Source of the DNA: an uncultured Alcaligenaceae bacterium
GTDB taxonomy: Bacteria > Planctomycetota > Planctomycetia > Gemmatales > Gemmataceae
Assembly: GCA_964423615.1 (NCBI GenBank)
Contig: CAYRFQ010000011.1
Span: 84,548-148,547 of the forward strand
Direction: 5' to 3'
Length of the DNA stretch: 64,000 bases
Made by a program: the position numbers and the translations under genes. The notes beneath the pieces are model-generated. The model saw only the letters and a list, made by a program, of their open reading frames with translations. It had not been told where the DNA came from and searched no databases. Shown piece after piece: positions 1 through 64,000 of this stretch (the stretch's first letter is position 1; each line of letters begins with the position of its first letter).

Positions 1-98
1 AAGGCCGCGAATCGTGAGGACCCGTTCAGCTGAGGTCCTTGGTGGAGGGACGACTGCCGATAAGTCCCATTCCAAATCTTCTGTGGGGAGTGGCTCTC

Positions 99-905
99 AT
101 GCAAATAAAACAAACATACGTTCTGTTTTTCGTTGCGTTCGGACTGTTGGTTTTCGCTGGCACCTTGCCCAATTCCGGAGCCCAAGAGCCGCAAGGGGCG
201 ATGGAGGAACAAGTTCTTTACTGGACGAACTATTATCGCAGTCATTTCGGCCGCAGGCCACTTCGACTCAACGCGCAGTTAAACGTAGCTGCCAAACAGC
301 ACGCACAAGCGATGGCGAACCAAGAGCTTATGGCCCACACCATCAATGACAAGACGGTGGTCAATCGAGTTCGACAGCATGGGTATGTGCATCAAGTCGT
401 AGGAGAAAACATAGGCTATTCGTTTGGATATGAAAACCCAGCCTGGCGATGTTTCTCTGGTTGGATGTATTCACCGAGCCACTGGAGAAATATCCAATCT
501 CTCGAATATACCGAAACTGGTCTGGGAGTTTCCGAGTCGAAGTCCGGTAAGCTCTATTTCTGCCAAATCTTCGCAATCCCAGCCCACCAAGAAAAACTCA
601 TTCGTGTCCCGTCATCGCCTTTTGTTGCAGAAACTATCCCGGCTCGACCTCAAAGATCACAACCAGCAAGAACTAATGGAAGATACCCGAACAAGGCTTC
701 TGGCCTTCGAACGTACCCGCAAGGTCTTTCAGCATTTCCCGCAATGCCACATGCACTTCGGTCTCAGTTTCCCTATCCCAGAGTTCGGACAACTCTGTAT
801 CCCAACCGAGAAGGCTTGTTCATTGGATTGGGAGGATTACAGTCTTTTCCGGTTGGAACTGGGGATTATTACGAGCATCCGTTCCAGAGTTATGTTGGGT
901 GGTAA
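99..905 (+). CDS. Secreted CAP/SCP/PR-1-like domain protein with Pro/Arg-rich C-terminal tail
   Basis: The ORF runs 39..905, but the internal Met at nt 99 begins a signal-peptide-like stretch (MQIKQTYVLFFVAFGLLVFAGT). The SCP-like core reads YWTNYYR...LxLNxxLNVAAKQHAQAMA...HT...GENIGY...YSPSHW. The C-terminal ~100 aa is low-complexity and P/R-rich. Confidence 0.55.
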   Translation: MQIKQTYVLFFVAFGLLVFAGTLPNSGAQEPQGAMEEQVLYWTNYYRSHFGRRPLRLNAQLNVAAKQHAQAMANQELMAHTINDKTVVNRVRQHGYVHQVVGENIGYSFGYENPAWRCFSGWMYSPSHWRNIQSLEYTETGLGVSESKSGKLYFCQIFAIPAHQEKLIRVPSSPFVAETIPARPQRSQPARTNGRYPNKASGLRTYPQGLSAFPAMPHALRSQFPYPRVRTTLYPNREGLFIGLGGLQSFPVGTGDYYEHPFQSYVGW

Positions 906-1114
906 CACGTAGGGTCATAAAATTATGTAGAAATGGAATGATCGGCTTTGGCCACTCGCAAACTTGATCGGGAGAAGGGAAAAAGCCGATTCGAGAGGCG
1001 AAAACTCAAACACCAAACACGAGTGGCGGAAAGAGTGTGGCAGTTGAAGACTACTTGGCAAAAGAAGAAAAATAAACAGCGTTGTTGAGTAAACCCGAAT
1101 GCGAGCTTGCCAAC

Positions 1115-2761
1115 TCAGGAATAGAATTCGTCGAGCTTGTCTTGGTATTTAGCGAAAACGACGTTCCGGCGTAATTTGAGACTCACTGTGAGTTCCTCGT
1201 TTTCTACCGTGAACGGTTCTGGAAGGACCAAGCACTTTTTGACCTGCTCCCAGCTTGCGAAGTCACGAAGAACTGTTTCCATCCGTTGGAGTAAGGTATC
1301 GATCACAGCTTTCTGTTGGCATAGATCCTTATCAGAAACTGCATCGAGATTAATAATACCCGATTGCGTCAACTGCAGCCTGAGTTTAGGCCAGTTTGGA
1401 ACAACTATGGCCGTGAGGAATGGACGCCCTTCCCCGTAGACCACAACCTGGTCCACGCATTCCTCGGTCACAAGGATGCTTTCGATCTGAGTTGGCAGTA
1501 GTTTCTTTCCGTTCGAAAGGACCAGTAATTCTTTCTTGCGTCCGGTGACCTTCAGGTGTCCGTCCTCGTCGATCATTCCCAGGTCTCCTGTGTGGAGCCA
1601 GCCGTCTTTGATGGCGTCAGCTGTCGCTTGCGGGTTACTCCAGTACCCTTGCATGACGTGGGGACCGCGAGTAAGGACTTCTCCATCGTCGGCTATTTTT
1701 ACCTCGATCCCGGGAATGGGTGGTCCGACTGTATCGAGCCTGGCGTTTCCAAGCAAATTCGTGGAGATGACGGGGGAACTCTCGGTCAGGCCGTAGCCGA
1801 TCAGGACTTCCAAACCGACATCGCGGAGGGCCTTTGCAACGGCGACGGGCATCGCGGCACCGCCCGCGCATAACCCTCGGATGCGATTACCGAAGACGGC
1901 CTTGAGATTCTCTCGAGGAACCCCTTGAACGACTTTTTCGTAGAATCGGGGAACCGCACAGAGCAACGTGGGGTTTACTTCCCGCAGCTGTTCCACGACA
2001 GTCTCCGCGGAGTCCGCAAGACATACACTGGTCCCACCAACTAGATTTGCGTAATGATCCACAGTCCTAGCGAATATGTGACTGAAGGGCAGCCAACTCA
2101 GAATTGGTCCTTCGTCTCGTGGGAAAATTGCGTCAGCCGTAGTCGAATTGCTCAGCAGATTCCCGTGCGAGAGCATAACTCCCTTCGGATTGCCCGTTGT
2201 TCCAGAGGTGTACATGATTGTTGCGAGTGATGAAGGAACCAGATTTTCTTCACGTCGGCGAAGTTCTTCCTCAACGTCAGCGAGGGCTGCGCGGCCTTTT
2301 TGCAAGAACTCAGTCCAGCTGATGCTGTCACTCGTGGTGCTGGCATCATCGAGTACCACGACGCCTTTGATGTTGGGCAACTCGTGTCGAACTTGGTGAA
2401 ACTTGTCCAGTTGAATCTTGTCGGAAACGAACAGCCAACTGACATCGGCATTCGAAAGTTGGAATTGAACTTGTCGAGGAGCCAAAGGAGCATGGGACGG
2501 GACGTTGACCGCAGCCGCTGTCAAAATCCCCATGTCGGCAATCAACCACTGGACCGAATTCTCGGCCAACAGGCCAACCCGGTCGCCAGGTTCGATTCCA
2601 TGAGCGATGAGGCTGGCGGCACACGCGATCGCTTGCTCGCGATATTCGTTCCAGCTGACCTCGTGGTAAGTGCCGCCCCGACGAAAACGAAGAGCGGGAC
2701 GTGGACCAAGCCGTTCGCTTTGCCTTTGGTGCAACTCGCTGAGATTCTTGTAGTTGGTCAT
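1115..2761 (-). CDS. Long-chain-fatty-acid--CoA ligase (AMP-dependent synthetase/ligase family)
   Basis: AMP-binding motif MYTSGTTGNPKGVMLSHGNL is present, plus GYGLTESS and a C-terminal ...TGRKKELLVLSNGKK...-type motif. The start is trimmed to Met-20 (MTNYKNLSEL), which I verified in frame at nt 2761. Confidence 0.85.
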   Translation of the reverse strand: MTNYKNLSELHQRQSERLGPRPALRFRRGGTYHEVSWNEYREQAIACAASLIAHGIEPGDRVGLLAENSVQWLIADMGILTAAAVNVPSHAPLAPRQVQFQLSNADVSWLFVSDKIQLDKFHQVRHELPNIKGVVVLDDASTTSDSISWTEFLQKGRAALADVEEELRRREENLVPSSLATIMYTSGTTGNPKGVMLSHGNLLSNSTTADAIFPRDEGPILSWLPFSHIFARTVDHYANLVGGTSVCLADSAETVVEQLREVNPTLLCAVPRFYEKVVQGVPRENLKAVFGNRIRGLCAGGAAMPVAVAKALRDVGLEVLIGYGLTESSPVISTNLLGNARLDTVGPPIPGIEVKIADDGEVLTRGPHVMQGYWSNPQATADAIKDGWLHTGDLGMIDEDGHLKVTGRKKELLVLSNGKKLLPTQIESILVTEECVDQVVVYGEGRPFLTAIVVPNWPKLRLQLTQSGIINLDAVSDKDLCQQKAVIDTLLQRMETVLRDFASWEQVKKCLVLPEPFTVENEELTVSLKLRRNVVFAKYQDKLDEFYS

Positions 2762-2872
2762 TGCCGATCCCGGTTGTTTGATTCGGATCGAGAAAACATG
2801 TTTCGTTTGCCCATTCACTCTACAATAAAGCTGGAAGATTTGCAGTCAGTTCACAATGGATAGGGGGACGGA

Positions 2873-3157
2873 ATGGAAACAAACCATGACGAAGGTGGCA
2901 AATGGCTCGGGATTTTTCTGACGGTATTGTTTGGCGGCGGGTTCGTCGTATTTCTGATGTTGGTCTCTGGTGGCTTTTTTCTCTACGTTGGTTTTGCCGG
3001 GATCGCCATCGCTTTATTGGGTGGGCTTCACTACATCACGTGGGGCCGATCGATGTCTCAAGAAGCGGCTGTCGAGAGGGCCCAACAAGAGGCGAACAGA
3101 CGTTTCGAGAGGGATCGCTACTACGCGGACGATTCAGAGCACATTCAGGAATTGTAG
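2873..3157 (+). CDS. Small hypothetical membrane protein with two predicted TM helices
   Basis: A 94-aa ORF sits in the gap between two minus-strand genes. It has two hydrophobic segments (LGIFLTVLFGGGFVVFLMLV and FFLYVGFAGIAIALLGGL) and a charged tail. No family was recognised. Confidence 0.35.
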   Translation: METNHDEGGKWLGIFLTVLFGGGFVVFLMLVSGGFFLYVGFAGIAIALLGGLHYITWGRSMSQEAAVERAQQEANRRFERDRYYADDSEHIQEL

Positions 3158-3173
3158 GACGCCGAGACCTTAC

Positions 3174-4253
3174 CTATCTTGGAGCTTTCCAAAAAGCCAT
3201 CGAGATGTGCAAGAGGCTCCAATAGATGAAGTTGGACCCTTCAACGAGTTGGCTCAGGATGCCGACTCGATCCCACACATACACACGTAGGGCCATCAAG
3301 CTCAACACGATGCCGACAATAGAGATGTGGAGGACAATAAACCCTGTTGGCGTCCGGCGTAACCAAGTCCAGAGCGTAAACCGTTCGGGACGTGTTTCGT
3401 TGGCTAGTTGGTAAGAGACAAAGACCAACCATGCTCCCGCGTGAACAAGAATGATCAAGTTGAAAGCAGTCGAACCCACAATCATTCCGAATGAGAGCGT
3501 CAGGAAGATGATGCCATAGATCGTGGCCAACGGCTTGTGTTTGAGGAGAGCTTGATCGACCGAACCGTACGTTTGTATCGCTGCACGTCGTACGTTGACC
3601 AGAGCCAGGGCACACAATAGCGCTATACCCAGGCTTCCGATCATGTACCAATGCGAAGGAATTGTGTACAGGATTTCTTTATGTTTGATGCACATTCCGT
3701 GGATGACTTGACCAATCGCAAGTATGGCTACCAGAAACGTGATTGTGGCCCACCGAAGGGCGGGCAAGAATGTCTTTGTTTTTTCTCCATCCCCTGGAGC
3801 GTCTCCGTAGCGTTGATAGATATTCGATTGGTCGCGTAACTCGTGAACGAGAAAGTATCCATAGAAAAGTATTATGACGAAGGGATTACTCGATGCTCCC
3901 AGGAAGTACACAAAGAAACACAATCCAATGCCAATGAGGGTGAGCCAGCCAAGTCGCATGGCCGCACGTGGGTTCCGGACTCTGGAGGACGTGAACAGAA
4001 ATAACCACCCGATGATGAAGTGCGCCAAACCACAAGCACGCATGGTCACGGCGGCTGGTGATTCCATGAACCGTCTGGGCGGTTGCAGGAGATACTTTTC
4101 GAGCAGGTAGATGAGACAACCGATCGCAATCGCTGCCCAGGCGCAGGCGATGGCATAGACAAACTGTCTGACAGATCGTTTGTCCAATTCCTCTCGCCAT
4201 GTTCTGGCAATGGTGAACAGCGCCATCCTGCACTTCCCTTCCGTGGAATCCAA
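3174..4253 (-). CDS. Hypothetical polytopic integral membrane protein
   Basis: The 359-aa ORF has at least 8 hydrophobic helices. No catalytic motif was recognised. An alternative start lies at Met-10 (nt 4226). Confidence 0.5.
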   Translation of the reverse strand: MDSTEGKCRMALFTIARTWREELDKRSVRQFVYAIACAWAAIAIGCLIYLLEKYLLQPPRRFMESPAAVTMRACGLAHFIIGWLFLFTSSRVRNPRAAMRLGWLTLIGIGLCFFVYFLGASSNPFVIILFYGYFLVHELRDQSNIYQRYGDAPGDGEKTKTFLPALRWATITFLVAILAIGQVIHGMCIKHKEILYTIPSHWYMIGSLGIALLCALALVNVRRAAIQTYGSVDQALLKHKPLATIYGIIFLTLSFGMIVGSTAFNLIILVHAGAWLVFVSYQLANETRPERFTLWTWLRRTPTGFIVLHISIVGIVLSLMALRVYVWDRVGILSQLVEGSNFIYWSLLHISMAFWKAPR

Positions 4254-4371
4254 ACCAAAATGTAGAGAAAACCGGCTGGATTATAACGACTCGTCAGGAT
4301 AAGAAAAGTCGCCTTGAAGCACCTCGGGTAGTATTTTCTAACGTTTTTGTAAAATCTTACCTCACTCTGTA

Positions 4372-4884
4372 ATGTCTCCACAAAACACACACAATGACGA
4401 CGATTCGGGAAAAAATGTCCTTCGAGGAATTCAGGAAAAGATGGGCATAATTCCACACGTGTTTCGGGCCATGAACGCGTGTCCCGAAGTGGTGGAAGCC
4501 ACCTTATTGTTTGAAGAAGGTACGAAATCCTATCTCGATCCCAAGTTGTGGGAACTCGCTTATCTCAAAGCCAGTTCTCTGAATGGTTGCCAACCGTGTG
4601 TGAACTACCACGCCAAGAAAGGAAAACAGTCTGGACTGACTCCAGAGCAACTACAAGCTGTTGAAACTGGTGGATCAATGGAGTCTTTCGACGACCTGGA
4701 ACAAGGTGTCTTACGGTTTGTCGAACAATGGATCGTCGGAGGTTCGGTGGATTCTGAGTTAGTCCAGAGATTGTGTAGCGAGCTAGGAGAGAGTGGCCTG
4801 ACGGCGTTGGCCGCGACAATTTCTTTGGCGACATGGATTAACCAATTTACCAAAGTTGCCGAGATCCTCCGTCGAAGTCGCTGA
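4372..4884 (+). CDS. Carboxymuconolactone decarboxylase / AhpD-like family protein
   Basis: At 170 aa, with the motif ...LNGCQPCVNYH... (CxxC plus His), it matches the AhpD/CMD core and size. Confidence 0.55.
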   Translation: MSPQNTHNDDDSGKNVLRGIQEKMGIIPHVFRAMNACPEVVEATLLFEEGTKSYLDPKLWELAYLKASSLNGCQPCVNYHAKKGKQSGLTPEQLQAVETGGSMESFDDLEQGVLRFVEQWIVGGSVDSELVQRLCSELGESGLTALAATISLATWINQFTKVAEILRRSR

Positions 4885-5022
4885 TTCCTTCTGACTTCTC
4901 CGCCCCTCCCTTGTTTTGCTTTTTCCCATCTGTTACTTGTCTTGTGCATAGCCGTTCACGGATCGAACTGCTTTCTCCTTTGCGACTGCCACGATTGCCT
5001 TTCTAACAATTCGAAGAAAGGA

Positions 5023-7464
5023 ATGTATATGAACGCATGGATGCGTTTATTCCTTCTATCGGCATCGTTACTGTGCTGCCTCGGAACTTGCTACGCCCAA
5101 CAAGCTCCTCAGAAATTCCCCGTACGCGAACATCAACACGTTGATCTACTTCCCAAACAGGCCATCGCTCGCGTGGGTACGACACGTCTGCGACACAGTG
5201 CCGATTTGTTATCCGTTGTCCACTCTGTGGACGGTCGATTCATCGCTACGGTTGGAAAGGACTTTCGAGTGTGTGTCTGGGACGGTCGTCAATGGCATCT
5301 CGTCTGCGAGATCGCCGAGGCGAGAACGAATATTCATTCGGTGGCGCTCTCACCAGATGGAAATTATCTCGCAATTGGAACCGCAAACACGACGAAATCA
5401 CGGGACAGGCACGTCCGCGTCTATTCGCTGCCGTCAGGGAAACTTGTGTGGAAACACCAAGCGGATAGTTGGGTGATCACGACTCACCTTGCGTTTTCCG
5501 CCGATAACTCCGCGTTGGCTGCCTATGGTTTTGGCCAACTGTGTCGATGGGACACCAAGACTGGGCGGAAGTTAGGTTCGTTGAGGTGGGAGCAAGATGG
5601 TGGAACCGTGGCCATCTCGGCAGACCATCGGTTGATAGCCCATGACAACTCGCCAAGCTCGACCACCATCATCCTGAGAGACGCAAACTCCGGGAAAAAA
5701 GTCGGGAGGCTCGGATCGCACGACAATGTGATCTATACTTTTGCTTTCTCTCCGGACGGAAAGCGTTTGTTCTCCAGTTCATCCATTGGACCTGTGTTAG
5801 TGTGGGACGTGACGAAACAAACGATATGTCGGAAAATCTCCTCCGTCGGGGCGTCAAGTTTCGGATTCTCTGCCGATAGCCAGTTGGTGAGCATTCTGGA
5901 TGTAGGCGGGAGAGTATCGATCTGGAATCTCGCCACCAAGAAACAACTCTCGAAGTGGGCTCAGCGAGAGTTGTCAGCTCCCCTGGGCATCTCGGCAGCA
6001 GCCTTGTGTTCGGAGGGGAAGCAGTTGGCCGTTATCAAAACGGGTTCGCAAGTACTTTGGATGTATGACGTCCCAACAGGGAATCGGCTTTCTCCTCCAC
6101 GGAGCCATAATGGTCCGATCCGGTCGGTGGCTTTCTCTCCCCTCTCGACAACGGTTGCCGTCAGTTCGACCACGTTCGAATCCGCATTTCAGCCTCAGCA
6201 CGAACTCGCTCTATGGAACGCACAAAATGGAAAGCTCGAAAGGCCTCTCGAAAATCCCCCGATGACGTACTCGCGTGTCTTCGTGGATGTCATTCCGAAC
6301 ACGTTCATTGGCTCGACTTCTACTGGTTCGACACCAATTCTTTTCGATTGGAAGAATAACAAAAAGCTGGAATCTCCGTGGCAATCGAAGCCCCGACCAG
6401 ACCACAGTTCCACAGTCCCCCTCCCGGTTGCGGTTTCTCCTGGAGGTCTCGTTGCGTTTGCTTGTCACGACGACACCCTTCAAATCTGGAACTTAAAAGA
6501 CCGACGGCTTGTGGTGAAGTGCCCCAGTTTTTTACCCACCATCGGTTCGTTAGATTTCTCTCCCGATGGGCAAGAACTCGCCGTCTGTGGGGAGAATGGT
6601 GTAGTCTTGTGGAACTGGCAGTCAGGTGGTTGTTCTCCGATCTACCAAACGCCGAAGGCGGACCTCGTTCGGTATTCCGGGGACGGGCAAAGGGTGGCGA
6701 TCTTGGTTCGAGGGGACAGTTCACGAATAGCCCTTTGGAATCGGCAAACGCGACAACTCCGAGAGCGTTTCCTCGACTTGCCGATCGTTGGCGACTTGGC
6801 CTTTGCTCCCGATGGCAAAACGTTGGCTGTTGCTACGGCTGCAAAAGCCGATACTCTCACTCCGGAGTTGAGAATCTACGAAGTCGCCAGTGGCCAAATT
6901 CGCAGTTCCTTTCGGGGGCACACCGGGCTGATCAGCTGTCTGGCCTTTTCTCGGGATGGAACGCGACTGGCATCTGGTAGCGAGGATACAACGACCTTGA
7001 TTTGGAACGTGAGTCCATCGTCGGGGGCAAATCAAAAACGAAAACCGTTGACCGCCATCCGATTCGAGAAGTTATGGTCGCTTCTCAAATCTGAGAATGC
7101 CGGGAAGGCCTACGGGGCTATGCGAGTGTTGGTCAGTCATGGTCGACAGGCCGAAGGCCTCATCACCCAGAAACTCACTGAGGCAGTGACCATTACGCCT
7201 ACAGAAATTGATCGAACGATACGGCTTCTTGATCACAAAAGATACGCCTATCGAGAACGAGCGATGATTCGTCTCGTCCACCTTGGTCGAAATGCCATTC
7301 CGCAACTCCAAGAAGCGCTCGCCAAAGAAACATCACGCGAACTCCGAGAACGCATCGACACGTTGTTGGTGCGGATCCGGGAGAAGCCCCTGGAAGGAGA
7401 TCAACTTCGGACGACGCGGGTGAACGAAGTTCTCGATTGGATCAGGCGGTTGTCCAAGCCTTAG
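5023..7464 (+). CDS. Secreted WD40 β-propeller protein with conserved ~140-aa C-terminal α-helical module
   Basis: The ORF is 4942..7464, and the likely start is Met-28 (MYMNAWMRLFLLSASLLCCLGTCYAQQ, a signal peptide). It contains many WD repeats (e.g. VAFSPDG..., ...IWNL..., LAFSRDGTRLASGSEDTTTLIWNV). Its C-terminal segment is paralogous to the C-terminus of the 14834..17539 protein. Confidence 0.75.
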   Translation: MYMNAWMRLFLLSASLLCCLGTCYAQQAPQKFPVREHQHVDLLPKQAIARVGTTRLRHSADLLSVVHSVDGRFIATVGKDFRVCVWDGRQWHLVCEIAEARTNIHSVALSPDGNYLAIGTANTTKSRDRHVRVYSLPSGKLVWKHQADSWVITTHLAFSADNSALAAYGFGQLCRWDTKTGRKLGSLRWEQDGGTVAISADHRLIAHDNSPSSTTIILRDANSGKKVGRLGSHDNVIYTFAFSPDGKRLFSSSSIGPVLVWDVTKQTICRKISSVGASSFGFSADSQLVSILDVGGRVSIWNLATKKQLSKWAQRELSAPLGISAAALCSEGKQLAVIKTGSQVLWMYDVPTGNRLSPPRSHNGPIRSVAFSPLSTTVAVSSTTFESAFQPQHELALWNAQNGKLERPLENPPMTYSRVFVDVIPNTFIGSTSTGSTPILFDWKNNKKLESPWQSKPRPDHSSTVPLPVAVSPGGLVAFACHDDTLQIWNLKDRRLVVKCPSFLPTIGSLDFSPDGQELAVCGENGVVLWNWQSGGCSPIYQTPKADLVRYSGDGQRVAILVRGDSSRIALWNRQTRQLRERFLDLPIVGDLAFAPDGKTLAVATAAKADTLTPELRIYEVASGQIRSSFRGHTGLISCLAFSRDGTRLASGSEDTTTLIWNVSPSSGANQKRKPLTAIRFEKLWSLLKSENAGKAYGAMRVLVSHGRQAEGLITQKLTEAVTITPTEIDRTIRLLDHKRYAYRERAMIRLVHLGRNAIPQLQEALAKETSRELRERIDTLLVRIREKPLEGDQLRTTRVNEVLDWIRRLSKP

Positions 7465-7558
7465 TCGTCCGTTTCAAAAATAACGTCCCGGTTAGTCTGG
7501 CCCTCGGATCAATCGTCTTGAACGGCTTGATTTTGGGGTTGGACTCGTCATTGGACCG

Positions 7559-8878
7559 CTATTTCGGACGTCGTCGACTATCGGGAATGAGACCTTCTCC
7601 AATCATCCGTCGAAATAGCACGTACTGAATGATCGAGTAATATCCCTCTTGTTTTTCTGGAACGACTACCATGGGAACAAGGCACATCTCGTCGCTTGTT
7701 TGTTCGCCGAACGTCACACGTTTGGGAGGGCTATTCGGGTTGAACGGGTTATTGTCGGAATTATCGTAGACCGCGTTGATCGTGAGCTTTGTTCCCTTCG
7801 GGAGCTTAAACGGCTTTTGAAAAATGTATTGGTCTTGCCAATCGAAGTCCCAATCTGGAATGCGGACGAGGACTTTCTTCTTCGCTTCCCCAGGTAGCTT
7901 GGCAAGCAGTTCAATCTTTCGCCCAATCAAGTGCATATGGGGAAAAGTCCCATAAACAGTCACGTCTGTTGGAAGTGTGGCGTGGGTGGTGATTTTGTAG
8001 TCGTTTTTGCCCGCTGGGATGTCGATGTGTCGGGTCCCAATGGTGAACGGAAGCAGCGCTTTTCCTTTCTTCTTGGTGAAATAAATTCCAACCTCCGATT
8101 GATCTTTCTCGACCTTTCCAGTCGGGTGATAGTGCATCTGCAAGATGAGATCGGCTCCACCAGGGAGCCACCACCCAACGTTGCCAGGCCAACGCCGAGG
8201 GCTCACGCCCGGTGCCCATCCGCCGAGAATCCCGATGGCAGGGACTCCAGGTCCCCCGAAGGATGTGTATCCTGGGCCTTTTTCTTGCTTGTCCCGTTCG
8301 CGTCCGATGCCGGATTTGTCGAGAAAGAACACCGAGTGATGAACGACCCTCCGGTTTCCAGGATGAAACTCGACTGCGGCAACCGTTCGATCTTCTTTCA
8401 AACCGGTCGGAATTGCAAAACACCGATAGACATCGGGACCATCGGCCGGAATGGTGAAAGGCTCTGGCATTCGCAAGATCAAATCGGGCTGGCCGAGGAC
8501 CCAACCTTTTTTGAATTTGGGAATGGCAGGCATGTCCTTGGGATCACCTTTCGGCGCTCCGGCTTTGGCCCATCGGACCAAAACATCCAATTCTTCGTTA
8601 GACAACCCGCGTTCATCTCGAAACTGTATGTGGCCACGTTCCGCCTTCCAAGGCGGCATTCGTTTGTTCTGGGTGACTTCGACAAGGAAATTCGCACGCT
8701 TCGCCGCGTCTTTGTAACTCAAAAGTGAGAACGGAGCTACTTCGCCAGGCCGGTGGCAACGAGCGCAATGCTGGAACAAAATCGGAGCAACGTCCTTACA
8801 GTAAGTTACTTGGCTTGCGTAGGCAGTGGAACCAGTAGTTATCGTCAAAAGAACGGTAAAAAGATAGTGTTTCTTCAT
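7559..8878 (-). CDS. PSCyt1-type heme-c domain fused to copper type II ascorbate-dependent monooxygenase-like (PHM/DBH-like) domain
   Basis: A signal peptide (MKKHYLFTVLLTITTGSTAYAS) is followed by CARCHRPGEVAPFSLLSY (a CxxCH heme site typical of Planctomycete cytochrome C). Downstream, VVHHSVFF, QMHYHP, FPHMHLIG and DEMCLV occur with roughly 65-85-aa spacing. That spacing matches the CuH (H,H,H) and CuM (HxH...M) ligand sets of PHM-like monooxygenases. The start is trimmed to Met-16. Confidence 0.55.
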   Translation of the reverse strand: MKKHYLFTVLLTITTGSTAYASQVTYCKDVAPILFQHCARCHRPGEVAPFSLLSYKDAAKRANFLVEVTQNKRMPPWKAERGHIQFRDERGLSNEELDVLVRWAKAGAPKGDPKDMPAIPKFKKGWVLGQPDLILRMPEPFTIPADGPDVYRCFAIPTGLKEDRTVAAVEFHPGNRRVVHHSVFFLDKSGIGRERDKQEKGPGYTSFGGPGVPAIGILGGWAPGVSPRRWPGNVGWWLPGGADLILQMHYHPTGKVEKDQSEVGIYFTKKKGKALLPFTIGTRHIDIPAGKNDYKITTHATLPTDVTVYGTFPHMHLIGRKIELLAKLPGEAKKKVLVRIPDWDFDWQDQYIFQKPFKLPKGTKLTINAVYDNSDNNPFNPNSPPKRVTFGEQTSDEMCLVPMVVVPEKQEGYYSIIQYVLFRRMIGEGLIPDSRRRPK

Positions 8879-8938
8879 GGGGCGACTCTCCTTCTCAACA
8901 GGGATCCGTTTTCTGGGGTGCATCTTGCGTTGTTCACT

Positions 8939-9538
8939 CTATTTACTTTGTCCAGGGAGAGCAGGAAGTGGACAACCAAAAGCCTTGGTCCGCTGGACTC
9001 GGGGTTGTTTCCCTGCAATGACGGCATCGAGGGCCTCGCGAAGGTCGCGTTTGCGAGGTTCCCTTCGACGTCGACCGTTGAGGAGATACCAGTCATCGAT
9101 CCGCCCGCCGTAGAAGAGCTCTCCTCGGTTGTTCAACAATGCGGCTTCCGGAACGCGTTTCGCCCGTGTGTGCTGCGCGAAAGTTTGTGCCGGGTCGAGA
9201 AGCACAGGAAAGGTGAACTTGTATTCTTTCGCGTGCTTACGAATATGTTTGGCAGAGGCTTCGGGGTCAGAAATGATACCGTAGAAAACCACTTGTTGTT
9301 TCGAGTATTTCTCGGCAATACGATTCATCTCAGGAACATACAGTTTCGACACCGGACACTCTGTGTCCATAAAGAACAGCACCACAAACTTGGAATCTTT
9401 CCACTCCTTCTCGGTGCGAAGTTGTCCATTCACATCGCGTAGCTGGAATTCGAGCTGTGTAGTCGGTTCCGCTTGACCAGAGATCTCTTGGACGGAAAGA
9501 AAGAAGAGCATGTAAGTAAGTAGACCCGCAGAAAACAT
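8939..9538 (-). CDS. Thioredoxin-fold redoxin (AhpC/TSA / thiol-disulfide oxidoreductase-like), secreted
   Basis: Residues FVVLFFMDTECPVSKLYVPEM contain a CxxS/thioredoxin-like active-site context. A signal-like N-terminus begins at the internal Met (MFSAGLLTYMLFFLSVQEISGQA), which I verified at nt 9538. The longer 281-aa ORF has a low-complexity N-terminal extension. Confidence 0.5.
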   Translation of the reverse strand: MFSAGLLTYMLFFLSVQEISGQAEPTTQLEFQLRDVNGQLRTEKEWKDSKFVVLFFMDTECPVSKLYVPEMNRIAEKYSKQQVVFYGIISDPEASAKHIRKHAKEYKFTFPVLLDPAQTFAQHTRAKRVPEAALLNNRGELFYGGRIDDWYLLNGRRRREPRKRDLREALDAVIAGKQPRVQRTKAFGCPLPALPGQSK

Positions 9539-10062
9539 GAGCAAGGACTCCTTTGAATTGTTCCCGGTCTTGAGTTTCAGTAAGGGAAGCGAAAAAAAGC
9601 CTCTCAGGAGTATCACCACCAAGATTGTACCAAAGGAGTTGCAAGGAGGGGATTTTTGCCCCGTGGAGGTGTGTTTGTTGGAAACCGGAGGACTGTGGTT
9701 GAAGAAGTCGTCGGTCCGAGCCTTTGTCAACTGCCCCCGTACTGCTTTGTTGGGAATCTCGAGGAAAATTTGTGGGGAGGACACGTGGTCTTGTGCTTTC
9801 TGGGCTTCCCGAGATGTATCTCCAAGAGGATGCCCAGAAATTCCGGTTTACTCTGCGTTCGGCTATAATAATGCCCTGTCTATTCCAGTTCGAGAATAAG
9901 GTGTTTTGGTCCTGGATGATAAGTTAGTGGTCGTGAAGGTGCGCTTTTGGTTATGGTGGTGTATGCCGAGGTCACGAACAAAGATGATCAATTCGATTCC
10001 AATCTCAGGCCTGAAGGCGCACCCATAACTTTCCTTACATTCGTATCGGAACTCCCAATCTC

Positions 10063-11709
10063 ATGCTTCGTTGCCAGGTCACTTTTAATCGAGAAACCCA
10101 ACACATCCACCACAAAGAAGGTGCGTTGGAATTTGGTCGCGGCCCCAAGCGTCCGCCCGTTCCTCGTTGTATGATTCCTGATCCTTACGTTTCCAAGGAT
10201 CACGTACGAGTCCATCCGCTCGGCAACGACACCATCATGGTGGAAAACCTGAGCCGCAAACAACCGATCTGGCTAACGTCCGAGGAAGCCATTGAACCTG
10301 GCCAATCGTTGAAACTCTCGCTCCCCACGAGGTTGCACCTGGGAGATTCGGTCATCGAGATCGAGTCCGACGAATATGACACGGTCGACCGCGATTTCCT
10401 CCAGACGATCGCTGCGCCCGTGGTGCGACTCGAACGACATGGCGATAATCCCAGTCTCCTTCGTCTTGGCGAGGTTCCGTCCGCCGAAACGCTTGTGCAT
10501 TGGTTCGAGGCCGTCATCGCGGTCCAGCGAGCCGCCGCCGGGAGTCCGGAGTTCTATCAACAAACGGCTCAAGCTCTCGTCGACCTTGTCGGAATGGATC
10601 GGGGACTCGTTTTGCTTCGTCATGGCGATGCCTGGAAAGTCGTCGCCAGGGCGTTTCTCGACGAGGGAGGTCCTGGCAGAGAGTTTAGCCAAACGATCTT
10701 GCAACAAGTCATCGAGGAACGCCGGACGTTCTACCAATCGGTCTCCAAGATCGCTCAAACGGACAGCTTGCAAGGCGTCCAGGCAGTCGTGGCGTCGCCC
10801 ATCTTCGACGCTCGGGAGGCCGTGGTCGGCGTCGTCTACGGGTCCCGGAGTCGCGGGGTCATCCAACGGGACATTGGGACGCTCGATGCTCAGGTCGTTC
10901 AAGTCTTGGCGGCGGCAGTCGGCAGCGGCCTTGAGAGGATGGAACGAGAACAGGAAGCCAACCGTATGCGTGTCGCCATGGAAGCGACCGCGCACGCCGA
11001 TCAGGCCAAGAGTCAATTTTTAGCGAACATGAGCCACGAACTTCGGACTCCTCTCAACGCCATCATAGGCTACAGCGAAATGCTCCAGGAAGAAGTTGCC
11101 GATGATGGGCAGGATGCCTACATGCCGGACTTACAGAAAATCCACAGTTCTGCCAAACATTTACTCGCGCTGATCAACGACATACTCGACCTTTCCAAGA
11201 TCGAAGCGGGGAAGATGGAGCTTTCGCTCGAAACGTTCGCTCTCGAACGTTTGGTCGAAGACGTCCGAGCCACCATCGAACCCCTTGCGGCCAAAAACTC
11301 CAACACGTTCCAGGTCGAGACGCAACCGAACCTCGGAGAGATGAATGCCGACGTCACACGGGTTCGACAGTGTTTGCTTAACTTGATTAGCAACGCGTGT
11401 AAATTCACGTCCGAAGGAATCATTCGGTTCGAGGTTGGCCTCGTTGCCAACGGCGGACAACGATGGGTGCAATTCGTCATCCAGGATACCGGCATCGGGA
11501 TGACCCCCGAACAACTCCAAAGGCTGTTCAAACGATTCGGGCAGGCCGACGCGTCCACGACTCGAAAATATGGCGGGACGGGGCTCGGACTTGTGATCAC
11601 GCGGCATCTCGCTCAGATGATGGGCGGGGATGTCACGGTACAAAGCGAAATCGGGAAGGGCTCGACGTTTACGATGTATATTCCGGTGAAGGTGCAACAG
11701 GCGAAATAG
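10063..11709 (+). CDS. FHA–GAF–histidine kinase (sensor kinase with N-terminal forkhead-associated domain)
   Basis: The N-terminus has an FHA signature (FGRGP...[11 protein letters not shown]...N). The middle region is GAF-like. The C-terminus has HisKA ([23 protein letters not shown]) and HATPase_c ([12 protein letters not shown]...[13 protein letters not shown]...GKGSTFT). Confidence 0.8.
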
Positions 11710-11892
11710 TGGTGCGGAGAAAGGACAAGTACCTGGCCATTCTGACCAGGTTACGATGACCTTGCCCTTCGGCCAAAAGAAAAAACGGTTCGGATGGATT
11801 CGTCGTCGTGGGTGAAAGGCGAATAGCCTGACCTTCCTAATTGCTGGGCTGACACTTCATTGACTGCACAGGTCTCAATGACTTCCTCCCGG

Positions 11893-12810
11893 TTATTCCT
11901 TCAATGTTGGCAACGTCTTTCCCTGAGCGGCTAATATCTGCGCCAGATTATCGATCGACAATCTCGGGTCGTCGAGCAATAAATTTCGCATCTCCGTCCG
12001 AACATAATCGGAGAGATTGTCGCCGGTCCAGCCTCGCTCGATCATCTTTTTGCTGACCGTTTCTTTCCACTGTTCACTAAGGGCGTCAGTGCGGCGGGAT
12101 ATAGTCCCTTCGTGGATTTCGAGAATCCCAGCGACGTCGCGTTGACTGAGGTTATATCGCAGACGGAGGCCGAGGATCAACAATTCCTTGTCGCCGATCG
12201 ATTGCAGCCATTCGCGAGCCGCTTCGCAAAAGACGTCGCGCCAGCGGTCAGGTTGGGGAGCCGGAATGGGGATGATGTCGTCTTCGGGAAGGGCCTGCTC
12301 GCCCTTCTTGTTGCGTAACTTCGATAGGTGATGATTCTGGAAGACCCGGATGAGCCACGGGATCAACGGACGGAGCCCGTCGTAGCGTTTCAAGACGGGA
12401 AGTCCTTGAGGGGTATCGGGCGGTATGAACAAGTTGCTCCAAAATTCGAGAACAGAACTCTCCTGGCGTTCTTCGTTGCGAGGATACAACCAAGCAGCCC
12501 GAGAACGTAAGGCATCCATTAAAAGGCAGTCGCTTCGGTAGGCTCTTGCAGCGAAAAGGTAATCCCAAGCCGGTTCGTTGCCTTCCAGGCAAGCCGCCGT
12601 GATGAACCAATCGAGCGGGTAGAGGTTGTCCAGGTAAAAGTCCCAGGTGATCGATTCGTCCTTGCTTTTGGACTGGTACAACTGGAAGGTGCGTTGCAGA
12701 TGGCCTTCGCACACATCGGGTGGCAAACTGACCGCTGGTAGTTGCATGCGGCAGAACGAGTACAACAGATCGACCCGTGCCTGGTCGGGGGCTCCAATGA
12801 CGTTTGACAT
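11893..12810 (-). CDS. ECF-type RNA polymerase sigma factor with long N-terminal extension
   Basis: A region-2.4-like segment (PLIPWLIRVFQNHHLSKLRNKKGE) and a region-4 helix-turn-helix (ELLILGLRLRYNLSQRDVAGILEIHEGTISRRTDAL) are present. About 140 aa precede the σ2 region. Confidence 0.55.
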   Translation of the reverse strand: MSNVIGAPDQARVDLLYSFCRMQLPAVSLPPDVCEGHLQRTFQLYQSKSKDESITWDFYLDNLYPLDWFITAACLEGNEPAWDYLFAARAYRSDCLLMDALRSRAAWLYPRNEERQESSVLEFWSNLFIPPDTPQGLPVLKRYDGLRPLIPWLIRVFQNHHLSKLRNKKGEQALPEDDIIPIPAPQPDRWRDVFCEAAREWLQSIGDKELLILGLRLRYNLSQRDVAGILEIHEGTISRRTDALSEQWKETVSKKMIERGWTGDNLSDYVRTEMRNLLLDDPRLSIDNLAQILAAQGKTLPTLKE

Positions 12811-12900
12811 TCGTTGAGGATAGCGTTCCAGTGTGATCCTGGCCAGTGATTTCCGACTAGAGAAATCCCCGGCACCCGCAGGCGTTCCTCTGCAGCAACA

Positions 12901-14394
12901 TTACTCCGGCACAAACACGATGATCTCGACTCGTGCCGTCGGCAGCTTTTTCTTCTCCGGAACAGGGGTTGGCCCCACTCCGCAGCCCAGAGCTTTGACG
13001 CGACGATTCGACCAGAACCAGTATCCCATGCGGTGAATTTTGTGATGGTCTTTCACAAAACCCATCACGGCTTTCGCTTGTTCCTCGGTCAGGCGTTTCG
13101 CGAACTCCGGTTTCTGTTTTGGATCGGCAAAGACGGCGATGACGACTTCGGATTTCTTTTCTTTGTGAGTGTTCAACCAATCCCCTGCCGCACGCAAGTT
13201 CCGCTGGCCCATGCGAGTGATCGTCGCGCGATCGTCCTCGAAGATTTGATAAATCGGATACACAATCCGGTGTCTTTTGCAATTCGGACGAACCAGCTCC
13301 TTGGTCAAGTCCACGACGTAGTTACGCACGATCGGCAGGCGTTTGACGGCGTCCGAATTTTGCTTCACGGAGCTGACCATTTGGCGAACATCTTTGAGTG
13401 ACTTGACCGTCTCCTGGTAGGCCGTTTTGTCTTTGAGGAATTTACCAAGCGAGCCTTGGCCCTCTTCAATGTTGGCCAGAGCGAGTTGGATTCTGTTGAG
13501 CGACGATGTGAAGTCTTTGTAGAGTTTTTCGTCCGTCAAAAGCTTGCCGAGCGTCCCTTTGCCGTTTTGGAGATTATCGATCGTCACGTCAGCCTTGGCC
13601 AAAATCGTGTTCAGTTTGTCGGTGGCCTTCCGCAGGTCGGCGGTCGCCTTTCCGACCGGTCCGTCTCCTTCGTTGTAAGCGACGACAGCTTTGTTGGCTT
13701 CGGTGATGACCTTGTCGAGTTTATCGGTGGTCTGTTTGAGTTCCATGGCCACCGAGCCAATTGGTCCTTTGCCGGTGTTGTACTCCCGGAGGGCCTGGTC
13801 GGCACGGTCGACGACGGTCACAAGTTTTTTCGTTGCCTGGGAGAGATCCTTGGCGGCGCTGCCAATTGGTCCCTTTCCCTGCTCGTAGTTTTCGGTGGCC
13901 CGATCGACACGATCGACGATTCGGATGAGTTTTTCGCTGACCTGACTCAGGTTGCCCGTTGTTGTCGAAAGGTTGGCAAACATTCCCTCCTGGGGAGAGT
14001 TCGGTAAGAGGGCGTTTTCTCCGATGGCTTCGGCGGATTTGCCATTAACGATCCGGATGACGTTCGCGGACATAGGACCGTTGCTGGTGATTTGGGCATG
14101 GGAGCCCTTTCGGATGATTTTGCGAAACCGCCCCTTGAGGTGCAGGACCAAAACCACATGTCCTGGCTCTTCCAATTGGACCTCCGTCACTTCCCCAGCA
14201 TCGACGCCTTGGACTTCGACTCGGGTTCCGACCTCGACCCCCGATACGTCAGGGAAGCTCGCGCGGAGGCGGAAGGCATTTCCGAGCCAATCGCGACTTC
14301 CGACCAGGAACAGCCCGACCGAACCGAGTGCCAAGGTGACCAGGACCACGAGTCCCAAAACCGTTGCTTGCCAAGGGGTGAGTGATCGAGACAC
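12901..14394 (-). CDS. MCE/MlaD-family protein fused to C-terminal OmpA-like peptidoglycan-binding domain
   Basis: An N-terminal TM helix (LGLVVLVTLALGSVGLFLVG) is followed by an Mce domain (ASFPDVSGVEVGTRVEVQGVDAGEVTEV). Five ~28-34-aa helical repeats follow (YEQGKGPIGS..., YNTGKGPIGS..., YNEGDGPVGK..., NGKGTLGK..., EGQGSLGK...). The C-terminus resembles OmpA_C (...RLTEEQAKAV..., NRRVKAL..., RVEIIVF). Confidence 0.65.
   Translation of the reverse strand: MSRSLTPWQATVLGLVVLVTLALGSVGLFLVGSRDWLGNAFRLRASFPDVSGVEVGTRVEVQGVDAGEVTEVQLEEPGHVVLVLHLKGRFRKIIRKGSHAQITSNGPMSANVIRIVNGKSAEAIGENALLPNSPQEGMFANLSTTTGNLSQVSEKLIRIVDRVDRATENYEQGKGPIGSAAKDLSQATKKLVTVVDRADQALREYNTGKGPIGSVAMELKQTTDKLDKVITEANKAVVAYNEGDGPVGKATADLRKATDKLNTILAKADVTIDNLQNGKGTLGKLLTDEKLYKDFTSSLNRIQLALANIEEGQGSLGKFLKDKTAYQETVKSLKDVRQMVSSVKQNSDAVKRLPIVRNYVVDLTKELVRPNCKRHRIVYPIYQIFEDDRATITRMGQRNLRAAGDWLNTHKEKKSEVVIAVFADPKQKPEFAKRLTEEQAKAVMGFVKDHHKIHRMGYWFWSNRRVKALGCGVGPTPVPEKKKLPTARVEIIVFVPE
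13400..13950 (-). repeat. Intragenic tandem coding repeats (~28-34 codons ×5) within the MCE gene
   Basis: The G(K/D)GP(I/V)G(S/K) motif recurs in the translated protein, which implies periodic nucleotide repeats. The coordinates are approximate. Confidence 0.45.
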
Positions 14395-14833
14395 AATGAA
14401 GCTCCCTTGTTTGGAGAATTAGAACGGCCAACAAGCGTCGCTCCATTATAGGATCGATAATCGCTCGGGGGAATTGGTCGGAGAGTTTACCAAGAAGAAG
14501 AGAAAAGTCTGCTGTCTAGCTATGGTACAGAGGAGGAAATATCTCTCATCATGCCCTCTACAGCTTTACCAGATTCTCAAGGCATGCACAAGCCGGGCAG
14601 ACAGAGGTGGTGATTCTTAGGGTGTGCCTCTGGGTTTTGAAATTCTGTGTTCGTTGTAGGCACAAGTGCGCCATGTGGGTCCACGATTGCCCGGCAAATC
14701 CAAGTTCCACAATTCAGAGGAGGACGAGATTCTTTTGGACCTTCCAGTGATTGTTTTCAGGTGTGATGAGCAAGGCGTGGCGAAGCGAGGGAACACCAAC
14801 AAACCTCGGTCGTTGAGCGTTCCCAGGCCGAAA

Positions 14834-17539
14834 TCACGACGTTTGTGACTCGGTTCTCAATCGTAACCGAGCGAGTGCCCCCTTGGCGTCGTTGGTCAAC
14901 GGTGCACCGGGTGCTCCCTCGGCGAGGGTCGAGAGTAACTGGCGAGCTTCTTCGTTTCCGATCCATTCGAGGATTTCCACCCCACGCATGTCCGCCAACC
15001 GAGTGGGAGTCACGACAGGACGACGGGCCTCTCGCAACAACTTCGTAATCCGCGTTCGGAGTTCTCTTGAACTCGTCTTCTCCAATTTGGGTTGAAGATA
15101 CTCGATGGCTTGCGTCCCAAGTTTTTTGAGTTGTAGCGTCGCCGTCTCGCGAATCTTGTATCGGTTGCTGTCAAGTTGCTCGATCCAACGAAGTATATCT
15201 TTCTCGGTGACGGCGTTTCCATCGGCCGGTCGAAGGGTCTTCTTCAAGTGAGCCAACGCGACGTCGGGGTGAGCGACTAACTTCCCAACGGCTTCATGCG
15301 CCGCAGTCGCATTGTCGGCTTGGAGGGCGTTGGTAAGGCGTTCGATTTCTGCTTTCGTCAATTCCTTCTTCCTGGATGTGCCGTATTTTCGTTGGCCGGT
15401 CAAGTCCCAGAACAAAATGGTCGTGTCGTAGCTGCCCGTTGCCAGAACTCGACAGTCGGGGGAGAAAGCGACGCTGGAGACCATGCCTCTGTGGCCATGG
15501 AACATCGATCGCCGCTTCCCCGTTGCCGCTTCCCAGACGTGGATGTACGCCAGATATCCAGTCGAGGACGAAGAGGTGTAGCTCGTCGCCACTACAAAGC
15601 GTCCATCGGGAGAGAACGCCACGTTTTGATGACTGGAACTGGAACTCTCGAGGTCTCGGATTTTGCTTCCGTTGCTGGCATCGTACACGGCCAACTGGTT
15701 TTTCTCATTGTCCAGGATGACGAGGTTGCCGTCGGGCGAGAAGGCCGGGGCTTGGGTGCTGCTAGAATTTCGGTCTATGCGGAAGAGTTCTTTTCGCTTC
15801 GTCAAGTCCCAAACGGCAACGCTGGATGTCGAGCGTCCCGTTTGTCCGTCGTAGGTTCTCCACGAGAGAGCCAACCTTTTGTTGTTCGGGGAGAAACCCA
15901 TCTGGCCGGATTGGATGCCGCCGTTCCACCGATTAATCACCTTTTCGATCACCTTGATCCGAGCGACCTCCTCGCCAGAAAGAGTGTTCCAGACGCTCAC
16001 CATTCCAGGGTAGAGGAAGCAACCGACGCGAGACCCATCCTGGGAGATGGCTGGGGAATTCGCACTCGACTGAGAATTCGAATCGAAGTCGAAGAGGACT
16101 CGGTTTGCGTCGAGGTCCCAAAATTGAACGGTTCGATTGCTGTAAGAGCTCACGGTGGCCATGTACTTGCCGTTCACCGAGAACCTGGGGGTTTGAAAGG
16201 CATTGGCGTTTGGATTCGGACGATATCCGCTGGGATACGCCGAATCGAAATCGACTCGTTGGCGACGAAGGGGTTTGCGCGACTTGACGTCCCAGGAGCA
16301 TACGTAGCCGTATTGATCGACGGATCGGAGTGTTCGTCCTTTGGACCCGAAAGCCAAGGCACTGACGGTGTGATAATGGCCGCTGAGAGGGGTGAACACT
16401 TTTCCGGTCAGGACGTCCCAAACGCACAGGACTTGTTGGTTGCGGCCATAACCCAAGATTTTCCCGTCTTTGCGGAACATGACGCCTGTTTGGAAGCATA
16501 ACGGCCCCGGTTTCGTGCGCACCCGAGTTTGTTTCTTGCGGTCCCAAATCTGGACATCGCCGTTATTCCCAGCCGCCGCCAAGTAACGTCCATCTGCCGA
16601 ATATTTCAAGAAGGTTCCCAACCCTCGGCGACCCGCAAAGCGTCGCTTGAGTTTACCGGTTTTCACGTCGTACAAGCTCAGTGTGGACGAACCGTTGATC
16701 AATGCCAGTTCTTCTCCGTCGGGCGAAAAGGCGACCGTATTGAGGACAGTCGAGTCGGTTTCGATTCGTCGGATTTCTTTGCTCGTGGAAACGTCCCAAA
16801 GCTGAAGTGTGACGGGTGGTTGTGTCGGGCGATTTTGGTAGGTTCCCCAGGAAAGGATGATCTTTCCGTCGGGAGAGAAAATGCCGCGAGGTTGGTAGTC
16901 TTGCATCACTTGAAGAGTCCCGACGGATTTCCCGTCGGTCACATTCCAGACGTAGATCGTGTTGCCTCGGTTGTACCTTCCGGGTGCGGCTAGGAGTAGT
17001 TTGTTGTCGGGAGAGAATTCGACGGTCGACCAGGACGAACTCGTCCGCACGGCGGGACGGAAATAGCGGATTCTTCTTCCCGTTTTGGTGTCGTAGATTT
17101 GGACTTGGTTGTAGCCACCCACGGCGAGCTTTTTGCCATCCGGAGACAAAGCCGATCCGTAGGAGCTTGTGTTTACAGGAATTCTTCGGATTTGCTTTCC
17201 GGTGGCAACTTCGATGATAGCCGTGCCGGAATTAGTGGTCACCGCTACGGTCTTTCCATCGCCCGACGGAATCATCCGTTGCACGTACTGGTCCAATCGA
17301 AACTCGACCGAGCCCAAGCGTCCGAGGGCTTCTTTCGGGAGGGCTGTTGGTGAAAGCGTGCTGTTCGACAACCTTCCACCTCCGCCCGGTTGCGGGTAGT
17401 AGGGCCCCCCTGGTCCGATTGGCCCGATCCCTGGCGGTGGAGGAATGTTTGGGATTTGAGGTTGGGCAACAGCGGAATAGTGGGTGGCAGGGAAGGCAAG
17501 CACTACCCACAAAAGGTACGTGCGAAGTTGGAAGCGCAT
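14834..17539 (-). CDS. Secreted WD40 β-propeller protein (Pro/Gly-rich linker) with conserved C-terminal α-helical module
   Basis: A signal peptide (MRFQLRTYLLWVVLAFPATHYSAVAQP) is followed by a PPPGIGPIGPGGPYYPQPGGGG linker and then more than 12 WD repeats (AFSPDG..., ...VWDL..., ...FWDL...). The ~180-aa C-terminus aligns with the C-terminus of the 5023..7464 protein. Confidence 0.75.
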   Translation of the reverse strand: MRFQLRTYLLWVVLAFPATHYSAVAQPQIPNIPPPPGIGPIGPGGPYYPQPGGGGRLSNSTLSPTALPKEALGRLGSVEFRLDQYVQRMIPSGDGKTVAVTTNSGTAIIEVATGKQIRRIPVNTSSYGSALSPDGKKLAVGGYNQVQIYDTKTGRRIRYFRPAVRTSSSWSTVEFSPDNKLLLAAPGRYNRGNTIYVWNVTDGKSVGTLQVMQDYQPRGIFSPDGKIILSWGTYQNRPTQPPVTLQLWDVSTSKEIRRIETDSTVLNTVAFSPDGEELALINGSSTLSLYDVKTGKLKRRFAGRRGLGTFLKYSADGRYLAAAGNNGDVQIWDRKKQTRVRTKPGPLCFQTGVMFRKDGKILGYGRNQQVLCVWDVLTGKVFTPLSGHYHTVSALAFGSKGRTLRSVDQYGYVCSWDVKSRKPLRRQRVDFDSAYPSGYRPNPNANAFQTPRFSVNGKYMATVSSYSNRTVQFWDLDANRVLFDFDSNSQSSANSPAISQDGSRVGCFLYPGMVSVWNTLSGEEVARIKVIEKVINRWNGGIQSGQMGFSPNNKRLALSWRTYDGQTGRSTSSVAVWDLTKRKELFRIDRNSSSTQAPAFSPDGNLVILDNEKNQLAVYDASNGSKIRDLESSSSSHQNVAFSPDGRFVVATSYTSSSSTGYLAYIHVWEAATGKRRSMFHGHRGMVSSVAFSPDCRVLATGSYDTTILFWDLTGQRKYGTSRKKELTKAEIERLTNALQADNATAAHEAVGKLVAHPDVALAHLKKTLRPADGNAVTEKDILRWIEQLDSNRYKIRETATLQLKKLGTQAIEYLQPKLEKTSSRELRTRITKLLREARRPVVTPTRLADMRGVEILEWIGNEEARQLLSTLAEGAPGAPLTNDAKGALARLRLRTESQTS

Positions 17540-18684
17540 ACCCAGATTCTCCGAAATCTAGCGGTAAGTCGATCTACGTGGTGAGAACGAAGCTCAGTTC
17601 GAGCTTTCTGACATCGTTCGGGTTCGTCGGAACAAAAGAAAAAGTCCGATTGAGGGAACGACGATTCCAGATAAACTTTGGTTTTTTGAGAAGTCTATTC
17701 GAAAAGTATGGTATCGCAAACGACGGCCGTTCGCCAGAGGAATGTGAGCTAAGGGCACCGCCCAATATCTTCGTTCGACGAGAATGGCCGGTTAGAGAAG
17801 TTGCGCTCTTCGGTCTGGATGAGCGAGCGATGGATCGACTGTGTCGATGATTTTCGTGTCCACCAGAGTTCGGGATGGGCTTGGCCGTGAAAACGAAACT
17901 GCTGGAGTCATTTTTGGAATGTTATTGAGAACTGCGTGACTACTTGAGCAGGCACGCTCGAAACGGAAAGTGCACAGGTGTTGTTTTTTTGTAGATGGTT
18001 AGGAAAATGCGTCGGTGCCTTTCGCAACTTAACGTTGGGAAACACGTTACCTATTGAGCACTGCGAGGGCAATGCAACGGTCGTTGATGACCTTTGACGT
18101 AAGACGACCGAAGCTCCGTAGCCTAGCCCTACCAAGAGACGAACGGCAAGATAAGAGAGTGCTTGCTACTTTTTCCAAAATCGAATGGAGTGACTAATCG
18201 AAATGGTTCTCTCGACAAAGCGGAGAGACTGGTTATAATTAAGGAGGAAGTGATAGCGTGAGGAGGCCGACTCGCAAAAGCCTGCCTCACGCTGGTGCTG
18301 AAAGGAAGAGTTTGGTGTGAATAGTGCGTTGTGAGGTATCTTGGATTGGGACTCGCATCCAATCCGCATCTGTAAGGAGCAACAGGCGTACCACTCGCTC
18401 GAATAGCCCTTTTGTTTTCTGCATTTGTTACATAAAGCCATTTCTGACAACAGTTTACATTTATATTTTTTCGGCATTCTGTCTTTCGATTTTTTCGTCA
18501 GAATCATTATTCTGCTCAGTCTGGATGATTCCGCAACAAGTGACTGAAGCGTAATTGCTCGAAATGCGCTATTTTGCATCTCCGTACAAAATCGTTCCAA
18601 TCGGCGCAAATTCCCCCAAACTTGCCCTTCCCGTCGCCATGAATAGATCAACGAAAAGATCACTTGGAACGGGTGGATTCTCCT

Positions 18685-19455
18685 ATGGCAACACCTTCTG
18701 CTTTGATATTGCGGTCTCCTGGTGCAAATTGCGACATCGAAACTCAGTTTGCGTTCGAGCAAGCTGGAGCCATCGCGGATCGCGTGCACATCAACCGGCT
18801 TCGAGAACAGCCAGCTCTGTTGCACAAGTATCAGATTCTGGTAATCCCCGGTGGCTTCAGCTACGGCGACGATGTTGCCGGTGGTAAAATTTTGGCGAAC
18901 CAGCTTCGACACCTCTTGGCCGAGACGATCCAGGAATTTCGCGACCTTGACCGTCTTATTCTGGGTATCTGCAATGGTTTTCAGGCTTTACTCAAAGCTG
19001 GTTTAATCGTTCCTCCCGACGAAGACGGGCCATTGGTGACGTTGACCCATAATGATTCGGGACGGTACGAAGATCGCTGGGTGCATCTCTCTGTAAACGC
19101 CGACAAGTCGCCATTTCTAGTCGACGACGCGCCGATGTATTTGCCGGTTGCTCATGGAGAAGGCAAAATCAAATACCGCGAAGAGTGGATTGGGATGGGA
19201 CTGACCCAGAGCGGGCAAGCATTGTTGAAATATGTTGGGCCGGATGGAAAGCCCGGCGACTTTCCTGTGAATCCCAATGGTTCTGAGGAGCACACGGCTG
19301 GACTGTGTGATGCGACTGGTCGTGTGTTTGGGCTCATGCCGCATCCCGAGCGATATGTGTTGCCGACACACCATCCTCGGTGGACAAGATTGGGCCTGTC
19401 TGAGGAACCCGATGGATTACGCATCTTCCGAAACGCCGTGCAGTATTTCGAATGA
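18685..19455 (+). CDS. purQ: Phosphoribosylformylglycinamidine synthase subunit PurQ (glutaminase)
   Basis: The class-I glutamine amidotransferase fold shows a nucleophile elbow (GICNGFQAL) and the His/Glu pair (MPHPER). Size and layout fit PurQ. The start is trimmed to MATPSALIL. Confidence 0.75.
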   Translation: MATPSALILRSPGANCDIETQFAFEQAGAIADRVHINRLREQPALLHKYQILVIPGGFSYGDDVAGGKILANQLRHLLAETIQEFRDLDRLILGICNGFQALLKAGLIVPPDEDGPLVTLTHNDSGRYEDRWVHLSVNADKSPFLVDDAPMYLPVAHGEGKIKYREEWIGMGLTQSGQALLKYVGPDGKPGDFPVNPNGSEEHTAGLCDATGRVFGLMPHPERYVLPTHHPRWTRLGLSEEPDGLRIFRNAVQYFE

Positions 19456-19467
19456 GACGGCGGGTTG

Positions 19468-20511
19468 TCAGAGCGTACACATGTCGACGTTGTTGAAGTT
19501 GCGGCCGTAGAATTGCATGTAATTCACCTTCCGTTCGAGAGCGTTTAGAACGTACTTGGTGAAATTGATCTTCGTGAAGGCCTGGGCTCGACCGAGACCG
19601 CCAGGGCTGAAAACGTTGATTTCCATCAGCTTCTCCCCGACGACATCAAGGCCGACGAGGAACATCCCGTCTTGGACGAGTTTGGGTCGGACGATTTCGG
19701 CGATCCTGAGAGCGTTATCTCCGACTTCGGCCGGGGCACTGGTTCCCCCGGCGTGAATGTTGCTGCGCATGTCGCCCGAGCTTCTGAGCCTACGAAAGGC
19801 TGCGTATTTCCCCTTCACCACAAGAGGTCGTCCATTCATCATGAACAACCTCATGTCGCCTTCTTCGGCAGCTGGTAGATATTCTTGGGCGATCACGAAT
19901 CCGTCACGGCTTACGGCGTCGATCATTTGATTGAGGTTCGGAATATCGCTTTTCTGGACGAGGAATACACTCGCGCCGCCTGAACCCTGAAGTGGTTTCA
20001 AAACGCAACGGCCTTCGTCCTTGGCGAAGGCTTTGATTTCTCCCCGGTCACGGGTAATGAGGGTTCGAGGCCGGACCTCCTGAGGAAACAACTGAAAGTA
20101 CATCTTCGTCGTAGCCTGGGCGAGGCCATCGGGGTCGTTGACTACGATGACCCCACGACGCATGGCGAACCGACCAAACTCGGCGGCGGATGTGGCGGCC
20201 CAGGGACGCTTGAGGTAGTCGTTGGAGGGAACATTGCGGAGCATCAAGACGTCGAGTTCATCGACGGTAATCCGAGCTTGGAATTCTCCTTTGCTTTGCA
20301 AGTCTTTCAGGTAGGTCTCAACTGACTTGTACTTCTTTTGGGGCATGGCGATCGCGCGAGCACGGATCGATTCGTCGGGGTCGTAGGCAATGTCTCCTAC
20401 CCCGAAGACGAACACCTGGTGGCCCAAATTGAGGGCCTCAAAGCCCAATCGGGTCGTCGTGTAGCTAGCTTCTTCGGTCATCACATCGTTGACGAGGAAT
20501 CCAATCTTCAT
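19468..20511 (-). CDS. gshB: Glutathione synthetase (ATP-grasp)
   Basis: The sequence aligns with bacterial GshB over its full length (MKIGFLVND..., VLKPLQGSGGASVF, ...NIHAGG..., FLVGLDVVGEKLMEINVFSPGG). Confidence 0.7.
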   Translation of the reverse strand: MKIGFLVNDVMTEEASYTTTRLGFEALNLGHQVFVFGVGDIAYDPDESIRARAIAMPQKKYKSVETYLKDLQSKGEFQARITVDELDVLMLRNVPSNDYLKRPWAATSAAEFGRFAMRRGVIVVNDPDGLAQATTKMYFQLFPQEVRPRTLITRDRGEIKAFAKDEGRCVLKPLQGSGGASVFLVQKSDIPNLNQMIDAVSRDGFVIAQEYLPAAEEGDMRLFMMNGRPLVVKGKYAAFRRLRSSGDMRSNIHAGGTSAPAEVGDNALRIAEIVRPKLVQDGMFLVGLDVVGEKLMEINVFSPGGLGRAQAFTKINFTKYVLNALERKVNYMQFYGRNFNNVDMCTL

Positions 20512-20776
20512 AGCTCACCTTGCTGTATCTCGTTCGTGTCGGCGACGATGTGCGGGGATTGTACCAGTCCCACCATCAGTCGAGACAACATCGTGCGCTC
20601 CGACAATCGTTCAAACCGACTTATCATTACTATGGATTGGACCGCAGAAAGGAAAATTGTCAAGGTCGAACTCCGGCAATTGTTCAACGCTCGGATCAGC
20701 AACTTATCGTAGGTTACTTGGAATCGGAACGTCTTTGTGGTTCGTTCGATTCGGCCCAAAGCTGAATGGACGATGC

Positions 20777-22495
20777 CTACCCTGTCGAACTCTTGAATCG
20801 GGCTTGAGTCAGCTTCGGGATACCACTTTTACTCTTATCCACAAACACACGATGAACTCCGAGCGTTTGGGAATAGCCAGGAATTTCTTGTTCCCCGAGA
20901 TCGACTGTGGTGATGCGGCCGTTAAGATATTGTCGCGTCTGGTCGCTTATTAAGATCGGTCCGTCGAGACGCTTGGTCATCTGTTCAAGACGTTGAGCGA
21001 GGTTGACGGTCTCTCCGATGGCGGTAAACTCTCGCCGGAGAGTTGGCTCTCCGTTGTCCAACATGATGTGAGCCCCGACGCATCCAACGAGCGCCCGACC
21101 TGTGTGGATACCGATGCCAACTTTGAGGGGAGCTTGTCCTTGTTGAGCCAGGCGTTGGTTGAGTTCCTCCAGCCTCTGTACGAGTGCGATTGCGCTATTG
21201 ACGCCTTCTTCGGCGTAGTTGCGGGCAACGCAAGGCTCTTCGGTCTGCTCCATGAACTTCCCGAAGAGGGCGAGGAAACCATCTCCCAAAAACTTGTGGA
21301 CGACGCCTCGACTTTCTTCCTTTTCGATGACCAGCACGGCGAGGGTCATAAACTGGTTGATCAGCTCGAAGACTTCCTCTGGCGGCACTCCCGCGGTACG
21401 GCGGGTGAACCCACGAATGTCGGCGAACATCACAGTCACTTCCTGGACCTCACCTCCGAGCCCAGGGTACTTCTCCAGAATGATGTCTCGCAGGACGGGG
21501 TGAGATATTTGACCAAATGTTTCGCGGACGTGAGCGGCCTGTTCGAGTTCTTCAGCCATGTCGTTAAAACGGTCGGTGAGGCGCCCCCACTCGTCCGGAC
21601 GTTTTTCGAACACGCGCGTTTTCAGATCCCCCGCGGCGATGCGAGCCGTAGCTTGCTTGTGGTCGTTGAGCCATCGCAACAGTCCGCTTCCTACCAAAAA
21701 GCTGACTCCGCCACCGAAGACGATCCCGCCGACGACAATGACCAGAAACAAAACCGACAACCAGCGGTCGAGATATTGCACTTCCCACGCGACAAGTCCT
21801 ACGGACACCAGGGGCACGAATGTGACTGCGGACCAGAGCATGGCCAGACGATAGGGGTAGGCGATCGCCCGTTCCTTCACATCGGTCGGTCGGGCGTTCT
21901 GGAAATACACCGGGTAGAACACCCGGATCAACACTTCTTCGACGATGAAGAACGACGAGACCATGGAAAACAACGCCGAGATCACGAAGGAAATAATGAA
22001 TCGTCCCCAAATCTCCCCAGCCTGGTGATCGCTTCCGAGCGTGCAAATGACCAACGGGAAAATGATGGCTCCTGGAAGCCACCCAAGACTGTTCACCCCG
22101 ATTTGGTACAGTGGCAACTCGACAAGTACTTTCCGGCACCTTTGCAACTCGTCTTCCGAGACCGAATGCCCCGCCAAAAGTTTTGGGTTGGTTCGTCGGA
22201 GGGGCCAGAGAATATACAGTGTGAGCCCAAAACACAGTGGATAGATGAACCCGTTGTAAACCAATGCAACGTTCCCGAAGACTTCTCTTTGTGTTTCGTC
22301 CATTCGCGAGTTGACGATCAGGATGAAGTTGTAAGCAATGTTGAACATGCTACCCAAACCGTTGCAGGCAAAAGCACTGGCCACGATCGAAAGCATCGGA
22401 TGTCGGCGAGCAAACCCGACAAGTCCACGTCGGCGTTGGTGCCACCATGTTGGTTTCTGTTCCGGCTGGCGGTATGTGCCCGAATGGAATTCCAT
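20777..22495 (-). CDS. Membrane-bound class III adenylate/guanylate cyclase with HAMP domain
   Basis: A multi-TM N-terminal half is followed by a HAMP-like linker and then the cyclase homology domain (VTVMFADIRGFTRRT...KFLGDGFLALFG...GIHTGRALVG...TAIGETVNLAQRLE). Confidence 0.8.
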   Translation of the reverse strand: MEFHSGTYRQPEQKPTWWHQRRRGLVGFARRHPMLSIVASAFACNGLGSMFNIAYNFILIVNSRMDETQREVFGNVALVYNGFIYPLCFGLTLYILWPLRRTNPKLLAGHSVSEDELQRCRKVLVELPLYQIGVNSLGWLPGAIIFPLVICTLGSDHQAGEIWGRFIISFVISALFSMVSSFFIVEEVLIRVFYPVYFQNARPTDVKERAIAYPYRLAMLWSAVTFVPLVSVGLVAWEVQYLDRWLSVLFLVIVVGGIVFGGGVSFLVGSGLLRWLNDHKQATARIAAGDLKTRVFEKRPDEWGRLTDRFNDMAEELEQAAHVRETFGQISHPVLRDIILEKYPGLGGEVQEVTVMFADIRGFTRRTAGVPPEEVFELINQFMTLAVLVIEKEESRGVVHKFLGDGFLALFGKFMEQTEEPCVARNYAEEGVNSAIALVQRLEELNQRLAQQGQAPLKVGIGIHTGRALVGCVGAHIMLDNGEPTLRREFTAIGETVNLAQRLEQMTKRLDGPILISDQTRQYLNGRITTVDLGEQEIPGYSQTLGVHRVFVDKSKSGIPKLTQARFKSSTG

Positions 22496-22754
22496 ATGTC
22501 CTGTGTCCTGTAGCGTCCGAGTTCCTGGCTATTCCTACCAAGATACCCGCTGGCGTCGGAATGTTCGCCAGGAAACCAGTGAAGGCGAACCCACCGATGT
22601 CGGTCAAAGGGCAACGAATTATCAGACGGACGACGACTTGGGAAAAACTTGCACAAAATTGTCCATCGTTGCCAGGTCGCTATACAAAAGCCGAGAATGA
22701 TCGATCGCGACTTTCTTGTGTGCTCGCCTCCAACAACTTATCCGGAATCCGACC

Positions 22755-23750
22755 ATGAAACTGCTGATCTATCCCGCCGTTTCCGCATGGCGTTTGGCCA
22801 AGATTCAAGAAGCGGCCGGTTCGATGCATGTTGCCCAAGCCGAGGATGAAGACCAGGCCATCGCCGAAATCGCCGACGCGGATGCTCTGTTCGGATACCT
22901 GACGCCACCGATGTTGCACGCGGCAGGAAAACTCTATTGGGCTCAATCACCGACTGCGAGCATGGAGAAGTATCTCTATCCAGAACTCGTCGAGTCTCCT
23001 GTCATCGTGACGAACATGCGAGGAATCTACTCGGACGTCATCGCGGACCATGTCTTTGGATTCATCCTTTGTTTCGCGAAGAACTTTCACACGTACATTC
23101 GCCAACAGATTCAGGGGATCTGGCATGCTCTTGGTCGCGACGCCGAGGAACTGCCTGGATACGGCGGTCCAGGAGAAGTCCATCCGTCGGACCGCGCGGC
23201 CATTACTCTTTCCGATTGTACGCTGGGAGTCGTGGGTCTGGGTGGTATTGGTGCCGAAGTTGCTCGACGCGGCCAAAGTTTCCACATGAACGTGATTGGG
23301 ATGGACCCAACGGCGACTGCGCCCGAGGGCGTGATGCATTACCCCCCCGAGGAACTCGACGAAATGTTGGGGTTCTGTGATTTCGTCGTCATCGCCGCGC
23401 CTCACACACCAGAGACTTATAAACTCTTCGACCTCAGACGTATCAGGCAGATGAAGAAGACGGCCTATTTGATCAACATAGGACGCGGTGTCGTCGTCGA
23501 TCTCGATGACTTGACAGCGGCGTTGCAAGCTGGAGACCTTGCGGGTGCAGGCCTTGATGTGTTCGAGACAGAACCGTTACCAGCAGACCATCCACTCTGG
23601 AGGATGGAAAATGTGATCATCACGCCCCACTGCGCGGCGGCGTCTCCGCGTGTCCCCGAGCGACATTTGGAAACGGTGCTCGAAAACGTCCGGCGGTTTG
23701 TCAATGGTGAGACGCTACTGAACGTGGTGGATAAACAAAGGTGGTGTTAA
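22755..23750 (+). CDS. D-isomer-specific 2-hydroxyacid dehydrogenase (phosphoglycerate/glyoxylate reductase-like)
   Basis: The NAD-binding motif GVVGLGGIGAEVARR is present, with catalytic R/E/H context (INIGRG..., ITPHCAAAS). The start is trimmed to MKLLIYPA. Confidence 0.8.
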   Translation: MKLLIYPAVSAWRLAKIQEAAGSMHVAQAEDEDQAIAEIADADALFGYLTPPMLHAAGKLYWAQSPTASMEKYLYPELVESPVIVTNMRGIYSDVIADHVFGFILCFAKNFHTYIRQQIQGIWHALGRDAEELPGYGGPGEVHPSDRAAITLSDCTLGVVGLGGIGAEVARRGQSFHMNVIGMDPTATAPEGVMHYPPEELDEMLGFCDFVVIAAPHTPETYKLFDLRRIRQMKKTAYLINIGRGVVVDLDDLTAALQAGDLAGAGLDVFETEPLPADHPLWRMENVIITPHCAAASPRVPERHLETVLENVRRFVNGETLLNVVDKQRWC

Positions 23751-24364
23751 TTGGGTTGTTTCGCGTTCATGGCGTGGTGCCACTCATCCTATAACTGGGT
23801 CGTGGCATCGAGCCGATAGTAGGCCGATTGCCACACGAACACGGATGATTTCGCGCTCGCTGTCCCTCGGATTCTCGTGCCCCATTCTACCTTCTCGTTC
23901 GCTTGAGCAGCAGTACCCCAAGAGACAACGCTTGCGTTCCAGGGTACGATTCGAGTAGCCCAAGCGAGGCTGCCGTTTCGTCGAACGCATCCAGACAGTG
24001 GTTCCAATCTCTCGTTTGCAAAAACGCAATGTGTTGGAAGATCTGCATGATGCCATTCTCCCAACCCGAGAGGGCCGACCATGTCCCAAATTACTTCCTC
24101 AGAATTGAACGGTTACATTACTTTTTCCATCGCTTTCCTGCACGAGCAAGCGTAAAGTGCGTCCGAGTGCCTGACGGCTTAAACTTGCCAATCAAAGCGG
24201 ACGAAGTACAGACGCACCTCGTTGACGTTGTAGTACATTCCTTGAATAATAGCACCAAACATTCGAACGCTTTCATCTTGTCTGGCTATTCGACCGGAAC
24301 GACAGCCACCAATGATCCGCAAATCGACAACTTCTGCCTTTGCACCTCTGGGGAACCAATAATC

Positions 24365-26269
24365 ATGAAACCGCGGAACAAACGCTACCCTATTTTCTTT
24401 CAATCAACATTTGGTTTGTTAGGGGCGTTACTGTTTGTGGCAAGTGCCCACTGTGATGATTCCAAGACTGCTAACAAAGTTGGCCCAATACTGAAGGATG
24501 GCCGAACCCAAGTAGTCCCGGAATTCAAGAACCCCAAGGAGTGGATTCGCCACGATCTTTGGGTGGATACGGGGGTTGATTCTGACAAGGACGGCAAAAA
24601 AGACCGTGTACATGTGGGCGTCACAAGACCTTGGCAAACCAAGAGTGGAAACCTCAAGCTACCAGTGATTTTCATTTGCAGCCCTTACTTTGGCGGAACG
24701 CCACCCAACGCGAGAGACTATTTCTGGGATGTAAGACACGAATTGGGCGCTCGTCCAAAGCCACGCACGTACATTCCACCCTTCAAACAGAGGGGAAAGC
24801 GGCCGATCATATCCAACTCCCACATTCGACAATGGGTGCCCCACGGCTATGTCGTGGTCCATGCCTCGTCGCCAGGAACGGGGCTGTCACAAGGATGTCC
24901 AACGATCGGACGGGAGAATGAGTCGCTTGCTTGTAAGGCGGTCATCGACTGGCTCAACGGACGCGCTTGTGGTTTTACAACTCCAGACGGGAAGGAACAA
25001 GTTCACGCCTTTTGGTCTACCGGGAAGGTTGGAATGACCGGGACGTCTCATCCGGGTACGTTCGCGCTTGCTGCCGCGACAACCGGGGTCGATGGCCTTG
25101 AAGTCATTATTCCCATAGCTCCAAACACGTCTGGCTATCTCTACTACCGTTCTAACGGACTGGTCCGTCACCCTTTCGGATACCTCGGAGAAGACATCGA
25201 CTGCATGTATGAATTCGTGCACAACGCCAGTCGAAAAAATAGTGCCAAGTGTAACACCATGGTCCGAGACGGGGAGATGGCAAAAGGCATGGACCGGCTC
25301 ACCGGAGACTTCAACGAATTCTGGGCCAAACGCGACTACATGAAAGACATTGGGAAAGTAAAGGCTGCCGTCCTGATGGCCCATGCATTCAACGATTGGA
25401 ATGTCATGCCCGAACATAGCAACCGAATCTATCAAGCGCTCAAAGCGAGAGGCGTCCCGGCTCATATCTACTACCATCAGGGTGGCCACGGTGGACAACC
25501 CCCGCCTGATATGATGAACCGGTGGTTTGCGCGATATCTCTACGGAGTTCAGAACGGAGTTGAGAAGGGACCCCGTGCCTGGATTGTGCGTGAGAACGAT
25601 CAACGATTAAAGCCGACTCCCTACAAGGACTTTCCGAACCCTGCAGCGTCGCCGACCAAACTGTATCTCGTTGGAGGGAGCCCAAAACCAGGACTGTTGA
25701 GTCTGAAAGCACGTGCGCGACAAAGAAAAGAAACGATCGTCGACAATTTCTCGTTCTCGGGCTCAACACTGGCCCAAGCCGAATGGACGAATCACCGATT
25801 AATCTACCTCAGTCCAAAGCTGGTCCGACCTGTCCACTTGTCAGGAACGTCGAGCATCACCATCAAACTGGCTTCAAGCAAACCCGCAGCCAATTTGTCC
25901 GTCTGGTTGGTTTCCTTGCCGTGGAAAACGGGCAGTAGCTCCAAAGTGACCGACAACATCATCACCCGAGGATGGGCCGATCCGCAAAACCACAAGTCGA
26001 TTACCAAAAGCCGACCCTTGGTGCCGGGAAAGTTCTACCAGATGACGTTTGATCTTCAACCCGACGACCAGGTCATTCCTGTTGGTCAACAGATTGGCCT
26101 GATGATCTTCTCGAGTGACCGCGATTTTACTCTATGGCCTGATCCAGGCACTCAGCTAACTATCGATCTTGGATCGACGTATTTCACATTACCTGTGGTC
26201 GGTGGCCGGAAAGCGTACAAGAAGGCAACTCAAAAGACATCCGATGTCAAAGAAAATAGCCGCAGATGA
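24365..26269 (+). CDS. Secreted Xaa-Pro dipeptidyl-peptidase-like (S15 / CocE-NonD) α/β hydrolase with C-terminal β-sandwich domain
   Basis: A signal peptide (MKPRNKRYPIFFQSTFGLLGALLFVASAHC) was verified at an ATG at nt 24365. The S15-like core has a nucleophile-like motif (VGMTGTSHPG), and the size and C-terminal domain match PepX/CocE architecture. The 462-nt in-frame upstream extension is low-complexity and is treated as non-coding. Confidence 0.55.
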   Translation: MKPRNKRYPIFFQSTFGLLGALLFVASAHCDDSKTANKVGPILKDGRTQVVPEFKNPKEWIRHDLWVDTGVDSDKDGKKDRVHVGVTRPWQTKSGNLKLPVIFICSPYFGGTPPNARDYFWDVRHELGARPKPRTYIPPFKQRGKRPIISNSHIRQWVPHGYVVVHASSPGTGLSQGCPTIGRENESLACKAVIDWLNGRACGFTTPDGKEQVHAFWSTGKVGMTGTSHPGTFALAAATTGVDGLEVIIPIAPNTSGYLYYRSNGLVRHPFGYLGEDIDCMYEFVHNASRKNSAKCNTMVRDGEMAKGMDRLTGDFNEFWAKRDYMKDIGKVKAAVLMAHAFNDWNVMPEHSNRIYQALKARGVPAHIYYHQGGHGGQPPPDMMNRWFARYLYGVQNGVEKGPRAWIVRENDQRLKPTPYKDFPNPAASPTKLYLVGGSPKPGLLSLKARARQRKETIVDNFSFSGSTLAQAEWTNHRLIYLSPKLVRPVHLSGTSSITIKLASSKPAANLSVWLVSLPWKTGSSSKVTDNIITRGWADPQNHKSITKSRPLVPGKFYQMTFDLQPDDQVIPVGQQIGLMIFSSDRDFTLWPDPGTQLTIDLGSTYFTLPVVGGRKAYKKATQKTSDVKENSRR

Positions 26270-26582
26270 ATCTGTTGGAGTAAAGCGTAACTCGCGATGC
26301 CCCGACGCGATTGTTATGGTTCAAGGCACGTCCGAAACACCGATTGCAGTTTCGGACGTCTTGAATTGTTGGCGGTTGCATCGACCAAACACAACCGGGT
26401 TTGTTTGAACAGCTATCAAGGGCCCTTACGTTTGTGATTCGAGCTAAGGTCGAAGTCTACGTGGCAGTCGGGAATGGAAGTTCGCAATTGACTGGCCATC
26501 AAGCTAACCAAAACGGGACATTATTCTAAATCCAGTGTCTCATCGACTTCTCAGGACTTGTTTCCTGGTGTTTTGCGAGTGA

Positions 26583-27344
26583 TCAGGAGCCTGCCTTTGG
26601 CTTCGTGAAGAAACTGGCGTCTACCCGCGGCAAATTTCGTTGGTTGGAGTACTCTTCTATGATGGCGTCTTTGCCGTCGCGTTGGATCACAAGTTTGTGG
26701 AATACTTTCGCACCATTCTGGTCTCTGTACTCACTGAAGTAGACATCCTGCTTCTGTTTTGTCCCAGTGAATTCGCTGATGATGGTTGTTGTGGTCTTTT
26801 TCAGTAGCCACGTCTTTTTGTCAAAGTACAAACTTACATCTCGTTTGCCTTTGCGTTTTGCACGTATGCCAATGAGAGTTGCCTCGCCAAGTTTTGATTC
26901 CCCCAAGAGGGTCAACTTATATTTCTGGCTCCTGAGTGGGAACAGATTCGCCACTGCCATGGAGTAGACGTTATGTTGAAACTCGATCGCTTTCGTTTTC
27001 TCCATCACGCGAACCTGGGACCCCATTTGTTCCCACGCCGTTTTACCGTCAGAAGCCGCGCTCAATTTGATCTGTTTGCCATCCATGTCCATCGCCAAGT
27101 CGAAGCGAAATTTGACTGGCATGACGATCGTGTAGACTGCCGTGTATTTCAGTTTGTTTCCCCCGAAGATCATCACGCCCTTAACGTTCATCTTCTGAGC
27201 TTTGATCTTCGCCTTCTTCCCCCCATGGGCCTTGATGGCTTTTTCAACAAGCGATCGCGCTTTCGAATCCGACCCAGCCCAGGCGGAATTCGTCACAGCG
27301 ATGAACACGCACACCAATGCACTGGACTTTAATATTCCTTGCAT
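26583..27344 (-). CDS. Hypothetical secreted protein (LolA-like size/fold possible)
   Basis: A 253-aa protein with signal peptide (MQGILKSSALVCVFIAVTNSAWAGS). It is Lys-rich, and no motif was recognised. Confidence 0.45.
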   Translation of the reverse strand: MQGILKSSALVCVFIAVTNSAWAGSDSKARSLVEKAIKAHGGKKAKIKAQKMNVKGVMIFGGNKLKYTAVYTIVMPVKFRFDLAMDMDGKQIKLSAASDGKTAWEQMGSQVRVMEKTKAIEFQHNVYSMAVANLFPLRSQKYKLTLLGESKLGEATLIGIRAKRKGKRDVSLYFDKKTWLLKKTTTTIISEFTGTKQKQDVYFSEYRDQNGAKVFHKLVIQRDGKDAIIEEYSNQRNLPRVDASFFTKPKAGS

Positions 27345-27731
27345 TTCATGACTCCTGCAATTCGAGAAAGGAAAAAGGTTGATGAAGTTTAACGAGTAGC
27401 CAATTCGATGGGAATGTCAGTAACCAGCAGAAGAGGCGGGTTTTTGTCAGGAAAGAAGTGCGTTCAGATGCACCGAACAGACGGCAGGTGAAAGGGTACT
27501 TGCGCTTGCGCTAGATGTGTGGGCAAGAATGAAATGCAGAAAACCGTATGTGGTTAACTGGTCAACGAACCTAATGGCCCCAAGCAAATTCAGATAGCTT
27601 CGTTTAGGTTGGTGGCTTCTCACTATTGCGACCTGCGCGGCCAAGGAAACAGTCGTTGATCGCCTTTGGCGCTAAACGCTCAAGTACCCAATCATTATGA
27701 CCAGGCTACTATAACCTTGGCCTTGGGTGGA

Positions 27732-27860
27732 CGGATCAACAAGTGTCGTGTTTGTGTTGGTTCATTGCGTTTCGTGGGTTTGTACCGACGGTTAGGCCCT
27801 ATCGCTCCCTGGGAGCTTAGAAACCAAACCACGACTCTTGTTTAGCCGACTGCTAGAGTG
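27732..27860 (+). repeat. Intergenic structured repeat element, copy A (family of 3 in this window)
   Basis: The 5' arm (GGACGGATCAacaAGTGTCGTGTTTGTgtTGG...TTTCGTGGGTTT) and the 3' arm (AAACCAAACCACGACTCTTGTTTAGCCGACT) are the conserved parts shared with the other two copies. Copy A's 3' arm is imperfectly complementary to its 5' arm. Confidence 0.7.
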
Positions 27861-28064
27861 TGCTTACTACTTTGTCCTCGCAGGTCTCAATAGTGAGTTT
27901 TCCACAACATTGAGGAGGCTTGAGAGAGCTTAGAATTTGGGGATTCTTTTGTTCCTCACGCTAATGGGAAGATTGATGACGAATGAAACATGATTTTAGT
28001 GTTGGCGGGTAAGGTAAGCCGAAAGCGGGGCAGGCGACGACACGCTCTACAAAAGGACATCGTC

Positions 28065-30356
28065 TCACCCCCGACTGACGATCTGCAATTTCGCCATCTT
28101 GGCTCGAAAGCTCCGTTCGCCGTGGGAAGGAAAGAGCACTTTGACGGTTTGGGTCGCTCCAACGCCATGCACTTGTGTGATTTTTCCGGCTCCATATTTT
28201 TCATGAAGAACGACAGAGCCAACTGTGTATTCATCGGGGTTCGCAGGAGTCACCTTGGCCGGTGACTCGGAGACTGGGTCATCTTGTCCACGAGGTTTAT
28301 TTTGCTTTTTGAGATGGTCAATGGCGACGCCCGCGTCGATCCAACCCTCTTCGGATGCTGTAGTCCCGGTGCGGAATTGGTTTGCAGCGCTTGTCGGATC
28401 GTCTCGGTCCCCGAGGTGTTCTCGATCGATGCCCTCCTCCGGCAACTCGAAGAGAAATCCGCTCGGCTCGGCCCAAAGGGTTTGCCCTCGGAACTCCCGG
28501 ACTTCTGCTAGTGTCAGGTAGAGTTCTTCCTTCGCACGGGTCATTCCGACGAACGCCAGCCGTCGTTCTTCTTCTACTTCCTCTTCTTTTTGTTGGGCTC
28601 GGTGATGGGGTAAGATGCCCTCCTCGACCGCCATCATGTATACGACAGGGAACTCCAATCCCTTGGAGGCGTGCAACGTCATGACAGACACACAATCCTG
28701 AGTTTCATCCCACCCGTCGAGGTCGCTTGCAAGGGTGATGTTCTCCAAGAAGTCGATGATCGTGTGCTCGTCGTTCTCTTGACCAAACTGTTTGGCTGCC
28801 GTGATCAACTCTTCCACGTTTGCGAGTCGTTGGTCGTCTTCCGAGTCGCCCGTGGCCAGCATATCTCTGTAGCCCGTTTGGTCGATGACTTCCTTGAGAA
28901 CGACGTCCGGCGAGAACGACAAAAACTCCCTCAAATTCGCCATCGTCGCGTAGAATTGTTTGAGTCCTTTTCGAGCTTTCCCTTTGATCGTGTCGATCCT
29001 ATCGACCTCCCCGGCTGCATCGAGCAACGGTAACTCTCTGGGTTCGGCATAATCTACAAGTCGCTGGAGAGATACTTTGCCGATTCCACGTGCTGGCTCG
29101 TTGATGATCCGTAGGAAAGATACGTCGTCGCGAGGGTTGACCAACAAACGTAAATACGCCAGGATGTCGCGGTTTTCTTTTCGGTCGTAGAAGGCGAGTC
29201 CGCGAACGATCTGAAACGGTACCCGATGTTTCACGAAGGCGCTTTCCAAAGTCCGTGTGAGGGCATTCATCCGAAGGAAGATGGCGAAGTCGTGGTACTT
29301 TCGTTTTCCAGATTTCACGGCTTCCTGGATCCGTCGGACGATGCCGTCGGCTTCGTCCACGGACGTCTTGAAGGTGATCACACCGACAGGAACGCCTTCG
29401 GGATTCTCTGTTGTGAGGCCTCGGGACTTTCGTTGCGAGTTGAACGCGATGAGGTGACTAGCCGTTCGCAAGATCGCTCTGGTGCTGCGGTAGTTCGCCG
29501 CGAGGGTGATAGTCCGGGCTTGGGGATAATCGCGTTCAAAGTCGAGGATGTTGCGGATGTCCGAACCACGGAACTTGTAGATCGACTGATCAGGGTCACC
29601 CACAACGCAAATGTTTTGGTTGTCCTTGGAAAAGGCGCGTGCGATTTCGTACTGTGCTTTATTTGTGTCCTGGTATTCGTCGACAAGGACGTAGCGGAAT
29701 CGTTCATCGAGTTCGGCCCGGAGGTCTGGACGGTTCTTCAACACTAACGCTAACTGGTAGAGCAAGTCGTCGAAGTCGAAGGCGTTGGCGTCCCGCATTC
29801 GTTTCTCGTAAATGGGATAGACGTGGGCCACCGTCTGGGTAAAAAAATCCTTCGCATCGTGTCCGTACTTCGGTGGCGTGAGGAGTTGATTCTTCGCCCG
29901 ACTGATGGCCCCCATGATCGTTTCAGGGGTGAACTTGACGTTGTCGAGGTCCGCTTGCTCGATCGCACTTTTGACCACCTTGACGCGGTCAGTCTGGTCG
30001 TAGATCGTGAAGTTCTTCTCAAGGTCAATTCGTTCAGCGTACTCTCGCAGCAACCTTGCTCCGAGACTGTGAAAGGTGCTTATCCAGACACGGCAGTTCG
30101 GGACCAACGATTCGATCCGCTGCCGCATTTCACCAGCGGCCTTGTTGGTGAACGTGATGGCCAAAATGTTGCGGGGTCGAATCCCTTGTTGGATAAGGTA
30201 CGCCACCCGACGTGTGATGACTCGGGTTTTCCCGCTACCCGGGCCTGCGACGACCAGGAGCGGTCCTTCGAGATGTGTCACAGCCTCACGTTGAGACGCT
30301 GTGAGGTCCTCCAACAAATCGACTTTGTCCTTGTCCCAGTCATCATTCATGGTCAA
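28065..30356 (-). CDS. uvrD: ATP-dependent DNA helicase UvrD/PcrA family
   Basis: Walker A (AGPGSGKTRVITRRVAYL), motif II (DEYQDTN) and Q-motif context (LTASQREAV) are present. The gene is full length, with a C-terminal Tudor-like tail. Confidence 0.9.
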   Translation of the reverse strand: MTMNDDWDKDKVDLLEDLTASQREAVTHLEGPLLVVAGPGSGKTRVITRRVAYLIQQGIRPRNILAITFTNKAAGEMRQRIESLVPNCRVWISTFHSLGARLLREYAERIDLEKNFTIYDQTDRVKVVKSAIEQADLDNVKFTPETIMGAISRAKNQLLTPPKYGHDAKDFFTQTVAHVYPIYEKRMRDANAFDFDDLLYQLALVLKNRPDLRAELDERFRYVLVDEYQDTNKAQYEIARAFSKDNQNICVVGDPDQSIYKFRGSDIRNILDFERDYPQARTITLAANYRSTRAILRTASHLIAFNSQRKSRGLTTENPEGVPVGVITFKTSVDEADGIVRRIQEAVKSGKRKYHDFAIFLRMNALTRTLESAFVKHRVPFQIVRGLAFYDRKENRDILAYLRLLVNPRDDVSFLRIINEPARGIGKVSLQRLVDYAEPRELPLLDAAGEVDRIDTIKGKARKGLKQFYATMANLREFLSFSPDVVLKEVIDQTGYRDMLATGDSEDDQRLANVEELITAAKQFGQENDEHTIIDFLENITLASDLDGWDETQDCVSVMTLHASKGLEFPVVYMMAVEEGILPHHRAQQKEEEVEEERRLAFVGMTRAKEELYLTLAEVREFRGQTLWAEPSGFLFELPEEGIDREHLGDRDDPTSAANQFRTGTTASEEGWIDAGVAIDHLKKQNKPRGQDDPVSESPAKVTPANPDEYTVGSVVLHEKYGAGKITQVHGVGATQTVKVLFPSHGERSFRAKMAKLQIVSRG

Positions 30357-30397
30357 CCTTCCTTCCCCACCTGTCGGGGTCGATTGGGTTTCCCCAA

Positions 30398-30422
30398 GTG
30401 TACAACTTTACCGATTGTACAA
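30398..30422. promoter_or_regulatory. Candidate operator: GTGTACAA-N9-TTGTACAA in uvrD/acpS divergent promoter
   Basis: Two copies of the palindromic hexamer TGTACA(A) lie ~17 bp apart, centre to centre, in the 135-bp divergent intergenic region. Confidence 0.25.
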
Positions 30423-30491
30423 TTCCCGGCACTTTTTGCTAAGATCAGAAACCTCGGGAAAAATGACCGAACGACACGCCTGACCCAAGGA

Positions 30492-30923
30492 ATGGAAGAG
30501 GCTCGACCCTTTATGGAAATCGTGGGAATAGGTACGGACATCATCGAGTGTTCGCGGATTGGCAAGATGATCGAACAACACGGCGAGTTGTTCTTAACGC
30601 GTGTCTACACCCCTTCAGAGATTCGATACTGTCACGCAAATAGAGATTCGACGGAACGATTTGCCGGACGTTGGGCGGCCAAGGAAGCCATCTTGAAATG
30701 TCTTGGAACGGGATGGCGCAACGGTATCGCCTGGACAGACATGGAAATCCGAAATGATCCGACGGGAGCCCCTCATGTTTACGTTTCGGGTGTTGCCCGC
30801 GAACATGCCCTGGAACAAGGTATCTCCAAGATCCTCATTTCGATCTCGCACTGTCGGGCTTATGCGACGGCTTACGCCATGGGGGTAACCGGAAGCACCC
30901 CGCTGCCACCAATTCCCGATTAG
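30492..30923 (+). CDS. acpS: Holo-[acyl-carrier-protein] synthase
   Basis: The segment MEIVGIGTDIIECSRI...RFAGRWAAKEAILKCLGTG is typical of AcpS. The upstream 29823..30491 part of the ORF is antisense to uvrD and is rejected. The start is an in-frame ATG at 30492 or 30513. Confidence 0.8.
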   Translation: MEEARPFMEIVGIGTDIIECSRIGKMIEQHGELFLTRVYTPSEIRYCHANRDSTERFAGRWAAKEAILKCLGTGWRNGIAWTDMEIRNDPTGAPHVYVSGVAREHALEQGISKILISISHCRAYATAYAMGVTGSTPLPPIPD

Positions 30924-31362
30924 GGCGACTGAAGTTTTGTTGCTTTTGGAGCGCGGCTTGACGCCGCTTCTGTCTTCTGTCTGGTTTTCGAACAGGCCCC
31001 AGTCATCCGGAATAGCTTTGTCGTAGGTCCCGTCTCACTCGACGGAGCTACTGCACCACGTCCACAATCAACTGTCGAGCGACCTTGTAAGCTTGCCGCA
31101 AGGTTGTTGCTCGAGCTTCGAGTTGCCCTTCGTTGAAGTACTTTCCGTGTTCCGATTCCGGAAGCCCGGCCAGCGCCAAAGTGACCGGAAGTAATCGCAT
31201 GAACTCGTTGACTCGTTGTTGTTGTTTTTCTGCCTCGGGGGTCATGGCGTAACCTTTGTGAATAGAAGGAAGAATGGTGTCACGAATACGACAGCGGTCT
31301 TCCTTCCAGGTTACTGATCTGGGAAAGGTATCTCAACCCATGGGGACCGAGAGGGGTAGGGC

Positions 31363-32553
31363 TCATGCGGCCGCTTTTTTCGCTGCAATCTGTTCAAACA
31401 ACTGGCGAAGTTGTTGGTAATGATGATCGAACGTCCATGAGTTGCCTGTCTTGCGGGCTGCAGATGCACAACGGTTTCTGTGTTCAGGGTCCAGGAGTTG
31501 GGCCATCGACCACGCGAGTTGAGAATGGTTGTGGGGGTCGTCCACGACATAACCATTCTGGCCCTGCTCTAGTAATTCGCTCGCGCCGTTGTACCGCGTC
31601 GTGACGACTGGAAGGGCACACGCCAGTGCTTCCAGGGCCACCAACGAGCAGGGATCGTAAAAGGTGGGATGAATCAAAAAGTCGGCAGCGAAGTAAGCTT
31701 CTCGCATCTCTCCGCAGTGTCCCACGAACGTCACCTTGTCGGCAATCCCCAACCGTTGGGCCATTCGAAGGTAGCGCCGGTGGTTGGGATGTCCCGCCAC
31801 GACGAGACGGAACTCGCGTGCTCGTGGTTGATATTCCGGCGTGTTGAAAAGAGTCGCAACGCTGTGCAACAGAGGGACAAGTCCCTTGAGTCGATAGTTC
31901 ATTGCGGCAAACAACCCAACAGTTTCGTTGGCTGGGATGTTCCATCGTGATCGCCATTCGAGTCGCCGACGAGGTCGGTCCGTCTCACAGAAGCGATTTG
32001 GATCGATCGCGCTGCGGATGACGTGAAGTTGCTCCGGTTGGATGCCATAGTGTTCGTGGAAGTGCCGCCGAACCATGAAACTGTTGACGACGATGGCCGT
32101 CGGAGGACAAGCGAGATACTGCTTCTGTTCCAGACGAGTGAACGACCGGTGTGCCAGATCTCCGCCCTTTAAGACCCGAACCAGATAACGCATCCACTCC
32201 TGTGGATATTTCCGGAGGTTGTGCTCGAACGACGCAGCATGGAGTCCACCCTGCGGGTAGAGGATATCCTGGCCCCACGTTTTATTGAACCCTATGGACA
32301 CGTCATGGACATTGCTTGCAAGTGCCTTTTCGCACCTGGCAGCAAACTTCCACGGACGAAGAAAACGGGGACCACTCACTCTCGGGATTCTGTGATATTG
32401 GACACCATCGGGCATCCGTGTCTCGTCCCATCGGCTGGCATACAAGTGGACCTGGTGTCCTTCCGATAGGAGTCGACGTGCGAGGTCCGTAATGTAGGTT
32501 TCACACCCACCTCGTTCGGGGAGGACGCTCTCGTAACAAAAAGCAATGTTCAT
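31363..32553 (-). CDS. Glycosyltransferase family 1 (GT4), LPS-core type
   Basis: The start MNIAFCYESVLPERGGCETYI was verified at an ATG at nt 32553. The C-terminal EX7E region (FLIHPTFYDPCSLVALEALACALPVV) is present. The stop overlaps the downstream kinase start by 4 nt. Confidence 0.8.
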   Translation of the reverse strand: MNIAFCYESVLPERGGCETYITDLARRLLSEGHQVHLYASRWDETRMPDGVQYHRIPRVSGPRFLRPWKFAARCEKALASNVHDVSIGFNKTWGQDILYPQGGLHAASFEHNLRKYPQEWMRYLVRVLKGGDLAHRSFTRLEQKQYLACPPTAIVVNSFMVRRHFHEHYGIQPEQLHVIRSAIDPNRFCETDRPRRRLEWRSRWNIPANETVGLFAAMNYRLKGLVPLLHSVATLFNTPEYQPRAREFRLVVAGHPNHRRYLRMAQRLGIADKVTFVGHCGEMREAYFAADFLIHPTFYDPCSLVALEALACALPVVTTRYNGASELLEQGQNGYVVDDPHNHSQLAWSMAQLLDPEHRNRCASAARKTGNSWTFDHHYQQLRQLFEQIAAKKAAA

Positions 32554-33467
32554 GCCGCAGCCTCTTTCTTGCTGGAACTCTGCCGCTCGATCCTTCGGAG
32601 TCGTTTCTCGTTGTGATCCTTGTAACGCCACCACTTCACTCGAATACACCATTCGAAAAACTTGGTCCGGAGACCACGGCGGGAACCTTGTCGGTAGAGT
32701 CTCCAAAAACGGATACAATCCCGAGTCGTCACGCCTTCAACGTCAGTGGAGTAAAGCAACTGGGCGAGATCCTTGATCTGCCACCAAGTCCTTGTCACTG
32801 GATGGTGCCCTAGGCGGTGGAAGTCGATCAAGTGCAAATCACCTTGGAGACTCTCCCTTTGATATTGTCCCGCCCAGCCGTAAATGACCGCGCGGGGCAG
32901 ATAGAAATGACAGAGATAAAGGTCCTTGTGAAAATGATTTCGTGTATGGAGTTTACGCGAGAGTCGGGCCATCTCGACGACGAGGGCCTTCTTCCACGTC
33001 AAAAAATCGCTAGGAGCAAGGACATCCTGGGCATAGGGGATCGCCTGATGCAAGGGGAGCATGTCGGCTAATTCTTTGATGGCGAGCATACTTTGAAGTT
33101 TCCATCCTGGACCAGCATACTCCGCCCCAGCGACAGGAGTTGGGACAGGTATTCCTTGTGCTTCAGCCCAGTTCAGGTGGCGCCACTCCTGCAGACCCGG
33201 AGCCCAATGTGCCCAAGGGAACAGAAGTGAGAAAAGACCTTGCCACCAAGGAAGCTGGTAATGGCGTTTGAGATACACGCTAAGCTGTTGACCGTTTTTC
33301 TTGATGATCCACCGACACGTCGAACGTCCCTGTTTCTCGTGAAAGTCGTCTGTGGGAATGACCGTCATGATGGTGTCCGGCCAGTCATTACCAACGAACT
33401 CGATCCAATCGGGGCGAGCTTTTATTGTCCGACATCCTCGGAAGAGCCGAGCGAAGAAGTTTCTCAT
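32550..33467 (-). CDS. Lipopolysaccharide kinase (Kdo/WaaP/InaA) family protein
   Basis: A protein-kinase-like catalytic loop (HFHKDLYLCHF) is present, with DFHRLG. The ~300-aa size is typical of WaaP/KdkA. Start and stop overlap the neighbouring genes. Confidence 0.65.
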   Translation of the reverse strand: MRNFFARLFRGCRTIKARPDWIEFVGNDWPDTIMTVIPTDDFHEKQGRSTCRWIIKKNGQQLSVYLKRHYQLPWWQGLFSLLFPWAHWAPGLQEWRHLNWAEAQGIPVPTPVAGAEYAGPGWKLQSMLAIKELADMLPLHQAIPYAQDVLAPSDFLTWKKALVVEMARLSRKLHTRNHFHKDLYLCHFYLPRAVIYGWAGQYQRESLQGDLHLIDFHRLGHHPVTRTWWQIKDLAQLLYSTDVEGVTTRDCIRFWRLYRQGSRRGLRTKFFEWCIRVKWWRYKDHNEKRLRRIERQSSSKKEAAA

Positions 33468-35065
33468 AAAGTGGCTAACTCCTCTCTCGACTCTTCATCC
33501 AGATCAACCACAGAGTGAGGCAGTGCCAGCTGTTGTATCTCATGGCTACCTTGACGGCTTACTGTCAGAAAGTAAGCGAACTCGTCTTGAGAACACAACG
33601 ATCCGAGCTGATCCCAGGTTTCCGACAGGTTGTGTCGAGGGTGTTGCCTCTTCACTCTTTCGGGGGCATTGATCATCACGGTGTGGGCTGTGCTTGAAAT
33701 TTTAACTCCGAGGACATCTGGTCCTTCAATGCTATATCCAACCTGGTGGGCTTTGTGGCATATAGCCCCGGCCTGGGAAAGGACGGAGCGTCGCAGTCGA
33801 GCGTTAGCTGCTCCGGTGGTCTTCACCAACCAGACATCCAGCGGCACGCAATCTCGAACCTGTTCGGTGAGGAGGAACGACCGCAGTGTGCCGCACTCCA
33901 TGACTTTGTGACCAACGGCCAAAACTGTCGGCACCGGGAACCCGAATCGTTCCAACCGAAAGATCGTTTTGGCCACCTCGAATTGTTTTCCAACCAGAGA
34001 CTTTTTTCGAAACCAGTTCCAGAAACGAGTCGTCGGAGGATCTTGGTCTTGAACAACGAGTGTTGCCGGGGATTGCCTCGTCTCAGAGATGTTTGTTGGT
34101 GGTAAAGTCAGGTCGAAAACCAGTCCCCCGTCATTCGCACACGATTCCGGCTTGGCGTACACATCCTCTAACACTTCGGGTACTCGTCCACCAACATCTG
34201 TCGCAAATTCACGGCTGAAGCAGAAGGTCTCCCCCTCGAACCAGATCAAGTTTTGTGCACCAGCCCGCAAGGGAGGTTGTCGCATTTCATGAAATCGACT
34301 TTTGTGCCACAGGCGACGTCGTCGCTGTCGAATAAACCGGAGTGCAGCCGAGAATGAAGGGACGTGGGTCTCAAGAGTCTCCATCGTATCGAGGTAGCAT
34401 CGCAGGAAGGATAGTTGTTGCTCCTCTGGAGCAAGATACGGGGCGATGGTGGCATGCAAAGAAGACAAATCCCGAAGGCGGTTGTTCCACGAACGTGAAC
34501 GAACGGCTCGCTGCCAGTCAAGCAGGATGATGTCATCCAGCTTTGCCGTTGAGAACAGGACGTGCTTGGAGTAGAGGTCTTTGTGGACCCATCCCGTAGC
34601 ATGAAAACGAGCGATTGTCGTTGCCAAGGACGTGAAGACCTCTTGACGGTCCAGGTGACAGTCGAGGTTTTCCAATAATTCACGCAAATCAACGACTTCT
34701 ATGCATTCTTTGAGGAGTAAGAACGCTTGTCCCTGGTCATCTTCTCCAGCAGCGATGGGGGTCGGAATTCCGACCACCTGCTTCTTGCGCATGACTTGGA
34801 GTGTGTGAAATTCACGAACAGACTTGGACGTCCAACCAAATCCATTGGTCCAGTTTTCCAAGCGATCTTTCCATCTCGTCTGGTGTTCTCTTTTGAGAAA
34901 ACACTGCTGGTGTTGAGTGCCGTTACCAACCTCAACCCGAGACACATTGCGGTCGAGGTGTCCGGAGTAGATGACCCCTTGCAGGTTGAGAAAGTCGGAG
35001 ACGGTCTTGAGTCCGTAGTGTTGCAAGAGTCGCTGGTAGTCAGGATGAATGAGCAATTTAGGCAT
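33464..35065 (-). CDS. Tandem (duplicated) lipopolysaccharide-kinase-family protein
   Basis: There are two kinase-like halves. The N-terminal half has GWVHKDLYSKHVLF...LLDWQR. The C-terminal half resembles the preceding gene (FEVAKTIFRLERFGFPVPTVLAVG...). The start is trimmed to MPKLLIHPDYQ. Confidence 0.6.
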   Translation of the reverse strand: MPKLLIHPDYQRLLQHYGLKTVSDFLNLQGVIYSGHLDRNVSRVEVGNGTQHQQCFLKREHQTRWKDRLENWTNGFGWTSKSVREFHTLQVMRKKQVVGIPTPIAAGEDDQGQAFLLLKECIEVVDLRELLENLDCHLDRQEVFTSLATTIARFHATGWVHKDLYSKHVLFSTAKLDDIILLDWQRAVRSRSWNNRLRDLSSLHATIAPYLAPEEQQLSFLRCYLDTMETLETHVPSFSAALRFIRQRRRRLWHKSRFHEMRQPPLRAGAQNLIWFEGETFCFSREFATDVGGRVPEVLEDVYAKPESCANDGGLVFDLTLPPTNISETRQSPATLVVQDQDPPTTRFWNWFRKKSLVGKQFEVAKTIFRLERFGFPVPTVLAVGHKVMECGTLRSFLLTEQVRDCVPLDVWLVKTTGAANARLRRSVLSQAGAICHKAHQVGYSIEGPDVLGVKISSTAHTVMINAPERVKRQHPRHNLSETWDQLGSLCSQDEFAYFLTVSRQGSHEIQQLALPHSVVDLDEESREELATL

Positions 35066-35145
35066 CGAGTGGCTTCGCTTTGTTGGAGGGTAATGCGACG
35101 TCACGCCATCAGACCGACACGTATTCAATTGATAGGACGTGCCCG

Positions 35146-36216
35146 TTACGCCACTTTCTTGTCGGGTGTCTTTTCAGCAGAAGGCGAACATCGCGACAGC
35201 AAGTTGATCGCCTCGACAAACACCTCATTGGCGGTCAGTTCTTTCATACATCTGTGATCCAACGGACACACTCGGAGTTGACAAGGCCCACAGGGAACAT
35301 CCCGTTGCAGACAAGTTTCTTTGGCGTGGTAGGTGACGGTCCAGGGTATATGCGTTGGGCCAAAAAGACTCACGACGGGCTTGTCAAAGGCTGCTGCAAA
35401 ATGCCTCGGGCCACTGTCGGTGGTGATCAACATGTCAGCGCGACGGACACATCCCTTGGTCAGTCCAATCGACTGGGGCACGTCGGCCAGAGTCTTGACT
35501 CCATCCCTTCGAGAAAGGTTCGCGATCTGACGTGCCAGGTCCCGTTCCTTTGGTCCACAAAGCACCAGTATGCCACTGCCTCGCTCCTCGACCAGTTTTC
35601 GGGCGAGTGTTGCGAAGTATTCTGTTGGCCAGTGTTTGGCAGCACCATAGGCAGCTCCTGGGTTGAGGCAAATGATCTCTGGGTACTTGCCCAGGTCGTA
35701 GCGTTCCCAAACCATTGTGGTCGCTTCCTCATCCTGGGGAGTTGTATACAGCTTCATCCGAACCCCAGGATGGGGACACCCGACTTGTTCCACCAAGAGG
35801 TTGTAGGCGTCGATGATGGGGCTCGGTTTGAAGTGTCCCTTCTCGTCCCGGAGTGGCTCCAGTCGGTCAGTCAGTAACCATCTGCGACCGTAGCGGTTGT
35901 ACCCAATACGTCGACGACATTTCCCAGCCCAAGCGACCATAGCTGACCGAAACGAATTGGGGAATATCACAGCAAGATCGATTCCGCGTCGACGAAGTTT
36001 CCAGGCGACACCGGGCCACCGACGCGACAACGGTCCCTTCTTCTCGAGGGGAATGAGTTCGTCGAACCAGGGTGCTCCTTCGAGGACATCTCCGACGTAA
36101 GGCTTGAGGATCCCGACGAACGAGGCCGAAGAGAAATGATGTCGTAGACTCCGAATGGCAGGCGTTGCCATGACGACATCGCCAATCCAGTTTGGGAGAA
36201 ATACCGCAATTCTCAT
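35146..36216 (-). CDS. ADP-heptose:LPS heptosyltransferase (GT9)
   Basis: MRIAVFLPNWIGDVVMATPAIRSLR is the GT9 hallmark N-terminus. ...HFAAAFDKPVVSLFGPT also fits. Confidence 0.8.
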   Translation of the reverse strand: MRIAVFLPNWIGDVVMATPAIRSLRHHFSSASFVGILKPYVGDVLEGAPWFDELIPLEKKGPLSRRWPGVAWKLRRRGIDLAVIFPNSFRSAMVAWAGKCRRRIGYNRYGRRWLLTDRLEPLRDEKGHFKPSPIIDAYNLLVEQVGCPHPGVRMKLYTTPQDEEATTMVWERYDLGKYPEIICLNPGAAYGAAKHWPTEYFATLARKLVEERGSGILVLCGPKERDLARQIANLSRRDGVKTLADVPQSIGLTKGCVRRADMLITTDSGPRHFAAAFDKPVVSLFGPTHIPWTVTYHAKETCLQRDVPCGPCQLRVCPLDHRCMKELTANEVFVEAINLLSRCSPSAEKTPDKKVA

Positions 36217-36305
36217 CGAGAGTTCCTTCTCACTGGGGTGCCTGTGCTGCGAAGACAAGGGATCGATGCACTTTCTGGTCTGACCCAGACCAGGCGATAA
36301 TGACT

Positions 36306-37799
36306 CTACGCTGCTCGGAGGTTGCCTGAAAGATTCGTTGCCGGGTAGGCCACCTCCACCGGTGGTTGCACCCGGCCCCCATACGACTCAACGAATTCCT
36401 TCTCAACGGCCTCAGTACTGATGGCGTTTTCCCTTGGCACAAGGACATCGGGGCGTATCATCTCGATTAAATTCCAAGGACTCGAGTCGTCGAATGTCAC
36501 CACGTAGTCAACGGACTCCAAGCTGGACACCACGGCAACACGTGCTTCGTGTGAGTTGACCAGAGGGTTGTGACCTTTCGAGTGATGATCGCTCGCGTCC
36601 GAACTCACACCGACAATGAGGACGTCGACTTCCGCCCTCGCCGCCCGGAAAGAATTAACATGCCCGACTTGCAACATGTCGAAATCGCCACTGGCAAACC
36701 CTACTCGTTGACCCAACGTCCGACGGATGCGCAACTCCTGGGACAAATCCTTTAGGGACACCACCTTCACGATGCTAGGGACCAAATCCGTTTGTGTTCC
36801 GGCTCCATGATGCAGAAGGTCTTGCAGTATTTCATCCCGAGTGACCGTCGCAACCCCGATCTTCTCGACTTCCAAGCCACCGGCAACGTTCGCCAATGCG
36901 ATGGCTTCTTCGTAATTTCGTCCAGAGGCCAAGACCATTCCCAACATGGCCAAGACCATGTCCCCTGCCCCGGTGATGTCGTACACTTGACGGGGGCGTG
37001 TGGGGAAGATCTTTTCTGTCCCATCTTGGTGAACAAACGCCATCCCGTCCTTGTCCAGTGTAATGAGCGAGGCCTCCAGACCGAGATCTTGAACTAACTG
37101 CTGCCCTGCTCGGAAAACGTCCTCTTTGTTGTTGAGGGTCAATTCTGTTCCGAGACTCGCTTCGAGTCGGTTTGGGGTGATTGCCGAGCAGCCATGATAC
37201 TTCCGATAGTCCTGACCTCGGATGGGATCTACGAGAATGCGAAGATTATTCCGTTTGGCGTTCGCAATGACCTGGGCGAGTAAGTTGGGTGTACACACCC
37301 CCTTGTCGTAGTCACTCACCAACACGATGTCCGACTGAAGGACCTGGCGTTGGATGTACCGTCCGAGTTCTCGTTCGATACCGTAGCCCACCGTCGACGC
37401 GTCTTCATGGTCGACGCGTAACATCTGTTGGGGGTGCCTGTGTTGTGCGCGTCCGATGTAACGTTCTTTGACGGTCGTTGGCCGGTCGGGATCCGAGATC
37501 ACGCCCTCGTAGTTGATAGACAACTCCGTGAGGAGTTGTTTCACTCGCAAGGCGTCCGAATCTGCCCCGACGACACCAGCGACTGAGACCTTGGCACCCA
37601 ACGCCCGCAGCATGGTGGCTACGCTGCTCGCGCCCCCGAGTCGTTCTTCCTTTCGGTCGGCTTTGAGGAGGATGACGGGAGCTTCCTGACTGATGCGTGA
37701 GGCATCACCCCAGACATACCGGTCGAGCATCAGGTCCCCGACAACCAACACCCTTGGTTGTCCGAGATTCTGCACCAGTTCGATCAAGTCTGCGGACAT
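36306..37799 (-). CDS. hldE: Bifunctional D-glycero-β-D-manno-heptose-7-phosphate kinase / heptose-1-phosphate adenylyltransferase
   Basis: An N-terminal ribokinase-like domain (RVLVVGDLMLDRYVWGDASRISQEAPV) precedes a C-terminal cytidylyltransferase domain (VGFASGDFDMLQVGHVNSF). Confidence 0.85.
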   Translation of the reverse strand: MSADLIELVQNLGQPRVLVVGDLMLDRYVWGDASRISQEAPVILLKADRKEERLGGASSVATMLRALGAKVSVAGVVGADSDALRVKQLLTELSINYEGVISDPDRPTTVKERYIGRAQHRHPQQMLRVDHEDASTVGYGIERELGRYIQRQVLQSDIVLVSDYDKGVCTPNLLAQVIANAKRNNLRILVDPIRGQDYRKYHGCSAITPNRLEASLGTELTLNNKEDVFRAGQQLVQDLGLEASLITLDKDGMAFVHQDGTEKIFPTRPRQVYDITGAGDMVLAMLGMVLASGRNYEEAIALANVAGGLEVEKIGVATVTRDEILQDLLHHGAGTQTDLVPSIVKVVSLKDLSQELRIRRTLGQRVGFASGDFDMLQVGHVNSFRAARAEVDVLIVGVSSDASDHHSKGHNPLVNSHEARVAVVSSLESVDYVVTFDDSSPWNLIEMIRPDVLVPRENAISTEAVEKEFVESYGGRVQPPVEVAYPATNLSGNLRAA

Positions 37800-37838
37800 G
37801 GTGGGATACCTCATCTATTGTGGTCGTCGATGGCAGTA

Positions 37839-38849
37839 TTAAGCCGCTTTCGCTGGAACGGTCTCGTCGACGACCGGTTTTATAGCAACCAACTGAGCCG
37901 CCACGGCTGCATGAATCAACGGAATCATGATTTCGTGATGTCCTGTAATCTCGATCCCTTCACTCGAAGGTCGCTCCAGAACGTTCACTCGAGACCGATA
38001 ATTGGATTGCTTGTCGATATCTACGGTGATCAAGCCATCGAGTGAGTACCCAAAGTTGATCGCTACTGAGACGGCTTTGAGGAACACTTCAGGCATGATC
38101 ACAGCACTGCCCAGATTGCACCAAACGCCTCGCTCCATGGTGGCTACCACCGAACACAGCCGTCGGAAGTCGATCAGGCTTGCTTCGCCCAGGGATGCTC
38201 CATCGACGTGGGGGTGCATGTGGACTATGTCAGTCCCCAAGGCCACATGAACTGTGCAAGGTATCTTAGCTTGATAGGCTGCCAGCAGTACACTGCACTC
38301 GGGATACGCACAATCTTGTGTGTCCAAGAATTCTCCCAAGGCCCACCCAAGTCCGACGTCGTTCTCAGCTCCAGTCCTGGCTGCGAGGGCAAAGGCATCT
38401 GCGGTTTCCCGGGCCATTCCGAAGCGTCCCAGTGGCAGCTGCGATGCCACGTCCTCGCTCGTTTTGCCACCGATGGCCAGCTCGACGTCGTGGATCGCTG
38501 CCGCACCATTGAGCGAAATTCCTGTCAATAGCCCCTTGCGAATCCAGTCGATCAGGTACGGTCCGCAACCGGTCTTGATGACGTGTCCACCGAGGGCAGC
38601 GACGACTGTCCGGCCCTCTTCGTGCGCCCCGCACAGGTGTGAGCACACTTTCCGAATGCTATTCCCGGCGAGTTGTCGAGGCAGCGAGTTGATCCAATCG
38701 TTGACCGAAACTTGACCTGTGACGGGCCTCCCCAAGTCAGTGTGGAACACCTTCGACGGTCGGGAGGTGAGGTTGTACGTTTGCAGACCATGGAGGTCGA
38801 AAGGGGGGAATTTTTGTTGATTATCTTCTGGGATGGGAGACGGGTTCAC
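37839..38849 (-). CDS. Hypothetical protein, deoxyhypusine-synthase-like (DHS-like NAD-binding fold) family; function unknown
   Basis: This 336-aa gene sits inside the LPS operon. Loose pattern similarity to the DHS glycine-rich regions (GISLNGAAAIHDVE, CNLGSAVIMPEV) is all that supports the call. Its stop overlaps the upstream gene by 4 nt. Confidence 0.4.
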   Translation of the reverse strand: MNPSPIPEDNQQKFPPFDLHGLQTYNLTSRPSKVFHTDLGRPVTGQVSVNDWINSLPRQLAGNSIRKVCSHLCGAHEEGRTVVAALGGHVIKTGCGPYLIDWIRKGLLTGISLNGAAAIHDVELAIGGKTSEDVASQLPLGRFGMARETADAFALAARTGAENDVGLGWALGEFLDTQDCAYPECSVLLAAYQAKIPCTVHVALGTDIVHMHPHVDGASLGEASLIDFRRLCSVVATMERGVWCNLGSAVIMPEVFLKAVSVAINFGYSLDGLITVDIDKQSNYRSRVNVLERPSSEGIEITGHHEIMIPLIHAAVAAQLVAIKPVVDETVPAKAA

Positions 38850-39889
38850 TCGGCTGCTTCCTTTAGCATGCGGTCAAGACGGTCCCGGCCTTCGGTGATC
38901 CGCAGCTCGATGCGTAATGCCCATAGCTGACGTTCGCCGATACGGTTGAGTCGAATCTTGACCAAATCCTTTTGGGTCGTAACGATCACGCAATCCATTG
39001 CCAGGTTCCTTGCCCAGCGTCGCAGGTCTTCGACGTCTTCACGTGTGTAAGCGTGGTGGTCGGAAAACGTGCGAAAGTCTACTAACTCGACGTCCAACAT
39101 TTCAAGTGTGTTCCGAAAAGCCTGTGGGTTGCCGATTCCACAAAACGCGGCGACCTTAGTCTCTTGAAGTCGTGACAGTGGCGATGTCTCCTGATCGGAG
39201 TTAATCAAAGTCGTGGGTGAGTGTGTCGTTTGAACGATGGGCTTATCGGGAGCCAAGCTTTGGATTCGAGTTAGAATCCTGTTGTATTCCTCCGGTGTCA
39301 CTTGGTCGCTCCGGGTGACGAGAATCAAGCTCGCCCGTTGGAGGCCCGAGAGTGGTTCGCGTAAGAGTCCTCTCGGAAGGACTGATCCGTAGCCCCAAGG
39401 TGCCAATGCATCGATCAGTACGATGTCCAAGTTACGGGCGAGGCGTCGGTGTTGGAATCCATCGTCCAAGACTGCGACTTCGCTTTCGAGTTCTTCTGCT
39501 GCCGTCGTTGCCAGTTCGCTTCGATCGGGCCCCTGGAGATGCGGCACGTCTGGAAGATTTTCTTCCAGGAGGAGTGCTTCATCGTTGGGGCCTTCTTTAA
39601 CACCGTATCCTCGGCTCAAGATGACTACCCGTAGGTCGTGTCTCCGAAACCACTTCGCGACGTACTCCACGCAGGGTGTCTTCCCAGTCCCTCCGACGGT
39701 CAAGTTTCCGATGCTGATGACCGGGATGGGGGCTTCGTGGGTCTTTTTCCAGCCAGCGTCGAAGAGCCAGTTTCGGGCCCGAGCAGCGATTGCGTAGGGT
39801 ATACTCAGTAGCCACAGGCCGAGACGTAGAAGCCATGGCCAGAGGCCGCGTTGTTCTCCTCGGATCAGGCAAAGGTAATACTCTTGCAC
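38846..39889 (-). CDS. lpxK: Tetraacyldisaccharide 4'-kinase
   Basis: VISIGNLTVGGTGKTPCVEYV is the LpxK P-loop. The size is right. Confidence 0.8.
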   Translation of the reverse strand: MQEYYLCLIRGEQRGLWPWLLRLGLWLLSIPYAIAARARNWLFDAGWKKTHEAPIPVISIGNLTVGGTGKTPCVEYVAKWFRRHDLRVVILSRGYGVKEGPNDEALLLEENLPDVPHLQGPDRSELATTAAEELESEVAVLDDGFQHRRLARNLDIVLIDALAPWGYGSVLPRGLLREPLSGLQRASLILVTRSDQVTPEEYNRILTRIQSLAPDKPIVQTTHSPTTLINSDQETSPLSRLQETKVAAFCGIGNPQAFRNTLEMLDVELVDFRTFSDHHAYTREDVEDLRRWARNLAMDCVIVTTQKDLVKIRLNRIGERQLWALRIELRITEGRDRLDRMLKEAAE

Positions 39890-40212
39890 ACCTGTGTCAC
39901 CAGTTTCTGGGATGCGAGCGTGAGTTTAGCGAAAGGTGTTATATTCGCAGCGGCGTTTTTGTGTCAACGGTATTCGCGTCCTCGTCCCATGTTGAAACGG
40001 GTTTTCGACGCGCCGGGAACATTACCTGAAAAGCCGACGCGAGTGCAAAGAGAGGAACCTTCACTTGTGCTTCGGGTGTCGTCGGAGAGGTCCCCGATTG
40101 CGTTGAGTGGACTTGCTTTTTCCAAGGTGAAGGGCTGGAACGCCTCGAACCGAAAAGAACATACGCGTACACCGATTTTCTTGGAACACCCCTCATCCTC
40201 AATCATCTCCCC

Positions 40213-40345
40213 TCGGGTAGGCGGGTCAATTGTGTCGCGTTTGTTGTGGTTCTTTGGGTTCGGTGGGTTTCCACTCACGGCGAGGATCTGGCGCCCCTTC
40301 GGAGCCTAAAAACCAAAACACGACTCTTGAGCCGACTACCCGAGC
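40213..40345 (+). repeat. Intergenic structured repeat element, copy B
   Basis: The 5' arm is GGTAGGCGGGTCAattGTGTCGCGTTTGTTGTGGTTCTTTGGGTTCGGTGGGTTT. The 3' arm is AAAACCAAAACACGACTCTTGAGCCGACTACCCGAGCG. It is alignable with copies A and C. Confidence 0.7.
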
Positions 40346-40785
40346 GAGAAGAAGGACTTTGATGTGCTCCCACCGCAAACGGAAACCCCTCTAAATTCCC
40401 GTTTTCAGGGCAAGGGGTGTCACCGGCTTGGGAAGCCACTTCGGAACCACAATGGTGTGCCGTCGCAGGCTAGTCTCACCCTATCATGATTTCTCGGCAC
40501 GTCATTTCGGAGCCTCTTTTCGCGGCGATACCTTAGTTGGGTTTCAAGAGATTCCTGCTCCTTCGTGATGTCGACTTCAGGGGGAGCCCTGAGAGAGGTA
40601 AGATCGGAAGATTGTTCCGGTTGTTGCACCGAAACCTATCCAGTTTTGGCAACCTTCGTTGGTTTTCCCAACAGTCATCCAACCGGGCTTTGTCGATACC
40701 TTGAGAATAAGTAAGCGACGCTCTTGCACCATTTGGATGCTCTCACTGTCGAGCACCTCGATTCACCCGAGAGGAGAGGTCAGAA

Positions 40786-41565
40786 ATGCCTTGGATACGA
40801 TATGGACTGGTTCTGACCGTTATGACGGCATCGGTTGCGGCGACACAAGGTGGGATTTTCGGCCGACGACAAACACCGGAACAATCTGCAAATCGTGTGG
40901 CCCAGTTGATCGTTCAAGCCCAAACCGAGACAAACTACTACAAGCGTGCAACAGCGATTTCCCAGCTCCGTGAATACAGCGCGGCAAAATATCCAGAGAT
41001 TATTCCCGTTCTGGTTCAGGCGCTTCAAACGGATCAGGCTATTACCGTTCGGATTGAGGCAGCCCGGAGCCTTGGTCGTATTCGTCCGTTAACTTCGATG
41101 GCCAAATCGGCTTTGTCTCATGCCTCGACGGGAGATTCTGCATTTCGTGTTCGGTGGCAGGCTCGCACTTCGTTGATGTACTACAATGTGGTTGGTCTGA
41201 ACCCCAACAACCATGCTAAGTCTGGTGGGAACGATCCGAAGGTAGTCATCTCGCCTCCGTCGGGCAGCCCTCGCACTTCACCCTTGGGAGCACCTGGTGA
41301 ATTGCTGGTTCCAAGCCACCCCACCTCCGTCGAGTATCCGCGACCGCTTCCGAAAGGCCCTGCAGCACCGCTGAAGCCCAAACAATCCGAACCGCCACTA
41401 GCGGTCCCTGTGCCGGTCGGCTCGCCTCAACAGCCACGTCCGGTCGAAGTTCCGCCGATTCCCTTGCCACACATTCCTGTCGCCCCTCCACCTTTACAAG
41501 GCAACCCGAACCAACAGATTCGAACGACAACGCCTCCGGTCTTGCTTGCCCCTCCACCAGAATAA
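40786..41565 (+). CDS. Secreted HEAT/PBS-lyase-like repeat protein with Pro-rich C-terminal tail
   Basis: A signal peptide (MPWIRYGLVLTVMTASVAAT) is followed by HEAT-like repeats (IIPVLVQALQTDQAITVRIEAARSLGRI). The last ~110 aa are P-rich (PPLAVPVPVGSPQQPRPVEVPPIPLP...). Confidence 0.5.
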   Translation: MPWIRYGLVLTVMTASVAATQGGIFGRRQTPEQSANRVAQLIVQAQTETNYYKRATAISQLREYSAAKYPEIIPVLVQALQTDQAITVRIEAARSLGRIRPLTSMAKSALSHASTGDSAFRVRWQARTSLMYYNVVGLNPNNHAKSGGNDPKVVISPPSGSPRTSPLGAPGELLVPSHPTSVEYPRPLPKGPAAPLKPKQSEPPLAVPVPVGSPQQPRPVEVPPIPLPHIPVAPPPLQGNPNQQIRTTTPPVLLAPPPE

Positions 41566-41743
41566 CAGACCTGGTGACCAAGAGACGCTCAAGTAAGTAC
41601 CTGGTCAAAAATGGCCCAGGCTGGGATGGAGGTTGGCCTTGGGACGAAAAATAACGATGCGGATAGATTTGTCGCCGTGGGCGAATGGCGAATATCCTCG
41701 CCTTTCAAATTGCTGGACAGACGCTTCATGAACTTCGCAGTTC

Positions 41744-42571
41744 TCAGTTAGATCGCAATCCCACCTCGGTCATGAGTTTGGCGGTCTTGTCGTAGGCTTC
41801 CTGAACCCATTCGACGATCTTGTCGGGTTCGGGGGAATACTCCAACTCGATACTGATCGCGGCATCGTCAATTCCCAGTTCTTTGATTTCTTTCAGGTAC
41901 GGCACAAAGTCGACGACACCACGACCGGGCGGTAAGTCTCCGTGGACTTTTCCATCACAATCGCTCAGATGGACGTGGATCGTTTTTCCTTTGAGACGTT
42001 TGATCTGTTCGGCTGGGGTATCCGATAGATGAAGGTGAGATATGTCGATGTTGGCTTTCACAGCCGGGTGGTCAACGTCTTCGAGAAACTGAACCATCGT
42101 GTCGACGTCATTGATCAAAGAGAGTTTGAACGGCTCGAGTTCGAGGGCAATTTCCAGGCCCAGATCCTCAGCATATTCTCCAAGTTCGCGGACATTACCG
42201 ACGCCCGTTCTCAATTGCTCCTCGGGCGGAATGACTTCCTTCTGCCAAATGTACTCCCCAAGGACGAGTAACAAATTTTTGGCTTCGTATTCGTAGGCCA
42301 GATCCAAATATTCGCAACATCGGTCGAGATGAAACTGTTGGACGGTGGGGTTGAAGTCGATCAATCCGACGGCCACACAAGCTATACTGACGATCGGGAG
42401 CCCAGCCTTATCGCATTCTTGTTTTATGAGCCGACGCTCCTTGATGTCCATCTCCATCGGATCGGCGAATATGTCAATCGTGTCGAACCCGATTTCTTTT
42501 GTCTTGCGGATGCCATAGGCCGTATCTTGACCGGCTTGGGCCCAAGCAGAGTTGATCAATCCCAGTTTCAT
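41744..42571 (-). CDS. Sugar phosphate isomerase/epimerase (xylose-isomerase-like TIM barrel)
   Basis: MKLGLINSAW... is followed by metal-binding-style segments (LELEPF..., IHVHLSDCDG..., SIELEY). Confidence 0.7.
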   Translation of the reverse strand: MKLGLINSAWAQAGQDTAYGIRKTKEIGFDTIDIFADPMEMDIKERRLIKQECDKAGLPIVSIACVAVGLIDFNPTVQQFHLDRCCEYLDLAYEYEAKNLLLVLGEYIWQKEVIPPEEQLRTGVGNVRELGEYAEDLGLEIALELEPFKLSLINDVDTMVQFLEDVDHPAVKANIDISHLHLSDTPAEQIKRLKGKTIHVHLSDCDGKVHGDLPPGRGVVDFVPYLKEIKELGIDDAAISIELEYSPEPDKIVEWVQEAYDKTAKLMTEVGLRSN

Positions 42572-42667
42572 GATGGTCTTCCCGGTGTCGAACAAAAAGC
42601 AAAGAAGAAAAGAGCAGCTCTTTTAGACTCGATTTTCTCCGGTCGATCACCGGGTGTCCAGGAACTT

Positions 42668-43888
42668 TCAGGCGACTGCCGCGAGTAACCCCTCGGCGTG
42701 TTCGGCTTCTTCGTTGCGGATGAAGGTGATTTGTTCTTTCAAGTCGGTGAGAATGTCCCGAATGTGGTCCTCAGTTAAGGGAAATTCGTTCTGGATTTCG
42801 GCCTCCACTTTTTCCAACTTATTCGTCGTGGAACCTAGCGTTTTTTCTCCCTTGGCACCTTTCTCGGCATAGACTTTGGCTCGCTTGGTGATCAACTCCT
42901 TGGCCGCCTTGAAGGGTTTGATGTCGTCGGGCAAGGCACAGTTGGCCAGTTCCTTCCATCGGTCATGAAGCACTTGGTACCCACCAGCGAGTTCTTCGAG
43001 CGTTGGGTTCTCGAGGATGTCAGCAGCTTCGACAAGGAAATCATGATACAAGGCCCGGTGGAGTCCTCCGACATCGCTGAGAGTTTCGATCGAAACGTAG
43101 ACGTCGCGGAGGGCTCGGTACATCAACCCATCGCGATAGAGTTTGAGCCAACCGTCCTTGTTTTTGTCGTTATCGATGAGCTTGACCCATTTGTCTAGCC
43201 CGGCGAGAGTGAACGTGCCGATTCGGCCACGAAGCATCGACTCGGCGCAGGCTCGAATTCCCAACGTTACCGCTGATTGGAGTTGTTTGAGCGAAACGTC
43301 ACCTGTGGAGTGCAACGTGAAGGTACGGTTCTTGTGACTGCAAACTCCGGCCCGAGCCTCTGCGAGTTGTTCGAGCGAAAGTGTCCATTTTGTCGGGGCT
43401 CGGTCGTTGACCAAGGCGACATTGTTTCCTTCGTCCACACCGGAAACGAGGAACTGTCCCATGAACCCGTCGCAAGCGTCGTGCGAATTCAAAATAAATG
43501 GGATTTTTGGTCTCGAACACCAGACGATTGTGGGGTGTCCTTGCTCGAGTTCATCGATAAGGTTCTGCAAGGCCTTCTTCTTCGCAGAGGTTTCGGTGAT
43601 GTGGGAATCCAGTTCCAATCGGTCGCAGAACTCTTGATACCAACTCGAATCCGTGGCCATGGCCTTGTATCGCCCGACGATATGGAGTCCAGTTCCCATC
43701 CCGTGACGAACGACCGATGGACAGAAAGAGTATCCGGCCCCAATTCCTCCCGCCACGCCGAAACACAAGGCTTCGGAAAATAACTCGTGGGTTTTGGGAT
43801 GGGTCACACCAACAAACGCCATCAGATTCCTCAAGTTCGTGGAATCCGTGAGGACCCCTCCGGCGTGTTCATAATTCGCAACTTGCAT
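42668..43888 (-). CDS. Hypothetical protein (possible BtrH_N-like papain-fold N-domain + C-terminal helical domain)
   Basis: A ~405-aa protein with no secretion signal. The N-domain has a conserved-looking Cys/His (ALCFGVAGGIG...SFCPS...H). The assignment is tentative. Confidence 0.45.
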   Translation of the reverse strand: MQVANYEHAGGVLTDSTNLRNLMAFVGVTHPKTHELFSEALCFGVAGGIGAGYSFCPSVVRHGMGTGLHIVGRYKAMATDSSWYQEFCDRLELDSHITETSAKKKALQNLIDELEQGHPTIVWCSRPKIPFILNSHDACDGFMGQFLVSGVDEGNNVALVNDRAPTKWTLSLEQLAEARAGVCSHKNRTFTLHSTGDVSLKQLQSAVTLGIRACAESMLRGRIGTFTLAGLDKWVKLIDNDKNKDGWLKLYRDGLMYRALRDVYVSIETLSDVGGLHRALYHDFLVEAADILENPTLEELAGGYQVLHDRWKELANCALPDDIKPFKAAKELITKRAKVYAEKGAKGEKTLGSTTNKLEKVEAEIQNEFPLTEDHIRDILTDLKEQITFIRNEEAEHAEGLLAAVA

Positions 43889-44141
43889 GGATGCCTCGCG
43901 TGGTGGTGTCATTCGAGTGACAACGGACCGTCATCCTGATCTCACCCCAAAAGTGGTGGATACGTGTTGTAAACTGATCGGTCTAGTAACGGCTATGTCA
44001 GTAGTCGGAAATGTGCGGTGTGAGGTATTCCAGTTGGTGGGAGTGGCACACCCGCCAGATCCGGGATTGTCCGGACTTTTTATAAGTGTTATCTTGCTTA
44101 CCCGTTTTAACAACAATCTACCGGATGCGAGGGACCGCACC

Positions 44142-47100
44142 GTGCAAGTGAGCCTCATCAGTTTTAACGCCAGGGAAGGCGATGCCATCGGACTCCAGGT
44201 CGTAACCCAAGCGAACTTCTTTCGCGAACGCGGTTCGTCGGTCCGGGTCTATGTTCAGCAGACGCAAGCGATCCATCCCGATCTAGAAAAATCTGTGCAG
44301 GCCATTCCCGATGGATTGTTGTCGGCGGAAGAATGGGAATATCTCCAATCGTCGGATTTGATCATCGCGCAATACGGTCAGCACTACGAGTTGCTGGATC
44401 ATCTCCCCGGGTTGGTTCGTGCCAAGCCGAGGATTCTTGTCGACTATCACGGAGTGACGCCACCTCACCTGTGGGGCACGCACAACAATAAAGCCTTGGT
44501 CCAGGGCGTCCGGCGACGGGACCTACTTTGGTTTGCCGATGCCATTTTGACTCACAGTGATTTCACGACGAACGAACTCAAGCGTTTTGGTATTCCAGCT
44601 GGCCGCATCTGGAAAGTAAGGTATGCCATCGATCTGCCGGAACTCGATCAGGAACGGTCCCGGAATCGATTCCGTCAACGTATGGGATTTCGTGAGCAAC
44701 GAGTTCTGTTGTATGTGGGTCGGTTCGCGGCCAACAAACGGGTTCCGTTACTCGTCGAATCGCTCAAGAGTCTTGTCAGTGTTGGGGAAGATGCCCACCT
44801 TTGTTTGGTCGGAGACACCAGTGATCTTTACCAACAAGAACTGGAAAAAGTCGCGACAGCATCGGCCGATTACGAACTTTCGGACCGCGTTCATGTTTTG
44901 GGCCATCTCGTTGGCACGGCCTTGTACGATGCGTTTTGTGGCAGCGATGTATTCGTCACCGCTTCGGAATGGGAGAGTTTCTGTATTCCCCTTGTGGAAG
45001 CAATGCACTTCGGATTGCCCGTCGTCGGAGCCCGTGCGACCGCCATTCCCGGCACGATCGCGAATGATGGATTGACGTTCTCGTTGAACAACGCGTCGGA
45101 GCTTGCAGACGTCTTGGTACGGATGAATGAGCCTGGATCGGTCATTGCACCAGCCGGAAACCCGAGCGAGGAGAGGAAAGGTGTGCCAGCGCTGCGTTTG
45201 TCACACCCCACAAGCAAGCCTACCATCGGCATTGTCATCGACGATGGCTCCATCGTGAATGGGGTAACGAATTCACTCAAGACGATGGCTCGGTCTCTCG
45301 TCACAAGCGGCCACACGGTGGAAGTATTCGTGTCTGGAAAGCCCAAAGGAAATGAATCGGACGAGTTCCGCGGGGCGAAGGTTTCGTTCTACCAACCCGA
45401 GTCCGGACGTCCGGAAGTCGTTCAAGAAATCACGAGAGGCCTTCAACACAGCCGATGGCCAACTCCGGAGGAGCAAGAACGTTATCTCGATTCACTGCCC
45501 TCCTCCCCGTCTCTGGTGGACGCCGTACGATCCCGCACAGATGAATTGTCGGCAGTGATAGTTGGACCGTATTTGTCACGGTTGAGTGCGGAAGTCGTGG
45601 AGGCATGCCCAGAGAAAACGCTCCTCGTTCCGTGCTTTCATGACGAACGACAAGCTCACTGGCCAATGTGGCCTAGTGCCTATCGGCGGGTCGGCGGGTT
45701 TCTCTTTCACAGTCAAACGGAAGCGGACTTCGCTCATGCTCAACTTGGCTTCAACCACCCGAATTCCGAAATAGTTGAGACGTTTCTCGACGCACCCAAA
45801 CTCCACGCAAATCTCCCGCGACGATTGCAAGATCGACGGTATCTGGTTTATTGTGGACGCTACATTGCAGAGAAAAACGTGCCGCTGCTACTCGAATGGG
45901 CCGAGAGATACCAAGCCGCACATCCGGACCGATGGCAATTCGTTTTCATCGGCAGCGGATCGATTGCCATCCCAAAGGCCAAATGGGCCTTCGATCTTGG
46001 CGTTGTCTCCCGGGAGTATAAGGATGTCATTCTTGGCCATGCCGATGCGTTGATCCAACTGTCGTGCAACGAGTCGCTGTCGTTGGTGGCCCTGGAGGCG
46101 TGGCAACAAAGTACGCCGGTCATTGGACATCAGGACTGTGAGGTCCTCAGGGAGCACATGGAAAGTGCAGAAGGCGGTTCCTCTGGCTGGCTCGTTACGG
46201 ATTATCGTTCGTTTGCCGGAACCTTGAATTCGGTGTGGGAAAACGAAGATATTGCTCGAGTTGCTGGAGTAGCCGGCCGCCGGTTTGTGGAATCGAAGTA
46301 CCGAGACCAACAGAAGTTCACGGCGAAAATCGAACAGGCTGTGGATCGGTTGTCGATTTCCCTCGCCGAACAAATGCGAAGGCGTGGAGTCGCGCGGGCA
46401 ACACAGTACTCGCCGTTACGATGGCGAGAAACATTCACCGAAGTAGTGGAAAGAATCCTCCACCAAACGCCGCGTGAACCGCAACTGGCACTTGAGGTTC
46501 GGCGTCGAGTCGCCAAGCGGAAAGTTCCTGGTGGGACGCCTACTTATCTACTCCCCACACGAATTCGCAATTGGGGAGAATATCCGGTTGTCCCCGACGG
46601 ACCAATGCGTGTCGAGCTGTGTTCGCAGGCTATGGATCCAGAGACCAGTGAACCGGTAACCCGGGTAATGACGACAACGCTGCCGAAAACCGTTGCACCC
46701 GGCCAAACGATTTCGGCAGCGGTTCGAGTTCGGGTCCCGGAAGCACCTGGAAAATACCACGTCCGATTATGGGCGCGACTGGTTGAAGGGAACGACGAGG
46801 TCATGCCTCCTCGCGGAGACAAACTGACCAGTACCATGAAGTTACTTGTAACCGGGCAGGAAAAAGCGGATTCGCACCTTGGGTGTTCTGTCTTGATGGA
46901 TCACGTTCACGATGACATCCAAGAAGCCGAGGAACTTCAGAAACTCCCTGATGACTACCTCGATGTCACCCAAGGTACACTCGCGAAACTCAAGCGACGT
47001 ATCAAACACAAGCTGTTGAACAATTTCAAGGTGGCCTATGTCGATGTGCTTTCGCGGCAACAATCGGCGTTCAACCAACAAATTTTGAACGTCGTGAAGG

Positions 47101-47207
47101 AACTCGCTGAGTGCTGTGCTCTACTCGATCATGCTGTCGAGCAACTCCAACAGCAAGTCAACACCGCAAGCCAATCTTTACCCAAACGAGTCCGTCAGCG
47201 ACAATAA
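44142..47207 (+). CDS. Giant tandem glycosyltransferase (two GT4/family-1 domains) with C-terminal coiled-coil region
   Basis: GT4 domain 1 ends with the EX7E motif (SEWESFCIPLVEAMHFGLPVVG). GT4 domain 2 has NESLSLVALEAWQQSTPVIG. The C-terminal ~300 aa are helical and charged. The ORF opens at 43887, overlapping the upstream gene. The start is proposed at an in-frame GTG at 44142 (VQVSLISF...), with an alternative ATG at 43995. Confidence 0.65.
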   Translation: MQVSLISFNAREGDAIGLQVVTQANFFRERGSSVRVYVQQTQAIHPDLEKSVQAIPDGLLSAEEWEYLQSSDLIIAQYGQHYELLDHLPGLVRAKPRILVDYHGVTPPHLWGTHNNKALVQGVRRRDLLWFADAILTHSDFTTNELKRFGIPAGRIWKVRYAIDLPELDQERSRNRFRQRMGFREQRVLLYVGRFAANKRVPLLVESLKSLVSVGEDAHLCLVGDTSDLYQQELEKVATASADYELSDRVHVLGHLVGTALYDAFCGSDVFVTASEWESFCIPLVEAMHFGLPVVGARATAIPGTIANDGLTFSLNNASELADVLVRMNEPGSVIAPAGNPSEERKGVPALRLSHPTSKPTIGIVIDDGSIVNGVTNSLKTMARSLVTSGHTVEVFVSGKPKGNESDEFRGAKVSFYQPESGRPEVVQEITRGLQHSRWPTPEEQERYLDSLPSSPSLVDAVRSRTDELSAVIVGPYLSRLSAEVVEACPEKTLLVPCFHDERQAHWPMWPSAYRRVGGFLFHSQTEADFAHAQLGFNHPNSEIVETFLDAPKLHANLPRRLQDRRYLVYCGRYIAEKNVPLLLEWAERYQAAHPDRWQFVFIGSGSIAIPKAKWAFDLGVVSREYKDVILGHADALIQLSCNESLSLVALEAWQQSTPVIGHQDCEVLREHMESAEGGSSGWLVTDYRSFAGTLNSVWENEDIARVAGVAGRRFVESKYRDQQKFTAKIEQAVDRLSISLAEQMRRRGVARATQYSPLRWRETFTEVVERILHQTPREPQLALEVRRRVAKRKVPGGTPTYLLPTRIRNWGEYPVVPDGPMRVELCSQAMDPETSEPVTRVMTTTLPKTVAPGQTISAAVRVRVPEAPGKYHVRLWARLVEGNDEVMPPRGDKLTSTMKLLVTGQEKADSHLGCSVLMDHVHDDIQEAEELQKLPDDYLDVTQGTLAKLKRRIKHKLLNNFKVAYVDVLSRQQSAFNQQILNVVKELAECCALLDHAVEQLQQQVNTASQSLPKRVRQRQ

Positions 47208-47247
47208 AGAATCCAAAGACTCAGCTAAAATTTTCGGAGCTCAGGCA

Positions 47248-48174
47248 ATGCGATGTTTGGTTACTGGTGCGGCAGGGTTTATCGGTTCTCATCTCTGTGA
47301 ACGACTCCTCTCAGACGGGCACGAAGTCGTTGGCCTTGACGCTTTCATCCCCTACTATCCGCGGGCCATCAAGGAAACGTATCTCACGGGTTTGAGAGAT
47401 CACCAAGCGTTTACGTTTCACGAACTGGATCTTCGCAGCGACCCTCTCGTGGCGGCGACGGAGGGAGTGGAAGTGGTTTTCCATTTGGCGGCGATGGCTG
47501 GGCTCAGGAAGAGCTGGACGGACTTCGATCTCTATCAGAGCTGTAACTTGACGGCGACTCAGCGACTGATCGAAGCTGTCCGGGACTGTGACACACTCAA
47601 ACGTTTTGTGTATGCTTCGACTTCTTCGGTCTACGGGAGGTTTTCTTCGGGGAACGAGAGCTTGCCAACTCGGCCCACGTCGCCTTACGGTGTGACCAAG
47701 TTGGCGTCAGAGAATTTGTGTGGAGCGTTTGCGGAGGAATTCGGTCTGCCGTTGGTGATCATCCGGTACTTCTCGGTGTACGGGCCGCGGCAACGTCCCG
47801 ATATGGGTTACTGGAAGTTCATCAACGCGATCCTCAACGACGAAGAAATTACGGTGTTCGGGGACGGTCTGCAGGCTCGTGGCAACACCTACGTCACCGA
47901 CTGCGTCGAGGCGACGATGGGGGCCGTGGATTGCATCGTGGGTGAAGCCTATAACCTCGGAGGTGGAGAAACGGCTAACGTTTGGGACATCATTCGCAAA
48001 GTCGAAGCGATTCTTGGAAAGAAGGCGAAGGTCAAACAAGGTCCCGCTCGACCGGGGGATCAACGTTACACTTGTGCCGACACGTCGAAACTCAAACGAC
48101 ACATCGGCTGGACTCCTAAAACGACTCTCGATGAGGGATTGGCCCAACAGGTGGAATGGCAACGGAAGAGTTAG
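47248..48174 (+). CDS. NAD-dependent sugar epimerase/dehydratase (extended SDR)
   Basis: MRCLVTGAAGFIGSHLCERLL is the GxxGxxG Rossmann motif. The catalytic YxxxK (PYGVTKLASE) is present. The ATG was verified at nt 47248. Confidence 0.85.
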   Translation: MRCLVTGAAGFIGSHLCERLLSDGHEVVGLDAFIPYYPRAIKETYLTGLRDHQAFTFHELDLRSDPLVAATEGVEVVFHLAAMAGLRKSWTDFDLYQSCNLTATQRLIEAVRDCDTLKRFVYASTSSVYGRFSSGNESLPTRPTSPYGVTKLASENLCGAFAEEFGLPLVIIRYFSVYGPRQRPDMGYWKFINAILNDEEITVFGDGLQARGNTYVTDCVEATMGAVDCIVGEAYNLGGGETANVWDIIRKVEAILGKKAKVKQGPARPGDQRYTCADTSKLKRHIGWTPKTTLDEGLAQQVEWQRKS

Positions 48175-48318
48175 AACCCAAGTACTTCGAGCCAGGAGAG
48201 AACGGACCAGGAGTTTTTGTAACTGGTTGATCGTTCAGAAAGCCGCGGATCGACCGCCGTTCCGCGGCTTCGGCTTTAGTCAGGAAACATAGATTCCCTT
48301 TGCCAACACCACGCTTGG

Positions 48319-49104
48319 CTACCGCTGGGGCCATTTCCCTTTGAAGACCTGAAGTGCCTCGTCGTGAACGAGTCCGTTGCTCGCCATGACGTCGCGACGG
48401 TAGATGGTCGAGTTGCCTTCCCAGTCGGTGAGTTTCCCACCAGCTTCGGCGATGATCGCAGCCAGAGCACAAAGGTCCCAGGGACTGCAGCCGTATTCGA
48501 ACATCATCTCGCCTGACCCTTGGGCCACCAACATGAAGCCCCAGAAATCGCCATAGCCACGTTGCCGTTCGGTCCGATGGATCAGTTCGAGAAAGGCTCC
48601 CTCGTTGCCTTTCTCCATGAACCATTTGAGGCTGGAATAGAAGAGGTGCGATTTCTCGAGGGTGTCAACGGTAGAAACCTTGATGGGTTTGTCGTTACAG
48701 TAAGACCCGTCTCCGCGTAAACCACGAAAGTTGATGCCGAGGGCCGGAGCGTCGGCAACCCCGGCGATTTGCTCGCCTTTGTACTCGAGGCCGACGAGCG
48801 TTCCCCAGATGGGGTTGCCACGGACAAAGCTACGGGTTCCATCGATCGGGTCAAGAATCCAACGATATCCCGAACTGCTCGGGATGTCTTCCATCTCCTC
48901 CCCGAGGAAGCCGTCGTCGGGAAACTTCTCGCTCACGATCTCACGGATCATGATTTCGGCTTCTTTGTCGGCGATGGTGACGGGGCTTTCGTCGGCCTTC
49001 CATTCGACTTCAAAGTCGGTGTCGAAGTAGCTGAGGGCATGTTTTCCGGCTTTGGCGGCGGCTTCTTGGGCCACCTCGTATCGGTTTCGCCAGTCGGGAT
49101 TCAT
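48319..49104 (-). CDS. Inositol monophosphatase / histidinol-phosphatase (IMPase) family protein
   Basis: Motifs ...GEEMEDIPS..., WILDPIDGTRSFVRG and WDLCALAAIIAEAGG are present. The start is trimmed to MNPDWRN, verified at nt 49104. Confidence 0.8.
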   Translation of the reverse strand: MNPDWRNRYEVAQEAAAKAGKHALSYFDTDFEVEWKADESPVTIADKEAEIMIREIVSEKFPDDGFLGEEMEDIPSSSGYRWILDPIDGTRSFVRGNPIWGTLVGLEYKGEQIAGVADAPALGINFRGLRGDGSYCNDKPIKVSTVDTLEKSHLFYSSLKWFMEKGNEGAFLELIHRTERQRGYGDFWGFMLVAQGSGEMMFEYGCSPWDLCALAAIIAEAGGKLTDWEGNSTIYRRDVMASNGLVHDEALQVFKGKWPQR

Positions 49105-49177
49105 GGTCGTTGGATTCCTTATTTCTTCACGGCGTCGTTGCACTTGGGTGGACGAGTTTGGCTTTTGGGGCACTTGG

Positions 49178-49981
49178 CTAAATGTGTATGCCGTGCTGTC
49201 TTAGCCACGGGACAGCCCATTCGGCGAGGTTACGAGACAGCGGCAGAAAGGGATCGTCTGTGTAGTCGATCCGACGGCCAAAACCACCAGCTTCGTAACA
49301 CCGAGCCAGGAGGGTTTGCAGGTCCAGGACCAGATCCGGATCGCTGCCCGCAACCGGAACGGCTACCTTCGGTAACCGATCTCTGAGGGTGAATCCCCAC
49401 ACTTCGCAAAATTCACGACCTCCGCTGCGAGAGAGACTGACAAGGTAGTGGGACTTGCCGCGACGGAGGATTCGTTCTTGCGGAGCCAAGACGGTGTGGA
49501 CCCCGGTCCGAAGCAGATCGATTTCGAGTATATGACTGTCGTCAGCCAGAGCCTTTCTTTGTCGTGTGCGATACAGTTCATGGCCCTTGTTCCCAATTGT
49601 TTTATTGGGGAAGCTGAGAAACTCAATAACCGTGAGAGGCTCATCGCGTCCCGTCGTAGCGAAAATTTCGACGTAGTATTCGCGGAGTTCCTCGTGCGTC
49701 GAAGGGATGTTCCATGGTGGCGTGACGGCGGACTCAGGTTCGTTGGGATGGGTGAAGTGGTTGTTCGAGGGAGTGATGCATAATGGACTCGGTGAAAGGT
49801 GGTCCGAAATGTCTATTTCGGCTTCGGTCCGGTAAACGCGGTCTTGGATGTTCACAAGGTAGCGGCGCGGCAGAACTTCTGTGAGGGTATCGGCCAGGTG
49901 AGTTATGAAATATTGTTGGAGATCGTGCCACAGGATTGGATGTTCCAGGTAAGGGTCCATTCCAGGGAAGGGACTGGACAT
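49178..49981 (-). CDS. DUF4058-family hypothetical protein
   Basis: The N-terminus MSSPFPGMDPYLEHPILWHDLQQYFITHL is characteristic of the DUF4058 proteins common in Planctomycetes and cyanobacteria. Confidence 0.55.
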   Translation of the reverse strand: MSSPFPGMDPYLEHPILWHDLQQYFITHLADTLTEVLPRRYLVNIQDRVYRTEAEIDISDHLSPSPLCITPSNNHFTHPNEPESAVTPPWNIPSTHEELREYYVEIFATTGRDEPLTVIEFLSFPNKTIGNKGHELYRTRQRKALADDSHILEIDLLRTGVHTVLAPQERILRRGKSHYLVSLSRSGGREFCEVWGFTLRDRLPKVAVPVAGSDPDLVLDLQTLLARCYEAGGFGRRIDYTDDPFLPLSRNLAEWAVPWLRQHGIHI

Positions 49982-50258
49982 GGCTTACCTCCCTTGGACA
50001 AGGCTGTTTCGTCCTTTTGGACAATCCTCATCGCATAGGCCCACAAATACGGCACGCGGCTGCATCGAGGGCCTCATTCGAACAGTCCAGGGATGTAGAA
50101 GGTTTGCTACGTAATACATTCTGCCATTATGACGATCGACAGCTGGAACGGCAATGGGCCACGTTGTTTACGTCGTTCCTCTGGTTTTCGGACGGCTCCG
50201 CTGTCCAAGAGGCTCTGGGCCATGACCTGGCAAGCCTCCTAAACAAACGGTGACCGGT

Positions 50259-52037
50259 TTAGTTCGCACTTCCTTTCCGCGTAAACATCAACAGCCGGAA
50301 GTCCATCGCCTGCGAACCTGGAATCTCGGTGGCTCGCAAAATGAGTTTTCCGCGACCTCGCTTCAAGCGGATCGTTCCAAGGCTCATGGGTTTGAAGTCT
50401 TTGACGTAGGCTTCTATTCGCTTCACGCGGTCGTTTTCGGCTCCTCGTAAGGGCGGGTCGTGGGGCTTGGTGATTTTGGCGGTGACGTGGGCTTGACCAA
50501 GGCTCAATTTGATCTTTAAGCCGACGTCGGCCTTCGGGCAGGTATAGTACAGTTCGACGTCGTACTCTCCATTCGCTCCGACTTCGACGTCCCAGGTGAT
50601 CTTGTCTTTGGTGCTCTTCCAGTTCGTGAAGAACGAACAATTTGGAAACCGGTTCGATCGCTTGATCTTGCCGAACGCCTCGCCATCACGGGCTGGGAGT
50701 TGAGTGTACTGGTACTTCGGGTGGCCGATCAAAAACGGTCGTTGGCTTTTTTGATAATCGGCAAGGACATCTTTGCGCCAGGCGGCGGCCGCATTCTGCA
50801 ATTTCTTTACGATCTGAGGATTCTGTTTGGCAATGTTTTTGTCCTGGCCCGGATCAGCCTTCATGTCGAAGAGATTGCCATTGTTGTCGAGGCGATATTG
50901 TTGGGTCCGGACGCTCACCCGCCCGCGCCAATGGGAGAAGATCATTCTGTCTGGCCACTCACAACAGGCACCGGTGAGTAATGGCTTGAGGCTCATGCCA
51001 TCGAGCGGTTTTCTGGCCTGGAACTTGACGTCGGCGAGGTCCGCAATCGTGGGCAACAGGTCGATGGCTCCCGCGATCGGAACAATCGTTCTGCCCCCTT
51101 TGATTCCGTCGGGCCAACGAATGAGGAGGGGAGAGCGTACGCCGCCTTCGTCGGTTGAGCCTTTGCGACCTTTCATTCCGCCGTTCCACCGGCGTCCATT
51201 CGGTCCGTTGTCACAGAAGAAAATGACAATCGTGTTGTCGGCGATGCCCAGGTCTTGTAATTTCTGAAGAATCCGACCAACGTTCCAGTCGATGTTTTCA
51301 CACATGGCGAGGGCCGCGCGGGTATGCCCAAGGTTTTCCCTTCGTGCCTCGCGGTGACGCATCTTGAGTGGGTCATTCTTGAATTTTTCCCACCAACGAT
51401 CAGGGACTTGCATTGGCGAATGTGGTGTGTTGTAGGGGATGTAGGCGAAGAACGGCCGTTTCTTGTTTTTGGTCATAAACTCCATTGCTTTATTTGTGAG
51501 ATCGTCGACGAGGAACCCTTTTCCCTTCACGATCTTGCCGTTGCGTTCCAACATCGGACTGAAATAGTTGCCCCAGTGGCCCGAGCAAAACCCATAATAC
51601 TCGTCGAATCCCCGTCCGTTGGGGTGATACGGGAACTGCATCCCGTTATGCCATTTGCCGAACGCTCCAGTGATGTATCCAGCGGCCTTCAGGACCTCAG
51701 CGATCGTCATTTCATCGAGGTCGAGACGTTCGCCACCAGCCGAAGTGCTGTAGACGTCTCCACGTGGATGATAGCGTCCTGTCAAGAACTCGGCCCGTGT
51801 CGGTGAACAGACAGGGCACACGTAAAAGCGATCAAACTGGACGCCATTCTTGGCGAGCGAGTCGATGTTGGGGGTGCTGAGATTTTTGTTGCCGTTGAGA
51901 CTCAAGTCTCCCCATCCTTGGTCGTCGGTCAGGATGACCACTATGTTGGGTCGGGAAGAAGCCGAAACGAACGGCGTCAATGATACCCACGTGACACAGG
52001 CCACAACGAACGTAGAAACAAGTCGGAGAGTTCTCAT
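50259..52037 (-). CDS. Arylsulfatase (formylglycine-dependent sulfatase) with C-terminal extra domain
   Basis: A signal peptide ([20 protein letters not shown]) is followed by the sulfatase signature [15 protein letters not shown] and [11 protein letters not shown]. The Met-111 start was verified at nt 52037. The upstream 110 codons are rejected. The C-terminal ~200 aa lie beyond the catalytic domain. Confidence 0.85.
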
Positions 52038-52426
52038 CGCAAACCTTCTCAAAGGGATTCCAGAATTGCAAAGGACGTCCTGGTTCGGTTTTAGTCCGAG
52101 TCTCGCAATGTCGACTAAAAATCCTTTTCTGCGATTACGAGGACAGAAAGGCAAGGGAAAAGTCCGAACGGGAGTCTGGTTTACTGGAAACTGCGTCTGA
52201 GGAACCAGAGCTGCGGGTACACTGGAAGGACGGAATCGTCGTCGTTTTTTACGATTGGGTTGGTAGGTACACACGAGAGACGTGAACCTACGATTCCAAA
52301 ATCGAGAGAAGCCGTGTGTCCTGGACTCGTGTGGTCGGAATTGATCTCGTTCGATATGGTAAATCAAATATCATCTTCGGCCAAAGCCCGCCGGAAGTTC
52401 AGAGATAGATAGATCGAGGATACCTT

Positions 52427-54463
52427 ATGACAGCACCCCAAAAAGAACAACGACCGCCTTCCGGCAATCGCCGCCGTCCGGAGGCGATGCCCGGTGGTGC
52501 GCTGTGGGTTTTGATCTTGGTGCTTGTCCTGTTGGTGTTGGGATTGCTCTTTTGGCGAACGACCGGCCTCGTGGACTACAAGTCGGAGTTCATTGATCTG
52601 CTCGTGGTAAAGGGTTACGAGGCGGCTCAGGCCGAAGCAAAAAAGGAAGACAAGAAGCCCAACGCGATCCCGAACGCCTTCATCGAAGAACTCGAAATCA
52701 TTGGACGACGCGTTCAGGGGCAGTTGACACAACCAGCAGAAGAGCTGGCGTTGCCCGAAACACTCCAGGAAAAAATTCCTCAGAAGACTTTCGTCGTTTG
52801 GGTTCCTGACTCCGAAATCCAGAATGGTGCGTTGACGAGTAAGCTCGACAAGTATGGGGTGAACTACCGCAGCCGTCAGGAACAATGGAATTGGGGTGCA
52901 ACGCTCGTTTTGTTTTTGTTGCCCACGGCTCTGCTCATCGGTCTGTTCGTGTTGTTCGTGTTGCCGCGTTTTCGAGACCCATTGGGTGGTGGTTTCCTCT
53001 CGAGCTACATCAAAAGTCCAGCACGCCGCTACGAGAAAACCAAGGGTCGCGTGACGTTCGACGACGTCGCCGACATGGAATACGCCAAGAGTGAACTGCA
53101 GGAAATCGTCGAATACCTCAAGACGCCGGAGAAGTTCCAGAGGCTTGGGGCCCAAGTTCCGAAGGGCGTTCTGCTGATTGGTCCTCCGGGGACGGGGAAG
53201 ACACTTCTCGCGCGGGCCACCGCTGGTGAGGCGGGTGTGCCGTTCTTCAGCATCAGTGGTTCGGAGTTCATCCAGATGTTTGTGGGGGTCGGGGCGAGCC
53301 GAGTGAGGGACTTGTTCAAAACGGCCAAGGACACGGCCCCGTGTTTGATCTTCATCGACGAGATCGATGCCGTCGGGCGAATGCGAGGCGCAGGCGTGGG
53401 TGGTGGGTCAGACGAACGCGAGCAAACCCTCAATCAAATCTTGAGTGAAATGGATGGGTTTCAGCCGAACGAATCGATCATCGTACTTGCCGCCACGAAT
53501 CGCCCGGACGTTCTCGACTCCGCCCTTCTTCGTCCTGGTCGTTTTGACCGACACGTTACGATCGACCGGCCGACCTGGCAAGGCCGCAAGCAAATCCTTG
53601 AGGTCCACACACGCAACAAGCCCCTCGACGAAGGCGTCGACCTTGAGCAGATCGCCCGAACGATGATCGGAATGACCGGCGCCGACCTGCGTAATCTGTG
53701 CAATGAGGCCGCACTTTTGGCCACGCGAGAAGGCAAGCACCGCATCGGTCGTGTCGATTTCGAACACGCGGCGGATCGGGTGTTAATGGGCCCGAAGCGA
53801 GAAGAAGTGCTGACGACCGAAGGCAAGCAACGCACGGCCTATCACGAAGCGGGACACGCTCTCGTAGGGTGGCTCGAACCGGAATGCGACCCGCCGTTGA
53901 AGATTTCGATTGTGCCACGTGGTCGGGCGCTGGGCGTCGTCTTCAGTCTTCCGGAAGAGGAACGGTTTCACCACGGGCTCGACTACTTCAAGGCCCGTTT
54001 GGCCCAGGTCATGGGTGGCCGGGCGGCCGACCGACTCATCTATGGCCAAGCCTTCTCGGGCCACGAAGACGACCTGAAGCAAGCCACCAAGATTGCCCGC
54101 TACATGGTGACGCACTGGGGGATGAGCGACCGACTCGGACCGATGGCCTTTCGGATCGGCGAAGAGCACGTATTCCTCGGCAAAGAAATCCAGGAGGCAC
54201 GCGACTTCAGCGAGTCCACCGCTGCCGTGATCGACGAAGAAATCCAGAAACTCCTCCGGGAAGCCGACGAACGGGCCGAGCAACTGCTTGCATCGCACCG
54301 AGATTTGCTCGATAAACTTGTCGAAGCTTTGCTCGACCAAGAAGAACTCTATCGCGAGCAGATCAAAGATATCCTTGGCCCCAACACCACATCGAACGTC
54401 GAGAAAAACGGGCAGAAGGAAGAAACGACATCGCCCCAACCGAGTAGTTCGGAAAACGAGTGA
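52427..54463 (+). CDS. ftsH: ATP-dependent zinc metalloprotease FtsH
   Basis: Two TM helices are followed by the AAA Walker A motif (GPPGTGKT), Walker B (IIFIDEID), SRH, and the HEAGHAL zinc site. Confidence 0.95.
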
Positions 54464-54664
54464 CAGCTTTTAGAGCGGTTTGGGGTTTTGTGAGATACGG
54501 TGGGCAGTCTCTCGAGGTACTTAGCCCAGCGCATTTCCTGCTTCGCTCGGTTCAGGCTTCTCGAGGTAAGACCACTTCGTGATCCTTCCGGTTCCGTTAC
54601 GTTCTCCGCTTCACTCGCTATGATTCCCGCTTCGCTCGGGTTTGGGGCCTTTTTTCCGCAAGGA

Positions 54665-54800
54665 TGGACGGATCAGTAAGTGTCGTGTTTGTTCTGGCTC
54701 TTTGGGTTTCGTGGGTTTGAACACACGGCTAAGATCTCTCGCTTCGAAAGAGCTTACAAACGAAAACACGACACTTGTTTATCCGACTACCCAAGCGGGG
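54665..54800 (+). repeat. Intergenic structured repeat element, copy C
   Basis: The 5' arm is TGGACGGATCAgtaAGTGTCGTGTTTGTTCTGGCTCTTTGGGTTTCGTGGGTTT. The 3' arm is ACAAACGAAAACACGACACTTGTTTATCCGACTACCCAAGCG. The 5' GTGTCGTGTTTG pairs with the 3' AAACACGACAC. Confidence 0.7.
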
Positions 54801-54965
54801 AGAGGAACTTTGAATCCGAAAAAATTGTCCCCGATACAAGCGGGAACCGCTCAAACGTTTACTTCTTCCGACAGGAGCGGAGAAGCTCCTCTTCCGACTT
54901 CATTCTGCTCGTAAAATAATGCGAATAGGATTCGATCAACGCCACCACCATAGCGGGGTCCCTTC

Positions 54966-57428
54966 ATGTCATCCGCCAATTCGTCGAAAATGTATTTGCT
55001 ATCCGGCAACGGTAGTACCGCCGGGTGGTGGCGTGATGCGTTGCCGCATTTCCAACGACTCGAGCCGATTCCGTTAGAACTTCCTGGGTTCGGTGATAAT
55101 CCAGATACCCGATTCCACAGCCTGGACGAATTGGCCGAAGCACTTATCGAGATGACTAAGCCGGGCCACCAGATTTTCGTGGTCGGCGTGAACGGGCTCG
55201 TTGTTTTGCACGCGTTGGTTCGTGCTCCGCGACATTTCGACCGTGTCATTCTGCTGGCACCCGTCGGGGCCTTTCTGTGGGAACGCAACTTCGTCAAAGT
55301 GATGAAGCTCAAGCCGTTTCGGAAACTGATCCACTGGATTCTTCGCACAAACCCCAAATTCTTTCGCCGCAAGTTCACCCAACAACAGTGGCCCGACGAA
55401 ACTTACGAACGTCTTGCCGAGGGCTACCGGAAGTGCCGCGCGTTCCAGCCGTATTTTGATATCGTTCAAGCTCATTCGGCGCTCAATTTGTTCGAGTGGA
55501 TCACCACACCAGTAGACTTGGTCTGGGGAACGAAAGATGGCGTGCTCGGGGTGGAACAGGCTGCGGCGTGGGACTCGATCCTGCCACGCGCTCCTTTGAC
55601 GATTACGATCCGCGAGGATTGGGGGCACTACCCTTATCTCGATGATCCAGCTGCCTTTGTTCACGATTTGGAATCGTTCCAGGGTGAGTTTCCAGCCCAC
55701 ACCAAGGCTGGTCGATTGAAACTTGCCAAACTGGCTGGGCTTCCCGTACCCAAGCAAACTTTCGTTGCCAACGTTGATGAATTGGAATCGGCCCTTGCCG
55801 ACTTTTCCCAAGATCAAGTTTACGCTGTTCGTTCGTCGGGGGTCGGGGAAGACCACATCGAGCATTCTCACGCCGGTCAGAACGAGACATTCCTTCGCGT
55901 GCCGTCTGCTGACATACACGAGAAAGTCCGCCTGTTGCTTGAAGAGCACGAATTGGCTTCAGCAGTCGTTCAGCAATTCATTGAACCTCGAGTTTCGGGT
56001 GTTGCCTTTTGCCGGTGGATGTCGCTGGAGATTGAGTACGTTTCCGGCCACCTGGAAGAATACATCAGTGGGAAGGCGACGCCGCACCGCGCGATCCTGT
56101 CGAAGATGCCGGGGGACTGGACGTTAGGTCCGCAGCCGTTGCCTCAGGAGCCAACTTTTTCCTTCACCGAACTGGGGAAATTCCTACGTCGGTGCCTTAA
56201 GGCCTTTCACTATCATCCGTCAGACATCGAGTGGGCGTGGGACGGCAGAGACTTTTACCTCCTTCAGCTACGACCAATCACGCAGTACGATTGGCGACGC
56301 TGCCTGACTTCGGCCAACCTGGACGAGTTGTTACCTCCACGAGTCAGCCGCGTCATGGAGCAAGGGCAGCGGCATGCTTCGCTTTCGATCAGTCGAATCT
56401 ACGCTTTGTGGGACCCCTGCGTTCTGAATGATCACGAGCCCTTCACGACGACGAGCAACGATGCCTCCTACATCAATGCCGACTTGTTTCTCTCTCGCAT
56501 GTTCGACTGGGGTTTACCGAGTAGCTTGCTGGCGAAAGAGATTGGCGGGGCGGTTCCGCGGTTTTCGTTCAACTTTTTTCGATTCGTCCGAAGCTTGCCG
56601 ATCCTTTTGAAGATGCAACGAGTGGTACGGCGAGAGATTCAAAAGGTTGAGCAAGGACTCCTCCAGTTCGAACAGGAGTTAACCCAACTTGAGCAGCGAG
56701 AATGGACCAGTTCTGCCCTTCGAGACGAAGCTCTCGTCAACTGGTTTGTACGATACTATGCGTTTATCGTCCGGTCGAACATGATCATTAATGCATGTTT
56801 GACGACGTCTGGGGGAAATTTCCTGGGGCGGCCTCGAACCGTCTATCGGGACATGGAAGGCGGTAAATCGCTCCATCGTCTGGAGTTCGAAAGTGATCCG
56901 GCCACACCGCGGGAGAAAGGGGAAGCTCCACCTTTGCAACCATTTCCCAAATGGGGTTTTTGGACGCGGCTTGGGAACTGGTTAGGCGTTCCGGGGTTGG
57001 GAGGTCGGTATTTCGAAGTGCGAGAGTGGTTCCGCGATAACAATATGCGTTTGTTCTTCCGATTGCATCATGCACTTCAGGGAAGCGAATGGTTGCAGCC
57101 CATTTCTGGTACCCGTGATCGCAGCGGAACCTTCTGGCAATCCGGGGGGGAAACACTGCAACAAGATTTTTCGTTCGTGATCTACCCTGGGAAAGTCACT
57201 GGGACGGTCGGAGAGGACATCTTGATCGTCGATGCACTCGAACCGGGGCACTACGAACGCTACAAGGAAGCTAAAGCCGTGGTCGCCCGCACGGGAGGGC
57301 GGTTATCTCACGGAGCAACGTTGCTCCGTGAACTGCGTAAACCATCAGCGGTGTTGCAAGAATTGCCTGCTGGGTTGGAAGTGGGACGAGAAGCGGTTTA
57401 CGACAATGGACGGCTAACAGGGAAATGA
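54966..57428 (+). CDS. Fusion protein: N-terminal α/β-hydrolase-fold-like domain + PEP-utilising enzyme (PEP synthase / rifampin-phosphotransferase-like) ATP-grasp and mobile phosphohistidine domains
   Basis: The N-terminal ~240 aa are α/β-hydrolase-like. The central region matches the PPDK_N/PEP-synthase nucleotide-binding domain (VYAVRSSGVGEDHIEHSHAGQNETFL...VVQQFIEPRVSGVAF...DIEWAWDGRDFYLLQLRPIT). The C-terminus is the mobile His domain (VVARTGGRLSHGATLLRELRKPSAV). Confidence 0.7.
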   Translation: MSSANSSKMYLLSGNGSTAGWWRDALPHFQRLEPIPLELPGFGDNPDTRFHSLDELAEALIEMTKPGHQIFVVGVNGLVVLHALVRAPRHFDRVILLAPVGAFLWERNFVKVMKLKPFRKLIHWILRTNPKFFRRKFTQQQWPDETYERLAEGYRKCRAFQPYFDIVQAHSALNLFEWITTPVDLVWGTKDGVLGVEQAAAWDSILPRAPLTITIREDWGHYPYLDDPAAFVHDLESFQGEFPAHTKAGRLKLAKLAGLPVPKQTFVANVDELESALADFSQDQVYAVRSSGVGEDHIEHSHAGQNETFLRVPSADIHEKVRLLLEEHELASAVVQQFIEPRVSGVAFCRWMSLEIEYVSGHLEEYISGKATPHRAILSKMPGDWTLGPQPLPQEPTFSFTELGKFLRRCLKAFHYHPSDIEWAWDGRDFYLLQLRPITQYDWRRCLTSANLDELLPPRVSRVMEQGQRHASLSISRIYALWDPCVLNDHEPFTTTSNDASYINADLFLSRMFDWGLPSSLLAKEIGGAVPRFSFNFFRFVRSLPILLKMQRVVRREIQKVEQGLLQFEQELTQLEQREWTSSALRDEALVNWFVRYYAFIVRSNMIINACLTTSGGNFLGRPRTVYRDMEGGKSLHRLEFESDPATPREKGEAPPLQPFPKWGFWTRLGNWLGVPGLGGRYFEVREWFRDNNMRLFFRLHHALQGSEWLQPISGTRDRSGTFWQSGGETLQQDFSFVIYPGKVTGTVGEDILIVDALEPGHYERYKEAKAVVARTGGRLSHGATLLRELRKPSAVLQELPAGLEVGREAVYDNGRLTGK

Positions 57429-57434
57429 ATTGGC

Positions 57435-57848
57435 TTACCTGTTGTGTTTTGGTCGGTACGAGGCACAACAATTTGGCGTTTCCCACAAAACCACTTCGAC
57501 GACGTCCAGACCGAATTCACAAGCCTTGTCGTAGATGAGTTTGGCAATGTTTTCGGCCGTCGGATTCGAATCCATCACGAAAATGGGTTCGTCGTGTTGT
57601 TTCAGGACGGGCACGAGAGGATCATCCTGGCTCAACAAGAGCTTGTGGTCAAGATGATCATCGATCCATTGGCGAATCGTTTGTTTTAAATCTCCAAAGT
57701 CGACCACCATTCCGAGTTCGTCGAGTTCGGGCGAGGTGACCGTCACGACAGCCCGACCGTTGTGTCCGTGCAGATAGCGACACTTGCCCGCGTGGCCAAG
57801 CAAGCGATGCCCATAACAAAAATGAATCTCCCGAGTGACGGCAAACAT
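57435..57848 (-). CDS. queD: 6-carboxy-5,6,7,8-tetrahydropterin synthase / 6-pyruvoyl-tetrahydropterin synthase family
   Basis: The zinc/catalytic motif FCYGHRLLGHAGKCRYLHGH (CxxxHGH) is present. The start is trimmed to MFAVTREIHF (nt 57848). Confidence 0.8.
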   Translation of the reverse strand: MFAVTREIHFCYGHRLLGHAGKCRYLHGHNGRAVVTVTSPELDELGMVVDFGDLKQTIRQWIDDHLDHKLLLSQDDPLVPVLKQHDEPIFVMDSNPTAENIAKLIYDKACEFGLDVVEVVLWETPNCCASYRPKHNR

Positions 57849-58763
57849 TCGATTTCCTTTTCCTTGCCAATTTAAGCGGGTTGCGAATGGGTGTCGCGTC
57901 TGTGAGCTTGTGTCGGGTAGGATAGGAAACTTGCGACTATTACCCACCACAAAGTTCCATGGTATGCCTACGCTTCGTTGCGGCCTCGCTTGTCAAACCC
58001 GACGGCAAAACTCGAACCGATTCTGATCGCTACATTCATTTGCAATCCGCTCCAATGCGCTCGTATGCTATCGACCCGACGAAAGAGTGACAAGAGGACT
58101 CTGACTCGCCCAGACCTAAGAAGTAAGGTCTTGAGGGATTACAAAATCCTCAGGGATTCGTTGCATCAAAACAACTGAGGCATCCATGAACAAAAGCCAA
58201 TGAAGTTTTCAGAGAACTGGGATTGATTCTGTGTAGGCAGCCAGTGTGGGAATTGGGGAAAACTGTTTCCGAGCCAGACCTGGATGAGAACGGCTAACGC
58301 TTGTGTCGACTACAACTGACGTGGCCAAGGGAGGTACGAGTCGGGAAAACAATGGCCTTAACGGAGCTATCTTGGGACATTAGCGGACCAATTACAGGCT
58401 CGATTGGGTAGAGCTGTTAACATAACGTTGTCAGTCCACGGCGGCCTGCAACACCGAGGATAGGCCGACCGCAGAACGATGCTATGTCCAAAACGATCTG
58501 GCAGGTGACCTGGAAAGTCAAGTTGCCGTGTCAGGAGTCGAGACATCCAGTCTTGGCCAAGACTTGCACAACGTTTTGGGCCAGGATATGCTCTTGCAGA
58601 AGAGATAGTCGATCGAGCTTTTCCGGAAAAGCTTGGGCTGTCCTCGGGGTCTGGCTCTTTTGGCTTCTTTTACGCTTGCTCTGGTTGTTGGTTTGTGGGC
58701 AACCTCTGAGTTACCGAGGCCCCTGACTTTCGCTTCCTTCAACGTAATTGGTTTTGATACCCC

Positions 58764-61700
58764 ATGCATCGCGAGATTTCGCACATTGATGAAGTGTTCC
58801 ACCCCGAACACAACTACACGCTTTACCTCATGACGATCGTCATGGGTCTGCTGATCGGTGCGGACTTGTGGTTGATGTTTGCCGGTTGGCCCGTCGGGTG
58901 GACGAACACGGTTTCGCTCGGGCCGTTGTTGGGCGAATGGCGGATTGGATTGATCGCGGCGTTGTTGGGCGCGGCTCGAATCCTCTACACGTCGCTCGAA
59001 TCGCTTTCCGAGGGTCGCCTTGGGGCCGACATCGCCTTGGGGATTGCGTGCATCGCAGCGATCCTCCTTGGTGAACCGCTTGTGGCTGCCGAGATTGTCT
59101 TCATTGGTTTGTTCGGGGAGTGCCTCGAAAGTTTCACTTTCGAACGGACGCAGACCGCGATTCGACAACTGGTCGAAATTCAACCACGTCGGTGTTGGTT
59201 GCTCAAAGATGGTCAGGAAGTCCGTGTCTTCACCGACCAAATTGAAGTAGGCGACAAGGTGGTCGTCAAGCCGGGTGCGAGGATTCCCGCCGATGGCAAA
59301 GTCGTCGAGGGGCAATCCGCCGTCGACGCGAGCACCATCACTGGTGAATCGCTTCCGGTCGACAAGGGGCCTGGAGATCAAGTCCTGGCGGGTTCACTCA
59401 ATCAATTTGGAGCCCTCACGATCGACTGCGAACGGGTGTCGGACCAGACCGTTATCGGGCGAGTCGTCAAGCTCACTTCGGAAGCCCTCAAGAACAAAGC
59501 TGGTATCGAACGGCTGGCCGATCAGATGGCGAGGTACTTCTTGCCGGTCGTGTTGGGACTGGCGTTGCTCACGTTTTTCGGCGGCCTTGTGTACTACGGA
59601 ACGACGTGGTTTCGCGGTGCCGAAGCGGCAACGATCGACTGGAAAGTGACTTTCCGGATGGCGACGTATCCATCCCTGGCGGTATTGGTGGTTGCGTGTC
59701 CGTGTGGTTTGATCCTGGCGACCCCCGCGGCCGTCATCGCAGCCTTGGGGAGACTCGCCGGAACGGGCGTCTTGCTCAAGAGTGGTGGTGCGCTCGAACG
59801 CTTGGCGACGGTTTCGGGCTTTGCGTTCGACAAGACCGGAACGTTGACCGAGGGCAAACTCCATCTGGGCGATGTCGTTGGTCTCCACGGAACCGAAGAG
59901 AACCAACTGCTCTGGCTCGCAGCGACTGCCGAACAGAGAAGCGAACACCCGATCGCCCAAGTCATCCTGACGGAAGCCAAGAATCGCAACATTAGTTTCA
60001 CGGAAATTCAAGACTTCCAGGCCCATCCCGGTGCTGGAGTTTCGGCACGAACGTCCGAAGGCGACCTGGTGGTCGGTAACCGACGATTGATGGAGGACCG
60101 AGGAATCCACATCGGTCCGGAAGTCGAAGAGGCCCTCGAGAAGTTCGACGAAACCGGACAAACGACGCTCTTGGTGGCGCAAGACAATCAGATTCGTGGG
60201 GTCATTGGAGCTCGGGATGAACTGCGGGACGATGCGTTTTCGGTCCTCCAACAACTCCGTGAACTGGGCATTCTTGATTTGGCGTTGTTGACAGGGGATC
60301 GGAAGGCTGTTGCCAACACGATAGCCACTCGTCTCGAAATCGCCAACGTTCATGCTGAGGTGTTGCCCGCCCAAAAAGCGGAGATCGTTGGCCAGATGAA
60401 GCGATCGGCTGAGGAGCGGGTCAAAAGCCAGGCGGAAACGAAGAAGCTCTTTGCGGCTCCTGCTGAGGGGCGTGTCGCGATGGTTGGCGACGGAATCAAC
60501 GATGCTCCGGCTCTTGCGACGGCGGACGTGGGGTTGGCCATCGGTAGCGGGACGGATGTTGCTGCCGAAGCGGGCGACATCGTTTTCATGGGCGATCCAC
60601 TCAAGCCCTTGCCGTTGTTGGTGAAGCTATCGCGAGAGACCGTCTCGATCATCCGACAGAACATCCTCATTTTTGCGTTCGCGGTGAACCTTGTAGGGAT
60701 TGTGGTGACGGCGTGGTTGTGGCCGATACTGTGGCCGCTCTTTAAAGAGCTCGTTGGGTGGCAAGATTGGGAGGTGGAGTCGACGACGAGTGGTGTCATC
60801 GCGGCCGTAGTCTATCACCAATTCGGGTCGTTTGCCGTCCTGGTCAACTCGATGCGTCTGTTGTGGTTCGAACGAACTGGAGAAGGAACCGTTATTGGTC
60901 GGATTCGTTCGGGCTTCCAAGGCGTCGACCAATGGATCGAAAAGTATCTGAATGTTGGGGAAGCGATACACATCATTGCCCACCAGTGGAGGATTACCCT
61001 TCTCTGCGTGGGACTTTTGTCGGTTGGCGTGTATTTCCTGAGTGGGTTTACGCAAATCAATGCGGACGAAATCGGCATTGCCCAACGGTTCGGAAAAGTC
61101 GTGGACGAACTCAAGCCAGGATTACATTATCGTTGGCCGTGGCCAATCGAATCGGTGGCTCGCATTAAGCCCGACGCCATTCGGACTGTCACTTTGGGTT
61201 ATCGCGTGACGGACGAGAAGGGGACTCCGAAAAGTTTCTCCTGGAGTGCCAAGCACGCCGAACAGCAGCGGATTCCGGAGGAGTCGCAAACCATAACTGG
61301 GGATGGGTATTTCATAGAACTCCAAGTTGCCTTGCACTATCGGGTGAGCGATCCGAAGAGCTTTCTGTTCGAGGTTCGCGACCCGGAAGAAGTTATCCGA
61401 GCGGCTTTGGAAGCGACCCTGCGAGAAATCGCCTTGCAAAAGTCGGTTCCACAAATGTTGACCGAGCAGCGTGAAAAACTGGAGGAGCAAGCTCTCGCTG
61501 AGGTCACCCGGCGTTGCCTCGCTTACGGTCCGAGCGGGGTCGGTGTGGAGTTCGAGAGTCTTGCGTTGCGGGACTTACACCCACCTCCGGAAGTCGTTCC
61601 AGCATACATCAAACTTTCCAAGACGCTCGAAATCAACGAGAAGAAGATGATTCGGGCGAAGACCGAAAGTCAGCGAGCCATCGCACAAGCCCAAGCGGAC

Positions 61701-62009
61701 AAGCAACAAACCAGCGAAGTCGCGGCCGCTGCCAAGGATAGCACTATCGCCAAGAAAATGGCGTGGATGCAAGCCAACCTCACGGTAGCTGAAGCACGGA
61801 AGAAAAATCCCCAATTGACGGATATGGAACTTGCACTGAAGGCCAAGGAAGAAACTTTGAGAGATCGCACGATTCATCTTTCGAACCCTGATTATGTCAT
61901 CGTTCGATTGGTCTACTACGGGCGGGATCTTGTGAATTCGTTACGGAGGTTGGTTCCGACGTTTCGACCGGGACCGGAACCGCGGCGACCGTTCGAGCCA
62001 GGAAGATAG
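58764..62009 (+). CDS. P1B-type heavy-metal-translocating ATPase fused to C-terminal HflK-like SPFH (band 7) domain
   Basis: The TM metal site is ACPCGL (CPC). The phosphorylation site is FDKTGTLT, the hinge is VGDGINDAPAL, and the TM8-like segment is HQFGSFAVLVNSMRLL. No N-terminal HMA/CxxC domain is present. The His-rich N-terminus reads MHREISHIDEVFHPEH. After an extra TM helix (ITLLCVGLLSVGVYFL), ~300 aa align with HflK. The aligned segments are IGIAQRFGKVVDELKPGLHYRWPWPIESV..., LHYRVSDPKSFLFEV..., ...LRDLHPPPEVVPAYIKLSKTLEINEKK. Confidence 0.85.
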   Translation: MHREISHIDEVFHPEHNYTLYLMTIVMGLLIGADLWLMFAGWPVGWTNTVSLGPLLGEWRIGLIAALLGAARILYTSLESLSEGRLGADIALGIACIAAILLGEPLVAAEIVFIGLFGECLESFTFERTQTAIRQLVEIQPRRCWLLKDGQEVRVFTDQIEVGDKVVVKPGARIPADGKVVEGQSAVDASTITGESLPVDKGPGDQVLAGSLNQFGALTIDCERVSDQTVIGRVVKLTSEALKNKAGIERLADQMARYFLPVVLGLALLTFFGGLVYYGTTWFRGAEAATIDWKVTFRMATYPSLAVLVVACPCGLILATPAAVIAALGRLAGTGVLLKSGGALERLATVSGFAFDKTGTLTEGKLHLGDVVGLHGTEENQLLWLAATAEQRSEHPIAQVILTEAKNRNISFTEIQDFQAHPGAGVSARTSEGDLVVGNRRLMEDRGIHIGPEVEEALEKFDETGQTTLLVAQDNQIRGVIGARDELRDDAFSVLQQLRELGILDLALLTGDRKAVANTIATRLEIANVHAEVLPAQKAEIVGQMKRSAEERVKSQAETKKLFAAPAEGRVAMVGDGINDAPALATADVGLAIGSGTDVAAEAGDIVFMGDPLKPLPLLVKLSRETVSIIRQNILIFAFAVNLVGIVVTAWLWPILWPLFKELVGWQDWEVESTTSGVIAAVVYHQFGSFAVLVNSMRLLWFERTGEGTVIGRIRSGFQGVDQWIEKYLNVGEAIHIIAHQWRITLLCVGLLSVGVYFLSGFTQINADEIGIAQRFGKVVDELKPGLHYRWPWPIESVARIKPDAIRTVTLGYRVTDEKGTPKSFSWSAKHAEQQRIPEESQTITGDGYFIELQVALHYRVSDPKSFLFEVRDPEEVIRAALEATLREIALQKSVPQMLTEQREKLEEQALAEVTRRCLAYGPSGVGVEFESLALRDLHPPPEVVPAYIKLSKTLEINEKKMIRAKTESQRAIAQAQADKQQTSEVAAAAKDSTIAKKMAWMQANLTVAEARKKNPQLTDMELALKAKEETLRDRTIHLSNPDYVIVRLVYYGRDLVNSLRRLVPTFRPGPEPRRPFEPGR

Positions 62010-62632
62010 TGAGTTGTTGTGTTGACTTGGCTCTCGGGCAACTTTTCAGGGATAGAAACTTTCGTCCTTCTCGTTCCTCAATCCTTCTGGCCCAAGCGAT
62101 GAGATCAACCCGCGGTCTTCTTTTGGTGGTACGCTCTGAATGAAGTGATGCGAGTGGGTTTCACAGAACTTCGAAGAGTTTTTTTGTACGTGGCCACTTT
62201 GTGAAAAATGGGCATGGTGCTAAATCCTATCCCATGATGAGGCAGGGCCTTCGCATTAAAAGTTACCTGCCTTGCGATTAATTCTTCGAGATTCCCATTG
62301 GCATGAGTTTTCTCGAGCCGAAACCAAGCGTAAAATGCCGAGCCTCAAAAACTCGATGGAGAACAACCTGGCGAGTTTCGTTGAATCCCGAATCGTATTT
62401 GAGACACACATCATAGCAAAAGCAGTTTTCCGCGAGAAAGACCCCGCTTGTTACTTTGTTTCCCCAGCTTCATGCAAGCTGGGGAAAGTTTGATGCGTAG
62501 GCCCTGCATGATGAGGAGATGCGCACCATGCTGATTGTTGACTTCAGAAGCGCTGGAAAATGCATCGATTGGCGCCACTTTTCGAAAACTTTGGTAGACG
62601 AGGATAGCAGGCGATCGCGTTGCCACAAACCA

Positions 62633-63676
62633 TTACTCCGCGTGGTTAAGAAAATTAATCAACATCCGCAACTTGCCAAGGTTGCGTTTGTTGAAGTGAA
62701 ATCGGAGCCGGGGGAGTTCCGCAATTTCTGGTTCGTTGGCCTCGGCGGGTAAGGCGTTGGTGACCTCAAATTGACCAGACATGAGGATATCGGAGAATCT
62801 CTGGTTCAATATTTCGATTTGCGCTGCCGTCGGCCTTTCGGTCAATCGGAGTACCAGATCGTCTTCAACGAAACGCATGCTGTGATAGATGCGATAAAAC
62901 GAGAGAACCTCTGTAACTGCTTCGTCGACGGAGTCGGTCACTTTGAATAGGGCCAGATCCTCTTCCGAAATCATCCCACGAGCCAACAACATCTCCTTGA
63001 GGTACTCCTGAAATCGGATCCAGAAGTCGTCACCTGGCGGCGCCACCATGACGATCGGCATGAGGTGGCTTTTTCCCGTTTGGACCAAGGTAAGCGTCTC
63101 GAAGCCCTCATCGAGAGTTCCGAAGCCGCCGGGGAACAAAACGACCGCGTCGGATTCTTTCACGAACAGGAGTTTGCGTGTAAAAAAGTATTTAAAGTGC
63201 ATCAACTTGGAATCGTTGACAATGATGGGGTTGGCGTTCTGTTCGAAGGGCAGCAAGATGTTGACTCCGATGCTGGCTTCACGTCCCGCTCCGACATGTC
63301 CAGCTTCCATGATCCCGTTGGCCGCTCCGGTGATGACCATGAATCCGGCTTTGGCCATTCGCTTTCCGAATTCTATCGCTTGGACGGAGGCAGGGTGGTC
63401 GAGAGGCAGTCGTGCCGAACCAAAGATGCTTACTTTCCGGCGATCGGCGTATCTCGCAAAGACTTTGAAGGCGTATCGAAGTTCTTTCAGTGCCGTGCTC
63501 AAGAGTTTCACGTCTCCGCGTCCGGCGTTGTCTTTGAGCAACTTGTCGGCTGTTTCCTTGATTTGCTGGGCGAAGAATACTGGTGATCGGAAGTTGGGTT
63601 CGGTGGAAGTATCTTCTCCTGCATCAGACATCTGATAAAAGTGATTATTTTCAGGTTGGGGGGGCAGATTGCTCAT
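62633..63676 (-). CDS. LOG-family (lysine-decarboxylase-like / cytokinin riboside 5'-monophosphate phosphoribohydrolase) protein with C-terminal extension
   Basis: LOG motifs VSIFGSARL..., GFMVITGAANGIMEAG and VVLFPGGFGTLDEGFETLTLVQTG are present. About 110 aa follow the LOG core. Confidence 0.7.
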   Translation of the reverse strand: MSNLPPQPENNHFYQMSDAGEDTSTEPNFRSPVFFAQQIKETADKLLKDNAGRGDVKLLSTALKELRYAFKVFARYADRRKVSIFGSARLPLDHPASVQAIEFGKRMAKAGFMVITGAANGIMEAGHVGAGREASIGVNILLPFEQNANPIIVNDSKLMHFKYFFTRKLLFVKESDAVVLFPGGFGTLDEGFETLTLVQTGKSHLMPIVMVAPPGDDFWIRFQEYLKEMLLARGMISEEDLALFKVTDSVDEAVTEVLSFYRIYHSMRFVEDDLVLRLTERPTAAQIEILNQRFSDILMSGQFEVTNALPAEANEPEIAELPRLRFHFNKRNLGKLRMLINFLNHAE

Positions 63677-64000
63677 TGGAGTTCCTCGCCGACAGGTGCG
63701 ACCATGCGAATCGCGAAGGACGGTAGAAAGAAAATCATTATAGACGGAAAAAGGAAAGATTTGCGACGAGTGTTCTGAATGTTCTTGCGGACTGAGTTAC
63801 CGAGACGCAGTTGAATCCGAAAATTGGAAAAGAGGCTTTGACCCCCGACCATCGATACGTCCGATGTTTTGCGTCGCTTTGTGGGATCACGAACGCCAGT
63901 GCCCATGGAAAGGCTGTGTGTCGGTCCTCGATTCTGTCAGACCTGGGGTGCATCGCCTTGTTTGCGATTTTGCCCGGCTAGGCCGCCATCGTCGTTTGCT

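What the first reader, a model, noticed from the sequence alone, without database searches (positions are those of the whole stretch)
58764..62009. P1B-type metal ATPase fused to an HflK-like SPFH domain, about 4 kb from ftsH
The 1081-aa ORF has a complete P-type ATPase core (CPC in the TM, DKTGT, GDGINDAP). Its TM8-like motif HQFGSFAVLVNSMRLL resembles Zn/Cd-type P1B-2 pumps. It has no N-terminal HMA/CxxC metal-binding domain, only a His-rich leader. After the last pump helix, one extra TM helix is followed by ~300 aa that align along their length with E. coli HflK (RFGK..PGLH, the ..YRVSDP..F.F.. block, the ..PPPEVV.. block, and a coiled-coil tail). HflK/HflC are the classical periplasm-facing SPFH partners that scaffold the FtsH protease, and a bona fide ftsH lies at 52427..54463. 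The extra TM would put the SPFH domain on the HflK-like side of the membrane. I am not aware of an SPFH-fused metal pump as a described architecture. It could couple metal export to a membrane microdomain or to FtsH quality control.
Basis: partly seen in the sequence, partly recalled or inferred. Interest (0 to 1): 0.8.

Follow-up and report, generated by a model that had tools for sequence, protein, structure and literature searches.

The report
Metal pump fused to HflK-like domain
This is a real, widely conserved planctomycete gene in which a heavy-metal export pump is joined to a periplasm-facing HflK-type scaffold domain; the same scaffold type, with the same special histidines, is also fused to an unrelated metal exporter family, which points to an undescribed link between SPFH scaffolds and metal efflux.

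Summary
ORF 58764..62009 (1081 aa) is a complete P1B-type ATPase, then a ninth TM helix, then an HflK-like SPFH domain. It is not an assembly artefact. More than 120 full-length proteins and about 45 uninterrupted genomic ORFs share the architecture, mostly from Gemmatales and including cultured Gemmata.

- ftsH proximity is specific to this genome. Homology to the closest relative stops at the gene's borders, and none of 82 related loci has ftsH nearby.
- The pump is not P1B-2. It has Asn where the M5 Lys should be and His where the M6 Asp should be. Its subtype is unassigned (CPC / N / YHQxGS).

New findings:
- In about two-thirds of related loci the gene heads an operon with an HflC-like and a second HflK-like gene. 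This window lacks both.
- The same SPFH clade is fused to CDF metal exporters, again followed by SPFH partner genes.
- Trp827, His831 and His939 are near-invariant in both kinds of fusion and absent from the nearest unfused HflKs.

I propose a metal exporter built into an HflK/C-type periplasmic ring, whose SPFH part binds or senses the exported metal, probably a divalent one. I found no description in the literature. Interest 0.68.

The parts
58764..62009 (+). Whole fusion gene, 1081 aa plus stop: P1B-type ATPase, linker, TM9 and an HflK-like SPFH domain
   Evidence: ORF list and translation. Pfam and NCBIfam domain hits. Identical protein P0040 in the public collection.
58764..58784 (+). N-terminal MHREISH motif. 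M1, H2 and R3 are invariant in the family. It takes the place of the usual HMA/CxxC domain.
   Evidence: Invariant columns in family alignments A2 and A3. N-termini listed. No HMA hit.
58827..59135 (+). Pump helices MA, MB, M1 and M2, including the invariant GECLE (118-122) at the cytoplasmic end of M2
   Evidence: Hydropathy, AF2 helices, invariants E119, C120, L121 and E122.
59178..59759 (+). E1-E2_ATPase region: actuator domain with TGES 193-196, then M3 and M4 with CPC 312-314 (nt 59697-59705)
   Evidence: Pfam PF00122, 7e-51. Motif positions.
59817..60527 (+). Phosphorylation and nucleotide-binding domains: DKTGT 356-360 (nt 59829-59843) and GDGINDAP 575-582 (nt 60486-60509)
   Evidence: Pfam PF00702, 1e-26. 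Motif positions.
60663..60845 (+). Pump helices M5 (634-652, invariant Asn642) and M6 (676-694, invariant Y684, Q686, G688, S689 and N695; H685 invariant in A2 and at least 90% in A3). This is the metal-selectivity signature, and it is of no named subtype.
   Evidence: Hydropathy. Invariants. M5 alignment to CopA puts N642 on the Asn of YN. M6 alone hits no solved structure.
60846..60992 (+). Cytoplasmic linker (695-743) with two predicted helices. The H736-x3-H740 pair is invariant within Gemmatales.
   Evidence: AF2 helices 710-728 and 731-740. Invariants. The pair is not conserved in distant fusions.
60993..61049 (+). Ninth TM helix (744-762). It carries the chain from the cytoplasm to the periplasm and corresponds to the single TM of HflK.
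   Evidence: Hydropathy peak of 2.07. AF2 helix 742-759. Aligns with the E. coli HflK TM region.
61053..61667 (+). SPFH/Band_7 domain (764-968), including GLHYRWPWP 786-794
   Evidence: Pfam PF01145, 1e-24. TIGR01933 hflK 102-105 bits. PDB HflK hit.
61197..61316 (+). Insert specific to the fused clade (812-851), with W827-x3-H831 (nt 61242-61256) and E840. It is absent from E. coli HflK and from the unfused relatives.
   Evidence: Alignment. Site table: W827 and H831 in 120/120 P1B-fused and 85/87 CDF-fused proteins, and in 0/40 of the nearest unfused proteins.
61572..61586 (+). D937-L-H939-P-P at the junction of SPFH and coiled coil. The His is specific to transporter-fused SPFH proteins (E. 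coli has QAARPP).
   Evidence: H939 in 120/120 and 85/87 fused proteins, against 7/40 and 2/27 unfused.
61593..62006 (+). Coiled-coil helix (944-1014) and C-terminal tail. The region between the long helix and the LTD.. segment is about 40 aa shorter than in most family members. The closest relative, L003, is the same length (1081 aa).
   Evidence: AF2 helix 944-1014, with the tail below pLDDT 50. Alignment A1. L003 length.

Best explanation
The gene encodes one polypeptide with three parts.

1. An eight-helix P1B-type ATPase, which exports a transition metal from the cytoplasm. The family signature is CPC in M4, Asn in M5 and YHQxGS in M6, and there is no HMA domain.
2. A cytoplasmic linker of about 50 residues and a ninth TM helix.
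3. A complete HflK-type module (SPFH domain, long coiled coil, C-terminal segment) that faces the periplasm.

In effect the N-terminal cytoplasmic tail of an HflK has been replaced by a whole metal pump.

Shown: the architecture, its conservation, the partner genes in relatives, the parallel CDF fusions, and the residue signature specific to the fused clade.

Inferred:
- The SPFH part oligomerises like HflK/C into a periplasmic ring or cage. In most relatives the partners would be the co-encoded HflC-like (S2) and second HflK-like (S3) subunits. In this genome the partners would be encoded elsewhere, or there are none. The ring would therefore carry pumps in its membrane rim.
- The conserved Trp827, His831, His939 and neighbouring acidic residues on the periplasmic SPFH domain bind or sense the metal the pump has just released. 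This could be an acceptor or buffer site, or a feedback sensor acting through TM9 and the linker.
- The substrate is more likely a divalent metal (Zn2+, Co2+, Cd2+ or Fe2+ class) than Cu+. The same SPFH clade is fused to CDF transporters, which carry divalent cations, and M6 has His where Cu+ pumps have Met.
For: Architecture and domains.

The fusion is real:
- The top 120 homologues are all 1066-1153 aa with ATPase, Hydrolase and Band_7.
- About 45 uninterrupted ORFs occur in independent assemblies, among 351 genomic matches that are almost all Gemmatales.
- It is present in cultured Gemmata algarum, Gemmata sp. SH-PL17 and G. massiliana.
- The apparent splits (L001, L002) are frameshifted assemblies.

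Partner genes:
- Of 41 loci with at least 2.5 kb downstream, 24 have both S2 and S3, 3 have one and 14 have none (examples).
- S2 scores as HflC (TIGR01932, 145 bits, above its cutoff of 134, in L004). S3 scores as HflK-like.
- A distant 1016-aa P1B fusion heads the same tight three-gene operon (L086).

Parallel CDF fusions:
- Cation_efflux plus Band_7 proteins occur.
- They too are followed by one or two Band_7 genes (L083, L084, L087 and L090).
- Against the core SPFH profile they score 179-197 bits. Distant P1B fusions score 192-216, S3 55-154 and canonical HflK 67-77.

Signature residues:
- W827 and H831: 120/120 P1B-fused, 85/87 CDF-fused, 0/40 in the nearest unfused HflKs (52% identical).
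- H939: 120/120 and 85/87 fused, against 7/40 unfused.

Other points:
- Both fused transporter types lack their families' usual cytoplasmic metal-binding regulatory domain. No HMA was detected and no ZT_dimer.
- A functional precedent exists for scaffolded P1B pumps: the PacL/Ctp 'effluxosomes' of M. tuberculosis (PMC13460109).
Against: - No experiment or 3D geometry shows that W827, H831 and H939 lie together or bind metal. I could not read model coordinates.
- The residues could instead serve a contact or an assembly role peculiar to fused subunits.
- Oligomerisation into a cage is assumed from homology only. A ring with a pump on every HflK position may be sterically strained.
- The window gene has no partner SPFH gene anywhere in 64 kb, and its coiled-coil region is shortened. 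This particular protein may therefore behave differently from the operon-encoded majority.
- The substrate is unknown. NCBIfam places the pump above the cutoff of the Cd-type subfamily model (392 vs 313.5) but not the Cu-type model (373.5 vs 397). The closest solved sequences, however, are Cu+ pumps.
- The sequence sets in the site table are phylogenetically clustered, so the counts overstate the number of independent observations.
Confidence: 0.5

Rival explanations
1. FtsH quality-control tether. The HflK-like domain recruits the pump into an FtsH-HflK/C-type complex, so that FtsH controls the turnover of the pump. Alternatively, the pump serves the protease complex.
For: The SPFH part is most similar to HflK. 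Its usual partner S2 is HflC-like and passes the HflC cutoff in L004. HflK/C is known to enclose or regulate FtsH (PMC12048511 and PMC13220708, listed). From general knowledge, FtsH degrades the P-type ATPase MgtA in enterobacteria. An ftsH gene lies 4.3 kb upstream in this window.
Against: The ftsH linkage is not conserved. No ftsH occurs in any of 82 related loci, and synteny with the closest relative ends at the gene borders. One caveat: the loci reach only about 3.9 kb upstream of the gene. The features that distinguish fused from unfused SPFH proteins are Trp/His residues shared with CDF fusions. That points to the metal and not to the protease. CDF fusions are also annotated in Altiarchaeota MAGs. 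No FtsH-contact residues could be tested.
Confidence: 0.2
2. Pure scaffold. The SPFH domain only clusters the pump into a membrane microdomain or stabilises it in the membrane, in an effluxosome-like manner, and has no metal-binding or sensing role of its own.
For: SPFH proteins generally act as membrane scaffolds. P1B pumps of M. tuberculosis need PacL scaffolds for stability and clustering (PMC13460109). Partner SPFH genes are conserved.
Against: It does not explain why the same Trp/His signature accompanies fusion to two structurally unrelated exporters and is missing from the nearest unfused HflKs.
Confidence: 0.22
3. Artefact: two adjacent genes (pump and hflK) joined by an assembly or frameshift error.
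For: Two related loci are annotated as split genes (L001 and L002).
Against: Those two are long-read assemblies with obvious frameshifts. The correct frame continues across the break. More than 120 proteins and about 45 genomic ORFs from independent projects, isolates included, are continuous. An independent Logan assembly of run SRR6462991 encodes the identical 1081-aa protein.
Confidence: 0.01

Closest known systems
E. coli HflK (with HflC), the FtsH-associated SPFH cage (PDB 7VHP, 7WI3, 9CZ1)
   Same: One TM helix, then a periplasmic SPFH domain, a long coiled coil and a C-terminal segment. It is the only solved structure hit by sequence. An HflC-like partner gene follows in most relatives.
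   Different: The HflK N-terminal cytoplasmic tail is replaced by an entire metal pump. The hflK equivalog model scores below its cutoff (102 vs 159 bits). There is an insert of about 35 aa with WxxxH, and DLHPP in place of QAARPP. A third SPFH paralogue sits in the operon. No conserved ftsH linkage exists. This window has no partner gene.
P1B-type heavy-metal ATPases: AfCopA (7R0G, 3J08), LpCopA (3RFU), ZntA (4UMV), sCoaT (7QBZ)
   Same: Eight-TM core with TGES, CPC, DKTGT and GDGxNDxP. Foldseek top hits have probability 1.0. TIGR01525 scores above its cutoff.
   Different: No HMA domain. The M5/M6 signature is N / YHQxGS: neither YN plus MxxSS (Cu+), nor K plus DxG (Zn2+), nor SPC plus HEGxT (Co2+). 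There is an extra ninth TM helix and a 320-aa periplasmic domain. No solved P-type ATPase aligns beyond about 720 columns.
CDF-SPFH fusion proteins (e.g. P0298; P0311, annotated 'FtsH protease activity modulator HflK', Altiarchaeota MAG)
   Same: The SPFH clade and the W-x3-H and D-x-H-P-P signature are the same. The topology logic is the same: an even-TM exporter plus one extra TM. Downstream Band_7 partner genes are also present.
   Different: The exporter is a secondary transporter of the cation diffusion facilitator family and not an ATP-driven pump. The taxa differ. As far as I could find, these fusions are undescribed too.
PacL-Ctp 'effluxosomes' of Mycobacterium tuberculosis
   Same: P1B pumps (CtpC, CtpG, CtpV) work inside scaffolded, dynamic membrane platforms. 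The scaffold PacL1 also binds metal (PMC13460109). CtpC likewise combines CPC with a His-containing M6 motif.
   Different: PacL proteins are small DUF1490 proteins, not SPFH. They are cytoplasm-facing and non-covalently bound. There is no homology to the domain found here.

Membership tests
P1B-type (heavy-metal) P-type ATPase | DKTGT phosphorylation motif, TGES actuator motif and GDGxNDxP hinge | tested here: met
   DKTGT 356-360, TGES 193-196 and GDGINDAP 575-582. Pfam PF00122 and PF00702 hits.
P1B-type (heavy-metal) P-type ATPase | Cys-Pro-Cys (or a variant) in M4, and an eight-helix MA, MB, M1-M6 core | tested here: met
   CPC 312-314 is invariant. Eight hydrophobic helices precede the linker. 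TIGR01525 scores 552 bits against a cutoff of 346. Foldseek top hits are all P1B pumps.
P1B-2 (Zn2+/Cd2+/Pb2+, ZntA/CadA type) | Lys in M5 (N-x7-K) and Asp in M6 (DxG-x7-N). The signature definitions are recalled from Arguello 2003. | tested here: not met
   The M5 position is Asn642 by HMMER alignment to CopA. His685 lies 10 residues before the conserved M6 Asn695, in the register of the Asp. ZntA is only the ninth-best solved hit. The TIGR01512 subfamily model does pass (392 vs 313.5), so the result at model level is mixed.
P1B-1 (Cu+/Ag+, CopA type) | YN-x4-P in M5, M-xx-SS in M6, N-terminal HMA CxxC domain(s) | tested here: not met
   M5 has VN instead of YN. M6 is YHQFGS with no MxxSS. 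No HMA hit. TIGR01511 scores 373.5, below its cutoff of 397.
P1B-4 (Co2+/Zn2+, CoaT/CzcP type) | SPC in M4, HEG[GS]T-x5-N in M6, and only six TM helices | tested here: not met
   M4 has CPC, not SPC. The M6 H-Q-x-G-S-x5-N shares only the His and the register. The MA and MB helices are present.
HflK (FtsH protease activity modulator) | Single N-in TM helix followed by a periplasmic SPFH domain, coiled coil and C-terminal segment | tested here: met
   TM9 744-762, Band_7 764-968 and helix 944-1014. The match extends over hflK model positions 3-240 of 261.
HflK (FtsH protease activity modulator) | Score above the curated equivalog cutoff (TIGR01933, 159.4 bits) | tested here: not met
   102.5 bits in the full protein and 105.4 bits for the C-terminal part alone.
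HflK (FtsH protease activity modulator) | Adjacent hflC partner gene | tested here: not met
   No second SPFH gene occurs anywhere in the 64-kb window. The feature is met in about two-thirds of related loci.
HflK (FtsH protease activity modulator) | Physical association with FtsH and modulation of it | not testable with these tools
   Only gene proximity could be examined, and it is not conserved.
SPFH / Band 7 superfamily | Band_7 domain above the Pfam gathering threshold | tested here: met
   PF01145 scores 87.8 bits against a cutoff of 23.6.

The most novel reading that the evidence does not exclude
HflK/C-type SPFH cages in these organisms may be extracytoplasmic metal-handling compartments. 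Exporters of two unrelated families are built into the cage subunits. They would discharge metal at, or into, a periplasmic proteinaceous chamber whose fused subunits carry a dedicated Trp/His metal site. The chamber would give local sequestration, buffering, hand-off for metalation, or feedback control of efflux. That would be a previously unknown function for the SPFH fold.
Probability: 0.15. Interest if true: 0.9.

Novelty: new variant of a known kind. Interest (0 to 1): 0.68.

Why it matters
What bacterial SPFH proteins do beyond HflK/C-FtsH is a long-standing open question. A covalent fusion is 'Rosetta stone' evidence for a functional partnership.

Here the same HflK-like clade has been joined to two mechanistically unrelated metal exporters, an ATP-driven P1B pump and a CDF antiporter. 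It keeps HflC-like partner genes. It has also acquired conserved periplasmic Trp/His residues that the nearest unfused HflKs lack. This makes a specific idea directly testable: that SPFH rings organise metal efflux or take part in it. The test needs only a defined set of point mutants.

Cultured Gemmata species carry the gene. For the metal-transport field, the family also defines a P1B signature (CPC / N / YHQxGS, no HMA) that fits none of the named subtypes.

Tried and rejected
- Assembly artefact: rejected.
- Conserved ftsH linkage: rejected. There is no ftsH in 82 loci, and homology with the nearest relative stops at the gene borders.
- Other conserved neighbours or regulators: clustering all flanking ORFs gave only the S2 and S3 genes. 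An apparent 24-locus cluster of small minus-strand ORFs turned out to be the antisense reading of S2 and S3.
- Metal riboswitch or other known RNA in the 810-bp upstream and 620-bp downstream spacers: nothing. There was only a 17-bit snoRNA-like chance hit. Promoter and terminator scans were at background.
- Assigning a metal from solved structures: M6 alone hits nothing in the PDB. The M5 alignment only shows Asn in the CopA position.
- The Smith et al. 2014 P1B classification paper (PMC4119550) is not held. Signature definitions are therefore partly from memory and from PMC13460109.
- Literature searches returned nothing relevant: SPFH with P-type ATPase and fusion, P1B with Band 7, CDF with SPFH, and SPFH/HflK with fused and transporter.
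- The AFDB fold library was unavailable.
- A rough NJ tree of SPFH domains mixes partial envelopes. I rely on the profile bit scores and not on its topology.
- A regex count of the motifs was imprecise. It was replaced by the profile-aligned site table.


Full report
**1. The observation**

ORF 58764..62009 (+) is real and uninterrupted, at 1081 aa.
- Pfam assigns E1-E2_ATPase to residues 139-332, Hydrolase to 352-588 and Band_7/SPFH to 764-968.
- NCBIfam gives the heavy-metal P-type ATPase model TIGR01525 at 552 bits (cutoff 346). The HflK equivalog TIGR01933 scores 102 bits over residues 764-1033, below its cutoff of 159.
- No HMA domain is detected.

Hydropathy finds the eight helices of a P1B pump: MA 22-40, MB about 58-79, M1 90-108, M2 106-124, M3 258-276, M4 307-325, M5 634-652 and M6 676-694. 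A 49-residue linker and a ninth helix at 744-762 follow. An AlphaFold2 model built on 54 homologues (pLDDT 75.8, pTM 0.59) gives the same order of elements. It shows two linker helices, TM9 at 742-759, the SPFH beta/alpha region at 762-939 and a 70-residue helix at 944-1014.

The A, P and N domains of a P-type ATPase are cytoplasmic, and M6 ends in the cytoplasm. One further TM helix therefore puts the SPFH module in the periplasm. This is the topology of HflK, and it is an inference from helix parity. The C-terminal 362 aa hit only E. coli HflK among all solved structures (E about 1e-13). The pump part folds like AfCopA, LpCopA, ZntA and sCoaT. No solved chain aligns over more than about 720 columns.

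**2. Not an artefact, and not rare**

- A search with the full protein returned the identical sequence (P0040) and 119 further proteins of 1066-1153 aa. All carry the three domains. Their names are only 'Cu+-exporting ATPase' or 'cation-translocating P-type ATPase family protein'.
- A scan of one genome per GTDB species found 351 encoded relatives. The best 80 are almost all Gemmatales/Gemmataceae.
- In about 45 of these, a single stop-to-stop ORF of 1085-1250 codons holds DKTGT upstream and the SPFH motif downstream. The exceptions lie at contig ends or in frameshifted long-read assemblies.
- Two loci annotated as 'split' (L001, L002) are such frameshift cases. The true frame runs on through M6, the linker and TM9.
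- An independent Logan assembly of a sequencing run encodes the identical protein.
- The family occurs in cultured Gemmata algarum (WP_320686641.1), Gemmata sp. SH-PL17 (AMV24446.1) and G. massiliana (UniProt A0A6P2DFU1, 'Band 7 domain-containing protein').
- A profile of the linker-SPFH part, searched against 1.84 billion cluster representatives, gave 1457 hits at E<=1e-30. The top 150 are dominated by fusions of 990-1150 aa and fragments of them. More distant 990-1040-aa P1B-SPFH variants are among them.

**3. The ftsH neighbour is a coincidence**

ORF 52427..54463 is a genuine FtsH. However, DNA homology between the window and its closest relative L003 (76% DNA identity, 83% protein identity) starts at 58760 and ends at 61987, the borders of the gene. 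None of the window's neighbours recurs in the 82 related loci. This holds for the sulfatase, FtsH, the hydrolase-PPDK-like protein and the LOG-like protein. The exceptions are one PTPS match and one DUF4058 match. One caveat applies: the loci extend only about 3.9 kb upstream of the gene, slightly less than the 4.3 kb that separate ftsH here. The complete loss of synteny makes a conserved linkage very unlikely all the same.

**4. What is conserved next to it**

In most relatives the fusion gene is followed on the same strand, after gaps of 19-190 bp, by two further single-TM SPFH genes.
- S2 (about 310-340 aa) is HflC-like. TIGR01932 gives 145 bits, above its cutoff of 134, in L004, and 99 bits in L003.
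- S3 (about 310 aa) is HflK-like, at 105-129 bits.
- Of 41 loci with at least 2.5 kb of downstream sequence, 24 have both genes, 3 have one and 14 have none.
- Several further loci outside that count also have both.
- A distant 1016-aa member (L086) heads the same tightly packed three-gene operon.

This window belongs to the minority without partners. tblastn finds no other SPFH gene in all 64 kb. Downstream lie 620 bp of non-coding DNA and a convergent LOG-like gene. L003, the closest relative, does have S2 and S3, so the separation is recent.

**5. A parallel fusion**

Among the nearest relatives of the SPFH part are proteins of 520-660 aa with an N-terminal Cation_efflux (CDF) membrane domain, one extra TM helix and the SPFH module.
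- They too are followed by one or two Band_7 genes: L083, L084, L087 and L090.
- They are numerous. At least 85 clusters of 560-617 aa appear among the top 120 hits of one query. NCBI names some of them 'FtsH protease activity modulator HflK [Candidatus Altiarchaeota archaeon]'.
- Scores against a core SPFH profile:

| Group | Bits |
|---|---|
| CDF fusions | 179-197 |
| Distant P1B fusions | 192-216 |
| S3 | 55-154 |
| Canonical HflK | 67-77 |
| S2 | below 25 |

The transporter-fused SPFH domains therefore form one clade that has been combined with two unrelated exporter families. Both exporter types lack their families' usual cytoplasmic metal-binding regulatory domain. No HMA is detected and no ZT_dimer.

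**6. A signature that tracks the fusion**

Relative to E. coli HflK, S3 and canonical HflKs, fused SPFH domains carry two distinguishing features:
- an insert of about 35 residues (812-851 here) with a W-x3-H motif (SWSAKH here, LWESTH in a CDF fusion);
- D-x-H-P-P (DLHPP 937-941) where E. coli has QAARPP.

Counts in a profile-guided alignment:

| Residue | P1B fusions | CDF fusions | Nearest unfused (339-aa HflKs) | Other HflK-like |
|---|---|---|---|---|
| W827 | 120/120 | 85/87 | 0/40 | 3/27 |
| H831 | 120/120 | 85/87 | 0/40 | 4/27 |
| H939 | 120/120 | 85/87 | 7/40 | 2/27 |

The nearest unfused relatives are 339-aa HflKs of Atribacterota-type MAGs. They are 52% identical to the CDF-fused domains and sit in plain two-gene SPFH pairs. 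The few positives among the other HflK-like proteins are probably fragments of fusions.

The two beta strands that flank the insert and precede DLHPP (852-861 and 928-939) are neighbours in the SPFH sheet of known structures. These residues may therefore lie close together. The counts come from phylogenetically clustered sets and overstate independence. The agreement between the P1B and CDF branches, which share only about 30% identity, is the meaningful part.

**7. Which metal**

- HMMER aligns Asn642 with the Asn of the CopA 'YN' motif. That is also the position of the ZntA Lys.
- Counting back ten residues from the invariant M6 Asn695, His685 falls where Cu+ pumps have Met, Zn2+ pumps have Asp and Co2+ pumps have His. 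The signature definitions are from Arguello 2003 (recalled) and PMC13460109.
- M6 alone matches nothing in the PDB.
- Whole-pump similarity ranks AfCopA (364 bits) above sCoaT (296) and ZntA (270). Yet the NCBIfam Cd-type subfamily model passes its cutoff and the Cu-type model does not.

The family thus has its own signature: CPC, N-x8-N, YHQxGS-x5-N, an invariant GECLE in M2, and an invariant N-terminal MHR(E).

A divalent substrate is the better guess. CDF proteins carry divalent cations, two of the fused CDFs show HxxxD in both TM2 and TM5 (read; Zn-type by general knowledge), and M6 has His and not Met. This is inference only. No riboswitch or regulator gene that could name the metal is present.

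**8. Mechanism**

Shown: the architecture, the topology by parity, the conservation, the partner genes, the parallel fusion and the residue signature.

Inferred: the protein is an HflK-type ring subunit whose cytoplasmic tail has been replaced by a metal exporter.
- It assembles, as HflK/C does, into a periplasmic ring or cage. In most organisms an HflC-like and an unfused HflK-like subunit would join it. This would also dilute the bulky pumps around the rim.
- Its periplasmic Trp/His/acidic site receives, buffers or senses the metal the pump releases.

Neither explains the signature shared with the CDF fusions, and neither is excluded. They could also coexist with a metal site.

**9. Novelty**

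Both parts belong to well-known families, and the proteins sit in public databases under generic names. Four full-text searches found no paper that describes a P-type ATPase-SPFH fusion or a CDF-SPFH fusion. I rate it a new variant of known kinds: a new, recurrent domain architecture with its own operon context and residue signature.

For this particular window the gene is a somewhat atypical member. It has no partner genes and a coiled-coil region about 40 residues shorter than the family consensus.

Noticed in passing
L003 7358-9273; L004 7475-9496; L086 9055-10997 (absent from the window): Most relatives carry a three-gene SPFH operon: the pump-HflK-like fusion, then an HflC-like gene, then a second HflK-like gene. 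The window and several Gemmata/Frigoriglobus loci have the fusion gene alone.
   Followed up: yes
L083 1672-5310; L087 2619-6250; L084 3540-6198; L090 5001-7692: CDF (Cation_efflux)-SPFH fusion proteins are followed by one or two Band_7 genes. They are numerous in metagenomes. Some are labelled HflK of Candidatus Altiarchaeota (archaeal MAGs), which I have not verified.
   Followed up: partly
window 61806-62006 (residues about 1015-1081): The coiled-coil/C-terminal region of the window protein is about 40 residues shorter than the family consensus, and AF2 confidence there is below 50. The 83%-identical relative L003 is the same length (1081 aa). This may affect closure of a putative cage.
   Followed up: partly
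window 57951-58763 and 62010-62632: The gene is flanked by unusually long non-coding spacers (about 810 bp upstream and about 620 bp downstream). They contain no Rfam match and no homology to the flanks of the closest relative. This is consistent with a recent rearrangement that separated the gene from its partner genes.
   Followed up: partly
window 54966-57428 (+): An 820-aa ORF combines an N-terminal alpha/beta-hydrolase domain with PPDK_N (ATP-grasp-like) and PEP-utilizer mobile domains. This is an unusual architecture.
   Followed up: no
Gemmata obscuriglobus protein VTS11588.1 (P0430): The type species has only a 639-aa 'heavy metal translocating P-type ATPase' in the same 90%-identity cluster as the 1139-aa G. 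algarum fusion. It may be truncated or split there.
   Followed up: no
L003, L007, L010, L062 (record titles): Several MAGs that carry this planctomycete-type gene are titled 'uncultured Alcaligenaceae bacterium' or 'Candidatus Kuenenia'. These are probably wrong taxonomic labels on the deposited bins.
   Followed up: no
L083 5415-7625; L003 10317-11354 (-): A PpiD/SurA-like rotamase gene lies just after the SPFH genes in one CDF-fusion locus. Another lies about 1 kb beyond them, on the opposite strand, in L003. This may be chance.
   Followed up: no
window 60969-60983 (H736-x3-H740): A His-x3-His pair in the cytoplasmic linker helix just before TM9 is invariant in the Gemmatales fusions but not in the distant P1B fusions or the CDF fusions.
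   Followed up: partly
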